From sequence record DRR723986_6727: 64,000 bases of DNA, one strand, 5' to 3'. This document shows, in pieces, positions 1 to 64,000 of the stretch. The translations under genes were made by a program, and so were the position numbers. Positions within the stretch are counted from its first letter, which is position 1; every line of letters begins with the position of its first letter. The notes under the pieces were generated by a model. The model did no database searches, was not told the origin of the DNA, and saw nothing but the letters and a program-made list of their open reading frames with translations.

Positions 1-792
1 TATGCATTGCGTGCAGATATGACAAAAGAGGAATTTATTAAGGAAGTTTTAGACGGTTTAACTGAGCCACCAGGATACTTTCCTCAAAATGTAATGATGA
101 ATATTAAAGGCTATGAAAGTTTTGATAAGGTAATGACCAAGTCAAAAAACCCATTATCACCTAAAGCTTTTGAAGCTGCAGCGAGTGAAACGGAAGCAAT
201 AGTTTTAGATGTTCGTAGTCAAACGGAGTTTGTAAATGGTCACATTCCTCGTTCAATATTTATTGGTATTGACGGCAATTTTGCATCTTGGGTAGGAGCA
301 TTAATTGTTGATGTAACCCAACCAATCTTGCTGGTAGCAACAAAAGGAAGAGAGGAAGAAGTGGTTACGAGACTATCAAGAGTTGGTTTTGATAATGTAG
401 TAGGTTATTTAGACGGAAGTTTTGAGTCTTGGAAAAATACAGGAATGGATTATGACACTATACATACTATCACAGCAGAAGAGTTTTCTAAAGTCTATGA
501 AGATGTGGAAGATCAGGTATTTGATGTAAGAAGACAAGGTGAGTTTATAGCAGAGCACGTCAATTTAGCAAAACATACACCATTAGATTATTTAAATAAC
601 CACCTTAGTGAGTTTCCTGAGGAACAAACATTTTATGTGCATTGTGCAGGTGGATACCGGTCCATTATCGCAGCTTCTATATTGAAAAGTAGAGGAATTC
701 ATAATTTAATTGATGTTTCAGGCGGTTATGGTGCTATAAAGAAAACAGACATACCAAGAACAGATTATGTCTGCCCAACAACATTGAAATAA
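1..792 (+). CDS. MBL-fold persulfide dioxygenase-rhodanese fusion (CstB-like), C-terminal part; 5' end lies outside the window
   Basis: Frame is open from base 1 (YALRADM...). The PPGYFPQNVMMNIKG linker is followed by a Cys-less pseudo-rhodanese domain (LDVRSQTEFVNGHIP) and a catalytic rhodanese domain (DVRRQGEF...HCAGGYRS). The MBL domain itself is not in the window and is inferred. Confidence 0.8.
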   Translation, partial: YALRADMTKEEFIKEVLDGLTEPPGYFPQNVMMNIKGYESFDKVMTKSKNPLSPKAFEAAASETEAIVLDVRSQTEFVNGHIPRSIFIGIDGNFASWVGALIVDVTQPILLVATKGREEEVVTRLSRVGFDNVVGYLDGSFESWKNTGMDYDTIHTITAEEFSKVYEDVEDQVFDVRRQGEFIAEHVNLAKHTPLDYLNNHLSEFPEEQTFYVHCAGGYRSIIAASILKSRGIHNLIDVSGGYGAIKKTDIPRTDYVCPTTLK

Positions 793-811
793 CCTATAGG
801 TTTTAATTAGT

Positions 812-848
812 AAAGCATGTGCTATTTTAAATAGTACATGCTTTTTTT
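812..848 (+). terminator. Intrinsic terminator after the PDO-rhodanese gene
   Basis: AAAGCATGTGCTATTT / AAATAGTACATGCTTT inverted repeat followed by a T-run. Confidence 0.75.
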
Positions 849-850
849 AT

Positions 851-894
851 GTAACAATGGTTACGCATTAAGAGGCTTAATTCGTCTAAATTTA
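851..894 (+). promoter_or_regulatory. Operator GTAAC-AATG-GTTAC plus -7-like element TAAATTTA (rhodanese/cytochrome promoter)
   Basis: Palindrome at 851-864; TAAATTTA at 887-894 (offset 36). Confidence 0.75.
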
Positions 895-908
895 CATTAA
901 TATAACAC

Positions 909-1265
909 ATGAAATATTTAGTAATTATGTCATTTTTCGCCTCATTATTTGGTTCTAGTACTTCGCAGAGTAATGCTATAAAATTACTTTCAGCTGAAGA
1001 GTTTAAAGCACAAGTAGAAAATAAAAAAGTTCAATTAGTAGATGTTAGAACTCCGGTTGAGTTTAAAGGAGGGCACATAAAAGGTGCAAAAAACATAGAT
1101 TTTTTTTCAGGTAAATTCAATATAGAATTTAACAAACTAAATAAAGACAAAGCCGTTTATGTGTATTGTCGTAGTGGAAGCCGAAGTAGACAAACTTCAA
1201 AGAAGTTAGAAGCAATGGGCTTTACAGAAATCTATGATTTAAAAGGAGGGATTTTAAGATATTAA
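909..1265 (+). CDS. Single-domain rhodanese (sulfurtransferase)
   Basis: LVDVRTPVEFKGGHIKGA and active-site loop YCRSGSRS; true start may be Met7 (MSFFASLFG). Confidence 0.9.
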   Translation: MKYLVIMSFFASLFGSSTSQSNAIKLLSAEEFKAQVENKKVQLVDVRTPVEFKGGHIKGAKNIDFFSGKFNIEFNKLNKDKAVYVYCRSGSRSRQTSKKLEAMGFTEIYDLKGGILRY

Positions 1266-1276
1266 GTAACATAAAT

Positions 1277-2305
1277 ATGAAACACGCATTAATAATTGCC
1301 TTAGCATCAGTATTGGTTTTTAGTTGTAATGATTCAAAAAACAAGAACTTATCAGCATTCGAAATGCAAATGGAAGCAAATAAGCATCCTGGTAAAAAAC
1401 TAATGGAAACCAGTTGTTACGTTTGCCATAGTCCTACTGCAGGCCATGATGATAGAATAGGACCACCTATGGTGGCTATAAAAAGACATTACATAAACGA
1501 TAATACTACTAAAGAAGCGTTTATTAAAGCAATGCAAGCTTGGATAAGAAATCCTAATGAAGATGATGCTAAAATGCGTGGAGCGGTAAGACGATTTGGT
1601 GTAATGCCAAAGCAAGCCTTTCCTGAAGAAACTATAGAGCAAATAGCTGATTATATGTTTGATTTTGAAATTGACCAACCAGAATGGTTTGAAGACCACT
1701 TTAAAGAAGAACGAGGCAAGCATCAGGGCAATGGAATGGGTAAAGGAAAAGGTATGGGTAAAGGAAAAGGCCAAGGTAAAGGCAAGCATAATGAGCAAGC
1801 GAGTTCTAATATTGAAAATTTACCTTACGGTGATCGCGGACTTAAGTATGCACTTAGCACCAAAGCTGTTTTAGGCAAAAATCTTATGGGTACCATTCAA
1901 AAACATGGAACCTTAGCCGCTTTAGAGTTTTGTAATGAACGCGCATACCCATTAACCGACAGTATGAGTGTAGTGCACAATGCGACTATTAAAAGAATAT
2001 CAGATAAACCTAGAAATTCTAAAAATGTGGCGAATACTGAAGAGTTAGAATATATAAACACATTTAAACAACAATTAGCGAATAAATTAGAAATGCAGCC
2101 CATTGTTAAGGAGCAAGAAAATGTTGTAAATGTCTATTACCCAATTACTACAAATACTATGTGTCTACAATGTCATGGTAAACCAGAAGAAGATATAAAG
2201 CCAGAAGTTTTAAGCAGGCTTGCAACGTTATATCCAATTGACCAAGCTATAGGTTACTCTACAGATGAAATTAGAGGGATTTGGAATATCACTTATAGTA
2301 AATAA
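1277..2305 (+). CDS. Diheme c-type cytochrome lipoprotein with C-terminal Tll0287-like (DUF3365) domain
   Basis: Lipobox LVFSC; two CxxCH motifs (CYVCH, CLQCH); FCNERA, RISDKPRN and GYSTDEIRG motifs of DUF3365. Confidence 0.85.
   Translation: MKHALIIALASVLVFSCNDSKNKNLSAFEMQMEANKHPGKKLMETSCYVCHSPTAGHDDRIGPPMVAIKRHYINDNTTKEAFIKAMQAWIRNPNEDDAKMRGAVRRFGVMPKQAFPEETIEQIADYMFDFEIDQPEWFEDHFKEERGKHQGNGMGKGKGMGKGKGQGKGKHNEQASSNIENLPYGDRGLKYALSTKAVLGKNLMGTIQKHGTLAALEFCNERAYPLTDSMSVVHNATIKRISDKPRNSKNVANTEELEYINTFKQQLANKLEMQPIVKEQENVVNVYYPITTNTMCLQCHGKPEEDIKPEVLSRLATLYPIDQAIGYSTDEIRGIWNITYSK
1736..1789 (+). repeat. In-frame 18-bp tandem repeat (about 3 copies) encoding MGKGKG/QGKGKH
   Basis: ATGGGTAAAGGAAAAGGT ATGGGTAAAGGAAAAGGC CAAGGTAAAGGCAAGCAT. 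Confidence 0.85.
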
Positions 2306-2311
2306 CACTTC

Positions 2312-2355
2312 TGTAACAATAGTTACATTTTTTCATTTAAAAGGCTATAATTTTA
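2312..2355 (+). promoter_or_regulatory. Operator TGTAAC-AATA-GTTACA plus -7-like element TAATTTTA (sqr promoter)
   Basis: Perfect 6-bp-arm palindrome at 2312-2327; TAATTTTA at 2348-2355 (offset 35 from GTAAC). Confidence 0.8.
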
Positions 2356-2391
2356 AAGAGATTGACTAACTAAACTTTTTAAAATTATCTC

Positions 2392-3654
2392 ATGAAATCA
2401 CATTACCAAATTTTAGTAATTGGAGGTGGCACAGGAGGCATTATGACATCTGCCAATCTTTTAGCAAAAGATAAATCCTTAGATATCGGTTTAATTGAGC
2501 CAGCAGAATGGCATTATTATCAACCTGCCTGGACACTCGTTGGAGGTGGTACCTTCGATTTTGAAAAAACTAAACGCTCTATGGCTTCTATTATGCCCAA
2601 AGTAGTAGATTGGATAAAAGATTATGCTACAGGTTTTAACCCAGAAGGTAATGCCGTATCAACACAAATAAATGGAGATATAACTTACGATTATTTAATA
2701 GTCTCACCAGGTCTGGTTATGGATACCTCATTAATTGAAGGCTTAACAGAATCTTTAGGGAAAGGAGTGGTGTGTAGCAACTATACGGATCCTAAACACA
2801 CCTGGGAAGTTTTAAGAAATTTTAAAGGTGGAAATGCCGTATTTACGCAACCTACAACACCAATAAAGTGCGGTGGAGCGCCCCAAAAGATAGCCTATTT
2901 GGCTGCGGATTACTTTAAGAAGAATGGATTAAAAAATAAATCTAACGTCGTATTTGCAACACCTGGTTCTGTAATTTTTGGTGTTAAAGAAATCCGCGAA
3001 AGTTTAATGCAGGTAATAAGTAAATATGGGATTCATTTTAAACCCTTTTATGCACCAATAAAGATAGATGGCGAGAATCAAATGGTTACATTCAGAGGTG
3101 TAGGTACAGGAGAAAACAAATGTGTTATTAATGAAGACAATGAGTTACAAGAAATAATGTCTGGTGAATCTATTATTGAAATGCCCTTTGACATGTTGCA
3201 TTTGGCACCACCACAAACAGCGCCAAAATTTGTAAAAGATTCGTCTTTAGTAAATGAAGCCGGTTGGTTAGATGTAGATATACATACACTGCAACATAAT
3301 AAGTATCCTAATATTTTTGGATTAGGTGATGTAGCGGCCTTACCAACTGCTAAAACTGGTGCTGCCATACGAAAACAAGTTCCTGTTGTTTCAGATAATA
3401 TCAGACAATTAATTGCTCACAGTAAAAAAGGAAATAAATCTTATAATGGTTATTCCTCATGTCCCTTAGTTACTGGCTATGGCAAAATGATTTTGGCCGA
3501 GTTTGATTACGATAATAATTTTATTCCAGATCCTAAACTAAAACAAATGTTGGTGTTTAATAGTGAAAAAGAACACTGGCGCTTATGGATGTTAAAAAAA
3601 TACGGCCTACCATACTTATATTGGAACAAAATGATGAAAGGGAAAGAAGTATAA
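2392..3654 (+). CDS. sqr: Sulfide:quinone oxidoreductase, type II
   Basis: FAD-binding GGGTGG; HYYQPAWTLVGGG; catalytic Cys motifs KCGGAPQK and YSSCPLVTG; LAEFDY; C-terminal LPYLYWNKMMKG helix. Confidence 0.92.
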   Translation: MKSHYQILVIGGGTGGIMTSANLLAKDKSLDIGLIEPAEWHYYQPAWTLVGGGTFDFEKTKRSMASIMPKVVDWIKDYATGFNPEGNAVSTQINGDITYDYLIVSPGLVMDTSLIEGLTESLGKGVVCSNYTDPKHTWEVLRNFKGGNAVFTQPTTPIKCGGAPQKIAYLAADYFKKNGLKNKSNVVFATPGSVIFGVKEIRESLMQVISKYGIHFKPFYAPIKIDGENQMVTFRGVGTGENKCVINEDNELQEIMSGESIIEMPFDMLHLAPPQTAPKFVKDSSLVNEAGWLDVDIHTLQHNKYPNIFGLGDVAALPTAKTGAAIRKQVPVVSDNIRQLIAHSKKGNKSYNGYSSCPLVTGYGKMILAEFDYDNNFIPDPKLKQMLVFNSEKEHWRLWMLKKYGLPYLYWNKMMKGKEV

Positions 3655-3671
3655 GTGTATTGATTAATAGC

Positions 3672-3700
3672 AAAAGCATCTTTATTAAGATGCTTTTTTT
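3672..3700 (+). terminator. Intrinsic terminator after sqr
   Basis: AAAAGCATCTT-TATT-AAGATGCTTTT plus T-run. Confidence 0.8.
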
Positions 3701-3705
3701 ATTTC

Positions 3706-3749
3706 ATGACAAATATCATCTTTATTAAAGGTATTAGATGGTAATTTTA
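3706..3749 (+). promoter_or_regulatory. Variant Crp/Fnr-like box ATGAC-AAAT-ATCAT plus -7-like element TAATTTTA
   Basis: Imperfect palindrome at 3706-3719; TAATTTTA at 3742-3749 (offset 36, same as the GTAAC boxes). Confidence 0.55.
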
Positions 3750-3775
3750 CAATCGTTAACGAAAACAGACAACAC

Positions 3776-3922
3776 ATGATTAATACAGTATTAGCAGTTT
3801 ATGATTGGACCAATGGAGTGGTTATGATTTCGGTCTTTGCATTGGTTTGTCTCATATTAATAGGGGTCTTGGTTAATTTTATGACGAGTGGTAAAGGAAA
3901 GAATAAAACAGAAGACAACTAA
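3776..3922 (+). CDS. Small 48-aa single-pass membrane protein (not in ORF track)
   Basis: Hand translation MINTVLAVYDWTNGVVMISVFALVCLILIGVLVNFMTSGKGKNKTEDN*; one hydrophobic helix and a basic tail; has its own promoter and terminator. Confidence 0.7.
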   Translation: MINTVLAVYDWTNGVVMISVFALVCLILIGVLVNFMTSGKGKNKTEDN

Positions 3923-3944
3923 CTAAATTATTTATCGTTTTTTT

Positions 3945-3977
3945 AAGGGCAATTGGTTTTTCAATTGCCCTTTTTTT
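3945..3977 (+). terminator. Intrinsic terminator after the 48-aa ORF
   Basis: AAGGGCAATTG-GTTTTT-CAATTGCCCTT plus T-run. Confidence 0.85.
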
Positions 3978-4011
3978 GTTGAAGTTTTCACTATTTTATA
4001 CATGATTTCTA

Positions 4012-4055
4012 GTAACAAAGGTTACATAGGTATTGGCTATTGTTTTTTAAATTTG
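4012..4055 (+). promoter_or_regulatory. Operator GTAAC-AAAG-GTTAC plus -7 element TAAATTTG (peroxiredoxin promoter)
   Basis: Palindrome at 4012-4025; consensus TAnnTTTG at 4048-4055 (offset 36). Confidence 0.8.
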
Positions 4056-4082
4056 AATAAATAATTTAAATAACTATTTATC

Positions 4083-4742
4083 ATGAGTGAAGAAATAATA
4101 AATAAAGTTTATGCAATGCCAAGAATAGGTGACAAGGCACCAGATTTTGAAGCTGTAACAACAAAAGGGAAAATTAAATTTTCTGATTTTGCAAAAGACA
4201 AGTGGGTGGTAATGTTTTCTCATCCAGCAGATTTCACACCTGTTTGTACTACTGAAATGAGTGGTTTTGCGACCAGAAAAGCAGAGTTTGATGCTCTGAA
4301 TACGGAGTTAATAGGTTTAAGTATAGATAGTATACATGCGCACTTAGGTTGGGTTCAAAATGTTAGACAAAATACAGGAGTATACTTTGACTTTCCGATT
4401 ATTGCAGATTTAGATATGAAAGTATCAAAACTCTATGGTATGCTTCAGCCAAACGAAAGTGAAACAGCAGCTGTACGTGCGGTATTTTTTATAGACCCAA
4501 GTAAGAAAATACGTTTAATAATGTATTATCCATTAAATGTTGGTCGTAATATGGATGAAATTTTAAGAGCTTTATTGGCACTTCAGACTTCAGATAAGCA
4601 TAAAGTAGCCATGCCATTAGATTGGAAAAAAGGTGATAAAGTAATTGTTGGTCCACCAAAAACTTTAGACGAGTTAAATGAACGAATTAATGATGATACT
4701 CTAGAAAAAGTAGATTGGTATTTGGCCAAAAAAAGCTTATAA
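4083..4742 (+). CDS. Peroxiredoxin, Prx6 (1-Cys) subfamily
   Basis: FSHPADFTPVCTTE signature; YPLNVGRNMDEILR. Confidence 0.93.
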   Translation: MSEEIINKVYAMPRIGDKAPDFEAVTTKGKIKFSDFAKDKWVVMFSHPADFTPVCTTEMSGFATRKAEFDALNTELIGLSIDSIHAHLGWVQNVRQNTGVYFDFPIIADLDMKVSKLYGMLQPNESETAAVRAVFFIDPSKKIRLIMYYPLNVGRNMDEILRALLALQTSDKHKVAMPLDWKKGDKVIVGPPKTLDELNERINDDTLEKVDWYLAKKSL

Positions 4743-4797
4743 TTTATACTTAAAAAACAGCAGGTCAATAAGGTATGAGCACTAACTGTTTTTAAAT

Positions 4798-4827
4798 AAA
4801 AGAGCACCAAAACCGGTGCTCTTTTTT
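4798..4827 (+). terminator. Intrinsic terminator after peroxiredoxin
   Basis: AAAAGAGCACC-AAAACC-GGTGCTCTTTT plus T-run. Confidence 0.85.
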
Positions 4828-4829
4828 GT

Positions 4830-4873
4830 GTAACATTTGTAACTGAACAATGTATTAATAAGTCCTACTTTTA
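4830..4873 (+). promoter_or_regulatory. Operator GTAAC-ATTT-GTAAC (1 mismatch) plus -7-like element TACTTTTA
   Basis: Box at 4830-4843; TACTTTTA at 4866-4873 (offset 36). Confidence 0.6.
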
Positions 4874-4875
4874 TA

Positions 4876-4975
4876 GTCGAGTTCAATAGGGTTAAAATGT
4901 TCAAATTGGCCTATTTGACTAGGTTTTTTTGGTTAGTGTTAAGAAGCATCTTTATATAAAGATGCTTCTTGCTTT
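4876..4975 (+). ncRNA. Candidate small RNA (alternatively a 20-aa micropeptide mRNA)
   Basis: Bounded by a boxed promoter and the 14-bp hairpin AAGAAGCATCTTTA-TA-TAAAGATGCTTCTT (4941-4970). Has a 5' stem (AATAGG 4885-4890 / CCTATT 4910-4915) and a single-stranded TTTTTTTGGTTAGTG tract. Confidence 0.5.
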
Positions 4976-4976
4976 A

Positions 4977-5020
4977 GTAACCTTTGTTACGAAGCAAAAC
5001 TATTCATCAACTTAATTTTG
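4977..5020 (+). promoter_or_regulatory. Operator GTAAC-CTTT-GTTAC plus -7 element TAATTTTG (TolC/RND operon promoter)
   Basis: Palindrome at 4977-4990; consensus TAnnTTTG at 5013-5020 (offset 36). Confidence 0.8.
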
Positions 5021-5038
5021 AGATAAATTAAAACAAAG

Positions 5039-6352
5039 ATGAATAAGCTTAATTATATAGTAATAAGTATTGTATTTGGTTTTGTTGGAGTCGTAAATGC
5101 ACAAAGCATAACACCAATTTCGAAATCTGAGGTTTTGAGCATTGTATCGCAAGCTAATCATGAGATAAAAATATCTACTGAAGCATTCAACGAAGCCAAG
5201 GCAGATTATAGACAAACCAATGCTATTTTTTTACCAAACATATCGGTAGCTCATACTGCTATAGCTACTACTAATCCATTAATGGCATTTGGTTCTAAAC
5301 TTAACCAAGAGATTGTAACACAGGCAGATTTTAATCCAGATTTACTTAATGATCCTGGTCAGATTAAGAATTTCGCAACCGTATTTGAGTTTCAGCAGCC
5401 TTTAATAAATACGGAAGGATTCTACCAACGTAAAGCGGCAAAGTATAAAATGGAAGCCATGGCTTTACAAATCAATCGTGTTAAGGACTATCTAGATTTT
5501 GAAGTAGAAAATGCATATATGCAACTGCAATTAGCTTATAAAACTGTCACTGTTTTAGAGAAAGCATTACAAGTAGCAGAAGTTAACTTAGAACTGGCTC
5601 AAAATAGTTTTGATCAAGGCTATTTGCAACGTTTAGATGTTTTGCTAGTGGAGGTAAGGGTATCAGAAATCAAAAACCAATTGCAAACAGCAAAAAGCTA
5701 TGTAAAAAACGCATCTAATTATTTGTCTTTTTTAATGAATGATGAGTCAGATGGGGTTTTTCGACCTACAGATAGTTTAAGTGTGAACGACGTATTGCTG
5801 GAAGATGCAGATGAAGTCACAGAGAACCGTGCAGATATTAAGGCAATGCAGATGGTAACAGATGCCAAAGAAACATTATATAAGTCAGATAAAATGACCT
5901 TTCTACCAACTCTTAATGCATTTGGAAGCTATCAATTATACGATAACAACTTGTTTCAATTTGGTGCTGATGGTTATTTATTCGGTGCTGAATTAAAATG
6001 GAATATTCTTGAGGGCACAAAACGATTTAGTAAAACCAAGAAAGCAAAAGCGTCCTTAGAAAAATCAAAATTAGAGTATCAGCAATATGTATCTAAAAGT
6101 AAGTTAGAACTCAATAAAACCAAGCGTATGCTCGAAGACGCGTCAAACAAGATAGTTTTATCTCAATTAGCTGTAGAACAATCTAAAGAAGCACTTAGAA
6201 TACAAACAAACCGCTTTAAGGAAGGGCTAGAAAAGACTACGGATTTGCTCATGGCAGAAACCCAATTCGCACAAAAACAATTAGAATATTATCAAACCAT
6301 TTTTGAATATAACAGCACCAAAGCGTATTTAAAATTTTTAACTATAAATTAA
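5039..6352 (+). CDS. TolC-family outer membrane efflux protein
   Basis: Signal peptide; two OEP repeats (FLPNIS..., FLPTLNAFGSY); RFKEGLEKTTDLLMAETQ. Confidence 0.9.
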   Translation: MNKLNYIVISIVFGFVGVVNAQSITPISKSEVLSIVSQANHEIKISTEAFNEAKADYRQTNAIFLPNISVAHTAIATTNPLMAFGSKLNQEIVTQADFNPDLLNDPGQIKNFATVFEFQQPLINTEGFYQRKAAKYKMEAMALQINRVKDYLDFEVENAYMQLQLAYKTVTVLEKALQVAEVNLELAQNSFDQGYLQRLDVLLVEVRVSEIKNQLQTAKSYVKNASNYLSFLMNDESDGVFRPTDSLSVNDVLLEDADEVTENRADIKAMQMVTDAKETLYKSDKMTFLPTLNAFGSYQLYDNNLFQFGADGYLFGAELKWNILEGTKRFSKTKKAKASLEKSKLEYQQYVSKSKLELNKTKRMLEDASNKIVLSQLAVEQSKEALRIQTNRFKEGLEKTTDLLMAETQFAQKQLEYYQTIFEYNSTKAYLKFLTIN

Positions 6353-6353
6353 A

Positions 6354-7445
6354 ATGAAAACAACAATTATATATAGAACTCTTACTATACTTTTCATATT
6401 AGGACTGTGGAGTTGCGGACAAGAACAAAATGAACTAATCGAGGATAATTCTGCACCAATAGCAGTAAAAGTAGCAGCTACCTCTACAAATAAAAATAGC
6501 ACAGCTCTTCAGGTGAGTGGTACCATACAAGCTGTTAATAGTGCAAACCTCAGTACTCGTTTAATGGGTTTTGTGGAGCGAATTAATGTTAAGGTAGGAG
6601 ACAAGGTCTCTAAAGGACAAGTGTTAATTGCCATAAACAACAGTGATTTAGTTGCTAAGAGAGCGCAAGTAAATGCTGGTATTTCTGAAGCTAAAGCTGC
6701 CTTTACAAATGCTGAAAAGGATTTTAAGCGTTATACCAACTTATTTAAACAAAATAGTGCTTCTCAAAAGGAATTGGATGATATAACATCAAATTACAAT
6801 ATGGCTAAGGCGCGTTTAGAGTCTGCTCAGCAGATGAAAAATGAAATTAATTCCCAATTTGCTTATACAAATGTAAAAGCTCCATTTGGTGGTATAATAA
6901 CTGCTAAGTTCATTGATGAAGGTGCTTTGGCAAATCCAGGGATGCCTTTATTAGCTATAGAAACACCAAATAATTTTGAAGTTGTTGCAAGAGTTTCAGA
7001 ATCTGCAATCTCTCAAATTTCAAAAGGAACTAATACTACAGTAGTAGTATCTGCTATTAATACCGAATTAGATGGCAAAGTATCAGAAGTGAGCACATCT
7101 TCTGCACACTCTGGCGGACAGTACCTAGTAAAGGTCAGTTTAGATGCTAATGACGAGTTATTGCGTTCTGGTATGTTTGCTTCCATTCAGTTTCCTAATA
7201 TCAAAAATGAAGCGTCTCAGGCTAACGAAACCATCATGATACCTAAAGACGCAATAATAACTAATGGACAGCTTTCAGGAGTGTATACAGTAAGTCAGCA
7301 AAACACAGCTGTTCTACGATGGTTGCGATTAGGAAAATCAATAGGTAATCAGGTAGAAGTATTATCTGGATTAACCTCAAATGAAACATATATACTTTCT
7401 TCTGAAGAGAAATTATTCAATGGAGCAAAAATCAATATTCAATAA
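6354..7445 (+). CDS. RND efflux periplasmic adaptor (MFP), lipoprotein
   Basis: Lipobox LWSC; lipoyl-like VKVGDKVSKGQVL; APFGGII; LRSGMFA; VEVLSGL. Confidence 0.92.
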   Translation: MKTTIIYRTLTILFILGLWSCGQEQNELIEDNSAPIAVKVAATSTNKNSTALQVSGTIQAVNSANLSTRLMGFVERINVKVGDKVSKGQVLIAINNSDLVAKRAQVNAGISEAKAAFTNAEKDFKRYTNLFKQNSASQKELDDITSNYNMAKARLESAQQMKNEINSQFAYTNVKAPFGGIITAKFIDEGALANPGMPLLAIETPNNFEVVARVSESAISQISKGTNTTVVVSAINTELDGKVSEVSTSSAHSGGQYLVKVSLDANDELLRSGMFASIQFPNIKNEASQANETIMIPKDAIITNGQLSGVYTVSQQNTAVLRWLRLGKSIGNQVEVLSGLTSNETYILSSEEKLFNGAKINIQ

Positions 7446-7469
7446 AAAGATTATATAAAGCAGTATAAA

Positions 7470-10400
7470 ATGAAAGAAGGTTTAGCAGGAAAGATTGCCA
7501 AGGGCTTTATAAGTTCTAAGCTTACAGTGCTTCTAATGATTGTATTTATGGTCATTGGTGTGTACAGTTCATTCTTAATACCAAGGGAAGAAGAGCCACA
7601 AATTGATGTGCCAATGGCAGATATATTTGTGGGCTATCCTGGTGCAAGTCCGGCAGAGGTAGAATCTAGAGTAATAAAACCATTAGAAAAGCTTATTTCT
7701 AATATCAAAGGTGTAGAATATGTGTATTCAACCTCTATGCAAGAACAAGGAATGGTGATTGTGCAATTCTACGTTGGAGAAGATATAGAGCGATCATTTG
7801 TAAAACTCTATAATGAAATTAATAAGCATATGGACCAAATGCCGCAAGGTGTAACGTTGCCATTAGTAAAAACACGCGCTATAGATGATGTACCAATGCT
7901 TGGGCTAACCTTGTGGAGTGAGAATTATGACGACTATCAATTAAAACAAATTGCACAAGAATTAACAGACGAAATAGAGAAGGTTAATGATGTTGCTATT
8001 ACTCATAAAATAGGTGGAAGAAATCGTGAGTTACGCGTTGTGATGGACAAAACTAAACTAGCCTCCAGCGGTTTAGATTTTTTGTCTGTGGCCGAAATGA
8101 TCAAAGCAAACAACCAACAATTAAGTTCTGGAAGATTCGATAGAAATGACAACGAGTTTCTGGTAAAAACAGGAGAATTTCTTCAAAATGCGAATGACGT
8201 TGAGGATTTGGTTGTTGGCGTTAATAAAAATCAACCCATTTATTTAAGTCAGATTGCTAGTGTTATAGACGGACCAGAAGTTCCTGTGAATTATGTGAGT
8301 CTTGGATTTGGATCGGCCAGCGAACAAATTAAAGACTACAAATCTGAATATCCTGCTGTAACTATTTCTGTAGCCAAGCGCAAAGGCGCTGACGCTATGA
8401 AAATTTCTGATGTCATTATCAACAAAGTTGAGCATTTAAGAGCCACTTTAATTCCAGACGATGTTCATGTAGAAATCACAAGAAACTACGGTGAAACAGC
8501 ATCACAAAAAGTATTGGAATTATTACTGCATTTAATTGGTGCTATTATCGCAGTGACTATAGTGGTAATGCTAGCCATGGGCTGGCGTGGTGGATTGGTT
8601 GTATTTCTTTCTGTACCAATTACTTTTGCATTAACCTTGTTGAGTTATTATCTACTTGATTATACCTTAAATAGAATTACACTTTTTGCTTTAGTGTTTG
8701 TAACTGGTATCGTTGTAGACGATTCTATTATCATTGCCGAAAATATGCACAGGCATTTTAAGATGAAACGCCTGCCTTTTAAGCAGGCTGCCTTATATGC
8801 TATTAACGAAGTAGGTAACCCAACCATTTTAGCAACATTCACCGTTATTGCATCTGTTTTACCGATGGCTTTTGTCTCTGGTTTAATGGGACCATACATG
8901 AGTCCTATGCCAATTGGAGCTTCCATTGCAATGCTTCTGTCCTTATTCGTTGCTTTGACAATAACACCATATTTGGGCTACATTTTCTTGAAAGAAAAAG
9001 ATAAGAAAGCAGATAAATCATTAGAAGATGAAACTGTGGGAATTTCCGATTCGAAAATATTTAAGATCTATTCAAAATTTGAAACACCGCTGATCGAGAA
9101 TAAAACTAAGCGTTGGTTATTTTTAGGTGTAACGTTTTTTATGTTGATAGGCTCAGTAGCCCTGTTTTTCACCAAGACTGTAGCCGTAAAAATGTTGCCA
9201 TTTGATAATAAGAACGAGTTTCAGATTGTCATTGACATGCCAGAAGGTACAACACTAGAGCGTACTGCTGTTGTCACTAAGGAAATTGGTCAATACCTCT
9301 CAAAGCGACCAGAAGTTGTTAATTATCAGAGTTATGTTGGTACGTCGGCACCTATTACATTTAATGGCCTAGTTCGTCATTATGATTTACGTGGTGGTAG
9401 TAATATGGCAGATATACAAGTGAATCTAACGGATAAACACGACAGATCTGCACAAAGCCATGATATCGCTAAACTGTTGCGACCAGATATTCAAAAGATT
9501 GCGTCAATATATAATGCTAATGTGAAATTGGTTGAGGTGCCACCAGGACCACCAGTGTTATCAACCATTGTAGCCGAAATATATGGGCCAGACTATAACG
9601 AGCAAATTCGTATTGCAGATTCTGTACAATCAATTTTAAAACGCACTGCAGATGTTGTAGATACTGATTGGATGGTTGAGGCAAACCAAAAGGAATTCAA
9701 CTTTAAGATAAATAAAGAGAAAGCCATGCTTAATGGTATAGCACCGCAACAGATTGCTTACACTATGAATATGGCTTTGTCTAATAGAGCAATTACTCAT
9801 TTGTATGATGAAGATGCATTAAACCAGGTTGGTATTATTTTAGCATTAGATGAAAATGAAAAATCAACACTTCAGGATATCTCCAACCTTAAGGTGAAAT
9901 CTAGTCATGGGAATTTAGTGCCAATAGTTGATTTAGTGACTATTGAAGAAGGAGTAAAACCAAAAAGTATTTACCGTAAAAACCAGAAACGTGTCGTGTA
10001 TGTAATGGCAGATATGGCTGGTGAATTAGAGAGCCCAGTCTACGCTATATTAGGTATGTCAGACAAACTTTTAGGCATTGATTTACCAAAAGGGTATAGT
10101 ATGGACGAGCTCTATATTAAACAACCTAAATTTGAAGATAATTATACCGTAAAATGGGATGGTGAATGGCAGATTACTTTAGAAGTATTTAGAGACTTAG
10201 GCATAGCCTTTTTAGGTGTTATTATAATCATTTATATACTAATTGTGGGTTGGTTCCAAAACTTTAAAGCGCCAGTGGTTATGATGGTTGCCATTCCTTT
10301 ATCATTGGTAGGTATAGTTCTGGGACATTGGATTCTTGGTGCATTCTTTACAGCAACATCTTTTATTGGTATGATTGCTCTAGCGGGTATTATGGTACGG

Positions 10401-10670
10401 AATTCAGTATTACTTATAGACTTTGTAAATCTTAGATTAGAAGAAGGTATACCGTTAAAACAAGCTCTTATTGAAGCTGGTGCTGTAAGAACTACGCCAA
10501 TCTTATTGACTGCTGGTACTGTTGTTATTGGTGCTTTTGTGATTTTGTTTGATCCTATTTTTCAAGGTTTAGCAATTTCTTTAATGGGAGGAACCATTGT
10601 GTCTACATTCTTAACCTTATTGGTGGTACCATTAGTGTATTATATGATAGAACGAAAAAACTATAAATAA
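7470..10670 (+). CDS. RND efflux permease (AcrB/CzcA superfamily)
   Basis: 1066 aa; PREEEPQIDVP, YPGASPAEVE, GIVVDDSII, GIMVRNSVLLIDF, RTTPILLT. Confidence 0.95.
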   Translation: MKEGLAGKIAKGFISSKLTVLLMIVFMVIGVYSSFLIPREEEPQIDVPMADIFVGYPGASPAEVESRVIKPLEKLISNIKGVEYVYSTSMQEQGMVIVQFYVGEDIERSFVKLYNEINKHMDQMPQGVTLPLVKTRAIDDVPMLGLTLWSENYDDYQLKQIAQELTDEIEKVNDVAITHKIGGRNRELRVVMDKTKLASSGLDFLSVAEMIKANNQQLSSGRFDRNDNEFLVKTGEFLQNANDVEDLVVGVNKNQPIYLSQIASVIDGPEVPVNYVSLGFGSASEQIKDYKSEYPAVTISVAKRKGADAMKISDVIINKVEHLRATLIPDDVHVEITRNYGETASQKVLELLLHLIGAIIAVTIVVMLAMGWRGGLVVFLSVPITFALTLLSYYLLDYTLNRITLFALVFVTGIVVDDSIIIAENMHRHFKMKRLPFKQAALYAINEVGNPTILATFTVIASVLPMAFVSGLMGPYMSPMPIGASIAMLLSLFVALTITPYLGYIFLKEKDKKADKSLEDETVGISDSKIFKIYSKFETPLIENKTKRWLFLGVTFFMLIGSVALFFTKTVAVKMLPFDNKNEFQIVIDMPEGTTLERTAVVTKEIGQYLSKRPEVVNYQSYVGTSAPITFNGLVRHYDLRGGSNMADIQVNLTDKHDRSAQSHDIAKLLRPDIQKIASIYNANVKLVEVPPGPPVLSTIVAEIYGPDYNEQIRIADSVQSILKRTADVVDTDWMVEANQKEFNFKINKEKAMLNGIAPQQIAYTMNMALSNRAITHLYDEDALNQVGIILALDENEKSTLQDISNLKVKSSHGNLVPIVDLVTIEEGVKPKSIYRKNQKRVVYVMADMAGELESPVYAILGMSDKLLGIDLPKGYSMDELYIKQPKFEDNYTVKWDGEWQITLEVFRDLGIAFLGVIIIIYILIVGWFQNFKAPVVMMVAIPLSLVGIVLGHWILGAFFTATSFIGMIALAGIMVRNSVLLIDFVNLRLEEGIPLKQALIEAGAVRTTPILLTAGTVVIGAFVILFDPIFQGLAISLMGGTIVSTFLTLLVVPLVYYMIERKNYK

Positions 10671-10682
10671 AAACTTAGAATT

Positions 10683-10868
10683 ATGAAAAATAGAATTGTT
10701 AGAGCAGTAGCAGGAACCTTTATACTCATTAGTTTATTATTAGCGATTTATGTAAATATTAATTGGTTATGGTTTACTGCTTTTGTCGGAGCTAATTTGT
10801 TACAGTCCTCAATAACAAAGTGGTGTTTAATGGATACTATCTTAGAAAAATTAGGTGTAAAAAATTAA
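10683..10868 (+). CDS. DUF2892 / YgaP-like small membrane protein
   Basis: R..AG, FVGANLLQS...WC motif, two TM helices. Confidence 0.88.
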   Translation: MKNRIVRAVAGTFILISLLLAIYVNINWLWFTAFVGANLLQSSITKWCLMDTILEKLGVKN

Positions 10869-10877
10869 TGATAAAAG

Positions 10878-10903
10878 TGTAACATATTAAAAGCGTTTGC
10901 GTC
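10878..10903 (+). promoter_or_regulatory. Candidate ECF-sigma promoter TGTAAC-N16-CGTC
   Basis: GTAAC at 10879-10883, 16-nt spacer, CGTC at 10900-10903, just upstream of the DUF4870 gene. Confidence 0.5.
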
Positions 10904-10927
10904 ATATAATTGTAAAATCATCAGAAA

Positions 10928-11290
10928 ATGGAATCGAATTATCATACACTTAAACGCACAGACAATCAATTGTTAATGATTACGCATTTGGCGCAACTAT
11001 TAACTTACCTTACAGGTTTTGGAGGATTAATAGTGCCTTTAATCATATGGGCAACACAAAAAGAAAATGTTGATGGTATGGACGCTCATGGAAAATCAAT
11101 CTTAAATTTTCAATTGAGTATTATTATTTATTCTATTATAAGTATTCCATTAATTTTTGTTTTTGGTTTAGGAATATTAACATTGATATTAATTGGTATT
11201 GTCGCTTTTGTAATGCCAATCGTAAACGGTATAAAAGCTAGTAATGGAGAATTACCTAGCTACCCATTATCTCTTAATTTTGTTAGTTAG
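10928..11290 (+). CDS. DUF4870 membrane protein
   Basis: HLAQL, PLIIW, HGKSILNFQLS, IKASNGE..YP motifs. Confidence 0.85.
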   Translation: MESNYHTLKRTDNQLLMITHLAQLLTYLTGFGGLIVPLIIWATQKENVDGMDAHGKSILNFQLSIIIYSIISIPLIFVFGLGILTLILIGIVAFVMPIVNGIKASNGELPSYPLSLNFVS

Positions 11291-11334
11291 TTATTTTTTA
11301 ATCTGAATCTTTTCAGTACGTAAAGAGGTAAATA

Positions 11335-11364
11335 AAAAAGGCTCACCAACTGGTGAGCCTTTTT
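11335..11364. terminator. Bidirectional terminator between DUF4870 and dnaN
   Basis: AAAAAGGCTCACCA-AC-TGGTGAGCCTTTTT. Confidence 0.88.
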
Positions 11365-11382
11365 CTATTTTATATATAACTC

Positions 11383-12501
11383 TTAATTATTCAACATAAC
11401 AGGCATAACAAGCATAGTAACTTGTTCTCCTTCGTCTAAACCATCAATAGGTGTAAGTATACCAGCTCTATTTGGTAAGCTCATTTCTAACTGAACATTA
11501 TCTGAGTTTAGATTGTTAATCATTTCCGTTAAGAAACGAGAGTTAAACCCAATTTGCATATCATCCCCTTGGTAATCACAAGTTAAGCGCTCCTCAGCTT
11601 TATTGCTGTAATCGATATCTTCTGCTGAAATATTTAATTCTGCTCCAGCAATTTTCAATCTAATTTGATGCGTTGTTTTATTAGAAAAAATACTAACACG
11701 TCTTACAGAGTTTAAAAACTGTGTTCTATCAATAACTAATTTATTCGGGTTTTCTTTCGGGATTACTGCTTCGTAATTGGGATATTTTCCGTCAATTAAA
11801 CGACAAATTAAAACAGAATTTTCAAATGTAAATTTGGCATTAGACTCATTATACTCAACTAATACATCATCATCACTGCCTGCTAAAATTCCTTTTAAAA
11901 GATTTAAAGGTTTTTTAGGCATAATAAACTCAGCAGATTCCGTTGCACTTACATCATCTCTTGTGTACTTCACCAATTTGTGTGCGTCTGTAGCAACAAA
12001 TGTTAAATTGTCTTGTGAAAACTGAAAAAACACACCACTCATTACAGGTCTTAAATCATCATTACCTGCAGCAAATATTGTTTTACTAATCGCCGTGGCT
12101 AAAATATCTCCAACTATAGTTGTTGTGCTCGCATCTTCTACTGAAACGGCATTTGGGAACTCAGCACCATCTGCATAAGCCAAAGCATATTTACCATGAT
12201 TAGAGCTTATTTCTACTGTATTGTTATCTTCTGCAACAAAAGTTAATGGTTGCTCAGGAAATGTCTTTAATGTATCTAATAACAAGCGTGCAGGTAATGC
12301 TATACTGCCTTCAGAATCACTTTCTACGTCTATTGTAGAAGACATCGTAGTTTCTAAATCACTTGCAGATACAGTTAATTTCGACTTACTGAGTTCAAAT
12401 AAGAAATTATCTAAAATTGGAAGGGTATTACTGTTATTAATTACACCTCCCAAAACCTGAAGTTGTTTTAATAAATATGTACTTGAAACAATGAATTTCA
12501 T
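11383..12501 (-). CDS. dnaN: DNA polymerase III beta clamp
   Basis: TLPILDNFL, ASDLE, RPVMSGV, VATDAHKL, RLIDGKYPNY, IGFNSRFL, LVMPV. Confidence 0.97.
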   Translation of the reverse strand: MKFIVSSTYLLKQLQVLGGVINNSNTLPILDNFLFELSKSKLTVSASDLETTMSSTIDVESDSEGSIALPARLLLDTLKTFPEQPLTFVAEDNNTVEISSNHGKYALAYADGAEFPNAVSVEDASTTTIVGDILATAISKTIFAAGNDDLRPVMSGVFFQFSQDNLTFVATDAHKLVKYTRDDVSATESAEFIMPKKPLNLLKGILAGSDDDVLVEYNESNAKFTFENSVLICRLIDGKYPNYEAVIPKENPNKLVIDRTQFLNSVRRVSIFSNKTTHQIRLKIAGAELNISAEDIDYSNKAEERLTCDYQGDDMQIGFNSRFLTEMINNLNSDNVQLEMSLPNRAGILTPIDGLDEGEQVTMLVMPVMLNN

Positions 12502-12588
12502 GCTTTATATAAAGTTTTTATCGTTTGATTTTGTCTTACAAATATATCTCAATAGAAGGGTTTTATAAAACAAACTTATTAACAAATT

Positions 12589-14256
12589 CTAAGTGTATTT
12601 TTTCTTTCTGAAGTAATTAAAAGCAAATCCAAACACACCAAGTATAATAAGCGGTAAGACAATATTAATAAGTTGCCATTTGCCTCTGGTATGTTTTATT
12701 TTTTCTGAATCTAAAAATGCAAGTTTAATTTCCTTGGCTCTTATGTTTATAAGTCCTGTATCATCCAAAAGGTAATTAATAGTATTTAGTAAAAACTCTT
12801 TATTACCAAAAGCTTTACCAGTAAGTTGGTCAAACCCTAATTCTAACGGACGATTTCTAATAACTTCATTTTTTATAACATCGCCATCAGAAATGATAAC
12901 CATTTTAGATGGAGATCCTTGAGATTTAAAGCCTTTAAACTTAAATGGCAATACGCGCTTATCATAAACAGATGTGAATTCGCCTTGTAATAATACTGCT
13001 AAATTCTGAGGCCCTTGATTGTAGGTTGTCTCATCTGGTGATTCAGTTACATCGGCTAATGAAATATTTGTGGGAGCTCCTTCTAACCTCGTTTTTGGCG
13101 AACTTTGTAAAAGAATGGTCTTTTTAATGGTATTTTTTAGCGTGTCGATAGGACTCACAAAATCATATTTTACCAGGTTTAGGTTCTTAGTAATGGGATG
13201 ATTAGGATTAGACGCTGCCAATGGGGAATACTGCCATTGTATAGGCTGTAATTGTGCTTGACTTCCTTCGCCAATTGCCAACATAATCGGAGCAGAGTAG
13301 AGGTCTTTTACTAAACTAGGATTGACACGTACACCATACTTAAAGAAAAAATCATTAAGATTTAGATCGCGCATAATGGACACACCAGAACCAGAATCAT
13401 TATAAAGGCTATCTTTATCCATTACCACTGACTCTGTTAACCAAAGACTATTACCACCATTGATAGTATATTGGTCCAAAACCAGTTTTTCATTCTCAGA
13501 AAAGGCTTCACTTGGTTTGGCTGCTATAATTAGATCGTATTGTTTTAATTTTTCAAGAGTTGCTTCTGGATTAGAAGCTACACTATCTAAGGTAAAAGGT
13601 GCAATTTTATAGTATTGCTGCATGGTTTTAAGGAAATCTGCGATATAAATATCATCTAGTTCTCCATTACCCTTTAAAATGGCAATATTTTTAGATTTTG
13701 AATTTATTAGTTTGCTAAAACCATCTGCAAAGGCGTACTCAAGACCTTGTACAGAGTTGTTTATCTTTTCTTGCAGCCCTTGAGTAATACTTCGTTTTAA
13801 GAGTGGAATTTTAACTCGTTTTTCTTTATAACTTGCATATGCCCATGGAAAAATAATTTCTTGTGTTACTTTTCCTGTACTGTTATCAGTATTAATATAA
13901 GGCTCCAAACCAGATCTGGTGAGTTCTTCAATAATTTGTTCCCTAGTAGATTCATCCTCAACAGGATCGATATAATTGACTCTAATATTGCTAGTTTCTA
14001 ATTGAAATTCTTCAATAATTTGTCTAACCTCTGTTTGAAGTAATCTAAATTCTGAAGGAAATTCACCTTCTAAAAACACATCGATTATAAGCGGTGAATC
14101 TATATTTTGAATTAAGCTTCTTGACGCATCGGATAGTGTATATCGCTTATCCTTAGTTAAATCAAACCGACCATAAAATTGACTAGAAATTGTATTAATA
14201 ACTATAAGTCCTATGATAACTGCGAGTATGTAAATAAGATTTTTATTCTTCTTCAT
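12589..14256 (-). CDS. gldG: Gliding-motility ABC transporter auxiliary protein GldG
   Basis: RFDLTKDKRYTLS; GNKEFLLNTINYLLDD.GLINIR; N- and C-terminal TM helices; lies near gldF. Confidence 0.93.
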   Translation of the reverse strand: MKKNKNLIYILAVIIGLIVINTISSQFYGRFDLTKDKRYTLSDASRSLIQNIDSPLIIDVFLEGEFPSEFRLLQTEVRQIIEEFQLETSNIRVNYIDPVEDESTREQIIEELTRSGLEPYINTDNSTGKVTQEIIFPWAYASYKEKRVKIPLLKRSITQGLQEKINNSVQGLEYAFADGFSKLINSKSKNIAILKGNGELDDIYIADFLKTMQQYYKIAPFTLDSVASNPEATLEKLKQYDLIIAAKPSEAFSENEKLVLDQYTINGGNSLWLTESVVMDKDSLYNDSGSGVSIMRDLNLNDFFFKYGVRVNPSLVKDLYSAPIMLAIGEGSQAQLQPIQWQYSPLAASNPNHPITKNLNLVKYDFVSPIDTLKNTIKKTILLQSSPKTRLEGAPTNISLADVTESPDETTYNQGPQNLAVLLQGEFTSVYDKRVLPFKFKGFKSQGSPSKMVIISDGDVIKNEVIRNRPLELGFDQLTGKAFGNKEFLLNTINYLLDDTGLINIRAKEIKLAFLDSEKIKHTRGKWQLINIVLPLIILGVFGFAFNYFRKKKYT

Positions 14257-14740
14257 TCTCGTATGTGATTTCCTCTTGATATGGTCTTAATGCAACCACC
14301 TTATTATCCTTAAATGTTATTTCTATACATTCTTTTTGCTTATTAAAAGCAGCAGGTTCTATTCCCAAATCGTAATTCCATTTATTATCATCATGAGCCT
14401 TTTTGGTGTCATCCCAAGTCAACCATTCGTGCTTGCCCAATAATTGTGCAATATTTTCTTTTGTAGAACCAATTAAGGTATCAGATTCTATGGTTTGGTC
14501 AATCATTTCATAGCGTAGAGCAGGCTTTTCTACCCAGGCTTCACTATCAAAATACTTCTGATGGTGATAACTACTCAGGATATTAATGAATGGATAAAAC
14601 ATATAAAAATAGACCACTGGTGTAAGAACCAGACTTATAATTGCTGTGAGCCATTTGCGTTTATCTACAGTATTGAAAAACAAAAACAGTAGCACAAATA
14701 CTACAACCATAAAGATGACTAAAATAGGTGTAATGATCAT
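14243..14740 (-). CDS. Hypothetical membrane protein between gldF and gldG
   Basis: 165 aa, two N-terminal TM segments plus a soluble domain; overlaps both neighbours. Confidence 0.75.
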   Translation of the reverse strand: MIITPILVIFMVVVFVLLFLFFNTVDKRKWLTAIISLVLTPVVYFYMFYPFINILSSYHHQKYFDSEAWVEKPALRYEMIDQTIESDTLIGSTKENIAQLLGKHEWLTWDDTKKAHDDNKWNYDLGIEPAAFNKQKECIEITFKDNKVVALRPYQEEITYENEEE

Positions 14741-15459
14741 TGCTGTTTAATTCTAAGTTTTGTGAATACTAAAAACGCGAGAGCGATACTTATAAAATAG
14801 ATTAAATCTCTAGTATCTATAACACCTCTACTCATACTATTGTAATGTGCTGACATGCCAAGATTCTCCATATAAACCAGATTACCAAAAACCTTATAAT
14901 TTGAAAGTCCTTCAAATCCAAAATACATGAAAAAACAAAGAAAAACTGCAATTATAAAAGCCACTATCTGATTGTCGGAGAGAGTAGATGCAAATACTCC
15001 AATAGCAGTATATGCTGCAATTAGAAATAACAACCCAAAATAAGATCCTATGGTGCTTCCCATGTCTATATTACCTTCCGGATTTCCTAATTGTGTTATG
15101 GTATACACATATAAAAGGGTTGGGATAAGCGCTAAAAGAATTAAAACAAAGGCACCGAAATACTTACCTAGTACAATTTGAAAATGTGATATTGGTTTAG
15201 TAACCAATGACTCTAAAGTACCTTGTTTTTTTTCATCACTAAAACTCCGCATAGTGACTGCAGGAACTAAAAAAATGAGAATCCAAGGTGCTAATAGAAA
15301 AAACGAAGACAAACTAGCCAATCCATTGTCTAAGATGTTAAATTCGCCTTTAAAAACCCAAAGGAATAATCCATTTAACAACAAAAACACACCAATGACC
15401 AAATAACCAATTAGCGAGGCAAAGAAGGTGTTTATTTCTTTTTTTAATATTGCTAACAT
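14737..15459 (-). CDS. gldF: Gliding-motility ABC transporter permease GldF
   Basis: KEINTFF, PAVTMRSFSDEKKQGTLE, NQIVAF, SMSRGVIDTRDLIYF. Confidence 0.94.
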   Translation of the reverse strand: MLAILKKEINTFFASLIGYLVIGVFLLLNGLFLWVFKGEFNILDNGLASLSSFFLLAPWILIFLVPAVTMRSFSDEKKQGTLESLVTKPISHFQIVLGKYFGAFVLILLALIPTLLYVYTITQLGNPEGNIDMGSTIGSYFGLLFLIAAYTAIGVFASTLSDNQIVAFIIAVFLCFFMYFGFEGLSNYKVFGNLVYMENLGMSAHYNSMSRGVIDTRDLIYFISIALAFLVFTKLRIKQQ

Positions 15460-15463
15460 ATAA

Positions 15464-15760
15464 CTAGTTTAGGCTATGAATTTTATTTAAACTCCAAGCT
15501 TCAGGCTTTGCATTAAACAAGGGTTTGGTATTCGCCCAAACACCTTTAAACAATTCTGAATGTCTGTAATTATTCAAATCAACTTCAGAATCCCAATAAC
15601 TATACGTAAAAAAGACATTGGTATTGTTTTTATCGCGATATAATTCTAAAAAATTACAACCTTCAAAAGCTCTAATCTTATCCTTATTGATTTCAAAATT
15701 AGCCAAGAATTCTTCAATCTTAGAAGGATTAAAACTCATTTTTACAATTCTTACTAACAA
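15464..15760 (-). CDS. Antibiotic-biosynthesis-monooxygenase (putative quinol monooxygenase) family protein
   Basis: IRAFEGC, FFTYSYW, YRHSELF...W pattern. Confidence 0.8.
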   Translation of the reverse strand: MLVRIVKMSFNPSKIEEFLANFEINKDKIRAFEGCNFLELYRDKNNTNVFFTYSYWDSEVDLNNYRHSELFKGVWANTKPLFNAKPEAWSLNKIHSLN

Positions 15761-15763
15761 TGA

Positions 15764-16600
15764 TTAAGATTTTAAGAAGTTAACAGTAACTGTATCCATG
15801 CTTTTTAAGCCCATAAGTGTCGATGCTCCACCAACAGTATTGCAATTACTTTTATATACCGCTATTTCTAAATATCCAGAGGAATTAAATACAACAAGTC
15901 CTTTACCTTCATCGTTTCTTTTGGACTCATCAATATCAAAGTTCACTATATCGCTATATTTTGAATGAATTTTTTTAAACTTATAATTGCGCGCAGAAAT
16001 TTCATAAGGTCTTGTCTTTTGAACATTTTCAAAAAATTTCTGTTTTATATTAGTTACAACATTACCATAATTGTCAATGTAAATTACACTTCCAATGATT
16101 TGATTTTTTTCGTCGTTCACAAACGGAATTAAATTCTTTATGGGTTTTATTGTGTTAATAACTTTTCCGATGACTTCTAATGTACCTCCTCTTGCAATAT
16201 GACATGCCACTTTTACAAAGACATCTAATACAGGGAAACTGGTTTCTACTTTATCATGAATATTAATCTCTACAATTTTTTCTGGTGCAATCTCTGCACA
16301 AATCATACTCATAATACCGTTATTTGCACATATAAAGTAATGGTCATCTAACTTAACCGCAATATGCTTATTATCAGGACTTAACTCAGAATCAATTCCT
16401 ATAATATGGATTGTTCCTTTGGGGAAACTACTGTATGCATTTAAAATAATATAAGCTGCTTCAGAAATATTAAAAGGCGAAACGGAATGTGAAACATCTA
16501 CAATTCTTATATCAGAAAGTTCACTGTAAATAGCGCCTTTTATAGCGCCAGCAAAGTGATCTTTTTCTCCAAAATCAGTCGTTAAAGTGATTATTGCCAT
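15764..16600 (-). CDS. SAM hydrolase / SAM-dependent halogenase family (DUF62)
   Basis: IITLTTDFG, FPKGTIH, YIDNYGNVVTN, NSSGYLEIA. Confidence 0.9.
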   Translation of the reverse strand: MAIITLTTDFGEKDHFAGAIKGAIYSELSDIRIVDVSHSVSPFNISEAAYIILNAYSSFPKGTIHIIGIDSELSPDNKHIAVKLDDHYFICANNGIMSMICAEIAPEKIVEINIHDKVETSFPVLDVFVKVACHIARGGTLEVIGKVINTIKPIKNLIPFVNDEKNQIIGSVIYIDNYGNVVTNIKQKFFENVQKTRPYEISARNYKFKKIHSKYSDIVNFDIDESKRNDEGKGLVVFNSSGYLEIAVYKSNCNTVGGASTLMGLKSMDTVTVNFLKS

Positions 16601-16721
16601 GGATTAATTGTTGATATTTTTTTTAGAATTGAGGTTGTAAAATTGTTAGATTTGTTTGCACGTAATCGTTACACAAAACTAATAAAAGAAAACAGATTAA
16701 CACACTAAATAAAGCACGCTT

Positions 16722-17675
16722 TTGAACGAACTTATCCTAGAACTAGAAGAAATAACTCCAAAAGAATTCTTCGGTGCACAAAATGCTAATATTGAGCTTT
16801 TAAAAAAATACTATCCAAAATTAAAAATTGTTGCCAGAGGTAATAAAATTAAGGCTTATGGTGATGAGGATTTATTAGAAGAATTTGATACCAGAATGAT
16901 GATGTTAATGAAACATTTTGGCAAGTATAATAAGCTTGATGAAAATGTCATTGAGCGTGTCCTTACTAGTAATAGTAGTGACGATTATGCAACCTCTGCT
17001 AAAAGTGGTGAAGTTATAGTGCATGGTGTTGGCGGCAAATTAATAAAAGCACAAACGGCCAATCAACGCAAATTAGTTGAAAGTGTACGTAAAAATGATA
17101 TGGTTTTTGCTATTGGTCCTGCAGGTACTGGTAAAACGTATACAGGTGTAGCTTTGGCTGTACAAGCCTTAAAGAGCAAGGAAGTAAAGCGTATAATATT
17201 AACGCGTCCTGCAGTAGAAGCAGGTGAAAATTTAGGATTTTTGCCAGGAGATTTAAAAGAAAAATTAGATCCGTACATGCAGCCCTTGTATGATGCCTTA
17301 CGTGATATGATTCCGCATGAAAAACTCGATAATTATATAGAAAAAGGTGTCATACAAATTGCACCATTGGCTTTTATGCGTGGAAGAACCTTAGATAATG
17401 CCTTTGTGATTTTAGATGAAGGACAGAACACAACACACGCGCAGATGAAGATGTTCTTAACACGTATGGGTAAAAATGCTAAGTTTTTACTAACTGGAGA
17501 TCCTGGTCAGGTAGATTTACCAAGACGCACGATATCTGGATTAAAAGAAGCACTTTTGGTTCTTAAAAACGTTGAAGGTATAGGCATGATCTATTTAGAC
17601 GATAAAGATGTAATACGTCATAAATTAGTGAAGAAAGTAATAGCAGCATATAAAAACATAGAAAATAGAGATTAA
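16722..17675 (+). CDS. phoH: PhoH-family ATPase
   Basis: [38 protein letters not shown] start. Confidence 0.95.
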
Positions 17676-18631
17676 TGAGTCATAGCAATACTATCATAGA
17701 TACTAATTTTAACTTCCCAAAGCAAAAGAGTGTTTATAAAGGAAAAGTAAGAGAAGTATATAATATCAATGACGAGCAATTAGTAATGGTTGCAACTGAC
17801 AGATTAAGTGCCTTTGATGTCGTAATGCCTAAAGGTATACCGTATAAAGGTCAGATTTTAAATCAGATTGCAACTAAGATGATGGCAGAGACTGAAGATT
17901 TGGTGCCAAATTGGTTAGTTGCGACACCAGACCCAAATGTTGCTGTTGGTCATCTTTGTGAACCATTTAAAGTTGAAATGGTAATACGCGGCTATATGTC
18001 TGGTCATGCAGCGCGCGAGTATAAAGCAGGTAAACGAATGTTGTGCGGTGTAGCAATGCCAGAAGGCATGAAAGAAAATGATAAATTCCCTGAACCTATA
18101 ATTACACCAGCGACTAAAGCAGAAATGGGAAGCCATGACGAAGATATATCAAGAGAAGATATTTTAAAACGCGGTATTGTAACGGAAGAGGATTATATAG
18201 TGTTAGAGGATTACACACGAAAGTTATTTCAACGTGGTACCGAAATTGTGGAAAAACTTGGTTTGATATTAGTAGATACTAAATATGAATTTGGCAAAAC
18301 TAAAGACGGTCAAATTGTTTTAATAGATGAAATTCATACACCAGACTCATCACGCTATTTCTATGCAGATGGATACCAGGAGCGTCAAGATAGAGGTGAA
18401 GCTCAAAAGCAATTGTCTAAAGAGTTTGTACGTCAATGGTTAATATCAAATGGTTTCCAGGGCTTAGAAGGGCAAACTGTACCTTTTATGAGCGATGATT
18501 ATATTGAATCTGTTAGTGATCGTTATATTGAGCTATACGAAAACATAACAGGTGAACCGTTTGTAAAAGCTGATGTGTCTGATATTCAGAGTCGAATAGA
18601 GGCCAATGTAGTTGATTATTTAAATCAATAA
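17675..18631 (+). CDS. purC: SAICAR synthase
   Basis: [46 protein letters not shown]. Confidence 0.96.
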
Positions 18632-19149
18632 TTAGTCTTCAGGCTCTTAGTATGATGTTCTACATGATGAGCAGTCCACATTATAATTTCACGAACTGGC
18701 ATTTTACCCATTAATGGATGCGGAAGTATTACTGAGTCTAAGTTTTTATCGCTAATCTTCTTCGTTTTATACTGTAACTTTTTACTTTCTGTTTGTAATC
18801 TGTTGATTATAAAATTTTTATCAGCAATAGTTGGAACTTTCATATTTTGAGATCCTTTAAAGGTCTTCCCTTTGGTACCTTCTAATCGCTCATGATACCT
18901 TTTAACTATCTCATCGTAAGTTCTGACAGGTCAGTTTGCCTTTCCGAATTTATAACGCAACAAAAATTTCGGTAAACTTAAGGCATTGTTTAAAGGTTTG
19001 ATACTTTGGAGTAAATGAAGTGCCTGTTGACCTTGTGTCCATTTGCCTTCAGGACCTTGTTCCCAAGTATCGTCTGGTTGTTGTTTTAGCCAGGCAATTA
19101 ATTCGTTATGTTTTTGTTCTAAGAGATCTACTATAGTGTCTTTATCCAC
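18625..19149 (-). pseudogene. DinB/YfiT-superfamily gene interrupted by an in-frame TGA
   Basis: Track ORFs 18931-19149 and 18625-18843 share one frame, reading ...KFGKAN*PVRTYDEIVKRY...; family motifs KWTQGQQALHL and LPHPLMGKMPVRE...HHVEHH. Confidence 0.8.
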
Positions 19150-19220
19150 AACTGTAGTATTGATAAAGATAAAAGATAGGAAAATTTGACTAAATGATGT
19201 TTATAAATTTAAGAATACAA

Positions 19221-19985
19221 TTACTCTTCAGGTTCTTTCTCTTGTATTACAACCTTATCCTTTTTGAATATTGGAATTAGGTAGGACATATTAAAGCCAA
19301 AGCCAACGCCAAAACTTCCGCTGTCATAGGTTCTTCCAAAGCCAGGGATATATAAGTTTTCAAAATTATCTGGTGCGGTTTCAGTTACAAGAAAACGTAA
19401 TTGGGTATTTATTCCTGCAAAGAAATTATTAAAAATTTCTGCTTTTAATCCTATTTGTATCTCTGCCCAAATTGCTGTTAGCCCTTTAAACTCAGTGCCA
19501 TCTTCAATAGAAAAAAGATCATCATTCCAATACTGATTATTTACATCGTATATTTTATAACTATTAAGCGTTTGGCTAAAGGAACTTGCACCAGCTCTAA
19601 ACCCAACATAAATCATATTTTCCATGTCTAGCCAATTCTTATAAAAGTTTAAGTCTATACCACCTTTAAAATAACTTCCTTTAGTTGTATTACTTAATAC
19701 TTCGTTATTAATATCGCGTTCTTCATTACCAATTTCGCCAGCAATATAAATACGCTTAGTTATCCGGTAATCACCCATTATTTCAAAACCAGTATAATCT
19801 TTGTCAAAAAATGTTCTACCAATTTTTGCAAAGTCTGCACCTAATCGTAAACCGTATTTCTGCTTATATACTAGCGTATCTGCTGTTGCTTCCTTTTCTT
19901 GGGCAAATGTTATTGTTGAAAACAACAAAACAATTACAATACTTTTAATGTAAGATGTATACATGTACCGTGTTTTCATTTTCAA
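19221..19985 (-). CDS. Outer-membrane beta-barrel protein (DUF6048-like)
   Basis: Signal peptide, YGLRLGAD, amphipathic strands, LYIPGFG; start codon uncertain. Confidence 0.75.
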   Translation of the reverse strand: MKMKTRYMYTSYIKSIVIVLLFSTITFAQEKEATADTLVYKQKYGLRLGADFAKIGRTFFDKDYTGFEIMGDYRITKRIYIAGEIGNEERDINNEVLSNTTKGSYFKGGIDLNFYKNWLDMENMIYVGFRAGASSFSQTLNSYKIYDVNNQYWNDDLFSIEDGTEFKGLTAIWAEIQIGLKAEIFNNFFAGINTQLRFLVTETAPDNFENLYIPGFGRTYDSGSFGVGFGFNMSYLIPIFKKDKVVIQEKEPEE

Positions 19986-20475
19986 CTTTTGTTTCTATAA
20001 CCTGTATTGAGGTAATCCAAGTATTTCCATCCTGATTAAAGGTTACAATTAGGTCCTCAAATATATTTTTGTACCCACATGCTCTAGACACATAATCATA
20101 ATTATTAGTATAAGAGATAGTAATAATATCTTCATTAGAATTTCCTTCCTCTCTCAGATTAGTATCCTTTTCTAAAATATAGCTAGTTGTAGTAACTAAG
20201 CCTTCTTCGCCAACTATTAATGGCAATTCTAATCTATTAGCATTGGTATCATAAACAATAGTTTCAAACACCTCTTCTGTAGGTGATTCCGCTAATAATC
20301 CTTCACCATAAGCAGTTAGCCTCGTTACACTTTTTAAATCATCCGTGTTCGCGGCGTCGTAGAATTCTACAATTAATCTTGGTGTAGTGGGAGTGCCTTC
20401 CGCACAGATGTCATCACGCTCACAACTTATTAAGGCAATTGACAATAATAGAATTAAGAATTTTAGATTTTTCAT
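19945..20475 (-). CDS. Lipoprotein (DUF6452-like)
   Basis: Lipobox LISC-ERDDIC; TPRLIVEFYD; YVSRACGYK. Confidence 0.78.
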   Translation of the reverse strand: MKNLKFLILLLSIALISCERDDICAEGTPTTPRLIVEFYDAANTDDLKSVTRLTAYGEGLLAESPTEEVFETIVYDTNANRLELPLIVGEEGLVTTTSYILEKDTNLREEGNSNEDIITISYTNNYDYVSRACGYKNIFEDLIVTFNQDGNTWITSIQVIETKVENENTVHVYILH

Positions 20476-20478
20476 TAA

Positions 20479-21930
20479 TTATTTTTCAAACAATACAACT
20501 GTTTCAATATGCGCTGTATGTGGAAATTGATCAACCAGACTTAGCTTTTTAATATCATATCCTGCATGCATTAGTTGCTCAGTATCTCTTGCCTGTGTTG
20601 CAGGATTACAAGATACATAAACCAAACGGTCTGCATTTAGGTTTATTATTTTTTTAAGAGTTTTTGGCGCTATACCTGCTCTTGCTGGGTCTAGTATTAT
20701 CGTTTTAATTTTGTTAGTATATTCAGGATGCTCTAATAAAAACTTTCCAACGTCCGCTGCATAAAACTGAAGCCCATCTATATTATTTCGCTTTGCATTT
20801 TCTTTCGCATCTTCAATGGCTGAAGCAACAATGTCTACACCTACAATTTTAGTATTATTAGATTTACTTGCTATAATTTGACCTATGGTACCTGTACCAC
20901 AAAAAAGATCGAGTACAACAGAATTATCAATGGCTTCTTTATTTTCAAGAGCATAGTCAACGACCTTACTATATAACTTTTCTGCACATTTCGGATTAGT
21001 TTGAAAAAAACTTTTCATACTAATCTCAAAATTCAACCCAAGTAGCTCTTCAATAATTTTATCTTCGCCATAAATTAGTTTAATACTACCTGTAGTTGCG
21101 ATGGTTCTATCTCCAATTTCGTCATTTATTGTGTGCAACAGACCTGCAACTCTATCTCCAAATAATTCTACTAAAAAGTTGGCAAAAGCATCTAAATTAA
21201 ATGATGATAAATCTTGTGATGTAGTAACCAAATTAAATAGAAGCTTATTTGTTTTGTAAGACTTTCTAACAACAAAATATCTAAAAAAACCTTCTTTTCT
21301 TGGGCCGTGCCAAGGTGTTAGCTCTGTTTGCTCACAATAGATTCTAATTTGCTTTAAGTGATTTTCTAATTGCGCATCAAACAAACCCGAATCTATATTT
21401 AAATTTTCTCCGCACCACCAAAGACCACGTCGCTTAAAACCAAGTGTAAATTCATCTACGTCCGTTTTGAGATCTCTGTTATAACCAATGGCAGAAAAAC
21501 CGTATTCCATTTTATTTCTATAGTGAAAGGTATTTGGCGAGCTTACAAATTCATCAAACTTATCTTCAATATCATTTACTTTTCCAATACGCTTAAACAA
21601 TTCTAAGGTACTTTCCTTTTTGTATTTATGTTGTTTTGAAATTGGAAGCTTAATATACGGAGCACCAGGTATCTCTTGATATGGCATATCAATTTCATCT
21701 CCCGAAGGTTTAAGTATATATAGTAATTTGCACTCGGCATATTTTTTACTAGATTTTTTTACCTGCGCTTTTACTAACTGGCCTGGTAATGTGTTAGTTA
21801 CGAAGACCACAAATTCGCCGTGTTCATTTCGAATACGACCAATTCCTTTGCCACCAAAGGCATAGTCCTCAATAAGGATTTCAATAATCTGTCCTCGTTT
21901 TACAAATTTATTGCGTTCTCTGCGTGGCAT
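20479..21930 (-). CDS. rlmD: 23S rRNA m5U1939 methyltransferase
   Basis: N-terminal TRAM domain, YRNKMEY, SFFQTN, LDLFCGTGTI, YVSCNPATQARD, DQFPHTAHIE. Confidence 0.92.
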   Translation of the reverse strand: MPRRERNKFVKRGQIIEILIEDYAFGGKGIGRIRNEHGEFVVFVTNTLPGQLVKAQVKKSSKKYAECKLLYILKPSGDEIDMPYQEIPGAPYIKLPISKQHKYKKESTLELFKRIGKVNDIEDKFDEFVSSPNTFHYRNKMEYGFSAIGYNRDLKTDVDEFTLGFKRRGLWWCGENLNIDSGLFDAQLENHLKQIRIYCEQTELTPWHGPRKEGFFRYFVVRKSYKTNKLLFNLVTTSQDLSSFNLDAFANFLVELFGDRVAGLLHTINDEIGDRTIATTGSIKLIYGEDKIIEELLGLNFEISMKSFFQTNPKCAEKLYSKVVDYALENKEAIDNSVVLDLFCGTGTIGQIIASKSNNTKIVGVDIVASAIEDAKENAKRNNIDGLQFYAADVGKFLLEHPEYTNKIKTIILDPARAGIAPKTLKKIINLNADRLVYVSCNPATQARDTEQLMHAGYDIKKLSLVDQFPHTAHIETVVLFEK

Positions 21931-22103
21931 GTGCTAAAATTAGATTGCAAATATAGTTGCATTTTAGAAAAGACAATTGTTCAAAATTTATTAATTTGCA
22001 CACTCTCAGGGATGATTTCTTTCCCACGCTGAATTTTCGAGACTTCGAAAGGATAAAGGTAGATAAGGAATGGTTATTTTTTTAATTTAAAAACGATATT
22101 AAA

Positions 22104-23384
22104 ATGGCTGTTTTAGACCACATTTCATCGCAAGAAGCGATGGCACTAGAAAATAAGTACGGAGCACAAAATTATCATCCATTACCAGTAGTATTGAGTA
22201 AAGGAGAAGGTGTTTTTGTATGGGATGTAGAAGGTAAAAAGTATTATGACTTTTTATCTGCTTATTCATCATTAAACCAAGGACATTGTCATCCTAAGAT
22301 TGTCAATGCAATGACTGAACAAGCGCAACGATTAACCTTAACATCGCGAGCATTCTATAATGATATGCTTGGTAAATACGAGAAATATGCAACTGAATAT
22401 TTCAAGTTTGATAAGATGTTACCTATGAACTCAGGTGCAGAAGCTGTAGAAACTGCTTTAAAGCTTTGTAGAAAGTGGGCATATGAGGTTAAGGGAATTG
22501 ACTTAAATAAAGCTGAGATAGTTGTATGTAAAAACAATTTTCATGGTAGAACAACTACAATCATTTCTTTTTCTAACGATCCTGTAGCACGTAAAAATTT
22601 CGGACCATACACAGATGGTTTTATAAAGGTTGAATATGATAACCTAAAGGAATTAGAAGCAGTTCTTAGTACTAATGAGAATGTTGCTGGTTTTATGGTA
22701 GAACCTATACAAGGTGAAGCTGGTGTTTATGTTCCGGGTGAAAACTATCTAAAGGAAGCAAAAGCACTTTGTGAAAAGTATAATGTACTATTTATAGCTG
22801 ATGAAGTTCAGACAGGAATAGCTCGTACAGGACGATTATTGGCCACATGTGGTAATTGCTCATGCGAGAATAAAGATTGTTCTGGTACACCAGATGTAAA
22901 ACCAGATATTTTAGTTTTAGGTAAAGCTTTAAGTGGTGGATTGTATCCTGTTTCTGCAGTTATGGCAAGTAATGAGATAATGAATGTTATTCAACCTGGT
23001 AATCATGGTAGTACTTTTGGCGGAAATCCAATTGCAGCTGCTGTTGCTATTGCAGCACTAGAAGTGGTGAAAGAGGAAAAATTAGCAGAAAATGCTGATT
23101 ATCTAGGTAAAGTATTTAGAGCAGAAATGAACAAATATATTTCTAATAGTAATATTGTAAGCTCTGTTAGAGGTGGAGGGTTACTAAATGCAATTGTTAT
23201 TAATGACGATGAGGATAGCGATACAGCTTGGAATATTTGCTTAAAGCTAAGAGACAATGGTTTATTAGCTAAGCCTACTCATGGTAATATTATACGTTTT
23301 GCGCCACCATTAGTAATGACTGAAGATCAGTTGTTGGATTGTGTATCGATTATTACTAAGACCTTAAAAGAGTTTGAACAATAA
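22104..23384 (+). CDS. rocD: Ornithine-oxo-acid aminotransferase
   Basis: [52 protein letters not shown]. Confidence 0.96.
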
Positions 23385-23402
23385 TAAGATGAGCATTAAA
23401 AT

Positions 23403-23436
23403 AAAAAGCGATTCTAATTTTAGAATCGCTTTTTTT
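23403..23436. terminator. Bidirectional terminator after rocD
   Basis: AAAAAGCGATTCTAA-TT-TTAGAATCGCTTTTT. Confidence 0.88.
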
Positions 23437-23456
23437 ATTCAGTTAAGAGATATCTC

Positions 23457-23795
23457 TTATTCTATTTCAATACCCATTTGTCTATAAACATCTTTCGTTT
23501 GTTCCATATAAGCATCCCAACCGCCTAATGAGTTGATGTAATATAGAGACCATGCAAATGTAATCACACCGATTATTAATCCGATTATAGCAATAATTTT
23601 GGCAGTTTTTATTTGTCCAAAATTACTGTATAAGTCAGGTTGTTGAGTATATAGATTTTCATCTTTTTTAGCAAGAAAAAAGGCGATTGCAGATAGTATT
23701 ACTCCACCAATTCCCATACTAAAGCAACAGCAGATAAAAGATAAACTTCCTAATACTATAGATATCGTTGCATTGGGTAATTTTTGTTGTTCCAT
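23457..23795 (-). CDS. CCC-motif membrane protein
   Basis: LPNAT...LGSLSFICCC; KTAKIIAIIG. Confidence 0.85.
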   Translation of the reverse strand: MEQQKLPNATISIVLGSLSFICCCFSMGIGGVILSAIAFFLAKKDENLYTQQPDLYSNFGQIKTAKIIAIIGLIIGVITFAWSLYYINSLGGWDAYMEQTKDVYRQMGIEIE

Positions 23796-23800
23796 ATAAT

Positions 23801-24100
23801 TTATTTTAAATATAGTTTAATTAAATAGCTGCTTATTATAGTAACTACGTTAAGTAATGCCAAGATAATAATAATTTTATTGCCGTATTTAATGTCTTTA
23901 AAATGGTTGACAATTAAAAATCCAAAAAGTGCAATAATTGTATAAACAGCAGGATACATGTAAAATGCCTGAACAAACTCACCTTTAACGAGTAGAGCAA
24001 TAGACCGTTGTAAACCACATCCTAAACATTCAAAGCCTAATAATTTCTTATTAAGACAAGGTAACATGTAATCTTCTATACCTTTTATCATCAGTAACAT
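23801..24100 (-). CDS. DUF2752 membrane protein
   Basis: LPCLNKKLLGFECLGCGLQRS motif. Confidence 0.85.
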   Translation of the reverse strand: MLLMIKGIEDYMLPCLNKKLLGFECLGCGLQRSIALLVKGEFVQAFYMYPAVYTIIALFGFLIVNHFKDIKYGNKIIIILALLNVVTIISSYLIKLYLK

Positions 24101-24184
24101 AATGCTAAATTAATAATTTGCTAAAACTTTTCTTACACGTCATTGTAAAATATCTATATCTTATTTTTGTAACGGACAAATTAT

Positions 24185-24403
24185 ATGGTTATGACAATTT
24201 CTAGATTAATAAACATCATTTGTATTGTAGGTGGTGGAGCTATAGCAATATATGCGCAGGCTGAAGCAAAGCAAAATACGTATTTACTCATGGGTGGTAT
24301 AATTATGCTAATGTTTGGTATTTACAGGGTTTCTAGAAATATACCAAGCAAGTACGACAAACAAGAAGAAGAATCCTTTGTACAATCTGAAGATGAAGAT
24401 TAA
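24185..24403 (+). CDS. Small two-TM hypothetical protein
   Basis: Two hydrophobic helices and an acidic tail; overlaps the start of the Smr gene. Confidence 0.65.
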   Translation: MVMTISRLINIICIVGGGAIAIYAQAEAKQNTYLLMGGIIMLMFGIYRVSRNIPSKYDKQEEESFVQSEDED

Positions 24404-24950
24404 AGTTGGTGATAAAGTTGAAGCTATTGATGATAATGTAGCAGGTGAGGTAATCAAAATATCTGGTAATACAGTTACTGTAGAAGATAATGATGGCTTT
24501 GAATTTCAGTTTGAGGCCAATGAATTAATGCTTTCCTTTTCTAAGGATGAAATCAATAGATCAATTTACGATTCTGATATAGACGCTATAAAAAAGGAAA
24601 AGGAATCAAAGAAAAGAAAGACTGCTCCAGCACTAAAACCTAAGGAGCGAAATGCACCAAAATTTGAAATAGATCTGCATATTCATCACCTTGCAGATTC
24701 AACGAAGTACATGACCAACTTTGATATCTTAAACCTTCAGTTAGATACTGCGAAACGACAATTAGAATTTGCTATAAAAAAACGTATCCCTAAAATTGTT
24801 TTTATACATGGAGTAGGAGAAGGTGTGTTGCGCCAGGAGTTAAAAACACTATTTGGTAGATACAATAATGTTCAATATTATGATGCTGATTATAAAACTT
24901 ATGGCTTAGGTGCTACTGAAGTAAGAATTTTTCAGAATATAGCTCATTAG
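24393..24950 (+). CDS. Smr/MutS2-domain protein
   Basis: EIDLHIH and FIHGVGEGVLR...GATEV Smr motifs; likely ATG start at 24393 (MKIKVGDK). Confidence 0.88.
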   Translation: MKIKVGDKVEAIDDNVAGEVIKISGNTVTVEDNDGFEFQFEANELMLSFSKDEINRSIYDSDIDAIKKEKESKKRKTAPALKPKERNAPKFEIDLHIHHLADSTKYMTNFDILNLQLDTAKRQLEFAIKKRIPKIVFIHGVGEGVLRQELKTLFGRYNNVQYYDADYKTYGLGATEVRIFQNIAH

Positions 24951-25870
24951 TCATCTATGGTTTGAGTAGATTCAAACGTACCGAAATCAATAATATCAGA
25001 ATTTATAATGGTAAGTCCTGCATTTTCAATGCTAAAGCGAGATCTGATTGTTCGTATATAAGAATTCTCAATTAGTCCAGGAAACGCAAAACTTTCAACG
25101 GCAGTATTATCTAAAAATCTTGGAGGAACAGGTGTACCATCATTACTTTCCTGAAAATCATCTAAAGGATTTGGTATGCCAATAATATCACCATTTTCAT
25201 CTTCTAAATTAGTGTCAATACCATCTCCATCGTCATCCGTATCTAAGTAATCCGGTATGGTATCTCCGTCTGTATCTCTTGGGTCAGTAAATGGATTATC
25301 GTCATTGTCATCATCATCATCTTCATCTTCAGTTTTTACATTATCATTATCATCGTCTTCATCTAAATAATCTGGTATGCCATCATCATCAGAATCCTGA
25401 GCATCACTATAATCTCCGTCTCCATTTGGGTCTTGGCCTTCATCTGCACTTGGTATACCATCATTATCATCATCTACTACCGTTACTGTAACTTTTACTG
25501 TGCCTGAAGATGCCTCATAATCTTCCAGTACGACTAAATCAGGATCTGATAACGGATCACATAGTACATCACCCTGTAATGCTTTATTGTAGATTCTATA
25601 GTTGAATCTAACATTATTGGCAATAGCTATTTCTTCCGGCATTCCTTCTGGTGTTGCCGTAGTAAATAGATAATCAAATGCAGGTTTCGGTAAGATTAAT
25701 GTCAATGATTCATTAGGATCTTCCCTAGTATCGTATAATAAATAGACATCTTCAAAATTATCACAGCGCTCTAACTCTTGGTCAAATTCTAAATCAACTG
25801 TAATGATATCTCCATCATCACAAGCGGTTAAAAAAAGCAAACAGATAATTATATAAAAATGACTTTTCAT
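24947..25870 (-). CDS. Lipoprotein with Asp-rich thrombospondin type-3-like Ca-binding repeats
   Basis: Lipobox LTAC-DDGD after ATG 25870; repeated DxDxDGIPDYLDxDDD. Confidence 0.8.
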   Translation of the reverse strand: MKSHFYIIICLLFLTACDDGDIITVDLEFDQELERCDNFEDVYLLYDTREDPNESLTLILPKPAFDYLFTTATPEGMPEEIAIANNVRFNYRIYNKALQGDVLCDPLSDPDLVVLEDYEASSGTVKVTVTVVDDDNDGIPSADEGQDPNGDGDYSDAQDSDDDGIPDYLDEDDDNDNVKTEDEDDDDDNDDNPFTDPRDTDGDTIPDYLDTDDDGDGIDTNLEDENGDIIGIPNPLDDFQESNDGTPVPPRFLDNTAVESFAFPGLIENSYIRTIRSRFSIENAGLTIINSDIIDFGTFESTQTIDD

Positions 25871-25956
25871 AGACTCAATTTTCAACAAAAATAAAGGATT
25901 TGTAAAATTATAAGGTTGCATTATCTAAATAATTTTATTTACAATATTTTTGCAGC

Positions 25957-27102
25957 ATGAAGGCAGTATATTTAGATAACGCAGCAACAACGGCATTACG
26001 ACCAGAGGTTATAAATTGTATGACTGAAGTTTTAAAGGAAAACTACGGAAATGCATCTTCAACACATAGTTTTGGACGATCCTCTAAAGCACTTTTAGAG
26101 CAATGCAGAAAGAATATTGCCAATTATTTTAATGTTTCAGCTGCAGAAATAATCTTTACATCAGGTGGTACAGAAGCTGATAATCTGGCACTTCGCAGTG
26201 CTGTAAGAGATTTAGGCGTAACAGATATTATTACCTCTAAAATTGAACATCATGCTGTTTTGCATACTGCGGAACAATTAAGTGATGAGTATAGTGTTAA
26301 AGTTCATCTTGTAGATATTGATGACTACGGTAACATTGAGTACGGTCATTTAGAACGCTTACTACAGTCAACAGATAAGGCTATTGTTAGTTTAATGCAC
26401 ATAAATAATGAGATTGGTAATATTTTAGATATTAATAAAGTAGCACATTTATGTAAGGCGCAAAACGCTTTATTTCATACTGATACTGTACAATCAGTCG
26501 GTCATTTTAAAATTGATTTAAGTGAAATTCCAATTGATTTTATGGCGGCGAGTGCACATAAATTCCACGGACCGAAAGGTGTAGGCTTCTGTTTTGTACG
26601 CAAAGAATCTGGACTAAAACCATTGATTTTTGGTGGAGAACAAGAAAGAGGTGTTAGAGCTGGTACGGAATCGATACATAATATTGCAGGTATGGACGAA
26701 GCCTTAAAAATCGCCTATGCTAATTTAGAAAAAGAGAAAGCTTATGTATCTGAACTTAAAGCTTACTTTATAAGTCAGTTAAAAACCCTTGTTCCTGCAG
26801 CGAACTTCAACGGTGGTTGCGAAGATATTACAAACAGCACCTATACATTAGTAAATGTATGTTTGCCTATCGCTCCTGAAAAAGCTCCTATGCTTCAATT
26901 TCAGTTAGATTTAAAAGGTATTGCATGTTCTAAAGGAAGTGCATGTCAGAGCGGGAGCAGTCAGCAGTCTCATGTATTATCAGCAATTTTATCAGAAGAT
27001 AAGTTAAAGCAGCCTTCAGTTCGTTTTTCATTTAGCATTTTTAATACTAAAGCGGAGTTAGACTATGTACTAGATGTTATAAATGAATTTGTTAATTCTT
27101 AA
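25957..27102 (+). CDS. Cysteine desulfurase (group I, IscS/NifS-like)
   Basis: YLDNAATT, FTSGGTE, SAHKFHGPKG, catalytic SKGSAC. Confidence 0.93.
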   Translation: MKAVYLDNAATTALRPEVINCMTEVLKENYGNASSTHSFGRSSKALLEQCRKNIANYFNVSAAEIIFTSGGTEADNLALRSAVRDLGVTDIITSKIEHHAVLHTAEQLSDEYSVKVHLVDIDDYGNIEYGHLERLLQSTDKAIVSLMHINNEIGNILDINKVAHLCKAQNALFHTDTVQSVGHFKIDLSEIPIDFMAASAHKFHGPKGVGFCFVRKESGLKPLIFGGEQERGVRAGTESIHNIAGMDEALKIAYANLEKEKAYVSELKAYFISQLKTLVPAANFNGGCEDITNSTYTLVNVCLPIAPEKAPMLQFQLDLKGIACSKGSACQSGSSQQSHVLSAILSEDKLKQPSVRFSFSIFNTKAELDYVLDVINEFVNS

Positions 27103-28867
27103 CAAATATCTTCTCTGATTTTACAGTATTAGATTCTGATATAACATTAACTACATAAACTCCATCACTTAGGTTTTCAGTAGATATAATATAGTGCTCT
27201 AAAATATTATCATAGTGTCCTTGTAACAATGGTTTACCAGACACATCGTATACTTCAATAGTATTGATATCTAAGTTTTTCGGATTTATTACCAAAAGCT
27301 CATGGATAGTGTTGTTTTGGTTTATAGTTAAAGGCTCTGTGTCAAACTCTTCAAAGTCTAAAACGTCTTCAGTAGTGAACACCACTTCAAAACGATCTGT
27401 ATAATTACCAGGTTCTATGTTTAATTCGTAATCAAGATTTCTTAGATTCACATAAGTGTCGTTTTCAATATCATGAATATAAATACCTTGAGAATCCTCA
27501 AAATTTTGAATATCAAATATTCTAAATCGTAATGGTTGTTGTACAGCAATATCAACAACTATAGGGATTTTAAGCGCGACTTCAAAAGGATATGCCTGGC
27601 CTGAGTACTTTTTCTCATCTAGAGTGAAATAAGCATCAGACGGATAATTATCTGATCTACTCAATTCTAAACCATAGTCAAAACCTGCAGTTGCTGAATC
27701 ATGAAAACTTAAAACAACTTGTCTCGTGTATTGATTATCTCCTACAGTAAAATCGATATTCAATCTAAATCGCTTGTAATCATCTGGGACAATATTTAAT
27801 CCATTCTCATAATAGCCAATACTTGGGTTATTTCTAAAGAAATAGCTATCTGCACCTTCTTTTTCATAAACACGATGCGCATTTTTTGCACGCACAATAC
27901 CTGTGGTACCAGCTCTTCCTTCTACCATAAAGCCTTGCCCAATAGGTATGTAGCGTCGCGCAGTTTTTGTGCCTGTTGCAGGTGGTCCAGGAGGAAGTGT
28001 ATAGATATTGTCTTGTTCATCATATGTGAAAAAGGGTGCTGGAGCAGTTGTAATTACTGTACCTGCAGCGTTAATCGTATATTCAGAATAACCACCAACA
28101 TAATCTTGTAATACATGTGAAGGCACGTTGCCATACTGTTCCCAATAAAATAATGTACCAGTAATTGCAGCCTGATTCTGAGCATCATGAATATATAACG
28201 CTGAATCTATTGCGCTTGGATATGGATTACCAACCAAAGTAAAATCACCTACAGCAACCGGATTAGCTATTGTACCATTGTTTGGTTTACCTCTAAAATC
28301 ATATGTTGTATTACCTGTTGTTGCAGTGCCATTTCCCTTCATGGTAAAGCCTAAACCAGGATCTACGTCATTTACATCACCAGCAAAAATCCAGTCTGCA
28401 TAGGTGCTAGACGATACATAAGTCCATAACCAACGTGTAGATATAAGGAGAGGTGAGGCTGTACCATTATATGCCGTTGTAAATGCACTATCATTACTAT
28501 CTATAGTACTAGGAGTACCGAGTAATGGGTCATCTAATTGGTTAAGTCTAAAATCATTATTGATAAACGTATTAGACAGAATACCACCAACTGGTGAACA
28601 CCAATAATTATAACTCCATTGGTTTACTGTTCCATTTTGATAAACACTTAATTCACCAATACCAGAATTGCCTGTTGTACCATTGCCTTGAATCAATTGT
28701 GATTCATCTCTCAAATAAATTTTTGAATTAGCATCATCCATATTAACGTAGTCGTCAACAAATAGAACTTGATCTTTAACGTAAATATAAGCGTCATTTT
28801 GAACACTTAGTTGTGCAGTAGCCATACTAAAACATAGCATCATGCATGCGATGAGGAAATATTTCAT
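27092..28867 (-). CDS. T9SS type A sorting-domain cargo protein
   Basis: Signal peptide; YNYWCSPV, VGNPYPSAI and GQGFMV motifs; CTD IEVYDVSGK...LSDGVYVV...KIFVKN. Confidence 0.87.
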   Translation of the reverse strand: MKYFLIACMMLCFSMATAQLSVQNDAYIYVKDQVLFVDDYVNMDDANSKIYLRDESQLIQGNGTTGNSGIGELSVYQNGTVNQWSYNYWCSPVGGILSNTFINNDFRLNQLDDPLLGTPSTIDSNDSAFTTAYNGTASPLLISTRWLWTYVSSSTYADWIFAGDVNDVDPGLGFTMKGNGTATTGNTTYDFRGKPNNGTIANPVAVGDFTLVGNPYPSAIDSALYIHDAQNQAAITGTLFYWEQYGNVPSHVLQDYVGGYSEYTINAAGTVITTAPAPFFTYDEQDNIYTLPPGPPATGTKTARRYIPIGQGFMVEGRAGTTGIVRAKNAHRVYEKEGADSYFFRNNPSIGYYENGLNIVPDDYKRFRLNIDFTVGDNQYTRQVVLSFHDSATAGFDYGLELSRSDNYPSDAYFTLDEKKYSGQAYPFEVALKIPIVVDIAVQQPLRFRIFDIQNFEDSQGIYIHDIENDTYVNLRNLDYELNIEPGNYTDRFEVVFTTEDVLDFEEFDTEPLTINQNNTIHELLVINPKNLDINTIEVYDVSGKPLLQGHYDNILEHYIISTENLSDGVYVVNVISESNTVKSEKIFVKN

Positions 28868-29050
28868 GCCGAATAAATTTAGTACTAAAGCTTAGTAGGG
28901 TAACCTAAAGTATATTAGATAGTTACAAATCTAGTAAAATATTATTTTATTGAGGGTTCAGTGAACGGCATTTTTTGGTATTTCCACTAAAAAAATGAAG
29001 TATTTGGCAAAAGAGTGATTCAAAAAGATGAAATTAAATTTCATGCTAAA

Positions 29051-31516
29051 CTAGAATCTTGCCGACAACCTTAAATTAAAAATACGTGGTGTCAAAAAGT
29101 TTGGAATGGCGAATTGACGTTTTGTATACACATCTCTAACCCATGTATTAGTAATGGTGTTTTGATTGTTAAACATATTATAGATTTCAAAACCAAAGGA
29201 CAATTCTTTGAATGCCTTTTTCCATTTGGCTTTATATGTTTTTTCGGGATTTACCAATTCATATGAAATACCTAAATCCGCTCTTCTGTAATCTCGCAAT
29301 CTAATTTGAAAGTCATATGGGTCGGCATAACTTGGTGAACCGCCAGGAACTCCCGTATTATATACTAGGTTTAAATACATTTTTAAAGCAGGCATATTTG
29401 GTACATAATCTTGAAACAATGCGCCAAATTTTAAGCGCTGGTCAGTTGGCCTTGCAATAAAGCCACGATTGTTAATGTTTTCTTCTGTCTTTAAGTAACC
29501 AAAACTAAACCATGATTCGGTACCAGGAACAAATTCACCATTTAGGCGCATATCTACACCATAAGCATAAGCTTCGGCAACATTATCTGCTCTATAACGT
29601 ATTCTAACATTTTCTACACTATAAGCATTTACATCTGAGAGATTTTTGTAGTAGGCTTCAGTAACTAATTTAAAAGGTCTATCCCATAGCTGAAAACTGT
29701 ATTCGTTGCCTAATACCAAATGAAACGATTTTTGAGCTTTTACATTAGGTTGTACAACACCAGAAGAATCTCGTAACTCTCTATAAAAAGGTGGTTGATA
29801 GTACAAGCCACCAGCAACTCTAAATAGTATGTCTTTCTCCCAGTCTAGTTTTATAGCAAATTGTGCTCTTGGACTAAATACAGTTTGGGTAGAACTTTCA
29901 ATATTTTCACCGCTAACGGTCCAATTATGAGCGCGTATACCAACATTATAAAATACGTCATTATTTCCCCAAGTGGTTCGTTTACTATATTGACCAAATG
30001 CCTGTAAACGATCTATTTTAACTCTATTAAGTGCTCTAATGTTTTCAAATGCCGTTAATGGCCCAGAAAAAGGCTCATAAGGTTGCAAGTTAGGTTCGCT
30101 AAAGTTTGGTGGTCTAATTGAGAAACCAGCAGAATCGATGACTTCATATTCTACTAATCGATCTCTAATATCTTCATGTGTATATTTTACAGACCATTCT
30201 AAAGTACTTTCTTCATCGACCTTATAATCTCCTCTATGTTCTGCATTAATAATTAAAGCATCTAAATCATTTCGAGCATGCGTTAATTGAGAACCAATAC
30301 CTTCACTAAATTCTACCTCACCTAAATCGTCATCACCAATATTGGTGTTAACTTCACCTAAACGATATTGTGCAAAAATGTCAAAATACTCTTGCTCTAA
30401 AGTATGGTAAGCTGAACCTATGAGTTTTAGAGTTAAATCTTCGTTGACAAAGTAATTGGCCTTAAATGCACCAAAATAGGTTTGATATTGATCCTTTTCC
30501 TGACCATCATAAAACACCAGAAGCGCAACAGGCTCTTGTAGTGTTCCAAAATTAGTTTGTCTATTCTCTGGTTGAAAATTATATTTATTAAAAGAAATAT
30601 TTCCTAAAAAGTTAAGATGAAATTTACTTGAAAAACGATAGGTTAAATACGTTTGAGCATCTGCAAATACTGGTTCTACGTTACCCTCTGTTTCTAAATT
30701 ATTTAAGATTAAACTATTGTCTCTGTAACGTATACCAGCTATACCAGAAAACTTTCCATCTTTCGATACAGCTTCCGCTGCGACACTTCCTCCTAATAAA
30801 CTAAGATCGGTTCTAATTCCAAAGTCAACAGGATTTCTGTAGGTGATATCCAAAACTGAAGATAGTTTATCACCAAATTTTGCCTGAAAGCCACCAGCAG
30901 AGAAATCTACATTTTGTACTAAATCAGTATTAACAAAACTTAATCCTTCTTGATTACCAGAACGAATTAGAAATGGTCTATACACTTCAATCTCGTTTAC
31001 ATAAACTAAATTTTCATCAAAATTACCACCACGCACGGAATACTGTGTACTTAATTCATTTGAGATATTTACGCCTGGTAATGTTTTTAAAATGTTTTCT
31101 AAACCAGGTTGAGCTCCTTTTATAGTTCTTAATGTCCTGGGTGTAACAGATACGACACCATCAACACGTTGTCTTGTATTTGTAGAAATTACAACTGCTG
31201 CAATTTGCTCTACATCTGTTTTAAGAACTGGATTAAACTCAATCTCTTGACCGTTTTTTAGATTGAATTTAGCTACAAGACGCTCGTGAGAGAGATGTGT
31301 AAATGTAATGGTAATTTCCTTACCAAATGGAATTTTTAGCTCGTAAAAACCGTTTTCATTAGTTGCTGTACCTTCGCCTGTATCTGCCTTAATATTAACT
31401 CCACTTATAGGATTATTGGCTTCATCTAATATAACACCTCTAATAGTAGCAGTTTGTGAAAAAGAAAGTATACTTACAAGTAAACCTAGAAGACTAATAT
31501 AATGCGAGCGTTTCAA
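29051..31516 (-). CDS. TonB-dependent receptor
   Basis: N-terminal CarboxypepD-like domain; plug LPGV...YSVRGGNFDENLVYVN; C-terminal F. Confidence 0.92.
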   Translation of the reverse strand: MKRSHYISLLGLLVSILSFSQTATIRGVILDEANNPISGVNIKADTGEGTATNENGFYELKIPFGKEITITFTHLSHERLVAKFNLKNGQEIEFNPVLKTDVEQIAAVVISTNTRQRVDGVVSVTPRTLRTIKGAQPGLENILKTLPGVNISNELSTQYSVRGGNFDENLVYVNEIEVYRPFLIRSGNQEGLSFVNTDLVQNVDFSAGGFQAKFGDKLSSVLDITYRNPVDFGIRTDLSLLGGSVAAEAVSKDGKFSGIAGIRYRDNSLILNNLETEGNVEPVFADAQTYLTYRFSSKFHLNFLGNISFNKYNFQPENRQTNFGTLQEPVALLVFYDGQEKDQYQTYFGAFKANYFVNEDLTLKLIGSAYHTLEQEYFDIFAQYRLGEVNTNIGDDDLGEVEFSEGIGSQLTHARNDLDALIINAEHRGDYKVDEESTLEWSVKYTHEDIRDRLVEYEVIDSAGFSIRPPNFSEPNLQPYEPFSGPLTAFENIRALNRVKIDRLQAFGQYSKRTTWGNNDVFYNVGIRAHNWTVSGENIESSTQTVFSPRAQFAIKLDWEKDILFRVAGGLYYQPPFYRELRDSSGVVQPNVKAQKSFHLVLGNEYSFQLWDRPFKLVTEAYYKNLSDVNAYSVENVRIRYRADNVAEAYAYGVDMRLNGEFVPGTESWFSFGYLKTEENINNRGFIARPTDQRLKFGALFQDYVPNMPALKMYLNLVYNTGVPGGSPSYADPYDFQIRLRDYRRADLGISYELVNPEKTYKAKWKKAFKELSFGFEIYNMFNNQNTITNTWVRDVYTKRQFAIPNFLTPRIFNLRLSARF

Positions 31517-31527
31517 ATAGTTAAGTT

Positions 31528-33216
31528 TTATTTTCTGTAAAATGTTGCTTCAAATGTAGAACTATTTCCAACATTATCAGTAACAATTATTTTTAATTCA
31601 TTTTTGGTGTCTTTAACAATGTTATCGTTAAAATCGTGCACTAAGGTATTGGTTTTATAATCGTACTCCATTAGTACCCATTTCCCATTTACTGTAGCCC
31701 TATATTTGCTAATACCAGATAATTCATCTTCAATTTTCACTTTTAAATAACGATACTTACTTAGCCATTTTTTATTTTGAAAATTAACAGGTGTAATTGT
31801 AGGTGCTATTGTATCCATGGCTAAGGTGTACAATCCAAAAGTTTTGCTTCCTGCGCTAAGAATATTTCCTTTTCTTTTAGTATAAACGTAACTAGGTTTT
31901 TTATAATACCCATATAATCTGGCTATAAAGAGGTTGTTTTGATCCTCTTTTTTATAATTGCTGATGTCGTAATTAATATAAAAGTTTTTTTGTAAAGGAA
32001 TAACGTCTTTATGGAGTTGTAACATATCAGAGTACACTTTAAAATCTATAAGCACATCATCATAAACCGTATTTTTATAAAAATTAACAGTGATGTTATC
32101 CTTTTGAAGTGTGGTTGGTTGATCACTAAAAACTAATGATTTGTTCGGGTCACTTTCTAATTGGTCTTGTTTTAAAACTTCATACTTACCATTAATAGGT
32201 ATACTTACCCAGGTTTCGTTCTGTTTGTAATCTCTAATCCTTATCTTATAAACGGAAGATGTACTGTCTTCAACCGTTACATAACCATTGTCATTGGCAT
32301 TTTTATATAAACTAAGTGGGTTGTTTTTTTCAATAAACAATTTTTGAATTCTTGATTTATTGGTTTTAAAATATTCATAGTCAATAAGACGTTTTATATG
32401 TTTGGTTTCATCGAAGCTAAATCGTTTAAAATCAATTTCAAGACTCGTATTGCCATTAAAGTAAGTTTGAATATTACTTACTCCATTATTATTTGGTGCC
32501 AGATCTTGTTTATCATAAGTTGTGACTCCAAAACCAATATTGCCGTAAGCTGTGATTTTTTCAACTTCGTAGTCACCATTTTTTTGAGGAATGAGTCTCA
32601 GTGGAACACGTTCATTTTTACCATTAATTACTGCATTTTTATCTTTAGGATAAGCATAGACGCCTATAACAAAGGGTGCTTTAGTATCTTTTACATCTAT
32701 GCCAAAAAGCATGGGATTCATTGGCCGTTCTTGATTATCTCTAATTTCAAAATGTAAATGCGGACCGCCAGAACCACCAGTGTTACCAGAGTAAGCTATA
32801 ATTTCGTTTTCTGAGATTAATAATTCTTCTGAATTAGGAAATACTTCAACCTCATAACTCTCTTTATCGTACTGACATTCTTTTATGTAATCCTCTAATC
32901 GTTTGGAAAATTTTTGTAGGTGACCATAAACTGTGGTGTAGCCGTTAGGATGCTTAATATAAATAGCCTTACCATAACCGTAATGCGAAATTTTAATTCT
33001 ACTCACATAGCCAGCAGCAGAAGCATAAACTTTAAGACCTTGTTTTTGTTGTGTTTTTATATCTAAACCACCATGAAAATGAGATGACCTTAATTCTGCA
33101 AAGGTACCTGAGAGAACTAATGTGATATCTAAAGGATTTTTAAAATAGTCTTGAGGATATTCTGATTGCGCATAAGTTGAACAGCATACTAAACAGAATA
33201 ATAAAATCTTTCTCAT
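31528..33216 (-). CDS. M23 family metallopeptidase
   Basis: HFHGGLD, YGHL, SGNTGGSGGPHLHFEIR. Confidence 0.92.
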   Translation of the reverse strand: MRKILLFCLVCCSTYAQSEYPQDYFKNPLDITLVLSGTFAELRSSHFHGGLDIKTQQKQGLKVYASAAGYVSRIKISHYGYGKAIYIKHPNGYTTVYGHLQKFSKRLEDYIKECQYDKESYEVEVFPNSEELLISENEIIAYSGNTGGSGGPHLHFEIRDNQERPMNPMLFGIDVKDTKAPFVIGVYAYPKDKNAVINGKNERVPLRLIPQKNGDYEVEKITAYGNIGFGVTTYDKQDLAPNNNGVSNIQTYFNGNTSLEIDFKRFSFDETKHIKRLIDYEYFKTNKSRIQKLFIEKNNPLSLYKNANDNGYVTVEDSTSSVYKIRIRDYKQNETWVSIPINGKYEVLKQDQLESDPNKSLVFSDQPTTLQKDNITVNFYKNTVYDDVLIDFKVYSDMLQLHKDVIPLQKNFYINYDISNYKKEDQNNLFIARLYGYYKKPSYVYTKRKGNILSAGSKTFGLYTLAMDTIAPTITPVNFQNKKWLSKYRYLKVKIEDELSGISKYRATVNGKWVLMEYDYKTNTLVHDFNDNIVKDTKNELKIIVTDNVGNSSTFEATFYRK

Positions 33217-33394
33217 ATAAAGGACAATTGAAGCTAAAATATTAATTTGAATAAGATTTACAAACGATAAAACCGTAATATTTTTGATAACGTCATAATT
33301 CTTATAATGTTACCAACATCAAAAATAATTGTAAAAGAATTGTATTTTTTCAATTGGTATGTTAACTTTGTTTCAATAGTATTGAATTACTTTA

Positions 33395-33685
33395 ATGAGT
33401 AAAATAGAAGAAATTGTTGATGCGTTAGAGAATAAAATCAGTAAGGTTTTACACAAGCAAGAGGTTTTAAGGCAAACCAATGAAAAGCTCTCTGAACAAT
33501 TAGAAAATCAGCAAAGAAAGCTTCTGGAGCAACAAGAAGAAATAGCTTCTTGGGCAGATAAGTATGAAACACTCAAAATTGCAAATTCAATGCTTGGTAG
33601 TGACGAAAATAAACGAGAAACGAAGCTCAAAATAAATGCACTTATTAGAGATATAGACCATTGCATAAGTCAACTCTCAGAATAA
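33395..33685 (+). CDS. Coiled-coil protein upstream of zapA (ZapB-like)
   Basis: Coiled coil; KLKINALIRDIDHCI; position next to zapA. Confidence 0.8.
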   Translation: MSKIEEIVDALENKISKVLHKQEVLRQTNEKLSEQLENQQRKLLEQQEEIASWADKYETLKIANSMLGSDENKRETKLKINALIRDIDHCISQLSE

Positions 33686-33704
33686 AGTTGTAAATTTAGA
33701 CTAG

Positions 33705-33992
33705 ATGTCAAATCAATTAAAAATTAAACTTTCAATCGCTAACAGAGTATATCCATTAACGATTAATCCAAGTCAGGAAGAAGGTTTACGTAAAGCCACT
33801 AAAAAGATAGAGGCTATGATAGGACAGTTTGAGCAGAATTACTCTGTAAGAGATAAGCAAGATGTTTTGGCGATGTGTGCCTTACAATTTGCAGCTCAAG
33901 TAGAGCAAAAGTCAATAGATAAAGAGTATGTGAATGAAGAAGTTCAGGAAAAGTTAGAAGCTTTAAACGAACTTTTAAGTGAGCATATATAA
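33705..33992 (+). CDS. zapA: Cell division protein ZapA
   Basis: IANRVYPL...EEGLRKA...DKQDVLAMCAL. Confidence 0.9.
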   Translation: MSNQLKIKLSIANRVYPLTINPSQEEGLRKATKKIEAMIGQFEQNYSVRDKQDVLAMCALQFAAQVEQKSIDKEYVNEEVQEKLEALNELLSEHI

Positions 33993-34023
33993 CTCGTACG
34001 TTCTTTAAAATACAAAAGGTTAC

Positions 34024-34200
34024 TGCCTACATTAGTTACATTTTTTGATAAACTCAACGTTAATTCTTTAAAAAGGGTGAGTTGAAGTTGTAAAATCGTG
34101 CTGTTAATACATTCGTATTTAGACAGATTTTTGATCAGCTTGTTAGCCCTAAACTTGTTTTTAAGGAGTTTATACAAAACCGATAACTGATGTAGGTTTT
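34024..34200 (+). ncRNA. ssrS: 6S RNA (Flavobacteria type)
   Basis: About 175-nt rod: CCTACATTAGTTA (34026-38) pairs with TAACTGATGTAGG (34184-96), and TAAACTC pairs with GAGTTTA; typical position between zapA and rny. Confidence 0.8.
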
Positions 34201-34227
34201 TTTTATATACTAAACTAAATTAATAAC

Positions 34228-35805
34228 ATGGACACGAACACAATTTTATATATTGTAGGAGGAGTAGTATTAGGGATAATACTAGGATATATTATAGCAA
34301 AGTCCTTAGAGAAAGGAAAAGCTTCAAAATTAATTACAGAAGCTCAAAGTGAGTCTAAATCAATTATAAAACAGGCAAAATCAGATGCCGAAACCATAAA
34401 GAAAGATAAAATACTTCAGGCGAAAGAAAAATTTATTGAATTAAAAGCTGAGCACGAAAAGGTTATATTATCACGCGATAAGAAAATGGCAGAAGCTGAA
34501 AAACGAATTAGAGATAAAGAATCTCAAATTTCTAACGAGCTATCTAAAGCTAAAAAATCAAACCAATCTTTAGATAACAAAATCAAAGACTACGATTTTA
34601 GACTAGAATTCTTAGAGAAAAAGAAAGACGAAGTAGAAAAGGCACATAAGAGCCAAATAAAACAGCTCGAGGTTATTTCTCAACTATCAGCAGAAGAAGC
34701 TAAAGAACAACTCGTTGAATCTTTAAAGGAAGAAGCTAAGACAGATGCCATGGCATTTGTACAAGATAGAGTAGAAGAAGCAAAATTAACAGCACAGCAA
34801 GAAGCTAAGAAAATCATCATTAACACCATTCAACGTATAGGTACTGAGGAAGCGGTAGACAATTGTGTTTCTGTTTTCAATATAGAATCAGATGATGTTA
34901 AAGGTAGAATCATTGGTAGAGAGGGCCGTAACATTAGAGCAATTGAAGCGGCAACTGGAGTTGAGATTATTGTAGACGATACACCAGAGGCTATTATTCT
35001 TTCTTGTTTTGATTCTGTAAGACGAGAAATAGCAAGATTATCGCTTCATAAATTAGTAACGGATGGAAGAATCCATCCTGCGAGAATTGAAGAAGTTGTA
35101 AGAAAAACAGAAAAACAAATAGAGCAGGAAATTATTGAAGTAGGAAAGCGTACTGTTATTGATTTAGGAATTCATGGTTTAAATCCTGAACTGATTAAAA
35201 TGGTTGGTCGTATGAAATACAGGTCTTCATACGGACAGAACTTATTACAACATTCTAGAGAAGTTGCAAAACTTTGTGGTGTTATGGCAGCAGAGTTAGG
35301 ATTAAATCCTAAACTTGCAAAACGCGCAGGATTATTACATGATATAGGTAAAGTGCCTTCATCTGAAGCAGATATAGAAACACCACATGCTATATTAGGT
35401 ATGCAATGGGCAGAAAAACATGGTGAAAAACCAGAAGTTTGCAATGCTATTGGTGCTCACCACGATGAAATTGAAATGACGACCCTATTATCGCCAATTA
35501 TTCAGGTATGCGATGCAATATCGGGTGCAAGACCAGGTGCAAGACGCCAGGTTTTAGACTCTTATATACAACGACTAAAAGATTTGGAGGATGTAGCATT
35601 TGGTTTTACAGGTGTGAAAAAAGCTTACGCTATACAAGCGGGTAGAGAGTTACGTGTAATTGTTGAAAGTGAAAAGGTGTCAGACGATAGAGCTGCAAGT
35701 TTATCATTTGAAATTTCTCAGAAGATTCAAACAGATATGACATATCCAGGTCAAGTAAAAGTTACTGTAATTAGAGAAACACGAGCTGTAAATATCGCAA
35801 AATAG
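34228..35805 (+). CDS. rny: Ribonuclease Y
   Basis: N-terminal TM, coiled coil, KH domain [15 protein letters not shown] domain LLHDIGK. Confidence 0.97.
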
Positions 35806-35832
35806 GTAATTACAAATTTTTAATAAATAACT

Positions 35833-35862
35833 AAAGGTATTCCATGGTGAATACCTTTTTTT
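35833..35862. terminator. Terminator between rny and xerD
   Basis: AAAGGTATTC-CATGGT-GAATACCTTT plus T-run. Confidence 0.75.
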
Positions 35863-35869
35863 ATAGAAT

Positions 35870-36778
35870 CTATTTTCTAGGATGGTATTTGTTAAGTACC
35901 TCACTCAGGTGAGATCTATTAACGTGCATGTAAATTTCTGTGGTCGTTATACTTTCATGACCTAACATCATTTGTATAGCCCTTAAATCTGCACCATTTT
36001 CTAGTAGATGCGTTGCGAAAGAGTGTCTAAAAGTATGAGGCGATACTGTCTTTTTTAAACCAATTTTTTCTACAAGCTTCTTAATTATGGTAAAAATCAT
36101 GGCACGAGTCAATTTACATCCTTTATAATTAAGGAATAAAATATCCTTAGAATCGGCCTTGACCTCAATATGTTTTCTAATGTCTATCCAAATAGTAATA
36201 TATTTTTGAGTTGTAGTGCTTATAGGTACAAAACGTTCTTTATTTCCTTTACCGGTTACTTTAATAAAACCTTCATCAAAAAACAGATCTGAAAGTTTGA
36301 GGCTTATTAATTCACTTACACGCAAGCCACAACTGTAAAGTGTTTCTATAATAGCTTTGTTTCTATGACCTAAATTAATACCTCTAAATTGATAGTTAAC
36401 ATCTATGACAGAAATTATGTTGTCAATATCTTTAATAGATAAAGTATCTGGCAGCTTACGTCCTATTTTAGGTGATTCAATAAGCTCTAGCGGATTGGTA
36501 CTTCTGTATTTTTCAAAAATTAAATAATCGAAAAAGTTACGAAGCCCAGAAATAAGTCTGGCTTGAGATCTCGCGTTAAGTGATTTAGAAATTGAATAAA
36601 TAAAGTCCTTTAGCACTTCGCTAGTTATATCGATAGGCGATACCGTAATTGAATTAGATTCTAAATATGTCATCAACTTTTTAATATCATAACTATAGTT
36701 TTCTATAGAATTGATAGATAAGCCACGTTCAATTTGAAGATAATTTTGGTAATCTTTAACTGCTTCTTGCCATTTCAT
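35870..36778 (-). CDS. xerD: Site-specific tyrosine recombinase XerD
   Basis: ERGLSINS, LYSCGLRVSEL, GKGNKER, SPHTFRHSFATHLLENGADLRAIQMMLGHESITTTEIY. Confidence 0.9.
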   Translation of the reverse strand: MKWQEAVKDYQNYLQIERGLSINSIENYSYDIKKLMTYLESNSITVSPIDITSEVLKDFIYSISKSLNARSQARLISGLRNFFDYLIFEKYRSTNPLELIESPKIGRKLPDTLSIKDIDNIISVIDVNYQFRGINLGHRNKAIIETLYSCGLRVSELISLKLSDLFFDEGFIKVTGKGNKERFVPISTTTQKYITIWIDIRKHIEVKADSKDILFLNYKGCKLTRAMIFTIIKKLVEKIGLKKTVSPHTFRHSFATHLLENGADLRAIQMMLGHESITTTEIYMHVNRSHLSEVLNKYHPRK

Positions 36779-36989
36779 GCTTAAAATTACTGATTTTAGA
36801 CCTAATTTTCGTGAAAATACCTACGTAATTCATCGTATTTTCATAAAAAAATGTTAATAATAAAAAACATAAAATATTGATATTCAATAATATAAAAAAT
36901 AATGTTTATTAAATTGTTAATAACTGTAATAATAAACTTTAATATTTGAAAAAAAAGGCTTTAGTTTGTACCATCAATTTTAAAACTTA

Positions 36990-37502
36990 ATGATTATGAA
37001 AAAATTATTTTTAGCTGCTTTTGCAGTATTTGCTTTTGCGAGTGTAGGTGCTCAAGATTTTGGTGTTTTTGCAAATTATGCAAGTAACTCATTTGAAGAT
37101 TTGGATAGCGCATCTGGTTTCAGCTTTGGTGTTCTTGCTGATTTTGAAATTTCAGAAAAGTTCTCTGTACAACCAGAAGTGGCTTACACAACTTCAAGTG
37201 TTGATGATGTTAGCTATGATTTGATTAACATCAATGCAATGGCAAGATACCATGTTTCGGAAGAGTTCAGTATTTTAGCTGGTCCTCAAATTGGTTTTGC
37301 AAGTGGTGATATTCCAGATGCTTTAGATGATGCTTTTGGTGATGATTTTTCATCAATGAATTTGCAATTGGCAATTGGTGCAGCTTATGATATTACAGAA
37401 AATATTTTTGTACAAGCTCGTTATGGTTTTCAATTAAATGAGCATGTTGATGGCATCGGTGCCGTAAATACAATAAATGCTGGTGTAGGATACAGATTCT
37501 AA
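36990..37502 (+). CDS. Small beta-barrel outer-membrane protein (porin family), paralog 1
   Basis: Signal peptide; FSVQPEVAY, ILAGPQIGF, QARY, C-terminal GVGYRF. Confidence 0.88.
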   Translation: MIMKKLFLAAFAVFAFASVGAQDFGVFANYASNSFEDLDSASGFSFGVLADFEISEKFSVQPEVAYTTSSVDDVSYDLININAMARYHVSEEFSILAGPQIGFASGDIPDALDDAFGDDFSSMNLQLAIGAAYDITENIFVQARYGFQLNEHVDGIGAVNTINAGVGYRF

Positions 37503-37521
37503 TCTTACAGCATATCATATT

Positions 37522-37555
37522 AAAAAAGAGACCAAGTTTTGGTCTCTTTTTTTTT
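37522..37555 (+). terminator. Terminator after OMP paralog 1
   Basis: AAAAAAGAGACCAA-GTT-TTGGTCTCTTTTTT. Confidence 0.88.
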
Positions 37556-37667
37556 GCATATTAATTACTTAATAATGAGACGATAAGATTTAAAAGACTG
37601 ATTAATATCATTGTAGCGATTAATTACAACAAATAGTTTTGTGTCATTAATCAATAAATCCAAAACA

Positions 37668-38261
37668 ATGAAAAAAGTAATTTTATTTTTTGTTACGGCA
37701 ATGTTCGGTATTGCTATTATTAATGCACAAATCGCCTTTGGTGCAAAGGCTGGAGTTAACTTCTCGGATATAACAGGTGAGAAAGTTGATAGTTTTGATG
37801 GAAGAACGTCATTTCACTTCGGTGCGGTTGCAGAGATTGAAATATCTGAAAAATTCTCTTTCCAACCCGAATTGCTGTTTTCTTCTCAAGGGTCTAAGTA
37901 TTCTGAGGACTTTGAAGGAGAGGACTTTGAAGGCGAAGTTAAAGTAAACTATTTAAATGTTCCTTTAATGGCTAAATATTATGTAACAGAAGGACTTAGT
38001 ATTGAGGCTGGACCTCAAATAGGATTTCTTTTAAGTGCTACTGATGAATATGAAGATGAAGAGGACGATATTGATGAGTTCTTGAAAAGTACTGACTTTG
38101 GTCTTAATTTAGGTCTAGGTTATAAGTTAGACAGTGGTTTGTTTTTTAATGCACGCTATAACTTAGGTTTGAGTGATAACCTTGATGCTGATGAATTTGA
38201 AACTGATGGTGCAGAGTATAAGAATAGTGTAATCCAAATTTCTGTTGGTTACTTCTTTTAA
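37668..38261 (+). CDS. Small beta-barrel outer-membrane protein (porin family), paralog 2
   Basis: ATG at 37668; FGAKAGVNF, FSFQPELLFS, YLNVPLMAKYY, EAGPQIGFL, ARYNLGL, SVGYFF. Confidence 0.9.
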   Translation: MKKVILFFVTAMFGIAIINAQIAFGAKAGVNFSDITGEKVDSFDGRTSFHFGAVAEIEISEKFSFQPELLFSSQGSKYSEDFEGEDFEGEVKVNYLNVPLMAKYYVTEGLSIEAGPQIGFLLSATDEYEDEEDDIDEFLKSTDFGLNLGLGYKLDSGLFFNARYNLGLSDNLDADEFETDGAEYKNSVIQISVGYFF

Positions 38262-38282
38262 TCACTTATATTAAAAATTTTA

Positions 38283-38305
38283 AGGGAGCTATTTTCTCCT
38301 TTTTT
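38283..38305 (+). terminator. Probable terminator after OMP paralog 2
   Basis: AGGGAG...CTCCT short stem plus T-run. Confidence 0.55.
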
Positions 38306-38405
38306 TGTCGATAAAATACTTTAAAATTTAACACAGAAAAATTAACTTTAAGTAATCCAAAACTTACTTTTGTGCTCTAAATTTAAATCAATTAATTACA
38401 TTAAA

Positions 38406-38975
38406 ATGAAAAAATTAAGTTTACTAATTGTTGCAGCATTATTTTGTGCAATCACTATTAATGCTCAAGATGATAATAGTTCTTCAACTAAGCCAGTATT
38501 TGGTGCAAAGCTGGGTTATTCATCAATTACACTTAAAGTTAAAGTAGAAGATGAATCTGAATCTGAGGATATTTCAGGTTTTTCTCTAGGTATTTTTGGC
38601 GATTTTAATTTATCTGAAAAATTTGACTTAAGAGGTGAATTAAATTATTCTGCTTATTCTGAAGATGGAGAAAGTACAGGTGTATTACAATTGCCTGTTT
38701 TATTAAAGTATAATATTGACGAAAGATTTTCTTTATTAGCTGGCCCACAAGTAGATTTTCTAATGGACGAAGATGATGCTGCTGGTTTGCATAGAGTAGG
38801 TGTAGGTATTGCTTTAGGTTTAGCCTTTGACATTACTGACGAGCTATTCTTTGACGCTAGATATTCTTTTGGAATTAACGACAGACTTTCTGGTGGTTTG
38901 GAAGGATTTGAAGAGTTTGATATAAAAACATATTTTAATTACCTGCATGTAGGTATAGGATATAGATTCAATTAG
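38406..38975 (+). CDS. Small beta-barrel outer-membrane protein (porin family), paralog 3
   Basis: ATG at 38406; FGAKLGY, LQLPVLLKY, LLAGPQV, DARY, GIGYRFN. Confidence 0.88.
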   Translation: MKKLSLLIVAALFCAITINAQDDNSSSTKPVFGAKLGYSSITLKVKVEDESESEDISGFSLGIFGDFNLSEKFDLRGELNYSAYSEDGESTGVLQLPVLLKYNIDERFSLLAGPQVDFLMDEDDAAGLHRVGVGIALGLAFDITDELFFDARYSFGINDRLSGGLEGFEEFDIKTYFNYLHVGIGYRFN

Positions 38976-38997
38976 AATTTTTATAACTGTTATAATA

Positions 38998-39028
38998 AAA
39001 AAACCGAAGTTGAACCTTCGGTTTTTTT
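38998..39028 (+). terminator. Terminator after OMP paralog 3
   Basis: AAAAAACCGAAG-TTGAAC-CTTCGGTTTTTT. Confidence 0.85.
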
Positions 39029-39055
39029 GTACACTTATTTTAATATATTTACTTT

Positions 39056-39475
39056 ATGAAGAAAATCATCATTATAAATGGTCCGAATTTAAATTTATTA
39101 GGAAAACGTGAGCCAGAAATATATGGTAATCAAACATTCCAAGATTATTTTAAGGAACTTAAAACTAAATTTTCAGATTTAGATTTAGAGTACTTTCAAT
39201 CTAATATTGAAGGTGAATTAATAGATAAAATTCAAGATGTTGGTTTTTTATATGATGGTATTGTTCTTAATGCGGCAGCATACACACATACTTCTGTTGG
39301 TATAGGTGATGCTATAAAATCTATTGAAACACCAGTTGTAGAAGTACATATTTCAAATACATTTTCAAGGGAAACGTTTAGGCATCAATCATATATTTCA
39401 CCAAATGCAAAAGGTGTTATTTTAGGGTTTGGTTTAAAGAGCTATGATCTTGCTATTAACAGCTTTATAAATTAA
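39056..39475 (+). CDS. aroQ: Type II 3-dehydroquinate dehydratase
   Basis: NGPNLNLLGKREPEIYG, QSNIEGELI, EVHISN...FRH.S. Confidence 0.96.
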   Translation: MKKIIIINGPNLNLLGKREPEIYGNQTFQDYFKELKTKFSDLDLEYFQSNIEGELIDKIQDVGFLYDGIVLNAAAYTHTSVGIGDAIKSIETPVVEVHISNTFSRETFRHQSYISPNAKGVILGFGLKSYDLAINSFIN

Positions 39476-39478
39476 GCC

Positions 39479-39955
39479 ATGATAAGAAATCTTATAATTA
39501 TTTTAATTTTTATTCTCGGAATTCAAACTTCATACGCTCAGGCCGAATTTGGTATAAAAGGAGGAGTCAATATTACTTTTTTTAAAGTAACTGAGGGTGA
39601 TTTTGGCACCAATCCTGAGACAGATACTGGCTTTTACGGAGGTGTTTTTGTTGATTTTGAGATTGATAGTGGCTTTCACCTTCAACCAGAATTATTATAT
39701 AAGGGTGTAGGAGATTTTGAGTTTATAAATGCACCAATCTATTTAAAATACGATATTAATAATAACTTTCATATTCTATTGGGACCAAGTTTAAATTACT
39801 TTTTTGACTTGTTTTCTAATAAGTTTAAAGTAAGAGTGGATGTGAGTTTGGACTATGACCTTGCTCAAAAGTTAAGTATACATATGAAATATACCTTAGG
39901 CTTTGAAGAGTTATCACCAAACATAATATTTTCGGGCATAGGCTATAAATTATAA
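39479..39955 (+). CDS. Small beta-barrel outer-membrane protein (porin family), paralog 4
   Basis: FGIKGGVN, LQPELLY, PIYLKY, GIGYKL. Confidence 0.83.
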   Translation: MIRNLIIILIFILGIQTSYAQAEFGIKGGVNITFFKVTEGDFGTNPETDTGFYGGVFVDFEIDSGFHLQPELLYKGVGDFEFINAPIYLKYDINNNFHILLGPSLNYFFDLFSNKFKVRVDVSLDYDLAQKLSIHMKYTLGFEELSPNIIFSGIGYKL

Positions 39956-39956
39956 A

Positions 39957-39989
39957 TAAGAAAGGCGATTCATCTGAATCGCCTTTCTT
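39957..39989. terminator. Bidirectional terminator between OMP paralog 4 and lpdA
   Basis: TAAGAAAGGCGATTCA-TC-TGAATCGCCTTTCTTA. Confidence 0.85.
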
Positions 39990-40011
39990 AATTTATTTAG
40001 TCTAAGTTATA

Positions 40012-41388
40012 TTATAAATGTATAACTTCATCATATGCGTCTGCAACAGCTTCCATAACCGCCTCACTCATCGTTGGATGAGGATGTACAGCTTTTAATA
40101 CTTCATGGCCTGTAGTTTCTAGTTTTCTACCCAAAACAGCTTCAGCAATCATATCTGTAACACCAGCACCTATCATATGGCACCCTAACCATTCACCGTA
40201 TTTAGCGTCAAAAATAACTTTGACGAAACCATCCTTGTTTCCTCCAGCACTTGCTTTTCCTGAAGCTGAGAATGGAAATTTTCCAATTTTAACATCCAAT
40301 CCTTGTTCTTTAGCTTGTGCTTCAGTTAAACCAACACTTGCAATTTCTGGAGAACAATAAGTACATCCTGGTATGTTACCATAATCTAACGCTTCAACAT
40401 GATGCCCTGCAATTTTTTCAACACAAAGAATACCTTCTGCAGATGCAACGTGAGCAAGCGCTTGACCAGGAGTAACATCACCAATGGCGTAATAGCCTGG
40501 AATATTGGTTTGATAATAATCGTTAACTAAAATTTTGTCTCTATCTACTACAATACCAACATCTTCTAATCCTATATTTTCAATATTAGATTTAATACCA
40601 ACAGCAGATAATACAATATCAGCTTCTAATACTTCTTCTCCTTTTTTAGTTTTCACCGTAGCTTTAACACCTTTGCCTGAGGTATCAACAGAAGTTACTT
40701 CTGCAGATGTCATTATTTTAATTCCAGATTTTTTAAAGCTTCTTTCTAATTGCTTAGAAATTTCATCGTCTTCAACCGGAACAATTTTTGGCATATATTC
40801 AACAATTGTCACTTCAGTTCCCATAGAGTTATAGAAATAAGCGAATTCTACACCAATTGCACCAGAGCCCACAACAATCATTTTCTTTGGTTGTTTATCT
40901 AAGGTCATAGCTTTTCTATAACCAATCACTTTTTTTCCATCCTGTGGTAAACTAGGTAATTCTCTTGAGCGCGCACCAGTTGCAATAATGATATGATCAG
41001 CAGAATATTCTTTTCCATCAACCTCAATTTTTTTCCCTGGCTTTACTTTTCCATAACCTTCAATAACATCTATTTTGTTCTTTTTCATCAAGAACTTTAC
41101 ACCGTTACTCATACCATCAGCAACACCACGGCTTCGCTTTACAACAGCATCAAAATCGTGTTGAGCATCTTTTACTTTTAAACCATAATCTTCGGCATGT
41201 TTAAGATATTCAAAAACTTGTGCTGATTTTAATAGTGCTTTGGTAGGTATACAACCCCAATTTAAACAAACACCACCAAGACTTTCCTTTTCTACAACTG
41301 CAGTTTTAAATCCTAACTGTGATGCTCTAATCGCGGTTACATAGCCACCAGGCCCACTTCCTAATACTATAATATCGTATTTACTCAT
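40012..41388 (-). CDS. lpdA: Dihydrolipoyl dehydrogenase
   Basis: GSGPGGY, GGVCLNWGCIPTK, HPHPTMSE. Confidence 0.97.
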   Translation of the reverse strand: MSKYDIIVLGSGPGGYVTAIRASQLGFKTAVVEKESLGGVCLNWGCIPTKALLKSAQVFEYLKHAEDYGLKVKDAQHDFDAVVKRSRGVADGMSNGVKFLMKKNKIDVIEGYGKVKPGKKIEVDGKEYSADHIIIATGARSRELPSLPQDGKKVIGYRKAMTLDKQPKKMIVVGSGAIGVEFAYFYNSMGTEVTIVEYMPKIVPVEDDEISKQLERSFKKSGIKIMTSAEVTSVDTSGKGVKATVKTKKGEEVLEADIVLSAVGIKSNIENIGLEDVGIVVDRDKILVNDYYQTNIPGYYAIGDVTPGQALAHVASAEGILCVEKIAGHHVEALDYGNIPGCTYCSPEIASVGLTEAQAKEQGLDVKIGKFPFSASGKASAGGNKDGFVKVIFDAKYGEWLGCHMIGAGVTDMIAEAVLGRKLETTGHEVLKAVHPHPTMSEAVMEAVADAYDEVIHL

Positions 41389-41444
41389 GAGTAATTTTTT
41401 AGTTGAATTTTAAGGCTACGAATTTACGAAACCAAAACGTAATA

Positions 41445-41996
41445 TTAAAGGTCTTCTGTAAAATGTCTTCGTCCTTTATCTTTTTGAAATTTCTCTTTAT
41501 TGTAGTCTTTAGATTTTCCCATAGGAATAGACAAGGATTGCCAATCTTTTCCTTTTAGTAACTTGCCTATGAATACAATTTGGCCAATGTGATACGCGTA
41601 ATGCATCATTTGTCGGTTAATTGCTTCAGACACGGTATGTCCTTGATTACGTATGTACACGATTCGGTCTAAGTCTAACTCATTTAAAGGCTCTATTGAG
41701 CTAAACAGACAATTCCAGCCTTTTTCCTATGCATCCTCAATCTCTTCTTTAGAATTAAATGTATCAATAAATTTGTCATCTCTCTGACGCCAATGTTTTT
41801 CGCCATCTTCTAAAAGAAAATTGGTCCAACGGCTCAGCATATTTCCAACTAAATGTTTTATAATAATTGAAATGGAATTAGAGTCTTCTGCGAATTCTTT
41901 TTGTAATTCTTCAAAATTGAGTTGCTCTATGGTTCTATCACCAAGACTTTTATAATATTTAAATTGAATAAGAGCGTTTTGTAGATAATTACTCAT
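41445..41996 (-). pseudogene. DUF1572 (DinB-superfamily) gene interrupted by an in-frame TAG
   Basis: Track ORFs 41727-42023 and 41445-41660 share one frame, reading ...EEIEDA*EKGWNCLF...; motifs NSISIIIKHLVGNMLSRWTNFL and HYAYHIGQIV; likely ATG at 41996. Confidence 0.82.
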
Positions 41997-42009
41997 CAGT
42001 TTCTTGGTC

Positions 42010-42489
42010 TTAGTCTGCCACAAATTTTAAAGCAACACCATTAATACAATGACGTTTACCCGTTGTTTCTTTTGGGCCATCATTAAAAACGTGGCCTAAG
42101 TGACCACCACATGTTGCGCAATGTTCTTCCATACGTGCGTATCCTATTTTATAATCTGTTGAGAATGCAACATTACCCTCAATTTCTCTGTCAAAGCTTG
42201 GCCACCCGCTACCCGAATCAAATTTATGTTCACTCTTAAATAGTGGTGTATTGCAACCTTTACAATGATAAACTCCCTTTTTGTAATTTTTATTTAAAGA
42301 ACTGGAAAATGCACGTTCTGTACCAGCTTCTCTTAAAACGTAAAATTCCATATCTGTTAATTGGGCTTTCCATTCCGCTTCAGTTTTAGTTACAGGATAA
42401 GTTTCTTGCTTTTTATTATCTTTTTTCTGGGCAGTTGTATTGCAACTGAAAATTAGACTAATTACTGTTAATAAAAATAGATTTTTCAT
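42010..42489 (-). CDS. msrB: Peptide-methionine (R)-S-oxide reductase, lipoprotein
   Basis: Lipobox IFSC; GTERAF, KFDSGSGWPSF, HLGHVFNDGP, RHCING. Confidence 0.95.
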   Translation of the reverse strand: MKNLFLLTVISLIFSCNTTAQKKDNKKQETYPVTKTEAEWKAQLTDMEFYVLREAGTERAFSSSLNKNYKKGVYHCKGCNTPLFKSEHKFDSGSGWPSFDREIEGNVAFSTDYKIGYARMEEHCATCGGHLGHVFNDGPKETTGKRHCINGVALKFVAD

Positions 42490-42694
42490 AGTATTGTTTT
42501 TTTTGTAAAGTTAAATTATACAGGTCATAATGGTAAATATTTAACGATATCTTAATTATTTAGAGCATTTTTATTTATTTCATATTTCTAAATTTATTCG
42601 CTGCAATAATGACTGATATGGCTATATTTTTTAATATTTAGTTGTAAATTCATACGCTATTACAGTTTAGTCATAAGTTTTTTTAAAATCTTAC

Positions 42695-43897
42695 ATGAAA
42701 GCATTATTTCTTACTAGAGAATTTCCGCCTTATGTTTATGGAGGTGCAGGAGTACATGTTGAATATTTAGCTAAAGAATTAGCCGAATTAATTTCTGTTG
42801 AAGTTCGTTCATTCGGTGATCAAAATGTTACGAATGAAAATATTAAGGTGAAAGGTTATCCATTTGATGACAGTGTGTTTGAAAATGCTGATGATAAACT
42901 TAAAGCAGTGTTTAAAACGCTAAGTACAGGATTACATATGAATGCAGATGTTATAGACGCAGATGTATTGCATTGTCATACCTGGTATTCTCATTTTGCA
43001 GGTATAATGGCCAAACTTTGCTATGGCTTACCTTTAGTTGTAACCACACATTCTTTAGAACCTTTAAGGCCTTGGAAACGAGAACAGTTGGGTCGTGGCT
43101 ATGATGCCTCTTCATGGATAGAGAAAACGGCAATAGAAATGGCAGACTGTTTAATTGCTGTTTCTGAGGAAACAAAAGAAGATGTTTTAAAACATTTCGA
43201 TGTCGATGAGAATAAAATAGAGGTTGTTTATAATGGAATAGATTTAAAAGAATATGTTGTTGTAAAGGAAACCGATGTTTTAGAAAGATATGGAATAGAT
43301 AAATCCAAGCCATATGTTTTGTTTGTAGGAAGAATTACCAGGCAAAAAGGTATAATTCATTTAGTAAACGCCATAAAGTATATAGATGCAGATACCCAAA
43401 TAGTTTTATGTGCAGGAGCACCAGATACAAATGAGATTGCAAAGGAAATGGAAGATGCCGTCGCAGAGGCTTCAAAATCTAGGAGTAATATATTCTGGAT
43501 TGATAAAATGTTAGAGAAAAAGGATGTGATACAGCTTTACTCTCATGCAGCTGTGTTTTGTTGCCCATCTATTTACGAACCCTTTGGTATTATAAATATA
43601 GAAGCTATGGCATGTGAAACAGCAGTAGTAGCAAGTGCCGTTGGAGGCATTAAAGAAGTAGTTGTTGAAGGAGAAACCGGATTATTGATTAACTTAGAAC
43701 AACAAAAATCGGCACCTTTTGAACCTGTTGATCCAAGTCAGTTCTCAAATGACCTGGCAGATGGTGTAAATAAGCTAATTGAAAACAAGCTATTAAGAGA
43801 TAAAATGGCGAAAAACGGGAGAAAAAGAGTAGAAGATTTTTTCGATTGGAAAGCCATTGCAAAACAAACCGTTAATATTTACAAATCATTAATTTAA
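42695..43897 (+). CDS. glgA: GT4 glycogen synthase / maltose-1-phosphate synthase (actinobacterial GlgA/GlgM type)
   Basis: TREFPPYVYGGAGVHVEYL, HSLEPLRPWKREQLG.GY, FVGRITRQKG, PSIYEPFGIINIEAMAC. Confidence 0.9.
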   Translation: MKALFLTREFPPYVYGGAGVHVEYLAKELAELISVEVRSFGDQNVTNENIKVKGYPFDDSVFENADDKLKAVFKTLSTGLHMNADVIDADVLHCHTWYSHFAGIMAKLCYGLPLVVTTHSLEPLRPWKREQLGRGYDASSWIEKTAIEMADCLIAVSEETKEDVLKHFDVDENKIEVVYNGIDLKEYVVVKETDVLERYGIDKSKPYVLFVGRITRQKGIIHLVNAIKYIDADTQIVLCAGAPDTNEIAKEMEDAVAEASKSRSNIFWIDKMLEKKDVIQLYSHAAVFCCPSIYEPFGIINIEAMACETAVVASAVGGIKEVVVEGETGLLINLEQQKSAPFEPVDPSQFSNDLADGVNKLIENKLLRDKMAKNGRKRVEDFFDWKAIAKQTVNIYKSLI

Positions 43898-43902
43898 TTC
43901 CA

Positions 43903-45171
43903 ATGATAAACGATAAAGTCTTATCAATAATTTTAGGTGGAGGGCAAGGTTCTCGTTTGTATCCTCTTACAGAGAATCGATCTAAGCCAGCTGTTCCTAT
44001 TGCGGGTAAATACAGATTAGTAGATATACCTATTTCTAACTGTATTAATTCAAATATTAAACGAATGTTTGTATTAACCCAGTTTAATTCAGCATCGTTA
44101 AACAAGCACATTAAAAACACATATCATTTTAGTTTCTTTAGTTCTGCTTTTGTAGATGTATTAGCTGCAGAACAAACTATTGCAAGTGATAAATGGTTTC
44201 AAGGTACCGCAGATGCTGTAAGGCAAAGTATGCATCATTTTTTGAGACACGATTTTGAGTATGCCTTGATTTTATCTGGTGACCAATTATACCAAATGGA
44301 CTTTAATGAAATGATTGAAGCACATGAAGCTAGTGGCGCTGAAATATCTATAGCAACGCAACCTGTTAATGCTAAAGAAGCAACATCATTTGGAATTTTA
44401 AAAACAGACGATAACAATTTTATATCATCATTTATAGAAAAACCGGATGCTTCATTATTGCCAGATTGGACCTCACCAGTAAGTGAAGACATGAATAATG
44501 CAGGAAGAAATTATTTGGCATCAATGGGTATTTACATCTTCAATAGAGATTTATTAGTTGAATTACTAAAGAATCCTGATACTGTTGATTTTGGTAAAGA
44601 AATTATTCCTAGTGCGATAAAGAATCATAAAACTTTAAGTTATCAGTTTGAGGGTTATTGGACGGATATAGGAAATATAGATAGTTTCTTTGATGCCAAT
44701 CTTGGTTTAACAGACGAAATTCCACAATTTAATCTGTATGAAAATGAAAAACGCATTTATACGAATGCAAGGATTTTGCCTACATCTAAAATTTCAGGTA
44801 CTTTATTAGATAGAACTGTAATATCCGAAGGTTGTTTAATTCATGCCGCTAAAATAGAGCGTTCTGTAATTGGTATTCGATCTAGAATTGGCGCAGAATC
44901 TACAGTTATTAATTGTTATATGATGGGAAATGATTCTTATGAATCTTTGGAGGAAGTACAACGGAAAAATATAGAAATATTTATGGGTATTGGAGAACGA
45001 TGCTTTATTAAAAATGTCATCTTGGATAAAAATTGTAGAATAGGTGATGATGTTAGGATAAATGGCGGAAAGCACCTCAAGGATACAGAGACTGATAGTT
45101 ATTTTGTTAAAGATGGTATTGTGGTAGTTAAAAAGGATGCTGTTATTTCATCTCGAACCATAATTCAATAG
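43903..45171 (+). CDS. glgC: Glucose-1-phosphate adenylyltransferase
   Basis: ILGGGQGSRLYPLT..RSKPAVP, WFQGTADAV, LSGDQLY, ASMGIY. Confidence 0.96.
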   Translation: MINDKVLSIILGGGQGSRLYPLTENRSKPAVPIAGKYRLVDIPISNCINSNIKRMFVLTQFNSASLNKHIKNTYHFSFFSSAFVDVLAAEQTIASDKWFQGTADAVRQSMHHFLRHDFEYALILSGDQLYQMDFNEMIEAHEASGAEISIATQPVNAKEATSFGILKTDDNNFISSFIEKPDASLLPDWTSPVSEDMNNAGRNYLASMGIYIFNRDLLVELLKNPDTVDFGKEIIPSAIKNHKTLSYQFEGYWTDIGNIDSFFDANLGLTDEIPQFNLYENEKRIYTNARILPTSKISGTLLDRTVISEGCLIHAAKIERSVIGIRSRIGAESTVINCYMMGNDSYESLEEVQRKNIEIFMGIGERCFIKNVILDKNCRIGDDVRINGGKHLKDTETDSYFVKDGIVVVKKDAVISSRTIIQ

Positions 45172-45297
45172 TAAAAAGTACTTATTTCTAAATAGTTATC
45201 CAATTCAAACGTTGTAGTTTGCCGAGCTTTATTTATTCTTTTTATTTGTGAAGAATGTATAGTACTTTCGCCTCATAGTTAATATTCAATTAGCATT

Positions 45298-47235
45298 ATG
45301 CAAAATCAAAGAAGAGTTGTAATCGACACTGTTAAACCTCAATTAAACGGTGGTGAATTTTTTATTAAACGAATTATAAATGAAATTGTAAATATAGATG
45401 CTCATGTTTTAGTAGATGGTCATGATGTGATAGCTGCTTCTGTTCTTTATAAACACGAAAAAGAACGTAAGTTGAGTGAGGTAAGAATGCAGCATATAGA
45501 AAATGATGAGTGGAACGCCTCTTTTCAAGTTGAGAAACAAGGATTTTACACCTATAAAGTACAAGGTTGGGTAGATCATCCACTCAATTGGCAGCATGGT
45601 ATAGAACGAAAGATTGAAGATAATCAACACGTCAAATCTGAATTATTAGAAGGTATAACTTATTTAAAACCTTTACTTAAAAAAGCCACAAAAAAAGAGC
45701 AAGATTATATTTCATATTGTATTGAATGTTTTAATTCAGAAAACAAATACAATGATGCTATTAAAGAAGCTCAATCCAGCCAATTACATCAGTTATTTGT
45801 AAAGTATCCAGATAAGGACCTTTTTAACGAATCAAGAGAACTTCAAGTCTACGTAGATAGAAAGAAAGCATTATTTAGTACTTGGTATGAGTTTTTTCCA
45901 AGATCTTCATCAGAAGTAGAAGGACAACATGGTACATTTAAGGATTGTGAACGCTTATTACCTAGAATTTTAGAAATGGGATTTGATACCTTGTATTTTC
46001 CACCAATTCACCCAATTGGAGAGGTAAATAGAAAAGGAAAAAATAATACTACAGACGCTAAGGAAGGTGATGTAGGCTCAGCATGGGGAATTGGATCTAA
46101 ACACGGAGGACACAAAGATATTCACCCAGAATTAGGAAAGCTTAGTGATTTTAAAAGTTTAATTAAGAAGGCTAAGAAACTTAATATTGAAATTGCAATG
46201 GACTATGCTTTACAAGCTGCTCCGGACCATCCATGGGTTGAGGAACATCCAGATTGGTTTAAATGGAGACCAGATGGTACAGTGCAATATGCCGAGAATC
46301 CTCCAAAAAAATATCAAGACATTTTACCTATTTATTGGGAAAGTAAAGATTATAAAAATCTATGGAAAGAGTGTTTAGACACATTGTTTTATTGGATTGA
46401 TTGCGGAATTAATGTGTTTAGAGTTGATAATCCTCACACCAAACCTTATTATTTCTGGAATTGGGCAATTTCAGAGGTAAAAAAGAAACATCCAGATGTA
46501 GTATTCTTAGCAGAAGCATTTACAAGGCCAAAAGTAATGCAACAATTAGCTAAACAAGGCTACACGCAATCTTATACTTATTTTACTTGGCGGAATACCA
46601 AGCATGAATTGATTGAGTATATGACAGAATTGACACAAACGGATCAAAGAGAGTATATGCGACCAAACTTTTGGCCAAATACACCAGATATTAATCCTTA
46701 CCATCTCCAAGGAGCGAATGAATCAAAATACATTCAACGCTATGTACTTGCAGCGACTTTAAGTTCTAATATTGGGATTTATGGACCTGTATTTGAACAA
46801 CAGTTGGATGAGGCTATACCAGGTAAGGAAGAATATTATATGTCTGAAAAATTTGAAGTAAAGCATTACGATTGGAATGTTCAAAACAAAATTACATCCA
46901 TAATATCTAAGGTTAATGCTATTCGACATAAGCATGAGGCATTGCAGCAGACAAATAATATTAAATTTTGCCATGTAGAAAATGAAAATCTCTTGGCTTT
47001 CTATAAATGGAACGATTCAAAAACAGATGAACTTCTTATTATTATAAGTCTGGATCAATATTATGCACAACAAGGTACGGTACAATTACCATTGCATGAA
47101 CTTGGTGTTCATTCAGGATATCAAATTACTGTAAATGATTTGGTAACAGGAAGTAGTTACAATTGGCATAGTGAATGGAATTTTGTAGAGTTGCATCCAA
47201 CATTGCCATTTCATATCTTTAAGATAAATAAGTAG
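45298..47235 (+). CDS. glgE: Alpha-1,4-glucan:maltose-1-phosphate maltosyltransferase
   Basis: WYEFFPRS, PPIHPIG, YAENPPKKYQDI, FRVDNPHTKP, FLAEAFTRP, QSYTYFTWRN. Confidence 0.95.
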   Translation: MQNQRRVVIDTVKPQLNGGEFFIKRIINEIVNIDAHVLVDGHDVIAASVLYKHEKERKLSEVRMQHIENDEWNASFQVEKQGFYTYKVQGWVDHPLNWQHGIERKIEDNQHVKSELLEGITYLKPLLKKATKKEQDYISYCIECFNSENKYNDAIKEAQSSQLHQLFVKYPDKDLFNESRELQVYVDRKKALFSTWYEFFPRSSSEVEGQHGTFKDCERLLPRILEMGFDTLYFPPIHPIGEVNRKGKNNTTDAKEGDVGSAWGIGSKHGGHKDIHPELGKLSDFKSLIKKAKKLNIEIAMDYALQAAPDHPWVEEHPDWFKWRPDGTVQYAENPPKKYQDILPIYWESKDYKNLWKECLDTLFYWIDCGINVFRVDNPHTKPYYFWNWAISEVKKKHPDVVFLAEAFTRPKVMQQLAKQGYTQSYTYFTWRNTKHELIEYMTELTQTDQREYMRPNFWPNTPDINPYHLQGANESKYIQRYVLAATLSSNIGIYGPVFEQQLDEAIPGKEEYYMSEKFEVKHYDWNVQNKITSIISKVNAIRHKHEALQQTNNIKFCHVENENLLAFYKWNDSKTDELLIIISLDQYYAQQGTVQLPLHELGVHSGYQITVNDLVTGSSYNWHSEWNFVELHPTLPFHIFKINK

Positions 47236-47237
47236 TA

Positions 47238-48869
47238 ATGTCTAAAAATAAATCGGCAATCGTTAACTTTAAGACACCGTACAATTTCGACGTACAGTGG
47301 GAAAATTTAATGGAGAATGATGATTTTGTTAAGATATTTTTATCAGATGTTCTTGAAAATTATATCATTAAACAAAGATGGTATGGTGGTAAATCAAGTA
47401 AGTTAAAATATATAGAATTAGCTGAGTATTTTAGAATACAGCAAAATGAAGAGGTGTACTATGGATTAATTCTAGAAGTCAATTTTTACGAGGCATTTTA
47501 CCAACATTATTTTTTACCGATTGCATTTGTATCAGATGAAAGTTTTGCTAAGGACGATCGTATACTACCTATTAGTATTCAAAATCAAGAAGGATTTATA
47601 ATAGATGCAATAAATTTGGAAGCATTTAGACGTGTTGTTTTTGAGCGTATACTTACCGCGGTTCCAAAAGATAGAACGCGTGTTCAGTATAAAAAGAGCT
47701 CAATATTTAAAGATTGTAAATATGAATCATCTCGATTCATGGGTATGGAACAGAGCAATACATCCATTATTTACAATGAGAAGTATGTTTTAAAATTTTT
47801 CAGGAGAATTTACGCAGATCGTAATCCAGATTATGAAATGAGTCGTTTCTTGTCTGAAAAGAAAGATTTTAAGAATACTCCAGCCTATTTAGGTAGTATG
47901 CAAATAAAGGATCATGAAAATACTAATATCACTATTGCATTAATGAACGAACTGGTATCTAATGATGGTGATGCCTGGGATTACATGCTTAATGAATTAC
48001 ACAAGGTATTTAGTAATTTAGAGTATAAAAATATTCAAATACATAAATTACCTGAAACGGAACCTTTTGAACGATTAGGTATAAGAGATATTCCACCACA
48101 AATAATAGATTGGGCAGGACTCAATGTATTTACTAAACTTCAGACTCTAGCTAAAAGAACAGCAGAAATGCATATTGCTCTAGGTTCTGAATTTGAAGAC
48201 ACATCTTTTACGCCAACACGATTTAATGGAGACTATACCGTCTGGTTAAAAAATAGATTGCTTTATCAGTTTCAGAATCGCCTAAATGCAGTAGAAAATA
48301 ATCAACATAAGTTAGATGGATTAGCATTAGAGCTTGCGAATGAGTTTTTAGAAAAGAAGAATGAAATAAGAAAGCGCTTTGTGAAATTTGATTGGACCAA
48401 ACTAAAGGGTGAACGATTGAGAGTTCACGGAGACTATCACTTAGGGCAAATCTTAGTAAAAGATGATGATTTCTATATTTTAGATTTTGAAGGTGAACCA
48501 GAGAGTACCATTAGAGATCGAAAAGTGAAACAGCCGCCATTAAAAGATGTTGCAGGTTTATTTAGATCGTTTCATTATGCGATTTACGCCACAATATTCA
48601 ATAATTTAGAAAAGTACAAGCAAAGTCAAGAAGAGCTTTTTGAAGCTGGTGAAATTTTATATCAGTATTTTATAGGATTGTTTTTAGGTACGTATGTGCA
48701 AGAAATCCAAAATGCCAATATCAATATTGGTTATGAACAAGAGCGTATTTTTTTATTAAAATATTCATTACTAGAAAAAGCAGTTTATGAATTAGGTTAC
48801 GAACTTAATTCTCGCCCTAGATGGGCAGTGATTCCGTTAAAAGGAATTTCAAACATTATCAACCACTAA
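47238..48869 (+). CDS. Maltokinase (Pep2/Mak; TreS C-terminal-like)
   Basis: QRWYGGK, EQSNTSI, RVHGDYHLGQIL, LDFEGEP, EKAVYELGYELNSRP.W. Confidence 0.88.
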   Translation: MSKNKSAIVNFKTPYNFDVQWENLMENDDFVKIFLSDVLENYIIKQRWYGGKSSKLKYIELAEYFRIQQNEEVYYGLILEVNFYEAFYQHYFLPIAFVSDESFAKDDRILPISIQNQEGFIIDAINLEAFRRVVFERILTAVPKDRTRVQYKKSSIFKDCKYESSRFMGMEQSNTSIIYNEKYVLKFFRRIYADRNPDYEMSRFLSEKKDFKNTPAYLGSMQIKDHENTNITIALMNELVSNDGDAWDYMLNELHKVFSNLEYKNIQIHKLPETEPFERLGIRDIPPQIIDWAGLNVFTKLQTLAKRTAEMHIALGSEFEDTSFTPTRFNGDYTVWLKNRLLYQFQNRLNAVENNQHKLDGLALELANEFLEKKNEIRKRFVKFDWTKLKGERLRVHGDYHLGQILVKDDDFYILDFEGEPESTIRDRKVKQPPLKDVAGLFRSFHYAIYATIFNNLEKYKQSQEELFEAGEILYQYFIGLFLGTYVQEIQNANINIGYEQERIFLLKYSLLEKAVYELGYELNSRPRWAVIPLKGISNIINH

Positions 48870-48873
48870 TTTT

Positions 48874-50784
48874 ATGGCAGACGTAATTGCACACAGCTTA
48901 TTTACTGATTTTGATATTGATTTATTTAAATCTGGAAAACATTATCGTTTATATGAAAAATTCGGTTCACATATAACTACAGTAAATGGTGTAAAAGGAA
49001 CTTATTTTGCAGTTTGGGCACCAAGTGCTAAAGAAGTTTCTGTAATTGGTGATTTTAATTTTTGGTTAGAAGGTGATCATAAACTTAAGGTGAGATGGGA
49101 TGAAAGCGGAATATGGGAAGGCTTTATACCTGGAGTTGGCAAAGGGAATCTTTATAAATATAAAATACAAAGCCATCATAACGATATTAAAACTGAGAAA
49201 GCAGATCCTTATGCAAGACGTTGTGAGCATCCACCTAACACAGCATCAATAGTTTGGGAAGACAATTATAAATGGAAGGATACCAAATGGATGAACAAAC
49301 GGAATTCGCATAATGCTTTAGATGCACCATATTCAGTGTACGAAGTTCATTTAGGATCGTGGAAAAAACAAATCGAAGAAAATAGATTTCTCACATATAA
49401 AGAATTATCTGATGATTTGGTGGCATACGTTAAAGACATGAATTTTACACATGTAGAATTAATGCCAATTATGGAGTATCCTTATGATCCGTCTTGGGGT
49501 TATCAATTGACAGGTTATTTTGCACCTACATCTCGATTTGGTTATCCTGAAGATTTTAAATTATTAGTTGACAAATTGCATCAAAACGGTATTGGTATTA
49601 TTTTAGATTGGGTGCCATCTCATTTTCCAGAAGATGCTCACGGTCTTGGTTTTTTCGATGGAACTTGTCTATACGAGCATCCAGATAAACGTAAAGGTTA
49701 TCATCCAGATTGGAAAAGTTTAATTTTCAATTATGGTCGAAATGAGGTAAAGTCATTTTTAATTAGTAACGCCATATTTTGGTTAGATCAATATCATGCA
49801 GATGGATTACGTGTAGATGCCGTTGCATCTATGTTGTTTTTAGACTACAGCAGAGAAGAGGGAGAATGGGAGCCAAACATGTTTGGTGGTAGGGAGAATT
49901 TAGAAGCAATTTCCTTTATGAGAGAAATGAACGAAGCTGTTTACTCAACTTTTCCTGATGTGCAAACCATTGCTGAAGAATCTACATCATTTCCAATGGT
50001 TTCTAAACCAACAAGTATTGGAGGATTAGGGTTTGGAATGAAATGGATGATGGGCTGGATGCACGATACTTTGCAGTATTTTGCTAAAGAACCTATTTAC
50101 AGAAGGCATCATCAAAATGACTTAACCTTTAGTATGACCTATGCGTTCACTGAAAATTTTATGTTACCACTAAGTCATGACGAGGTGGTTTATGGTAAAC
50201 ATTCCATATTAGGACGTATGCCTGGTGATGAATGGCAACGTTTTGCCAATTTACGATTGCTATACTCATATATGTTTACGCATCCAGGCACAAAACTACT
50301 GTTTCAAGGTGCAGAATTTGGCCAAAGTGAAGAATGGAATTTTCAACAAAGTTTAGATTGGCATTTGCTACAATATGCACCTCATAAAGGCGTGCAAGTA
50401 TTAATAAAAGATTTAAATACCATTTATAAAAAAGAACCAGCACTTTACGAAAAACAATTTTCTGGCGAAGGGTTTGAATGGATTGATTATAATGATTCTG
50501 AAAATTCTGTCTTAGTCTATATTAGAAAAGGAATTGATGAAGTAAATGATTTAGTCATTGCTTGTAATATGACTCCAGTGCCTAGGGAAAACTATAAAAT
50601 GGGTGTACCACGATTCGGTAAACTTAAAGAAATATTCAATAGTGATCTTAAGAAATATAACGGTACAGGTGATTATAAAAATAAAATGCAGACTTCAAAA
50701 GCAGAAGCATGGCAATTCAGAGATCATTCAATAGAAGTTAATATACCACCACTAGGAATGGTAATACTTAAATACTCTAATTAA
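48874..50784 (+). CDS. glgB: 1,4-alpha-glucan branching enzyme
   Basis: FAVWAP, YEVHLGSW, SWGYQ, DGLRVDAVASML, AEEST, LSHDEVVYGK. Confidence 0.96.
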   Translation: MADVIAHSLFTDFDIDLFKSGKHYRLYEKFGSHITTVNGVKGTYFAVWAPSAKEVSVIGDFNFWLEGDHKLKVRWDESGIWEGFIPGVGKGNLYKYKIQSHHNDIKTEKADPYARRCEHPPNTASIVWEDNYKWKDTKWMNKRNSHNALDAPYSVYEVHLGSWKKQIEENRFLTYKELSDDLVAYVKDMNFTHVELMPIMEYPYDPSWGYQLTGYFAPTSRFGYPEDFKLLVDKLHQNGIGIILDWVPSHFPEDAHGLGFFDGTCLYEHPDKRKGYHPDWKSLIFNYGRNEVKSFLISNAIFWLDQYHADGLRVDAVASMLFLDYSREEGEWEPNMFGGRENLEAISFMREMNEAVYSTFPDVQTIAEESTSFPMVSKPTSIGGLGFGMKWMMGWMHDTLQYFAKEPIYRRHHQNDLTFSMTYAFTENFMLPLSHDEVVYGKHSILGRMPGDEWQRFANLRLLYSYMFTHPGTKLLFQGAEFGQSEEWNFQQSLDWHLLQYAPHKGVQVLIKDLNTIYKKEPALYEKQFSGEGFEWIDYNDSENSVLVYIRKGIDEVNDLVIACNMTPVPRENYKMGVPRFGKLKEIFNSDLKKYNGTGDYKNKMQTSKAEAWQFRDHSIEVNIPPLGMVILKYSN

Positions 50785-50937
50785 AATCGAAATATTTTAT
50801 ACTTAAAATTCAGATTAACTCAATATAATTACGCGAAATCGATATAGTTAACAATTCTGTATAAATAGTAGTTTCATCACTTTTTATTGTACTTATTTTT
50901 CCTTTTTTTTACGTGCATTTTACATTAAAATTAAGCT

Positions 50938-53343
50938 ATGATTGTAAATACCGAATTAGAAAATAAAGGAAATTTATTTCCTTCTAAAATAATAAGCTTT
51001 GAAAAGGATGTTGATAAGTTATTCTTCTCAACTGAAAATGATGTTATTCTTCAAATCACTGTTGTTAGAGACAGTCTTTTGCGCTTTAGATATACTACTG
51101 TTGGAAATTTTGATAATGATTTTTCATATGCAATAACAAAGTATGCAAGTATAGGTTATAATAAATTAGAGATTGAAGAAAATGAGGATTGTTATATAGT
51201 AACGACATCAAAACTGAGATGCGAAATTTCTAAAGAAAGCTTAAGGGTTTCAATTTATGATGTAAATGACAATATTCTTATCAATCAGGACGAAATTGGT
51301 TTTCATTGGGAAGAAAGTTATCAGCACGGTGGAAATATTGTTAAAATGAGTAAGGTCTCTAATGATGGCGAGAGCTATTACGGACTTGGAGATAAACCAA
51401 ATCATCTTAACCTAAAAGGTAAGCGTTACGATAATTGGGTAACAGATTCTTATGCCTATGGTAAAGACACTAATCCTATTTATAAAGCCATTCCGTTCTA
51501 TACAGGTTTACATCACGGAAAGGCTTATGGTATTTTCTTTGATAACACCTTTAGATCGTCGTTTGATTTTGCCCAAGAAAGACGAAATGTTACAAGTTTT
51601 TGGGCACAAGGCGGTGAAATGAATTACTATTTCTTTTACGGTCCAAAAATGAGTGATGTTGTGGAGAGTTATACTGATTTAACAGGTAAGCCACATCATT
51701 TACCACCACTATGGGCACTTGGTTTTCATCAATGCAAATGGAGTTACTATCCAGAGAGTAAAGTGAAAGAAATTACATCTACATTTAGAAAACTTAAAAT
51801 ACCCTGTGATGCTATTTATCTAGATATTGACTATATGGATGGTTTTCGTTGTTTTACTTGGAATAAGGACTATTTTCCAGACCCTAAAGGAATGGTGAAA
51901 GAACTTAAAGAACAAGGATTTAAAACGGTTGCGATAATTGATCCAGGTATTAAAATTGATAAAGAGTATTCTGTTTTTAAAGAGGCTTTAGATAAGGATT
52001 ATTTCTGTAAGCGAGCAGATGGTCCATATATGAAAGGGAAAGTTTGGCCAGGTGAGTGTTATTTTCCAGATTTTACTAACCCAGAAGTTAGAGACTGGTG
52101 GTCTGGATTATTTAAAGAGTTAATTGAAGAAATTGGAGTTAAAGGTGTTTGGAATGATATGAATGAGCCTGCTGTTATGGAAGTGCCTAATAAGACATTT
52201 CCAGATGATGTACGCCATGATTATGATGGTAATCCTTGTAGTCACAGAAAAGCACATAATGTATATGGTATGCAAATGGCTAGAGCGACATACCAAGGAT
52301 TGAAGAAATACTCGTATCCAAAGCGTCCGTTTGTAATCACAAGAGCAGCATATTCTGGTACGCAACGTTATACGTCGACCTGGACAGGAGATAACGTAGC
52401 AACTTGGGAGCATTTATGGATAGCGAATATTCAATGTCAAAGAATGGCGATGTCTGGATTTTCTTTCGCTGGAAGTGATATTGGTGGTTTTGCAGAACAA
52501 CCGCAAGGCGAATTATTTACACGTTGGATCCAATTAGGAGTATTTCATCCATTCTTTAGAGTACATTCTTCTGGAGATCATGGAGACCAAGAACCATGGG
52601 CTTTTGATGAAGATGTTACAGACATTATAAGGAAATTTATTGAGCTACGCTACCAGCTTTTACCATATTTGTATACCGCTTTTTGGAACTATACAGATCA
52701 CGGTACTCCATTACTAAAATCTCTAGTATTGTATGATCAAGATGATGTACATACACATTACAGAACAGATGAGTTTATATTTGGTGAACAAATATTGGCG
52801 TGTCCTGTTTTAGAACCAAATGCTAAAGGAAGACGTATGTATGTAACAAGAGGAAATTGGTATAACTACTGGAATGATGAGATTATTAAAGGTGGGAAAG
52901 AAATGTGGGTAGATGCAGATATAGACAGTATGCCAATCTTTATAAAAGAAGGAGCTATTATACCAAAATATCCAATTCAGCAATATGTAGGTGAGAAGGA
53001 AATAACTGAAATTACACTAGATGTCTATTATAAAAAAGGTAAAGAAAAAAGTGAATTGTACAGTGATGCTAATGATGGTTATGATTACACAAAAGGTAGG
53101 TTTAGTTTAAGAACCTTTAAACTCACGGGTAGAACTGATGAACTAATAATTAATCAGCATAAGGAAGGAAAATTTATAACACCGTATAATACCTTTAAAA
53201 TATGTATTCACGGGCTTCCTTTTGATATTGGAGAAATTCAAATTGATAACGAAGCAATATCTTTAAAACATTTAAAATCTAATGGAACTCATTCTTTTGA
53301 GGTAGATAAAAACTTTTCAGAATTACATATTATTAGCAAATAA
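50938..53343 (+). CDS. GH31 alpha-glucosidase
   Basis: LDIDYMDG, WNDMNEP nucleophile motif, WTGDN, GSDIGGF. Confidence 0.93.
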   Translation: MIVNTELENKGNLFPSKIISFEKDVDKLFFSTENDVILQITVVRDSLLRFRYTTVGNFDNDFSYAITKYASIGYNKLEIEENEDCYIVTTSKLRCEISKESLRVSIYDVNDNILINQDEIGFHWEESYQHGGNIVKMSKVSNDGESYYGLGDKPNHLNLKGKRYDNWVTDSYAYGKDTNPIYKAIPFYTGLHHGKAYGIFFDNTFRSSFDFAQERRNVTSFWAQGGEMNYYFFYGPKMSDVVESYTDLTGKPHHLPPLWALGFHQCKWSYYPESKVKEITSTFRKLKIPCDAIYLDIDYMDGFRCFTWNKDYFPDPKGMVKELKEQGFKTVAIIDPGIKIDKEYSVFKEALDKDYFCKRADGPYMKGKVWPGECYFPDFTNPEVRDWWSGLFKELIEEIGVKGVWNDMNEPAVMEVPNKTFPDDVRHDYDGNPCSHRKAHNVYGMQMARATYQGLKKYSYPKRPFVITRAAYSGTQRYTSTWTGDNVATWEHLWIANIQCQRMAMSGFSFAGSDIGGFAEQPQGELFTRWIQLGVFHPFFRVHSSGDHGDQEPWAFDEDVTDIIRKFIELRYQLLPYLYTAFWNYTDHGTPLLKSLVLYDQDDVHTHYRTDEFIFGEQILACPVLEPNAKGRRMYVTRGNWYNYWNDEIIKGGKEMWVDADIDSMPIFIKEGAIIPKYPIQQYVGEKEITEITLDVYYKKGKEKSELYSDANDGYDYTKGRFSLRTFKLTGRTDELIINQHKEGKFITPYNTFKICIHGLPFDIGEIQIDNEAISLKHLKSNGTHSFEVDKNFSELHIISK

Positions 53344-53423
53344 AATGTGACTTGGCGGGAATATTTGTGTCCAAGCTATATCAACCTGTTTTTTGTATTT
53401 TAGTAATTATTAAATCTTTTAAA

Positions 53424-54254
53424 ATGAATTTAAGAAAAACAATATTAGTATTTGGTGTAGTAGCTGTTTTTATCTCTTGTGCTACAAATCCATTTACAGG
53501 AAAAAAGACAATGGCATTTGTGTCAAATGATCAATTGTTTCCAGCGGCATTTGCGCAATATAATGAAGTGTTATCAGATAGTAAAGTGATTACTGGTACT
53601 AGCGACTCGGAAATGATTAAGCGCGCAGGTCAACGTATTGCTGTTGCTGCAGAACGTTGGTTAAACGCAAATGGTCATCAAGGATATTTAGATGACTATA
53701 AATGGGAATATAAACTTATTGAATCTGAACAAGTAAATGCTTGGTGTATGCCAGGTGGAAAGATTGCGTTTTACACGGGCATTTTACCTATTGCTCAGAA
53801 TGAAACAGGTGTAGCTGCTATAATGGGCCACGAGGTAGCACACGCATTGGCAAATCATGGACAGCAACGCATGAGTTCTGGTATGTTGCAACAATTAGGT
53901 GGAGTTGGTGTTGCAGTAGCAACAGGAAATCAAAGCCCGGAGAAACAACAAATGTGGATGCAAGCCTATGGATTAGCAAGTACTGTGGGTGGTGTATTGC
54001 CATTTAGCAGAGGTCATGAAACTGAAGCCGATAAAATAGGCTTAATATTAATGGCTGTTGCAGGTTACAATCCTGATGAAGCGGCTGAATTATGGAAACG
54101 TATGAAAGCAAACAGTGGTGGACAAGCACCACCAGAATTTTTAAGTACACATCCAAGTAATGATACAAGAATTCAAAACTTACAAGCATTAGCTCCAAAA
54201 GCCAAGGCTGAAGCTAAGAAGTTTGGTGTAACATCATTTAGACCAATAAACTAA
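53424..54254 (+). CDS. M48 family metallopeptidase lipoprotein
   Basis: ATG at 53424; lipobox FISC; NAWCMPGG, HEVAH, ETEAD, FLSTHP. Confidence 0.92.
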   Translation: MNLRKTILVFGVVAVFISCATNPFTGKKTMAFVSNDQLFPAAFAQYNEVLSDSKVITGTSDSEMIKRAGQRIAVAAERWLNANGHQGYLDDYKWEYKLIESEQVNAWCMPGGKIAFYTGILPIAQNETGVAAIMGHEVAHALANHGQQRMSSGMLQQLGGVGVAVATGNQSPEKQQMWMQAYGLASTVGGVLPFSRGHETEADKIGLILMAVAGYNPDEAAELWKRMKANSGGQAPPEFLSTHPSNDTRIQNLQALAPKAKAEAKKFGVTSFRPIN

Positions 54255-54283
54255 TTAATCATTATAAATATTTGATTACTTTA

Positions 54284-54311
54284 GAAGCTGCTCAATAGGG
54301 CAGCTTTTTTT
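54284..54311 (+). terminator. Probable terminator after M48 gene
   Basis: AAGCTGCTC-AATA-GGGCAGCTT plus T-run. Confidence 0.7.
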
Positions 54312-54323
54312 ATTTGAAATTAT

Positions 54324-55706
54324 ATGAGCAACTTTAAAAAAGGAAGTAAAAAACTTCTAAATGCTTGGGCATTCTATGATTGGGCCAATTCTGTATATAC
54401 ATTAACAATTGCGTCTTCTATATTTCCCATATTTTACTCTGCATTATTTGGTTCTCAAACGGAGAAATTAGTACCTGCCTTTGGTATGGTTTTTAAGAGC
54501 ACTGCTTTAATAACCTATATAACAGCATTTACGTTTTTAGTAGTGGCAATTACTTCACCAATTCTATCAGGTATCGCAGATTATGTTGGAAATAAGAAGA
54601 GTTTTATGAAATTCTTTTGTTATTTAGGTGGTATAGGTTGTATAGGATTATACTGGTTTAGTTTGGAGAGTATTCATATTAGCCTTTTGTTTTACTTCAT
54701 GGGATTAATTGGCTATTGGGGAAGTTTGGTTTTTTATAATTCGTATTTACCAGATATCGCCTATCCTGAGCAACAAGATAGAGTGAGTGCTGTTGGGTTC
54801 AGTATGGGATACGTAGGTAGTGTTATTTTACTTTTAGTAAACCTAGCTATGGTGATGAAGCCTGATTGGTTTGGTTTTGATACGAGTATTTCAAAATCCA
54901 TTACTGAAAATGGAACCGAAATTGAGATTGCTAAGGCGATAGAAGATGCTAAGAATGCAGCTTCATTTAGAGCAATGAAAGTATCTTTTATTACAGTTGG
55001 CTTATGGTGGATTCTTTTTAGTCAGTACACCTTCTATATACTGCCAAAGGGTGTTTCAAAAGGGCATAAAGTTACAAAAGCGGTTGTTTTTAATGGCCTA
55101 AGAGAACTTAGGCAAGTTTGGATTCAATTAAAAGAAAACCTAAGATTAAAGCGCTATTTAGCAGCATTTTTTGTTTTCAGTATGGCAGTACAAACCATAA
55201 TGTTGGTTGCAGTATATTTTGGTGAAGAAGAAATTGCTTGGGGAGGTTCTGATGCTAAAACACAGGGTTTAATTACTAGTATTCTAGTTATACAGCTTGT
55301 AGCAATAGCTGGCGCTTTTTTAACCTCCAGAGCGTCTTCTAAATTCGGAAATATTAAAACACTTATTGTGGTTAATATAATTTGGATGTCACTTTGTTTC
55401 TATGCTTTTTATATGAAAACACCAATGCAATTCTATATTGCAGCATCTTTAGTAGGTTTAGTGATGGGAGGAATACAATCATTGGCAAGGTCAACGTATT
55501 CAAAGTTCTTACCAGAAACAGAGGATACAACATCTTATTTTAGTTTTTATGATGTTGCAGAAAAAATTGGAATAGTGATTGGTATGGCCATTTTTGCAAC
55601 CATAGATCAAATTTCTGGAAGCATGCGAAATGGTATTCTATTTCTGGTCATATTCTTTATAGTAGGTATAATTCTTTTATTCAGAGTTCCTAAGACTAAT
55701 AATTAA
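54324..55706 (+). CDS. MFS transporter (UMF1/Atg22-like)
   Basis: WAFYDWANS, FYNSYLP, GGIQSLARS; about 12 TM helices. Confidence 0.9.
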   Translation: MSNFKKGSKKLLNAWAFYDWANSVYTLTIASSIFPIFYSALFGSQTEKLVPAFGMVFKSTALITYITAFTFLVVAITSPILSGIADYVGNKKSFMKFFCYLGGIGCIGLYWFSLESIHISLLFYFMGLIGYWGSLVFYNSYLPDIAYPEQQDRVSAVGFSMGYVGSVILLLVNLAMVMKPDWFGFDTSISKSITENGTEIEIAKAIEDAKNAASFRAMKVSFITVGLWWILFSQYTFYILPKGVSKGHKVTKAVVFNGLRELRQVWIQLKENLRLKRYLAAFFVFSMAVQTIMLVAVYFGEEEIAWGGSDAKTQGLITSILVIQLVAIAGAFLTSRASSKFGNIKTLIVVNIIWMSLCFYAFYMKTPMQFYIAASLVGLVMGGIQSLARSTYSKFLPETEDTTSYFSFYDVAEKIGIVIGMAIFATIDQISGSMRNGILFLVIFFIVGIILLFRVPKTNN

Positions 55707-55725
55707 TTCTTAACTTTACATTGCT

Positions 55726-56655
55726 ATGGTTAGGAAAATATTTGTATTGTGTTCATTTGCAGTGCTTTTTATGGCTATTAATTGTGACAATGAGCCATAC
55801 GAAGGAGATATATTCACTGAGGATAATTCTTGTAATTTGGCTATTCAAGCCACAAATTCTGCTGTAGAAAATCTTTTAAATGCTAATACTGAAAATTATG
55901 CGGTGCTTTGCGAATTGTATAGGACTGCACTAAATAATCAGATTGAAATTTGTGGAGATCCAAACAATGATTTACAAAATGTAATAAATACGTTAGGTGA
56001 CTGTAATAACGAAACTGAAGATATATGCTTAATTGCACAAAATGCCACAGCACTTGCATTTGAAGCTTTTTTAAACACGACTACACAAGATTATGAATCA
56101 ACCTGTACTGCATATGTTACAGCTTTAGAAAATCAAATTATAGCATGTGGTGATGATGGTTCATTAGAATCATTAGTCGCTGAGCTTGGTGATTGCCAAC
56201 CAGTAGTGTTTGATGTAACCGGAAGTTGGCAGGTTGTTTCAATAACCAATGACATTGCAAGAGACTTAGATAATGATGGTGATGTATCTAATGATTATTT
56301 AGAAGAATTTGATTGTTACAACAATGAGACTGTAGATTTTAATGCAGACGGAACAGGCACTTTTTTCTTCAGATCTTATACAGAAATACAGGTTGAATCT
56401 GCACCAGATACTTTTGATAATGTTGATTTTATTGTCACTTGCATAGAAGAAAGCAACAATGTAACTTTTACATGGGAACAATTAGGACTTAATATTATAG
56501 ATGTAACTCTCGATACAAATGGTATGGTATTAAACTTTTTTAGAAATGGTGATAATATTTTTATAGCCAGACGAGATGATTTTGTAGCAACTAGTATTAG
56601 CCCTAACGTTGATTCTATTATTGAAGATCTTATTTATGAATATGTGAAATTGTAA
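55726..56655 (+). CDS. Lipoprotein with two Cys4 repeats and a lipocalin-like C-terminal domain
   Basis: Lipobox AINC-DNEP; repeats C36-C93 and C101-C157; TGSWQVVS and DLDNDGD motifs. Confidence 0.75.
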   Translation: MVRKIFVLCSFAVLFMAINCDNEPYEGDIFTEDNSCNLAIQATNSAVENLLNANTENYAVLCELYRTALNNQIEICGDPNNDLQNVINTLGDCNNETEDICLIAQNATALAFEAFLNTTTQDYESTCTAYVTALENQIIACGDDGSLESLVAELGDCQPVVFDVTGSWQVVSITNDIARDLDNDGDVSNDYLEEFDCYNNETVDFNADGTGTFFFRSYTEIQVESAPDTFDNVDFIVTCIEESNNVTFTWEQLGLNIIDVTLDTNGMVLNFFRNGDNIFIARRDDFVATSISPNVDSIIEDLIYEYVKL

Positions 56656-56657
56656 AT

Positions 56658-56689
56658 AAAAAAAGGACAAGCTAAACTTGTCCCTTTCT
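56658..56689. terminator. Terminator between convergent genes
   Basis: AAAGGACAAG-CTAAA-CTTGTCCCTTT. Confidence 0.7.
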
Positions 56690-56711
56690 ATTTTTGATTG
56701 ATTAATATTTT

Positions 56712-57434
56712 CTAATTACTTACGCTACTAGAACCAGTAACTTTAGTATCTTCATTTGTAGGCTTTCCAGAATACCTAACATCACCAGAGCCAGAAATAC
56801 GCACTTTTAATTCACCATTACAAACCACATTAATATCGCCTGAGCCAGCTATTTTAGCTTCAACATTGGTACTATTTAAATTACTACCATCAAAATCTCC
56901 TGATCCAGCAATTTTAGTTAATAAGTCTCTTGCAGATCCACTTAATTCAATATCACCTGATCCTGCTATACTACTTTCAATAGATTGTGCTTCAATATTC
57001 AAATTTATATCGCCAGATCCAGCTAAAGCCACATCAAAGTTGTTCGATGATATGGTAGCTTGATTTTCAATATCACCAGAGCCAGCTAACGATACATTAT
57101 CTATTGTTTCATAGGGCACTGTTACTACGATAGTTTGACTAGGCTTAAGATTAATACCATTTTTAACTTTTACCACAAGGTCACCGTTTTTAATTTCTGT
57201 TACAATATATTCCATAAGGTTTGCATCACCTTTTATGGTTATAGAACCTTCAGCACCAGGCACAAGCCTAAAATCCATTGGACCAGCAGCTTGTAATCCG
57301 TTGTAATCCGAAGTCGTTCTTGTTATGGTGGTAATATCACCATTTCCTTTAATCTTTTTTCTACCCCATTGAGCACAAGATAGTGTGGTACTGAGCAGAA
57401 AAACTAAGATTGTAATTGATTTAAAAAGTTTCAT
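56712..57434 (-). CDS. Head GIN domain (DUF2807) protein
   Basis: IKGNG, repeated (L/I)AGSGDI beta-solenoid units, YSGKP. Confidence 0.88.
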   Translation of the reverse strand: MKLFKSITILVFLLSTTLSCAQWGRKKIKGNGDITTITRTTSDYNGLQAAGPMDFRLVPGAEGSITIKGDANLMEYIVTEIKNGDLVVKVKNGINLKPSQTIVVTVPYETIDNVSLAGSGDIENQATISSNNFDVALAGSGDINLNIEAQSIESSIAGSGDIELSGSARDLLTKIAGSGDFDGSNLNSTNVEAKIAGSGDINVVCNGELKVRISGSGDVRYSGKPTNEDTKVTGSSSVSN

Positions 57435-57460
57435 ATCAATTGTTTTAATTGGTTGTTTTA

Positions 57461-58552
57461 CTAGAGGCGTTTAAAAGTTACACTGCCATATTCAGAATCT
57501 ATAGTAACTGTATTACCTGAATTTTCGCTACCATAGTACCCATAGTATTTTTTACTTGAAGATTTTATTTCTTTATTAATAAAATTGAATCCTTCAGATG
57601 ATCTTAATGAAGCGTATTCTAACATAATATTAAAAGTAAAATTATATGCACTATCATGTCCAATTGTAATTCCAGTGAAATCTCCATTAATATTAATATT
57701 TCCAGCTTTTGAAGCCATTCGGTCAATTTTGATTGATCCATAATCTGCCTTTATATCAGCATTTTTAAACACATTACCTAAGCGTAATGTTAAATAATCG
57801 GCATTGCCTTCAATATTATTTACGTTGTCTACTTTTAATGAGCCATAATCGCAATTATAAAGTATGTTTTCTGAGGCTTCTACTATAGATTTAGTATAAT
57901 CTGCATTGATCTCTAAATTTTTAGTTTTAGCCACGGTAAAGCCACTATAATCTGCACTTATCTTGCCACTTTGTATATATTCAAAGTAACAGTTGCTACT
58001 ATAGTCAAAGTTGATAACATTGTTATCTCCCATAAGTTCTTTAGTGGTTATTTTACCATAATCGCAGTTTATTTTTGCAACGCCTTCTATCTTATCTAAA
58101 TTAATGGCTCCGTAGTCGTTATTCAAAATAACACTGTTTGTAATTGGCATTTTAACACGATAGTTAACTTCTATTTTTAATTTATTATTGTTTCCCCAGT
58201 TCCACCATGACTTTTTCTTTTTTCCAAACATAGTTTCGGCAGCAACCCATTCTTTAGATGTTGAGAATTTTACATCGATTTCATTTAAACGGTCGTCTAC
58301 TTTTTCAGAATTGTTTCCTGTCACTTTTATAGTAATATCGAATTCAATCCTATTTTCACTCCAGGTTACTATATCAATATTACCATAACTGTTATTGATT
58401 TTTAGGGTTGCATCAGAATTAACATCATAAGATTTTGATATCTTTTTTTCTTTTGTTTCTTTAATTACGCTATTATTAGAATTCGCTAATGCAATAAATG
58501 GCATTAACATTACTAACAACGCAACTTTAAATTGTATTTTTAAATTCATCAT
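57461..58552 (-). CDS. Exported beta-strand repeat protein (DUF4097-like)
   Basis: Signal peptide; repeated NSYGNI / DYGAI / DYGKI / EYGSV; start at 58552 or 58549. Confidence 0.75.
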   Translation of the reverse strand: MMNLKIQFKVALLVMLMPFIALANSNNSVIKETKEKKISKSYDVNSDATLKINNSYGNIDIVTWSENRIEFDITIKVTGNNSEKVDDRLNEIDVKFSTSKEWVAAETMFGKKKKSWWNWGNNNKLKIEVNYRVKMPITNSVILNNDYGAINLDKIEGVAKINCDYGKITTKELMGDNNVINFDYSSNCYFEYIQSGKISADYSGFTVAKTKNLEINADYTKSIVEASENILYNCDYGSLKVDNVNNIEGNADYLTLRLGNVFKNADIKADYGSIKIDRMASKAGNININGDFTGITIGHDSAYNFTFNIMLEYASLRSSEGFNFINKEIKSSSKKYYGYYGSENSGNTVTIDSEYGSVTFKRL

Positions 58553-59090
58553 TGTTGGTTTTAAGTTGTTTAACATCTTCAATTTGTTCTAAAACAGTGT
58601 TTAAAATGTCTATTCTATTTTGAAAGTTTGTAATCATAGCATAAATAACCCGCTGGTCATTACCACTTTCAGTTAAATCTTTTTTTAATTGTTGGTAATT
58701 AGTTTCTAATACTTCAATTTGTTTTAAAGCATCATTGATTATACTTTCAGTTAAAGGTGAACGTTCATTGTTAAGTCTTTTTAATTCTGTCTGAATTGTA
58801 GTTGTAAAGAAATCTTGCGTTTCTGATAACTCTGGAGAAACACTTGCTAAATCTAAGGTCTCATCCGTATTAGGAATAGTTAAAAAAACAGCAAGTAAAA
58901 CAATTACAGATGCAGCAATAGCAATAAATGGTCTCCAATTAAAGATAGGTCTAGCAAATGCCATATCTGAAGTTGTCTTATTAGCCTTTAACTTGTTCAG
59001 AAATCTATGCTCATGACCGTCTTTTGGCTCATTTACATCAAATTCACCTTTTAAATTATTAAATAGATCTTCTATAGTATCTTTTTGCAT
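58527..59090 (-). CDS. Putative anti-sigma factor
   Basis: EPKDGHEHRF, one TM (IAIAASVIVLL), periplasmic helical domain; directly after the ECF sigma gene. Confidence 0.72.
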   Translation of the reverse strand: MQKDTIEDLFNNLKGEFDVNEPKDGHEHRFLNKLKANKTTSDMAFARPIFNWRPFIAIAASVIVLLAVFLTIPNTDETLDLASVSPELSETQDFFTTTIQTELKRLNNERSPLTESIINDALKQIEVLETNYQQLKKDLTESGNDQRVIYAMITNFQNRIDILNTVLEQIEDVKQLKTNNDEFKNTI

Positions 59091-59101
59091 CGTTCTTGTA
59101 T

Positions 59102-59653
59102 TTATGCGTTTTGCATTAACTTTTTCCTTAAACTTTCCTTAGCTCTTGAGATTAATGTTCTACAATTTGCATACGTTATATTCATAATTTCACAAATCTC
59201 TTCATAGTCATAACCTTCAATAAGATGTAATGTTAAACCTAAGCTATAATTTGGTTTTAGGGTTTTCATTACCTTCAATATCTCCTTAACTTTATCATTG
59301 GTATGATTACTTTCTTCAATGCCGTTATTATCCTCAGCTTTATAGAGTACATTTTCTAATGGCACCTCATTTTGCTTGGCTGCTTTATTATAGTAAGCAA
59401 TACTATTGTTTACTACAATCCGTTTTAACCATGAGCCAAACACTTTAGTATCTTCTAAGGTATTAAGCTTAGTGAAAGCCGTTAAAAAAGACTCTTGCAT
59501 TATGTCCTCAGCCTTATAAGAATCTTTAATAATTCTAATCGCTGTATTATACATTGCTTTGTTATATCTGTTATAAACCTCTAATCTTGCACGGTGGTTT
59601 CCAGAATTACAGAGCAATAGTAACTGTTCGATATCTTGATTGGTTGATGTCAA
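59102..59653 (-). CDS. ECF-type RNA polymerase sigma factor
   Basis: AEDIMQESFLTAF, FGSWLKRIVVN, EGYDYEEI...SRAK; TTG start. Confidence 0.93.
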   Translation of the reverse strand: MTSTNQDIEQLLLLCNSGNHRARLEVYNRYNKAMYNTAIRIIKDSYKAEDIMQESFLTAFTKLNTLEDTKVFGSWLKRIVVNNSIAYYNKAAKQNEVPLENVLYKAEDNNGIEESNHTNDKVKEILKVMKTLKPNYSLGLTLHLIEGYDYEEICEIMNITYANCRTLISRAKESLRKKLMQNA

Positions 59654-59676
59654 AAAAACAATTGTTTTGGTATAAA

Positions 59677-59702
59677 GATGAATAGAATCATTGAGTGTTA
59701 CA
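59677..59702 (-). promoter_or_regulatory. Candidate autoregulatory ECF promoter TGTAAC-N16-CATC
   Basis: Minus strand reads TGTAAC ACTCAATGATTCTATT CATC, ending 24 nt before the sigma start codon. Confidence 0.55.
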
Positions 59703-59882
59703 GTCTATCTAAAAAAAAGTTTTAAATTTTATATAGGTAATGGCATAAGAATTGAATTTGTAGTGGTATGAATGACTTTGAATATATCATAAGTATCTGA
59801 TATTCAGAATAAAGTTAATTATTAATACGTAAATAAAGAAACCAAACTGATCATTAAAATGACAGAATGGCTTAAAAATACT

Positions 59883-62336
59883 ATGAAGAAATCAAATTTT
59901 TTAAACCTTGACAGTTTGTCATTTCAGGATTTTGATGAAAATTCAGAATTAATTCCTTTAATGACACCTGAAGATGAAGAGTTAATAAATAATGAATCTT
60001 TACCCGAATCATTACCTATTTTACCACTTAGAAATACTGTATTATTTCCAGGAGTTGTAATTCCTATTACTGCTGGTAGAGATACGTCTATAAAGCTCAT
60101 TAATGATGCAAATAAAGGTGGTAAAGTCATAGGTGTTGTGGCTCAAAAAGATGAATCTGTTGAGAATCCTAAAGCTAACGATATTTATAAAACGGGTACT
60201 GTTGCACGTATTTTAAAAGTGCTTAAAATGCCAGATGGTAATACCACTGTAATTATACAAGGTAAAAAGCGTTTTAGAATCAATGAGATTACTGCCGAGA
60301 AACCATATTTTACAGCGATAATTTCTGATATACCTGAAGCAAAACCTGCTGCAGACAATCAAGAGTTTAAAGCTATAATAGACTCTATTAAGGATCTGTC
60401 TTTAGATATAATTAAAGAAAGTCCAAACATTCCTACAGAAGCAACATTTGCAATAAAAAATATTGAAAGCAATTCGTTTTTGGTAAACTTTGTGTCTTCT
60501 AACATGAACCTTAAGGTAGTTGAAAAACAATCACTTTTAAAGATTAATGATTTAAAGAAACGTGCGTTAGAGACCTTAAAATATATGAATCTGGAATATC
60601 AAAAACTTGAACTTAAAAATGATATTCAGAGTAAGGTTCAGAGCGATATGAACCAACAACAGCGTGAGTATTTCTTGCATCAGCAGATGAAAACCATTCA
60701 AGAAGAATTGGGTGGTGGCGTATCGTCTGGCCAAGAAATTGAAGAAATGAAGGCAAGAGCTAAGGACAAAAATTGGGATGAAAAGGTCAAAGCTCATTTT
60801 GATAAGGAATTGGCTAAAATGCAACGAATGAATCCTCAGGTAGCAGAGTATTCTATCCAACGAAATTATTTGGATTTGTTCTTAGACTTACCTTGGAATG
60901 AATTTAGTGAAGATCAGTTTGACTTAAAGCGTGCAAAACGAATTTTAGATAGAGACCATTTTGGTTTAGATGATGTTAAAAAACGTATTATTGAGTATTT
61001 AGCGGTTCTAAAATTGCGTAACGATATGAAATCACCAATACTTTGCCTTTATGGCCCTCCAGGCGTTGGTAAAACATCGTTAGGCAAATCTATTGCAGAA
61101 GCATTAGGTAGAGAGTATGTAAGAATTTCTCTGGGAGGACTCAGAGACGAAGCAGAAATTCGTGGTCATAGAAAAACATATATTGGCGCAATGCCAGGTC
61201 GTATTATACAGAGTTTAAAGAAAGCAGGTACATCTAATCCTGTTTTTGTACTTGACGAAATAGATAAATTATCATCTGGTCATCAAGGAGATCCTTCGTC
61301 AGCAATGTTAGAAGTTCTGGATCCAGAACAGAATAACGAGTTTTATGATAATTTCCTTGAAATGGGTTATGACCTTTCTAAGGTAATGTTTATTGCAACT
61401 TCTAATAGTTTAAATACTATTCAACCTGCATTACGCGATCGTATGGAAATAATCAATGTAACAGGCTATACTATTGAAGAAAAAGTAGAAATTGCCAAAC
61501 GCCATTTATTGCCAAAGCAATTGAGTGAACATGGCTTAGATGAAAAAGCACTGAAAATTGGCAAATCTCAATTAGAGAAAATAGTTGAAGGATATACACG
61601 TGAATCTGGAGTTAGAGGTCTTGAAAAACAAATTGCAAAAATGGTGCGTTATGCTGCCAAGAATATTGCAATGGAAGAGGAATATAATATAAAAGTCTCA
61701 AATGAGGATGTTATTGAAGTTTTAGGAAGCCCTAGATTAGAACGCGATAAATATGAAAACAATAATGTAGCCGGTGTGGTTACTGGTTTAGCCTGGACTA
61801 GAGTAGGAGGTGACATCTTATTTATAGAGTCTATTTTATCAAAAGGTAAAGGCAATCTAACAATTACAGGAAACTTAGGGAAGGTTATGAAGGAATCTGC
61901 AACAATTGCAATGGAATATATCAAAGCAAATGCAGATGAATTTGAAATTAATCCTGAAGTTTTTGAAAAGTATAATGTTCATATACATGTACCAGAAGGT
62001 GCGACACCAAAAGATGGGCCAAGTGCAGGTGTCACCATGTTAACTTCTTTAGTGTCTTTATTCACACAACGTAGAGTGAAAAAGAGCTTAGCCATGACTG
62101 GTGAAATTACACTAAGAGGTAAAGTATTACCTGTGGGTGGTATTAAAGAAAAAATATTAGCCGCTAAGCGAGCTCGTATAAAAGAAATTTTACTTTGTGC
62201 GGATAATAAACGTGATATCGATGAAATAAAACCAGAGTATCTTAAAGGATTAACCTTTCATTATGTAAAAGATATGAGTGAAGTTTTAGATATTGCAATA
62301 ACCAATCAAAAAGTAAAAAATGCAAAGAAACTTTAA
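59883..62336 (+). CDS. lon: ATP-dependent Lon protease
   Basis: [34 protein letters not shown]; likely ATG at 59883. Confidence 0.97.
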
Positions 62337-63051
62337 ATTAGTGTTATCAATTGTAGTTGTTTTACTATCGGGTCTTTTGGCTTTTTCTCAAGAGGTAGAA
62401 TATAAGGATGTTATTCTAGACGGTAAACCTGCAAAATTAAATGTAGCTACTGGTGAAATTACACTTGTAAAACCTGAAAAAAAGAAAATAGTAATACAAG
62501 AAAATAAAGATCAAAGTACTGATACTACTGAAAGTTCTGACGATTACTATATTACAAAAGAAGGTGAAACACTTTTTGATATTGCTAAGCGATTTAAAGT
62601 AACGATGGCAGATTTAAAAAAGGCTAATAATCTTGAAACTGCCTTATTTGATAGTGGACAAAAGTTAAGAGTTAAAAATTTAGATAAGCCAGTAGAAAAG
62701 GACACTATAAAAGCTTCTAAAAAGACTTTTGTGCCTAATAATTCTGAATTTCATATTGTAAGTAAAGGTGAAACACTATATAGTATAGCCAAACAATATA
62801 ATTTAGATTTAGCTGAATTAAAGTATAAGAATGATTTAAATTCTAACCTAATTAAGGTAGGATATAAACTACGAATCAAAAATTATAATTCTGCAAACGC
62901 AACATATGGCGATGCATATTGGATAGTTTCAAAAGGTGATACGCTATATAGTATAGCCAAGAAAAGTGGTACAACAGTAGATACTATTAAACAATTAAAT
63001 GCTTTAAGTGATAATACAATTTATGTTGGTCAGAAGTTAAAGCTAAAATAG
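62320..63051 (+). CDS. Exported protein with three LysM domains
   Basis: Signal peptide; [33 protein letters not shown] repeats. Confidence 0.92.
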
Positions 63052-63123
63052 AATTCTCTCTCTCTAAAAAATAAAAAATACATACTGTCGTTTTAAGATA
63101 GATTTAGTTATTTTGCAAAATCT

Positions 63124-64000
63124 ATGATTAGAAGGATTACTACCTTATTTTTTTTGCTATTGGCTTTGCCATTGTTCGCGCAATTGGGTGGTGAATCTAC
63201 CTATCAATTCCTAAATTTGGTGTCTTCACCAAGACAAGCCGCGCTTGGGGGTAAAGTTATTACTAATTTCGATCATGATGTTACAGATGCACTTTACAAT
63301 CCGGCATCGATTAACTATCAAATGCACAATCAACTTGCGGTTAATTATTCTAGCTATTTAGGTGGTATTAGTTACGGTACAGCTGCATATGCTTATAATT
63401 GGGATAGACATGTGCAAACCTTACATGTGGGTATTACTTATATTAATTATGGAACGTTTGATGGCTATGACGTCAATGGTGTTTCAACAGGAACTTTTAC
63501 AGGAAACGAGGCAGCGTTATCTCTAGGGTACAATTATAATATTCCATTTTCAGATTTTTATGTAGGTGCCAATATTAAAATTATTACGTCATTATTAGAG
63601 CAATACAATTCTGTGGGTGGTGCGTTAGATTTTGGTGTTATGTATATTAACGAGGATTTAGATTTTCATGCGGCATTAACGGTTAGAAATGTCGGAACAC
63701 AATTTTCTACATATGCCGGACAAAATGAACCATTACCTTTAGAAGTTAACTTTGGTATGTCTCAAACCTTAGAAAATGTAGCTTTACGCTGGCATGTCAC
63801 TTTAGAAAATTTACAGAAATGGCCAATTGGTGTTTCTAATCCTGCCAGAGCAACAACAGATTTAGATGGTAACCAAACTCAGGAAGAAGTTGGGTTTTTA
63901 AATAAAACATTACGTCATCTTATTTTAGGTGCAGAATTTTTTCCAGAAGGTGCATTCAATGTAAGATTAGGTTATAATTTTAGAAGAGCAGAAGAATTAA
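63124..64000 (+). CDS. porQ: Type IX secretion system protein PorQ (runs off the window; not in ORF track)
   Basis: Hand translation MIRRITTLFFLLLALPLFAQLGGESTYQFLNLVSSPRQAALGGK...NPASIN; no stop seen before the window end; lies downstream of lon. Confidence 0.88.
   Translation, partial: MIRRITTLFFLLLALPLFAQLGGESTYQFLNLVSSPRQAALGGKVITNFDHDVTDALYNPASINYQMHNQLAVNYSSYLGGISYGTAAYAYNWDRHVQTLHVGITYINYGTFDGYDVNGVSTGTFTGNEAALSLGYNYNIPFSDFYVGANIKIITSLLEQYNSVGGALDFGVMYINEDLDFHAALTVRNVGTQFSTYAGQNEPLPLEVNFGMSQTLENVALRWHVTLENLQKWPIGVSNPARATTDLDGNQTQEEVGFLNKTLRHLILGAEFFPEGAFNVRLGYNFRRAEEL

Follow-up and report, generated by a model that had tools for sequence, protein, structure and literature searches.

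The sulfide gene cluster and the question of its control

How are the genes for disposal of sulfide and persulfide switched on in Bacteroidota, a major marine and freshwater phylum? The part of a 2026 review that was consulted describes dedicated sensors of reactive sulfur from three families (CsoR, ArsR and Fis), and its searched passages make no mention of Bacteroidota (PMC13467558). A literature search found no paper on the regulon described here. The window, a stretch of 64,000 nucleotides from record DRR723986_6727, opens with such genes (Table 1). For heterotrophic sulfide oxidation in a marine flavobacterium, the regulon supplies a candidate regulator together with exact sites and predicted transcription starts, and because these are now named, the question of the regulator has become directly testable.

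The window begins inside a gene for a persulfide dioxygenase–rhodanese fusion, whose 5' end lies outside. Full-length relatives of 470 aa combine an MBL domain with two rhodanese domains (best PDB matches 3tp9 and 3r2u), and in the upstream part relatives carry tauE and a boxed promoter of its own; a search of metagenome contigs for this region with the window's first 31 nt found nothing. The sulfide:quinone oxidoreductase (SQR) aligns with 6mo6/6oi5 at both cysteine-bearing motifs, and we take it to be a type II SQR. The best relatives are 87% and 83% identical. Sequencing runs were compared as contigs only: run X3 covers 30/30 window bins with few differences and is possibly the source sample itself, and two RNA runs cover small shares of the window.

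Table 1 Features of the sulfide cluster at the start of the window
Feature	Position	Strand	Remark
Persulfide dioxygenase–double rhodanese fusion (CstB-like), 3' part	1..792	+	Pfam Rhodanese x2
Intrinsic terminator hairpin	812..844	+	Precedes operator 1
Operator 1, exact	851..864	+	Kept ahead of rhodanese in 18/21 close-kin genes
-7 element of operator 1	887..894	+	Predicted start site 899
Single-domain rhodanese	909..1265	+	Pfam PF00581
Cytochrome c + Tll0287-like haem protein	1277..2305	+	One unit with single-domain rhodanese
Operator 2, exact	2313..2326	+	No preceding terminator; box ahead of sqr in 15/15 close-kin genes
-7 element of operator 2	2348..2355	+	Offset 35; predicted start site 2360
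Sulfide:quinone oxidoreductase, human-SQOR-like	2392..3654	+	PDB 6mo6/6oi5, E 2e-98
Second-class box ATGAC-N4-ATCAT	3706..3719	+	-7 element at 3742
48-aa membrane ORF behind second-class box	3776..3922	+	No Pfam match
Operator 3, exact	4012..4025	+	40 nt past terminator 3945-3972; box ahead of prx in 13/13 close-kin genes
-7 element of operator 3, full consensus	4048..4055	+	Predicted start site 4060
Peroxiredoxin with 1-cysPrx_C domain	4083..4742	+	Pfam; NF009668 above cut-off
Operator 4, one mismatch	4830..4843	+	After hairpin 4798-4825; -7 element at 4866; predicted start site 4878
Operator 5, exact	4977..4990	+	After hairpin 4940-4971
-7 element of operator 5, full consensus	5013..5020	+	Predicted start site 5025
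tolC–membrane fusion protein–RND permease–ygaP-like (DUF2892) operon	5039..10868	+	Domain searches

Operators and -7 elements in the window

Four exact GTAAC-N4-GTTAC palindromes and one copy with a single mismatch stand ahead of these genes. A sequence-only reading had placed them at a fixed offset of 35-36 nt from -7 elements, and this was borne out: TAnnTTT follows the five boxes at offsets of 36, 35, 36, 36 and 36, a chance of about 1e-8 for five out of five boxes sharing one spacing. At up to one mismatch the whole window holds 7 box matches against 1.59 expected, a number reached in 0 of 100 shuffles. The remaining two (56503 and 57986) have no TAnnTTT at offsets 33-38, and among 30 two-mismatch sites just one has such a partner, at offset 34. 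The description of the elements as Bacteroidota -7 elements holds for TAnnTTT in all five and for the full TAnnTTTG in two only (operators 3 and 5), the other three ending in A. A search of -36..-28 found no TTG in any of the five promoters, and a scan for sigma-70 promoters, with 21 vs 19.3 expected, was uninformative.

Most of the boxes had also been said to follow terminators and so to give each unit a promoter of its own. Hairpins do precede operators 1, 3, 4 and 5, but none precedes operator 2. No gene stands behind operator 4, whose promoter would yield a transcript of at most ~95 nt up to the next hairpin; a similar gene-less boxed promoter is present in two related loci (L004 and L005). 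The cytochrome c gene has a box of its own in 0 of 18 close-kin genes.

Conservation of box and spacing

The box is conserved in orthologous promoters. In 80 related loci it accompanies tauE, pdo, rhodanese, sqr, prx and tolC at offset 36. Among 224 boxes with at most one mismatch, drawn from these loci and the first 12 kb of the window, box and TAnnTTT are 36 nt apart in 139, 35 in 14 and 37 in 5, every other offset accounting for at most 5 cases. In a second set, of 80 metagenome loci, 55/80 box/TAnnTTT pairs are spaced at 35-37. The spacer between box and -7 element is variable (at most 0.46 bits). The box also stands ahead of tolC operons unlinked from the sulfide cluster, as in G004, and ahead of an unlinked operon for a type III SQR, TusE/DsrC and DsrE. 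The operators and their spacing are, with near certainty, real. When the -7 element is ignored, exact boxes number 6-15 per genome vs 7-15 in the control, which is near background, and most of those inspected lie inside genes. Motif matches in PMC545781 were set aside as NikR sites.

Mapped start sites of F. psychrophilum relate this arrangement to transcription. At pdo (T_0742) and prx (T_0943) a variant box, GTGAT-N4-ATCAC, occupies -48..-35 (PMC9723704, file 3), with a -7 element at offset 36. The centre of this box lies at -41.5 of both starts, the class II activator position, which supports the earlier proposal of a Crp/Fnr-type operator at that position, here for the variant box. The table holds 1884 5' ends, with +1 at letter 51 of each sequence as calibrated on a tRNA row; at least two boxed start sites are among the matches listed, and these include no start site for the TetR-efflux operon behind THC0290_1244. 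The window start sites in Table 1 are predicted from this geometry. This suggests how Crp/Fnr proteins would activate -7 promoters of Bacteroidota: as a rule, a box of any of three classes starts 36 nt before the TA.

A candidate regulator of the Crp/Fnr family

No crp gene was found within the window, as the earlier reading had stated. The candidate binder is an uncharacterised Crp/Fnr subfamily of ~210 aa with the helix S-R-V-V-(I/V)-S-R. It matches PF00027 (cNMP-binding beta-roll) and PF13545 (Crp-type HTH) above cut-off, and its structure model (pLDDT 85) matches CRP, NtcA and FNR folds. In the closest relatives its gene lies away from the cluster, directly ahead of yeeE-DUF6691; no box of its own was found downstream of crp in the Winogradskyella crp-yeeE pair. 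A crp gene is present in 28/80 related loci. The regulator gene stands beside the cluster in none of the Winogradskyella loci L001, L002, L004-L011, L013, L014 and L021, so the regulator need not adjoin the cluster upstream.

Of the 251 Bacteroidota genomes compared, 99 encode the subfamily and 152 do not; a boxed promoter is present in 31 of the former vs 10 of the latter, and at least two such promoters are present in 19/99 vs 0/152 (hand tally). An exact GTAAC promoter is absent from 68 of the 99, and one genome, G409, has boxed promoters and no subfamily match. Helix residue 181 is Val in 86 and Glu in 48 of 134 members, and these natural swaps go along with a base difference in the box: Val pairs with GTA in 53 loci and Glu with GTG in 26, with 4 discordant, so that 79 of the 83 scorable loci agree (51 have no scorable box) under a scoring rule fixed after seeing the data. 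Relationships were taken from a quick tree and from FastTree; the link comes down to 4 independent pairs, none of them opposite (p 0.125). All 14 newly added R-V loci carry a GTAAC box. This R-V subfamily very probably binds the boxes. In some Flavobacteriales loci an ArsR gene takes the place of crp ahead of tauE-pdo, and no box was found in the five checked (L029, L032, L034, L036 and L389). Such a box-less Flavobacteriales control is only partly clean, because 3/5 genomes retain a distant R-E homologue, away from sulfur genes.

Cys77 is present in 134/134 members, a partly circular count in that the profile was built from Cys77-bearing members, and Cys83 in 83/134, being missing in 51. Core sulfur genes lie nearby in 42/55 loci for two-Cys members vs 8/51 for one-Cys members. 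The regulator has cousins in Rhodobacterales, where distant homologues head ygaP/yeeE/MBL/sulP operons on 6/6 plasmids inspected. Glu72 and Arg82 are the pocket residues of cAMP-binding CRP; in the alignment with such a CRP (4bh9) Cys77 falls at Ile70, and neither pocket residue is kept. The N-terminal cysteine cluster for the 4Fe-4S of FNR is absent from member A1. The closest solved structure, EUBREC_1222 of Eubacterium rectale (PDB 3dv8, E 9e-18), carries an R-E helix and, at the corresponding position, C-x5-C; its entry title says only putative regulator. Among characterised proteins in the PDB, NtcA gives the best sequence match (E 4e-12), and it shares the helix R-V-x-x-x-R; its site, GTA-N8-TAC, is centred near -41.5 according to the part consulted of PMC3898017. 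However, the candidate fails the NtcA model TIGR03697 (51.5 bits vs a cut-off of 244.95) and is unlike NtcA in its C-x5-C-C pocket and in its predicted targets, which are sulfur genes.

CstR (CsoR), SqrR/BigR (ArsR) and FisR (Fis) have in common a cysteine pair and a target set of SQR, PDO, sulfurtransferases, TauE and YeeE (PMC13467558, as far as consulted). The predicted targets of the candidate are this very set, boxes standing ahead of such genes, but it has the Crp fold and none of theirs. CstR and SqrR/BigR act by repression and FisR depends on sigma-54, whereas the candidate is a predicted sigma-A class II activator. Such a cysteine-bearing Crp-type regulator may represent a novel type of sensor for reactive sulfur. 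In the same superphylum, Chlorobaculum tepidum has a proposed CRP-like motif (CLM), also Crp-type, ahead of the sulfide-induced psrABC and cydAB (10.1101/172254). Unlike the window box, the CLM is spacerless, lies 49-58 nt upstream and has no demonstrated binder, and the two are likened by description only.

Proposed mechanism and competing explanations

As had been proposed, the boxes stand ahead of sulfide-oxidation genes, a peroxiredoxin and an RND pump, and from the sites we infer their common control. The reading that we consider reasonably probable is that a cysteine-bearing Crp/Fnr activator switches on a sulfide/persulfide disposal module, with reactive sulfur as the likeliest signal. 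A dimeric activator of this family, encoded elsewhere in this genome, would occupy the palindromes at -41.5 of sigma-A promoters without a TTG -33 element and would recruit RNA polymerase in class II mode. SQR would produce persulfide, and the PDO-rhodanese and rhodanese would convert it to sulfite/thiosulfate. TauE, YeeE and SulP would transport the resulting products, Prx and Trx would mend thiols, cytochrome bd would sustain respiration, and the RND-YgaP unit would serve export. In what was once the cAMP pocket, reactive sulfur would act on Cys77/Cys83(/Cys84), and this signal would rise at low oxygen.

The same operator and activator could respond directly to low oxygen or to general thiol/quinone redox, the sulfur genes being part of a hypoxia programme. 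Oxygen limitation raises the pdo operon by ~2.4 log2 and prx by ~6.4 log2 in F. psychrophilum, the regulon includes cydAB, prx and cytochrome c, and a GTAAC box lies 7-8 nt upstream of an Fnr-type box in 7/151 Flavobacteriaceae genomes (control 0). However, these genomes already encode an Fnr-like protein that is distinct from the candidate, bears N-terminal cysteines (L088/L308/L312/L313) and has its own box class, ahead of hemN, usp and ccoS; a further oxygen sensor acting at the sqr promoters would thus be superfluous. The expression data found are those of F. psychrophilum only, with variant GTGAT boxes and with sulfide not among the conditions in the part seen; because these boxes and the Fnr-type class are one base apart per half site, the induction could stem from the Fnr-like protein. 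The persulfide-sensed bigR operon is also required under hypoxia (PMC5823870), so the oxygen-limitation data fit reactive sulfur too. Also against this reading, H2O2 gives no induction in F. psychrophilum (rhodanese logFC 0.13; prx 8.2/8.0 vs 8.1/8.1). A direct low-oxygen or redox signal is unlikely, and reactive sulfur is modestly favoured as the direct effector.

If the protein were a repressor, the box would block the -35/-33 region, and the end of the box at -35 does adjoin the -33 region; repressors also make up the majority of known persulfide sensors, according to the part consulted of PMC13467558. Repression is nevertheless improbable and activation highly likely, given the strict -41.5 phasing and the five promoters without TTG. 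Moreover, Bacteroides HcpR is a positive regulator, transcription of hcp being abolished when hcpR is deleted (PMC13370916), and the promoter geometry is shared by an HcpR2-type box in G247, at offset 37.

The box motif itself is already known, being identical to the consensus GTAAC-N4-GTTAC published for HcpR2, a nitrosative-stress regulator from a Crp/Fnr branch found in anaerobes (PMC1274295, Rodionov et al. 2005). That an HcpR2-type regulator with an Arg-Pro helix, such as the L314/L315 protein, reads the boxes is slightly less probable still, although a Crp with the helix S-R-P-T-L-N-I is encoded in G001 and G002. HcpR2 has Pro181 and controls hcp, whereas the candidate has Val181 or Glu181. 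The L314/L315-type protein has no third arginine and was not found in 16/28 box-bearing genomes, including G003, G005, G203, G207 and G261; hcp (PF03063) was found in 0/5 close relatives, and no NO-detoxifying genes were found behind the cluster boxes. The HcpR2-type protein of G247, the one hcp-linked R-P protein compared, is 20% identical to the candidate and has no Cys77.

Chance matches or one duplicated promoter in AT-rich spacers are a negligible explanation: TAnnTTT is common in spacers (0.0128 per base), single boxed promoters are at background level genome-wide (control column) and in the genomes of G002 and G005 exact boxes alone do not outnumber the reversed control, but the one spacing in 5/5 stands against it, and footprinting across relatives, in which spacers are unrelated yet box and spacing are retained across families and gene rearrangements, refutes it.

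A wider form of the cysteine-bearing activator reading is put forward tentatively. The protein could add a structural class, the fourth, to the primary persulfide sensors: the nucleotide pocket of this Crp/Fnr subfamily would have turned into a cysteine switch, and the protein would activate sulfide-disposal genes from -41.5 in Bacteroidota (14-bp boxes; Val-GTA, Glu-GTG) and Rhodobacterales (13-bp GTGAC-N3-GTCAC). At a second sqr operon it would act in tandem with the Fnr-like protein, so that the two read 'sulfide AND low oxygen'.

A second box class

A sixth promoter in the window, at 3706, was overlooked in the sequence-only reading. Its box belongs to another class with the same promoter geometry as the GTAAC boxes, and its reader is probably the Fnr-like protein and not the sulfur Crp. 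Among 31 homologues of the 48-aa ORF in related loci, 19 have a second-class box and none has an exact GTAAC box. The second-class box also stands ahead of ccoS of F. psychrophilum, which is induced by oxygen limitation.

Boxed promoters and genes of the window

The sequence-only reading had paired five GTAAC-N4-GTTAC boxes with -7 elements of Bacteroidota sigma-A promoters, and all ten positions were confirmed. Box matches with at most one mismatch number 7 in 64 kb versus 1.59 expected. Five of them occupy the spacers of one 4-kb cluster, each with TAnnTTT at an offset (nucleotides from box start to the TA of the -7 element) of 35-36, whereas neither of the two distant matches has TAnnTTT at that offset. 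From the TAnnTTT frequency in the cluster spacers (0.0128 per base), the probability that all five boxes would have it at one of two offsets is about 1e-8. The full TAnnTTTG occurs in only two of the five boxed promoters. The claim that most boxes sit just after terminators agrees with four of them, which have a hairpin ahead; box 2313 lies directly behind the cytochrome stop codon without a hairpin.

Features of the window and of gene-less promoters in compared loci
Feature	Position	Strand	Remark
GTAAC-N4-GTTAC boxes	851, 2313, 4012, 4830, 4977		
Persulfide dioxygenase (pdo)-double rhodanese gene	window start falls inside gene		best relative of fragment 87% identical, in a Winogradskyella genome
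Next genes	in order		rhodanese; cytochrome c/Tll0287 protein; SQR; 48-aa membrane ORF; peroxiredoxin; tolC-mfp-rnd-ygaP
Linker in cytochrome c/Tll0287 gene	1729-1790		internal, low complexity, rich in Gly/Lys
Fnr-type boxed promoter and 48-aa membrane ORF	3706-3922	+	ORF conserved, without Pfam match
Gene-less boxed promoter	4830-4971	+	similar at L004:17985 and L005:17998
Fnr-type boxed promoter, offset 36	37598-37760	+	ORF behind begins like an exported protein

The SQR (sulfide:quinone oxidoreductase) is human-SQOR-like (E 2e-98). In genome G001 (L351:1730-3067) and relatives, the stretch between the peroxiredoxin gene (prx) and tolC contains cydAB, one more SQR-like gene and a second metallo-beta-lactamase (MBL)-rhodanese paralogue, all absent from the window. 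The gene-less promoters would give transcripts of about 95-130 nt with a common T-run/GGTTAGTGTTAAG tail and a hairpin, and may represent a small RNA, a tiny ORF or a lost-gene relic.

Conservation of the operator

The operator is real and conserved. Conservation in orthologous promoters, on which the earlier proposal depended, is seen across 80 genome loci: together with the first 12 kb of the window they hold 224 boxes (at most one mismatch), followed by TAnnTTT at offset 36 in 139, 35 in 14 and 37 in 5, with any other offset in 5 or fewer. The 22-nt spacer between box and -7 element carries at most 0.46 bits at any position. Over 26 close-kin loci, a box stands ahead of tauE (25/26), pdo (21/23), rhodanese (18/21), sqr (15/15), prx (13/13), tolC (2/2) and cydA (3/8) genes and of none of 49 internal trx, cytochrome and TPMT genes. 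The boxed fraction is lower over all 80 loci (pdo 44/71, rhodanese 20/40), partly because other variants or regulators replace the box. Of 80 box/TAnnTTT pairs in a further 80 loci from metagenomes, whose organisms may overlap those of the first set, 55 lie at 35-37.

In L333 and L344 (genomes G002 and G003), an exact box lies about 70 nt ahead of a conserved 229-aa membrane protein gene, with no -7 element at 35-37 on the same strand. In five loci (L029, L032, L034, L036, L389), an ArsR gene stands in place of crp ahead of tauE-pdo, and the boxes are gone.

Mapped start sites in F. psychrophilum

TAnnTTTG is located at -12..-5 (PMC9723704). The table of that paper includes a cluster of tauE(yfcA), MBL (473 aa), rhodanese, membrane protein and thioredoxin genes, and targeted look-ups in it supplied the start-site rows for pdo and prx. 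A 5' end is mapped 19 nt ahead of the MBL gene. In the sequence listed for this promoter, the box GTGAT-N4-ATCAC spans letters 3-16 and the -7 element letters 39-46, with letter 51 as +1, which gives offset 36 and a box centre at -41.5. The promoter of the peroxiredoxin gene is laid out in the same way. The proposed class II geometry is borne out for two mapped promoters, both with the variant GTGAT box. Among 401 Flavobacterium genomes, three have a 21-nt stretch of this pdo promoter ahead of pdo.

Under oxygen limitation, these data give a rise from 11.7 to 14.1 log2 for the MBL unit and from 7.1 to 13.5-13.9 for prx, and none for tauE; both units hardly rise with H2O2 (PMC9723704). TetR-efflux genes directly behind a 208-aa Crp/Fnr gene (THC0290_1243-1241) are about 5-6 log2 up under oxygen limitation in file 4 of the same paper.

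Candidate regulator

The regulator is very likely a class II Crp-type activator, and the box binder is probably the R-V form (CRP positions 180-181) of a cysteine-bearing candidate subfamily of ~210-aa Crp/Fnr proteins. A gene of this size and family is present in 28/80 loci, mostly directly ahead of tauE-pdo or sulP-pdo and often with a box immediately after its stop codon. The subfamily is present in 99 of 251 Bacteroidota genomes, and an exact boxed promoter in 41. By hand tally ignoring kinship, such a promoter occurs in 31/99 genomes with the subfamily versus 10/152 without, and at least two in 19/99 versus 0/152. A library search for the regulator gave 632 clusters at E<=1e-30.

The 134 distinct members carry R-V (86) or R-E (48). 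The box behind the gene pairs V with GTA in 53 cases and E with GTG in 26, with 4 discordant and 51 loci unscorable; this agrees with a code proposed in PMC1274295, in the part available, whereby a GTAAC site accompanies loss of Glu181. The helix state needs 7 changes on the tree, and four independent pairs go in the same direction or tie, never opposite (p 0.125, too few for significance). At two of the three Flavobacterium loci with the F. psychrophilum pdo-promoter stretch, an R-E member lies just upstream.

The earlier statement that the activator is not encoded in this window stands: no Crp homologue was found there. In Winogradskyella relatives the cluster has no subfamily gene next to it. 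Their best homologue (R-V, C-x5-C-C, ~51% identical) is the first gene of a crp-yeeE-DUF6691 unit at another site in 7 of the 8 genomes searched; G263 gave none. We infer that a crp-yeeE-DUF6691-type gene would act in trans in the window's organism.

The GTAAC-N4-GTTAC consensus is already in print for HcpR2 (PMC1274295), a nitrosative-stress Crp-type regulator, and HcpR is a positive regulator (PMC13370916, in the part available). One of the ten boxed genomes without the subfamily (G247) has an hcp-linked HcpR2-type site. The subfamily differs from HcpR2 in lacking Pro181 and linkage to hcp, which was found in none of five close relatives, and it is 20% identical to the G247 protein. An R-P Crp that occurs in some Winogradskyella is an unlikely reader of the boxes; searches of 28 genomes bearing them failed to find it in 16.

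A second, Fnr-type box class

A second box class, (A/C)TGAY-N4-RTCA(T/G), stands at the same offset ahead of hemN and usp genes, the 48-aa ORF (19 of 31 homologues) and F. psychrophilum ccoS, which is induced by oxygen limitation. It is presumably read by an Fnr-like protein whose N terminus carries cysteines and whose helix reads T-E-S-A-I-R. Since the F. psychrophilum GTGAT boxes are one base from this class, either this protein or the subfamily Crp may read them.

An unlinked type III SQR-TusE/DsrC-DsrE operon (L352-L354; G002, G003, G004) has both classes in tandem, the Fnr-type box following the GTAAC box at a distance of 22 nt. This ties the GTAAC box to sulfur beyond the cluster. Tandems occur in 7/151 Flavobacteriaceae genomes (control 0), ahead of this operon, of other genes or of the porin-like gene divergent from the operon, which G002 and G003 have.

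Cysteine pocket and putative signal

In the alignment, subfamily Cys77 falls on Ile70 of CRP, a residue on the floor of the cAMP pocket; the pocket residues that contact cAMP in CRP are not kept. Cys77 is present in all 134 members, Cys83 in 83 and Cys84 in 66. For 106 loci obtained independently of the PDO query (flanks 1.5-5 kb), core sulfur genes are near two-cysteine members in 42/55 and one-cysteine members in 8/51, the clades not being independent. The structure model (pLDDT 85) is least certain over residues 71-90. Reactive sulfur is the likeliest putative signal.

In the available text, PMC13467558 names CsoR, ArsR and Fis as reactive-sulfur sensor families and mentions Crp a single time, as persulfidated in A. 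baumannii; in that of PMC9774590 and PMC8014003, Crp appears in other contexts only. A persulfide-sensed operon of similar content matters under hypoxia (PMC5823870, in part), and a different Crp-like motif has been proposed for green sulfur bacteria (10.1101/172254, in part). In the openly accessible literature searched, no paper turned up that describes the regulator or its regulon.

Homologues in other phyla

Plasmid-borne homologues (26-33% identity) number 34 records, 12 of which were inspected for gene neighbourhood. In all six inspected Rhodobacterales records the genes behind crp comprise one or both of ygaP and yeeE-DUF6691 together with an MBL hydrolase gene and sulP; TIGR01244 or an SQR fusion is also present in most of the six. 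A Spirosoma record has crp-tauE-pdo-yeeE, Thiothrix and Azospirillum have crp-ygaP only, and no sulfur genes are listed beside crp in Bacillus, Pusillibacter and Chondrinema. By eye, a 13-bp N3 box lies 21-23 nt ahead of a -10-like element in 8/10 non-Bacteroidota records, and such a box precedes a -10-like element also in two Bacteroidota members of this clade. In the Rhodobacterales crp-ygaP-yeeE-MBL-sulP operons (L261, L264, L266-L269), the 13-bp N3 box follows the crp stop codon.
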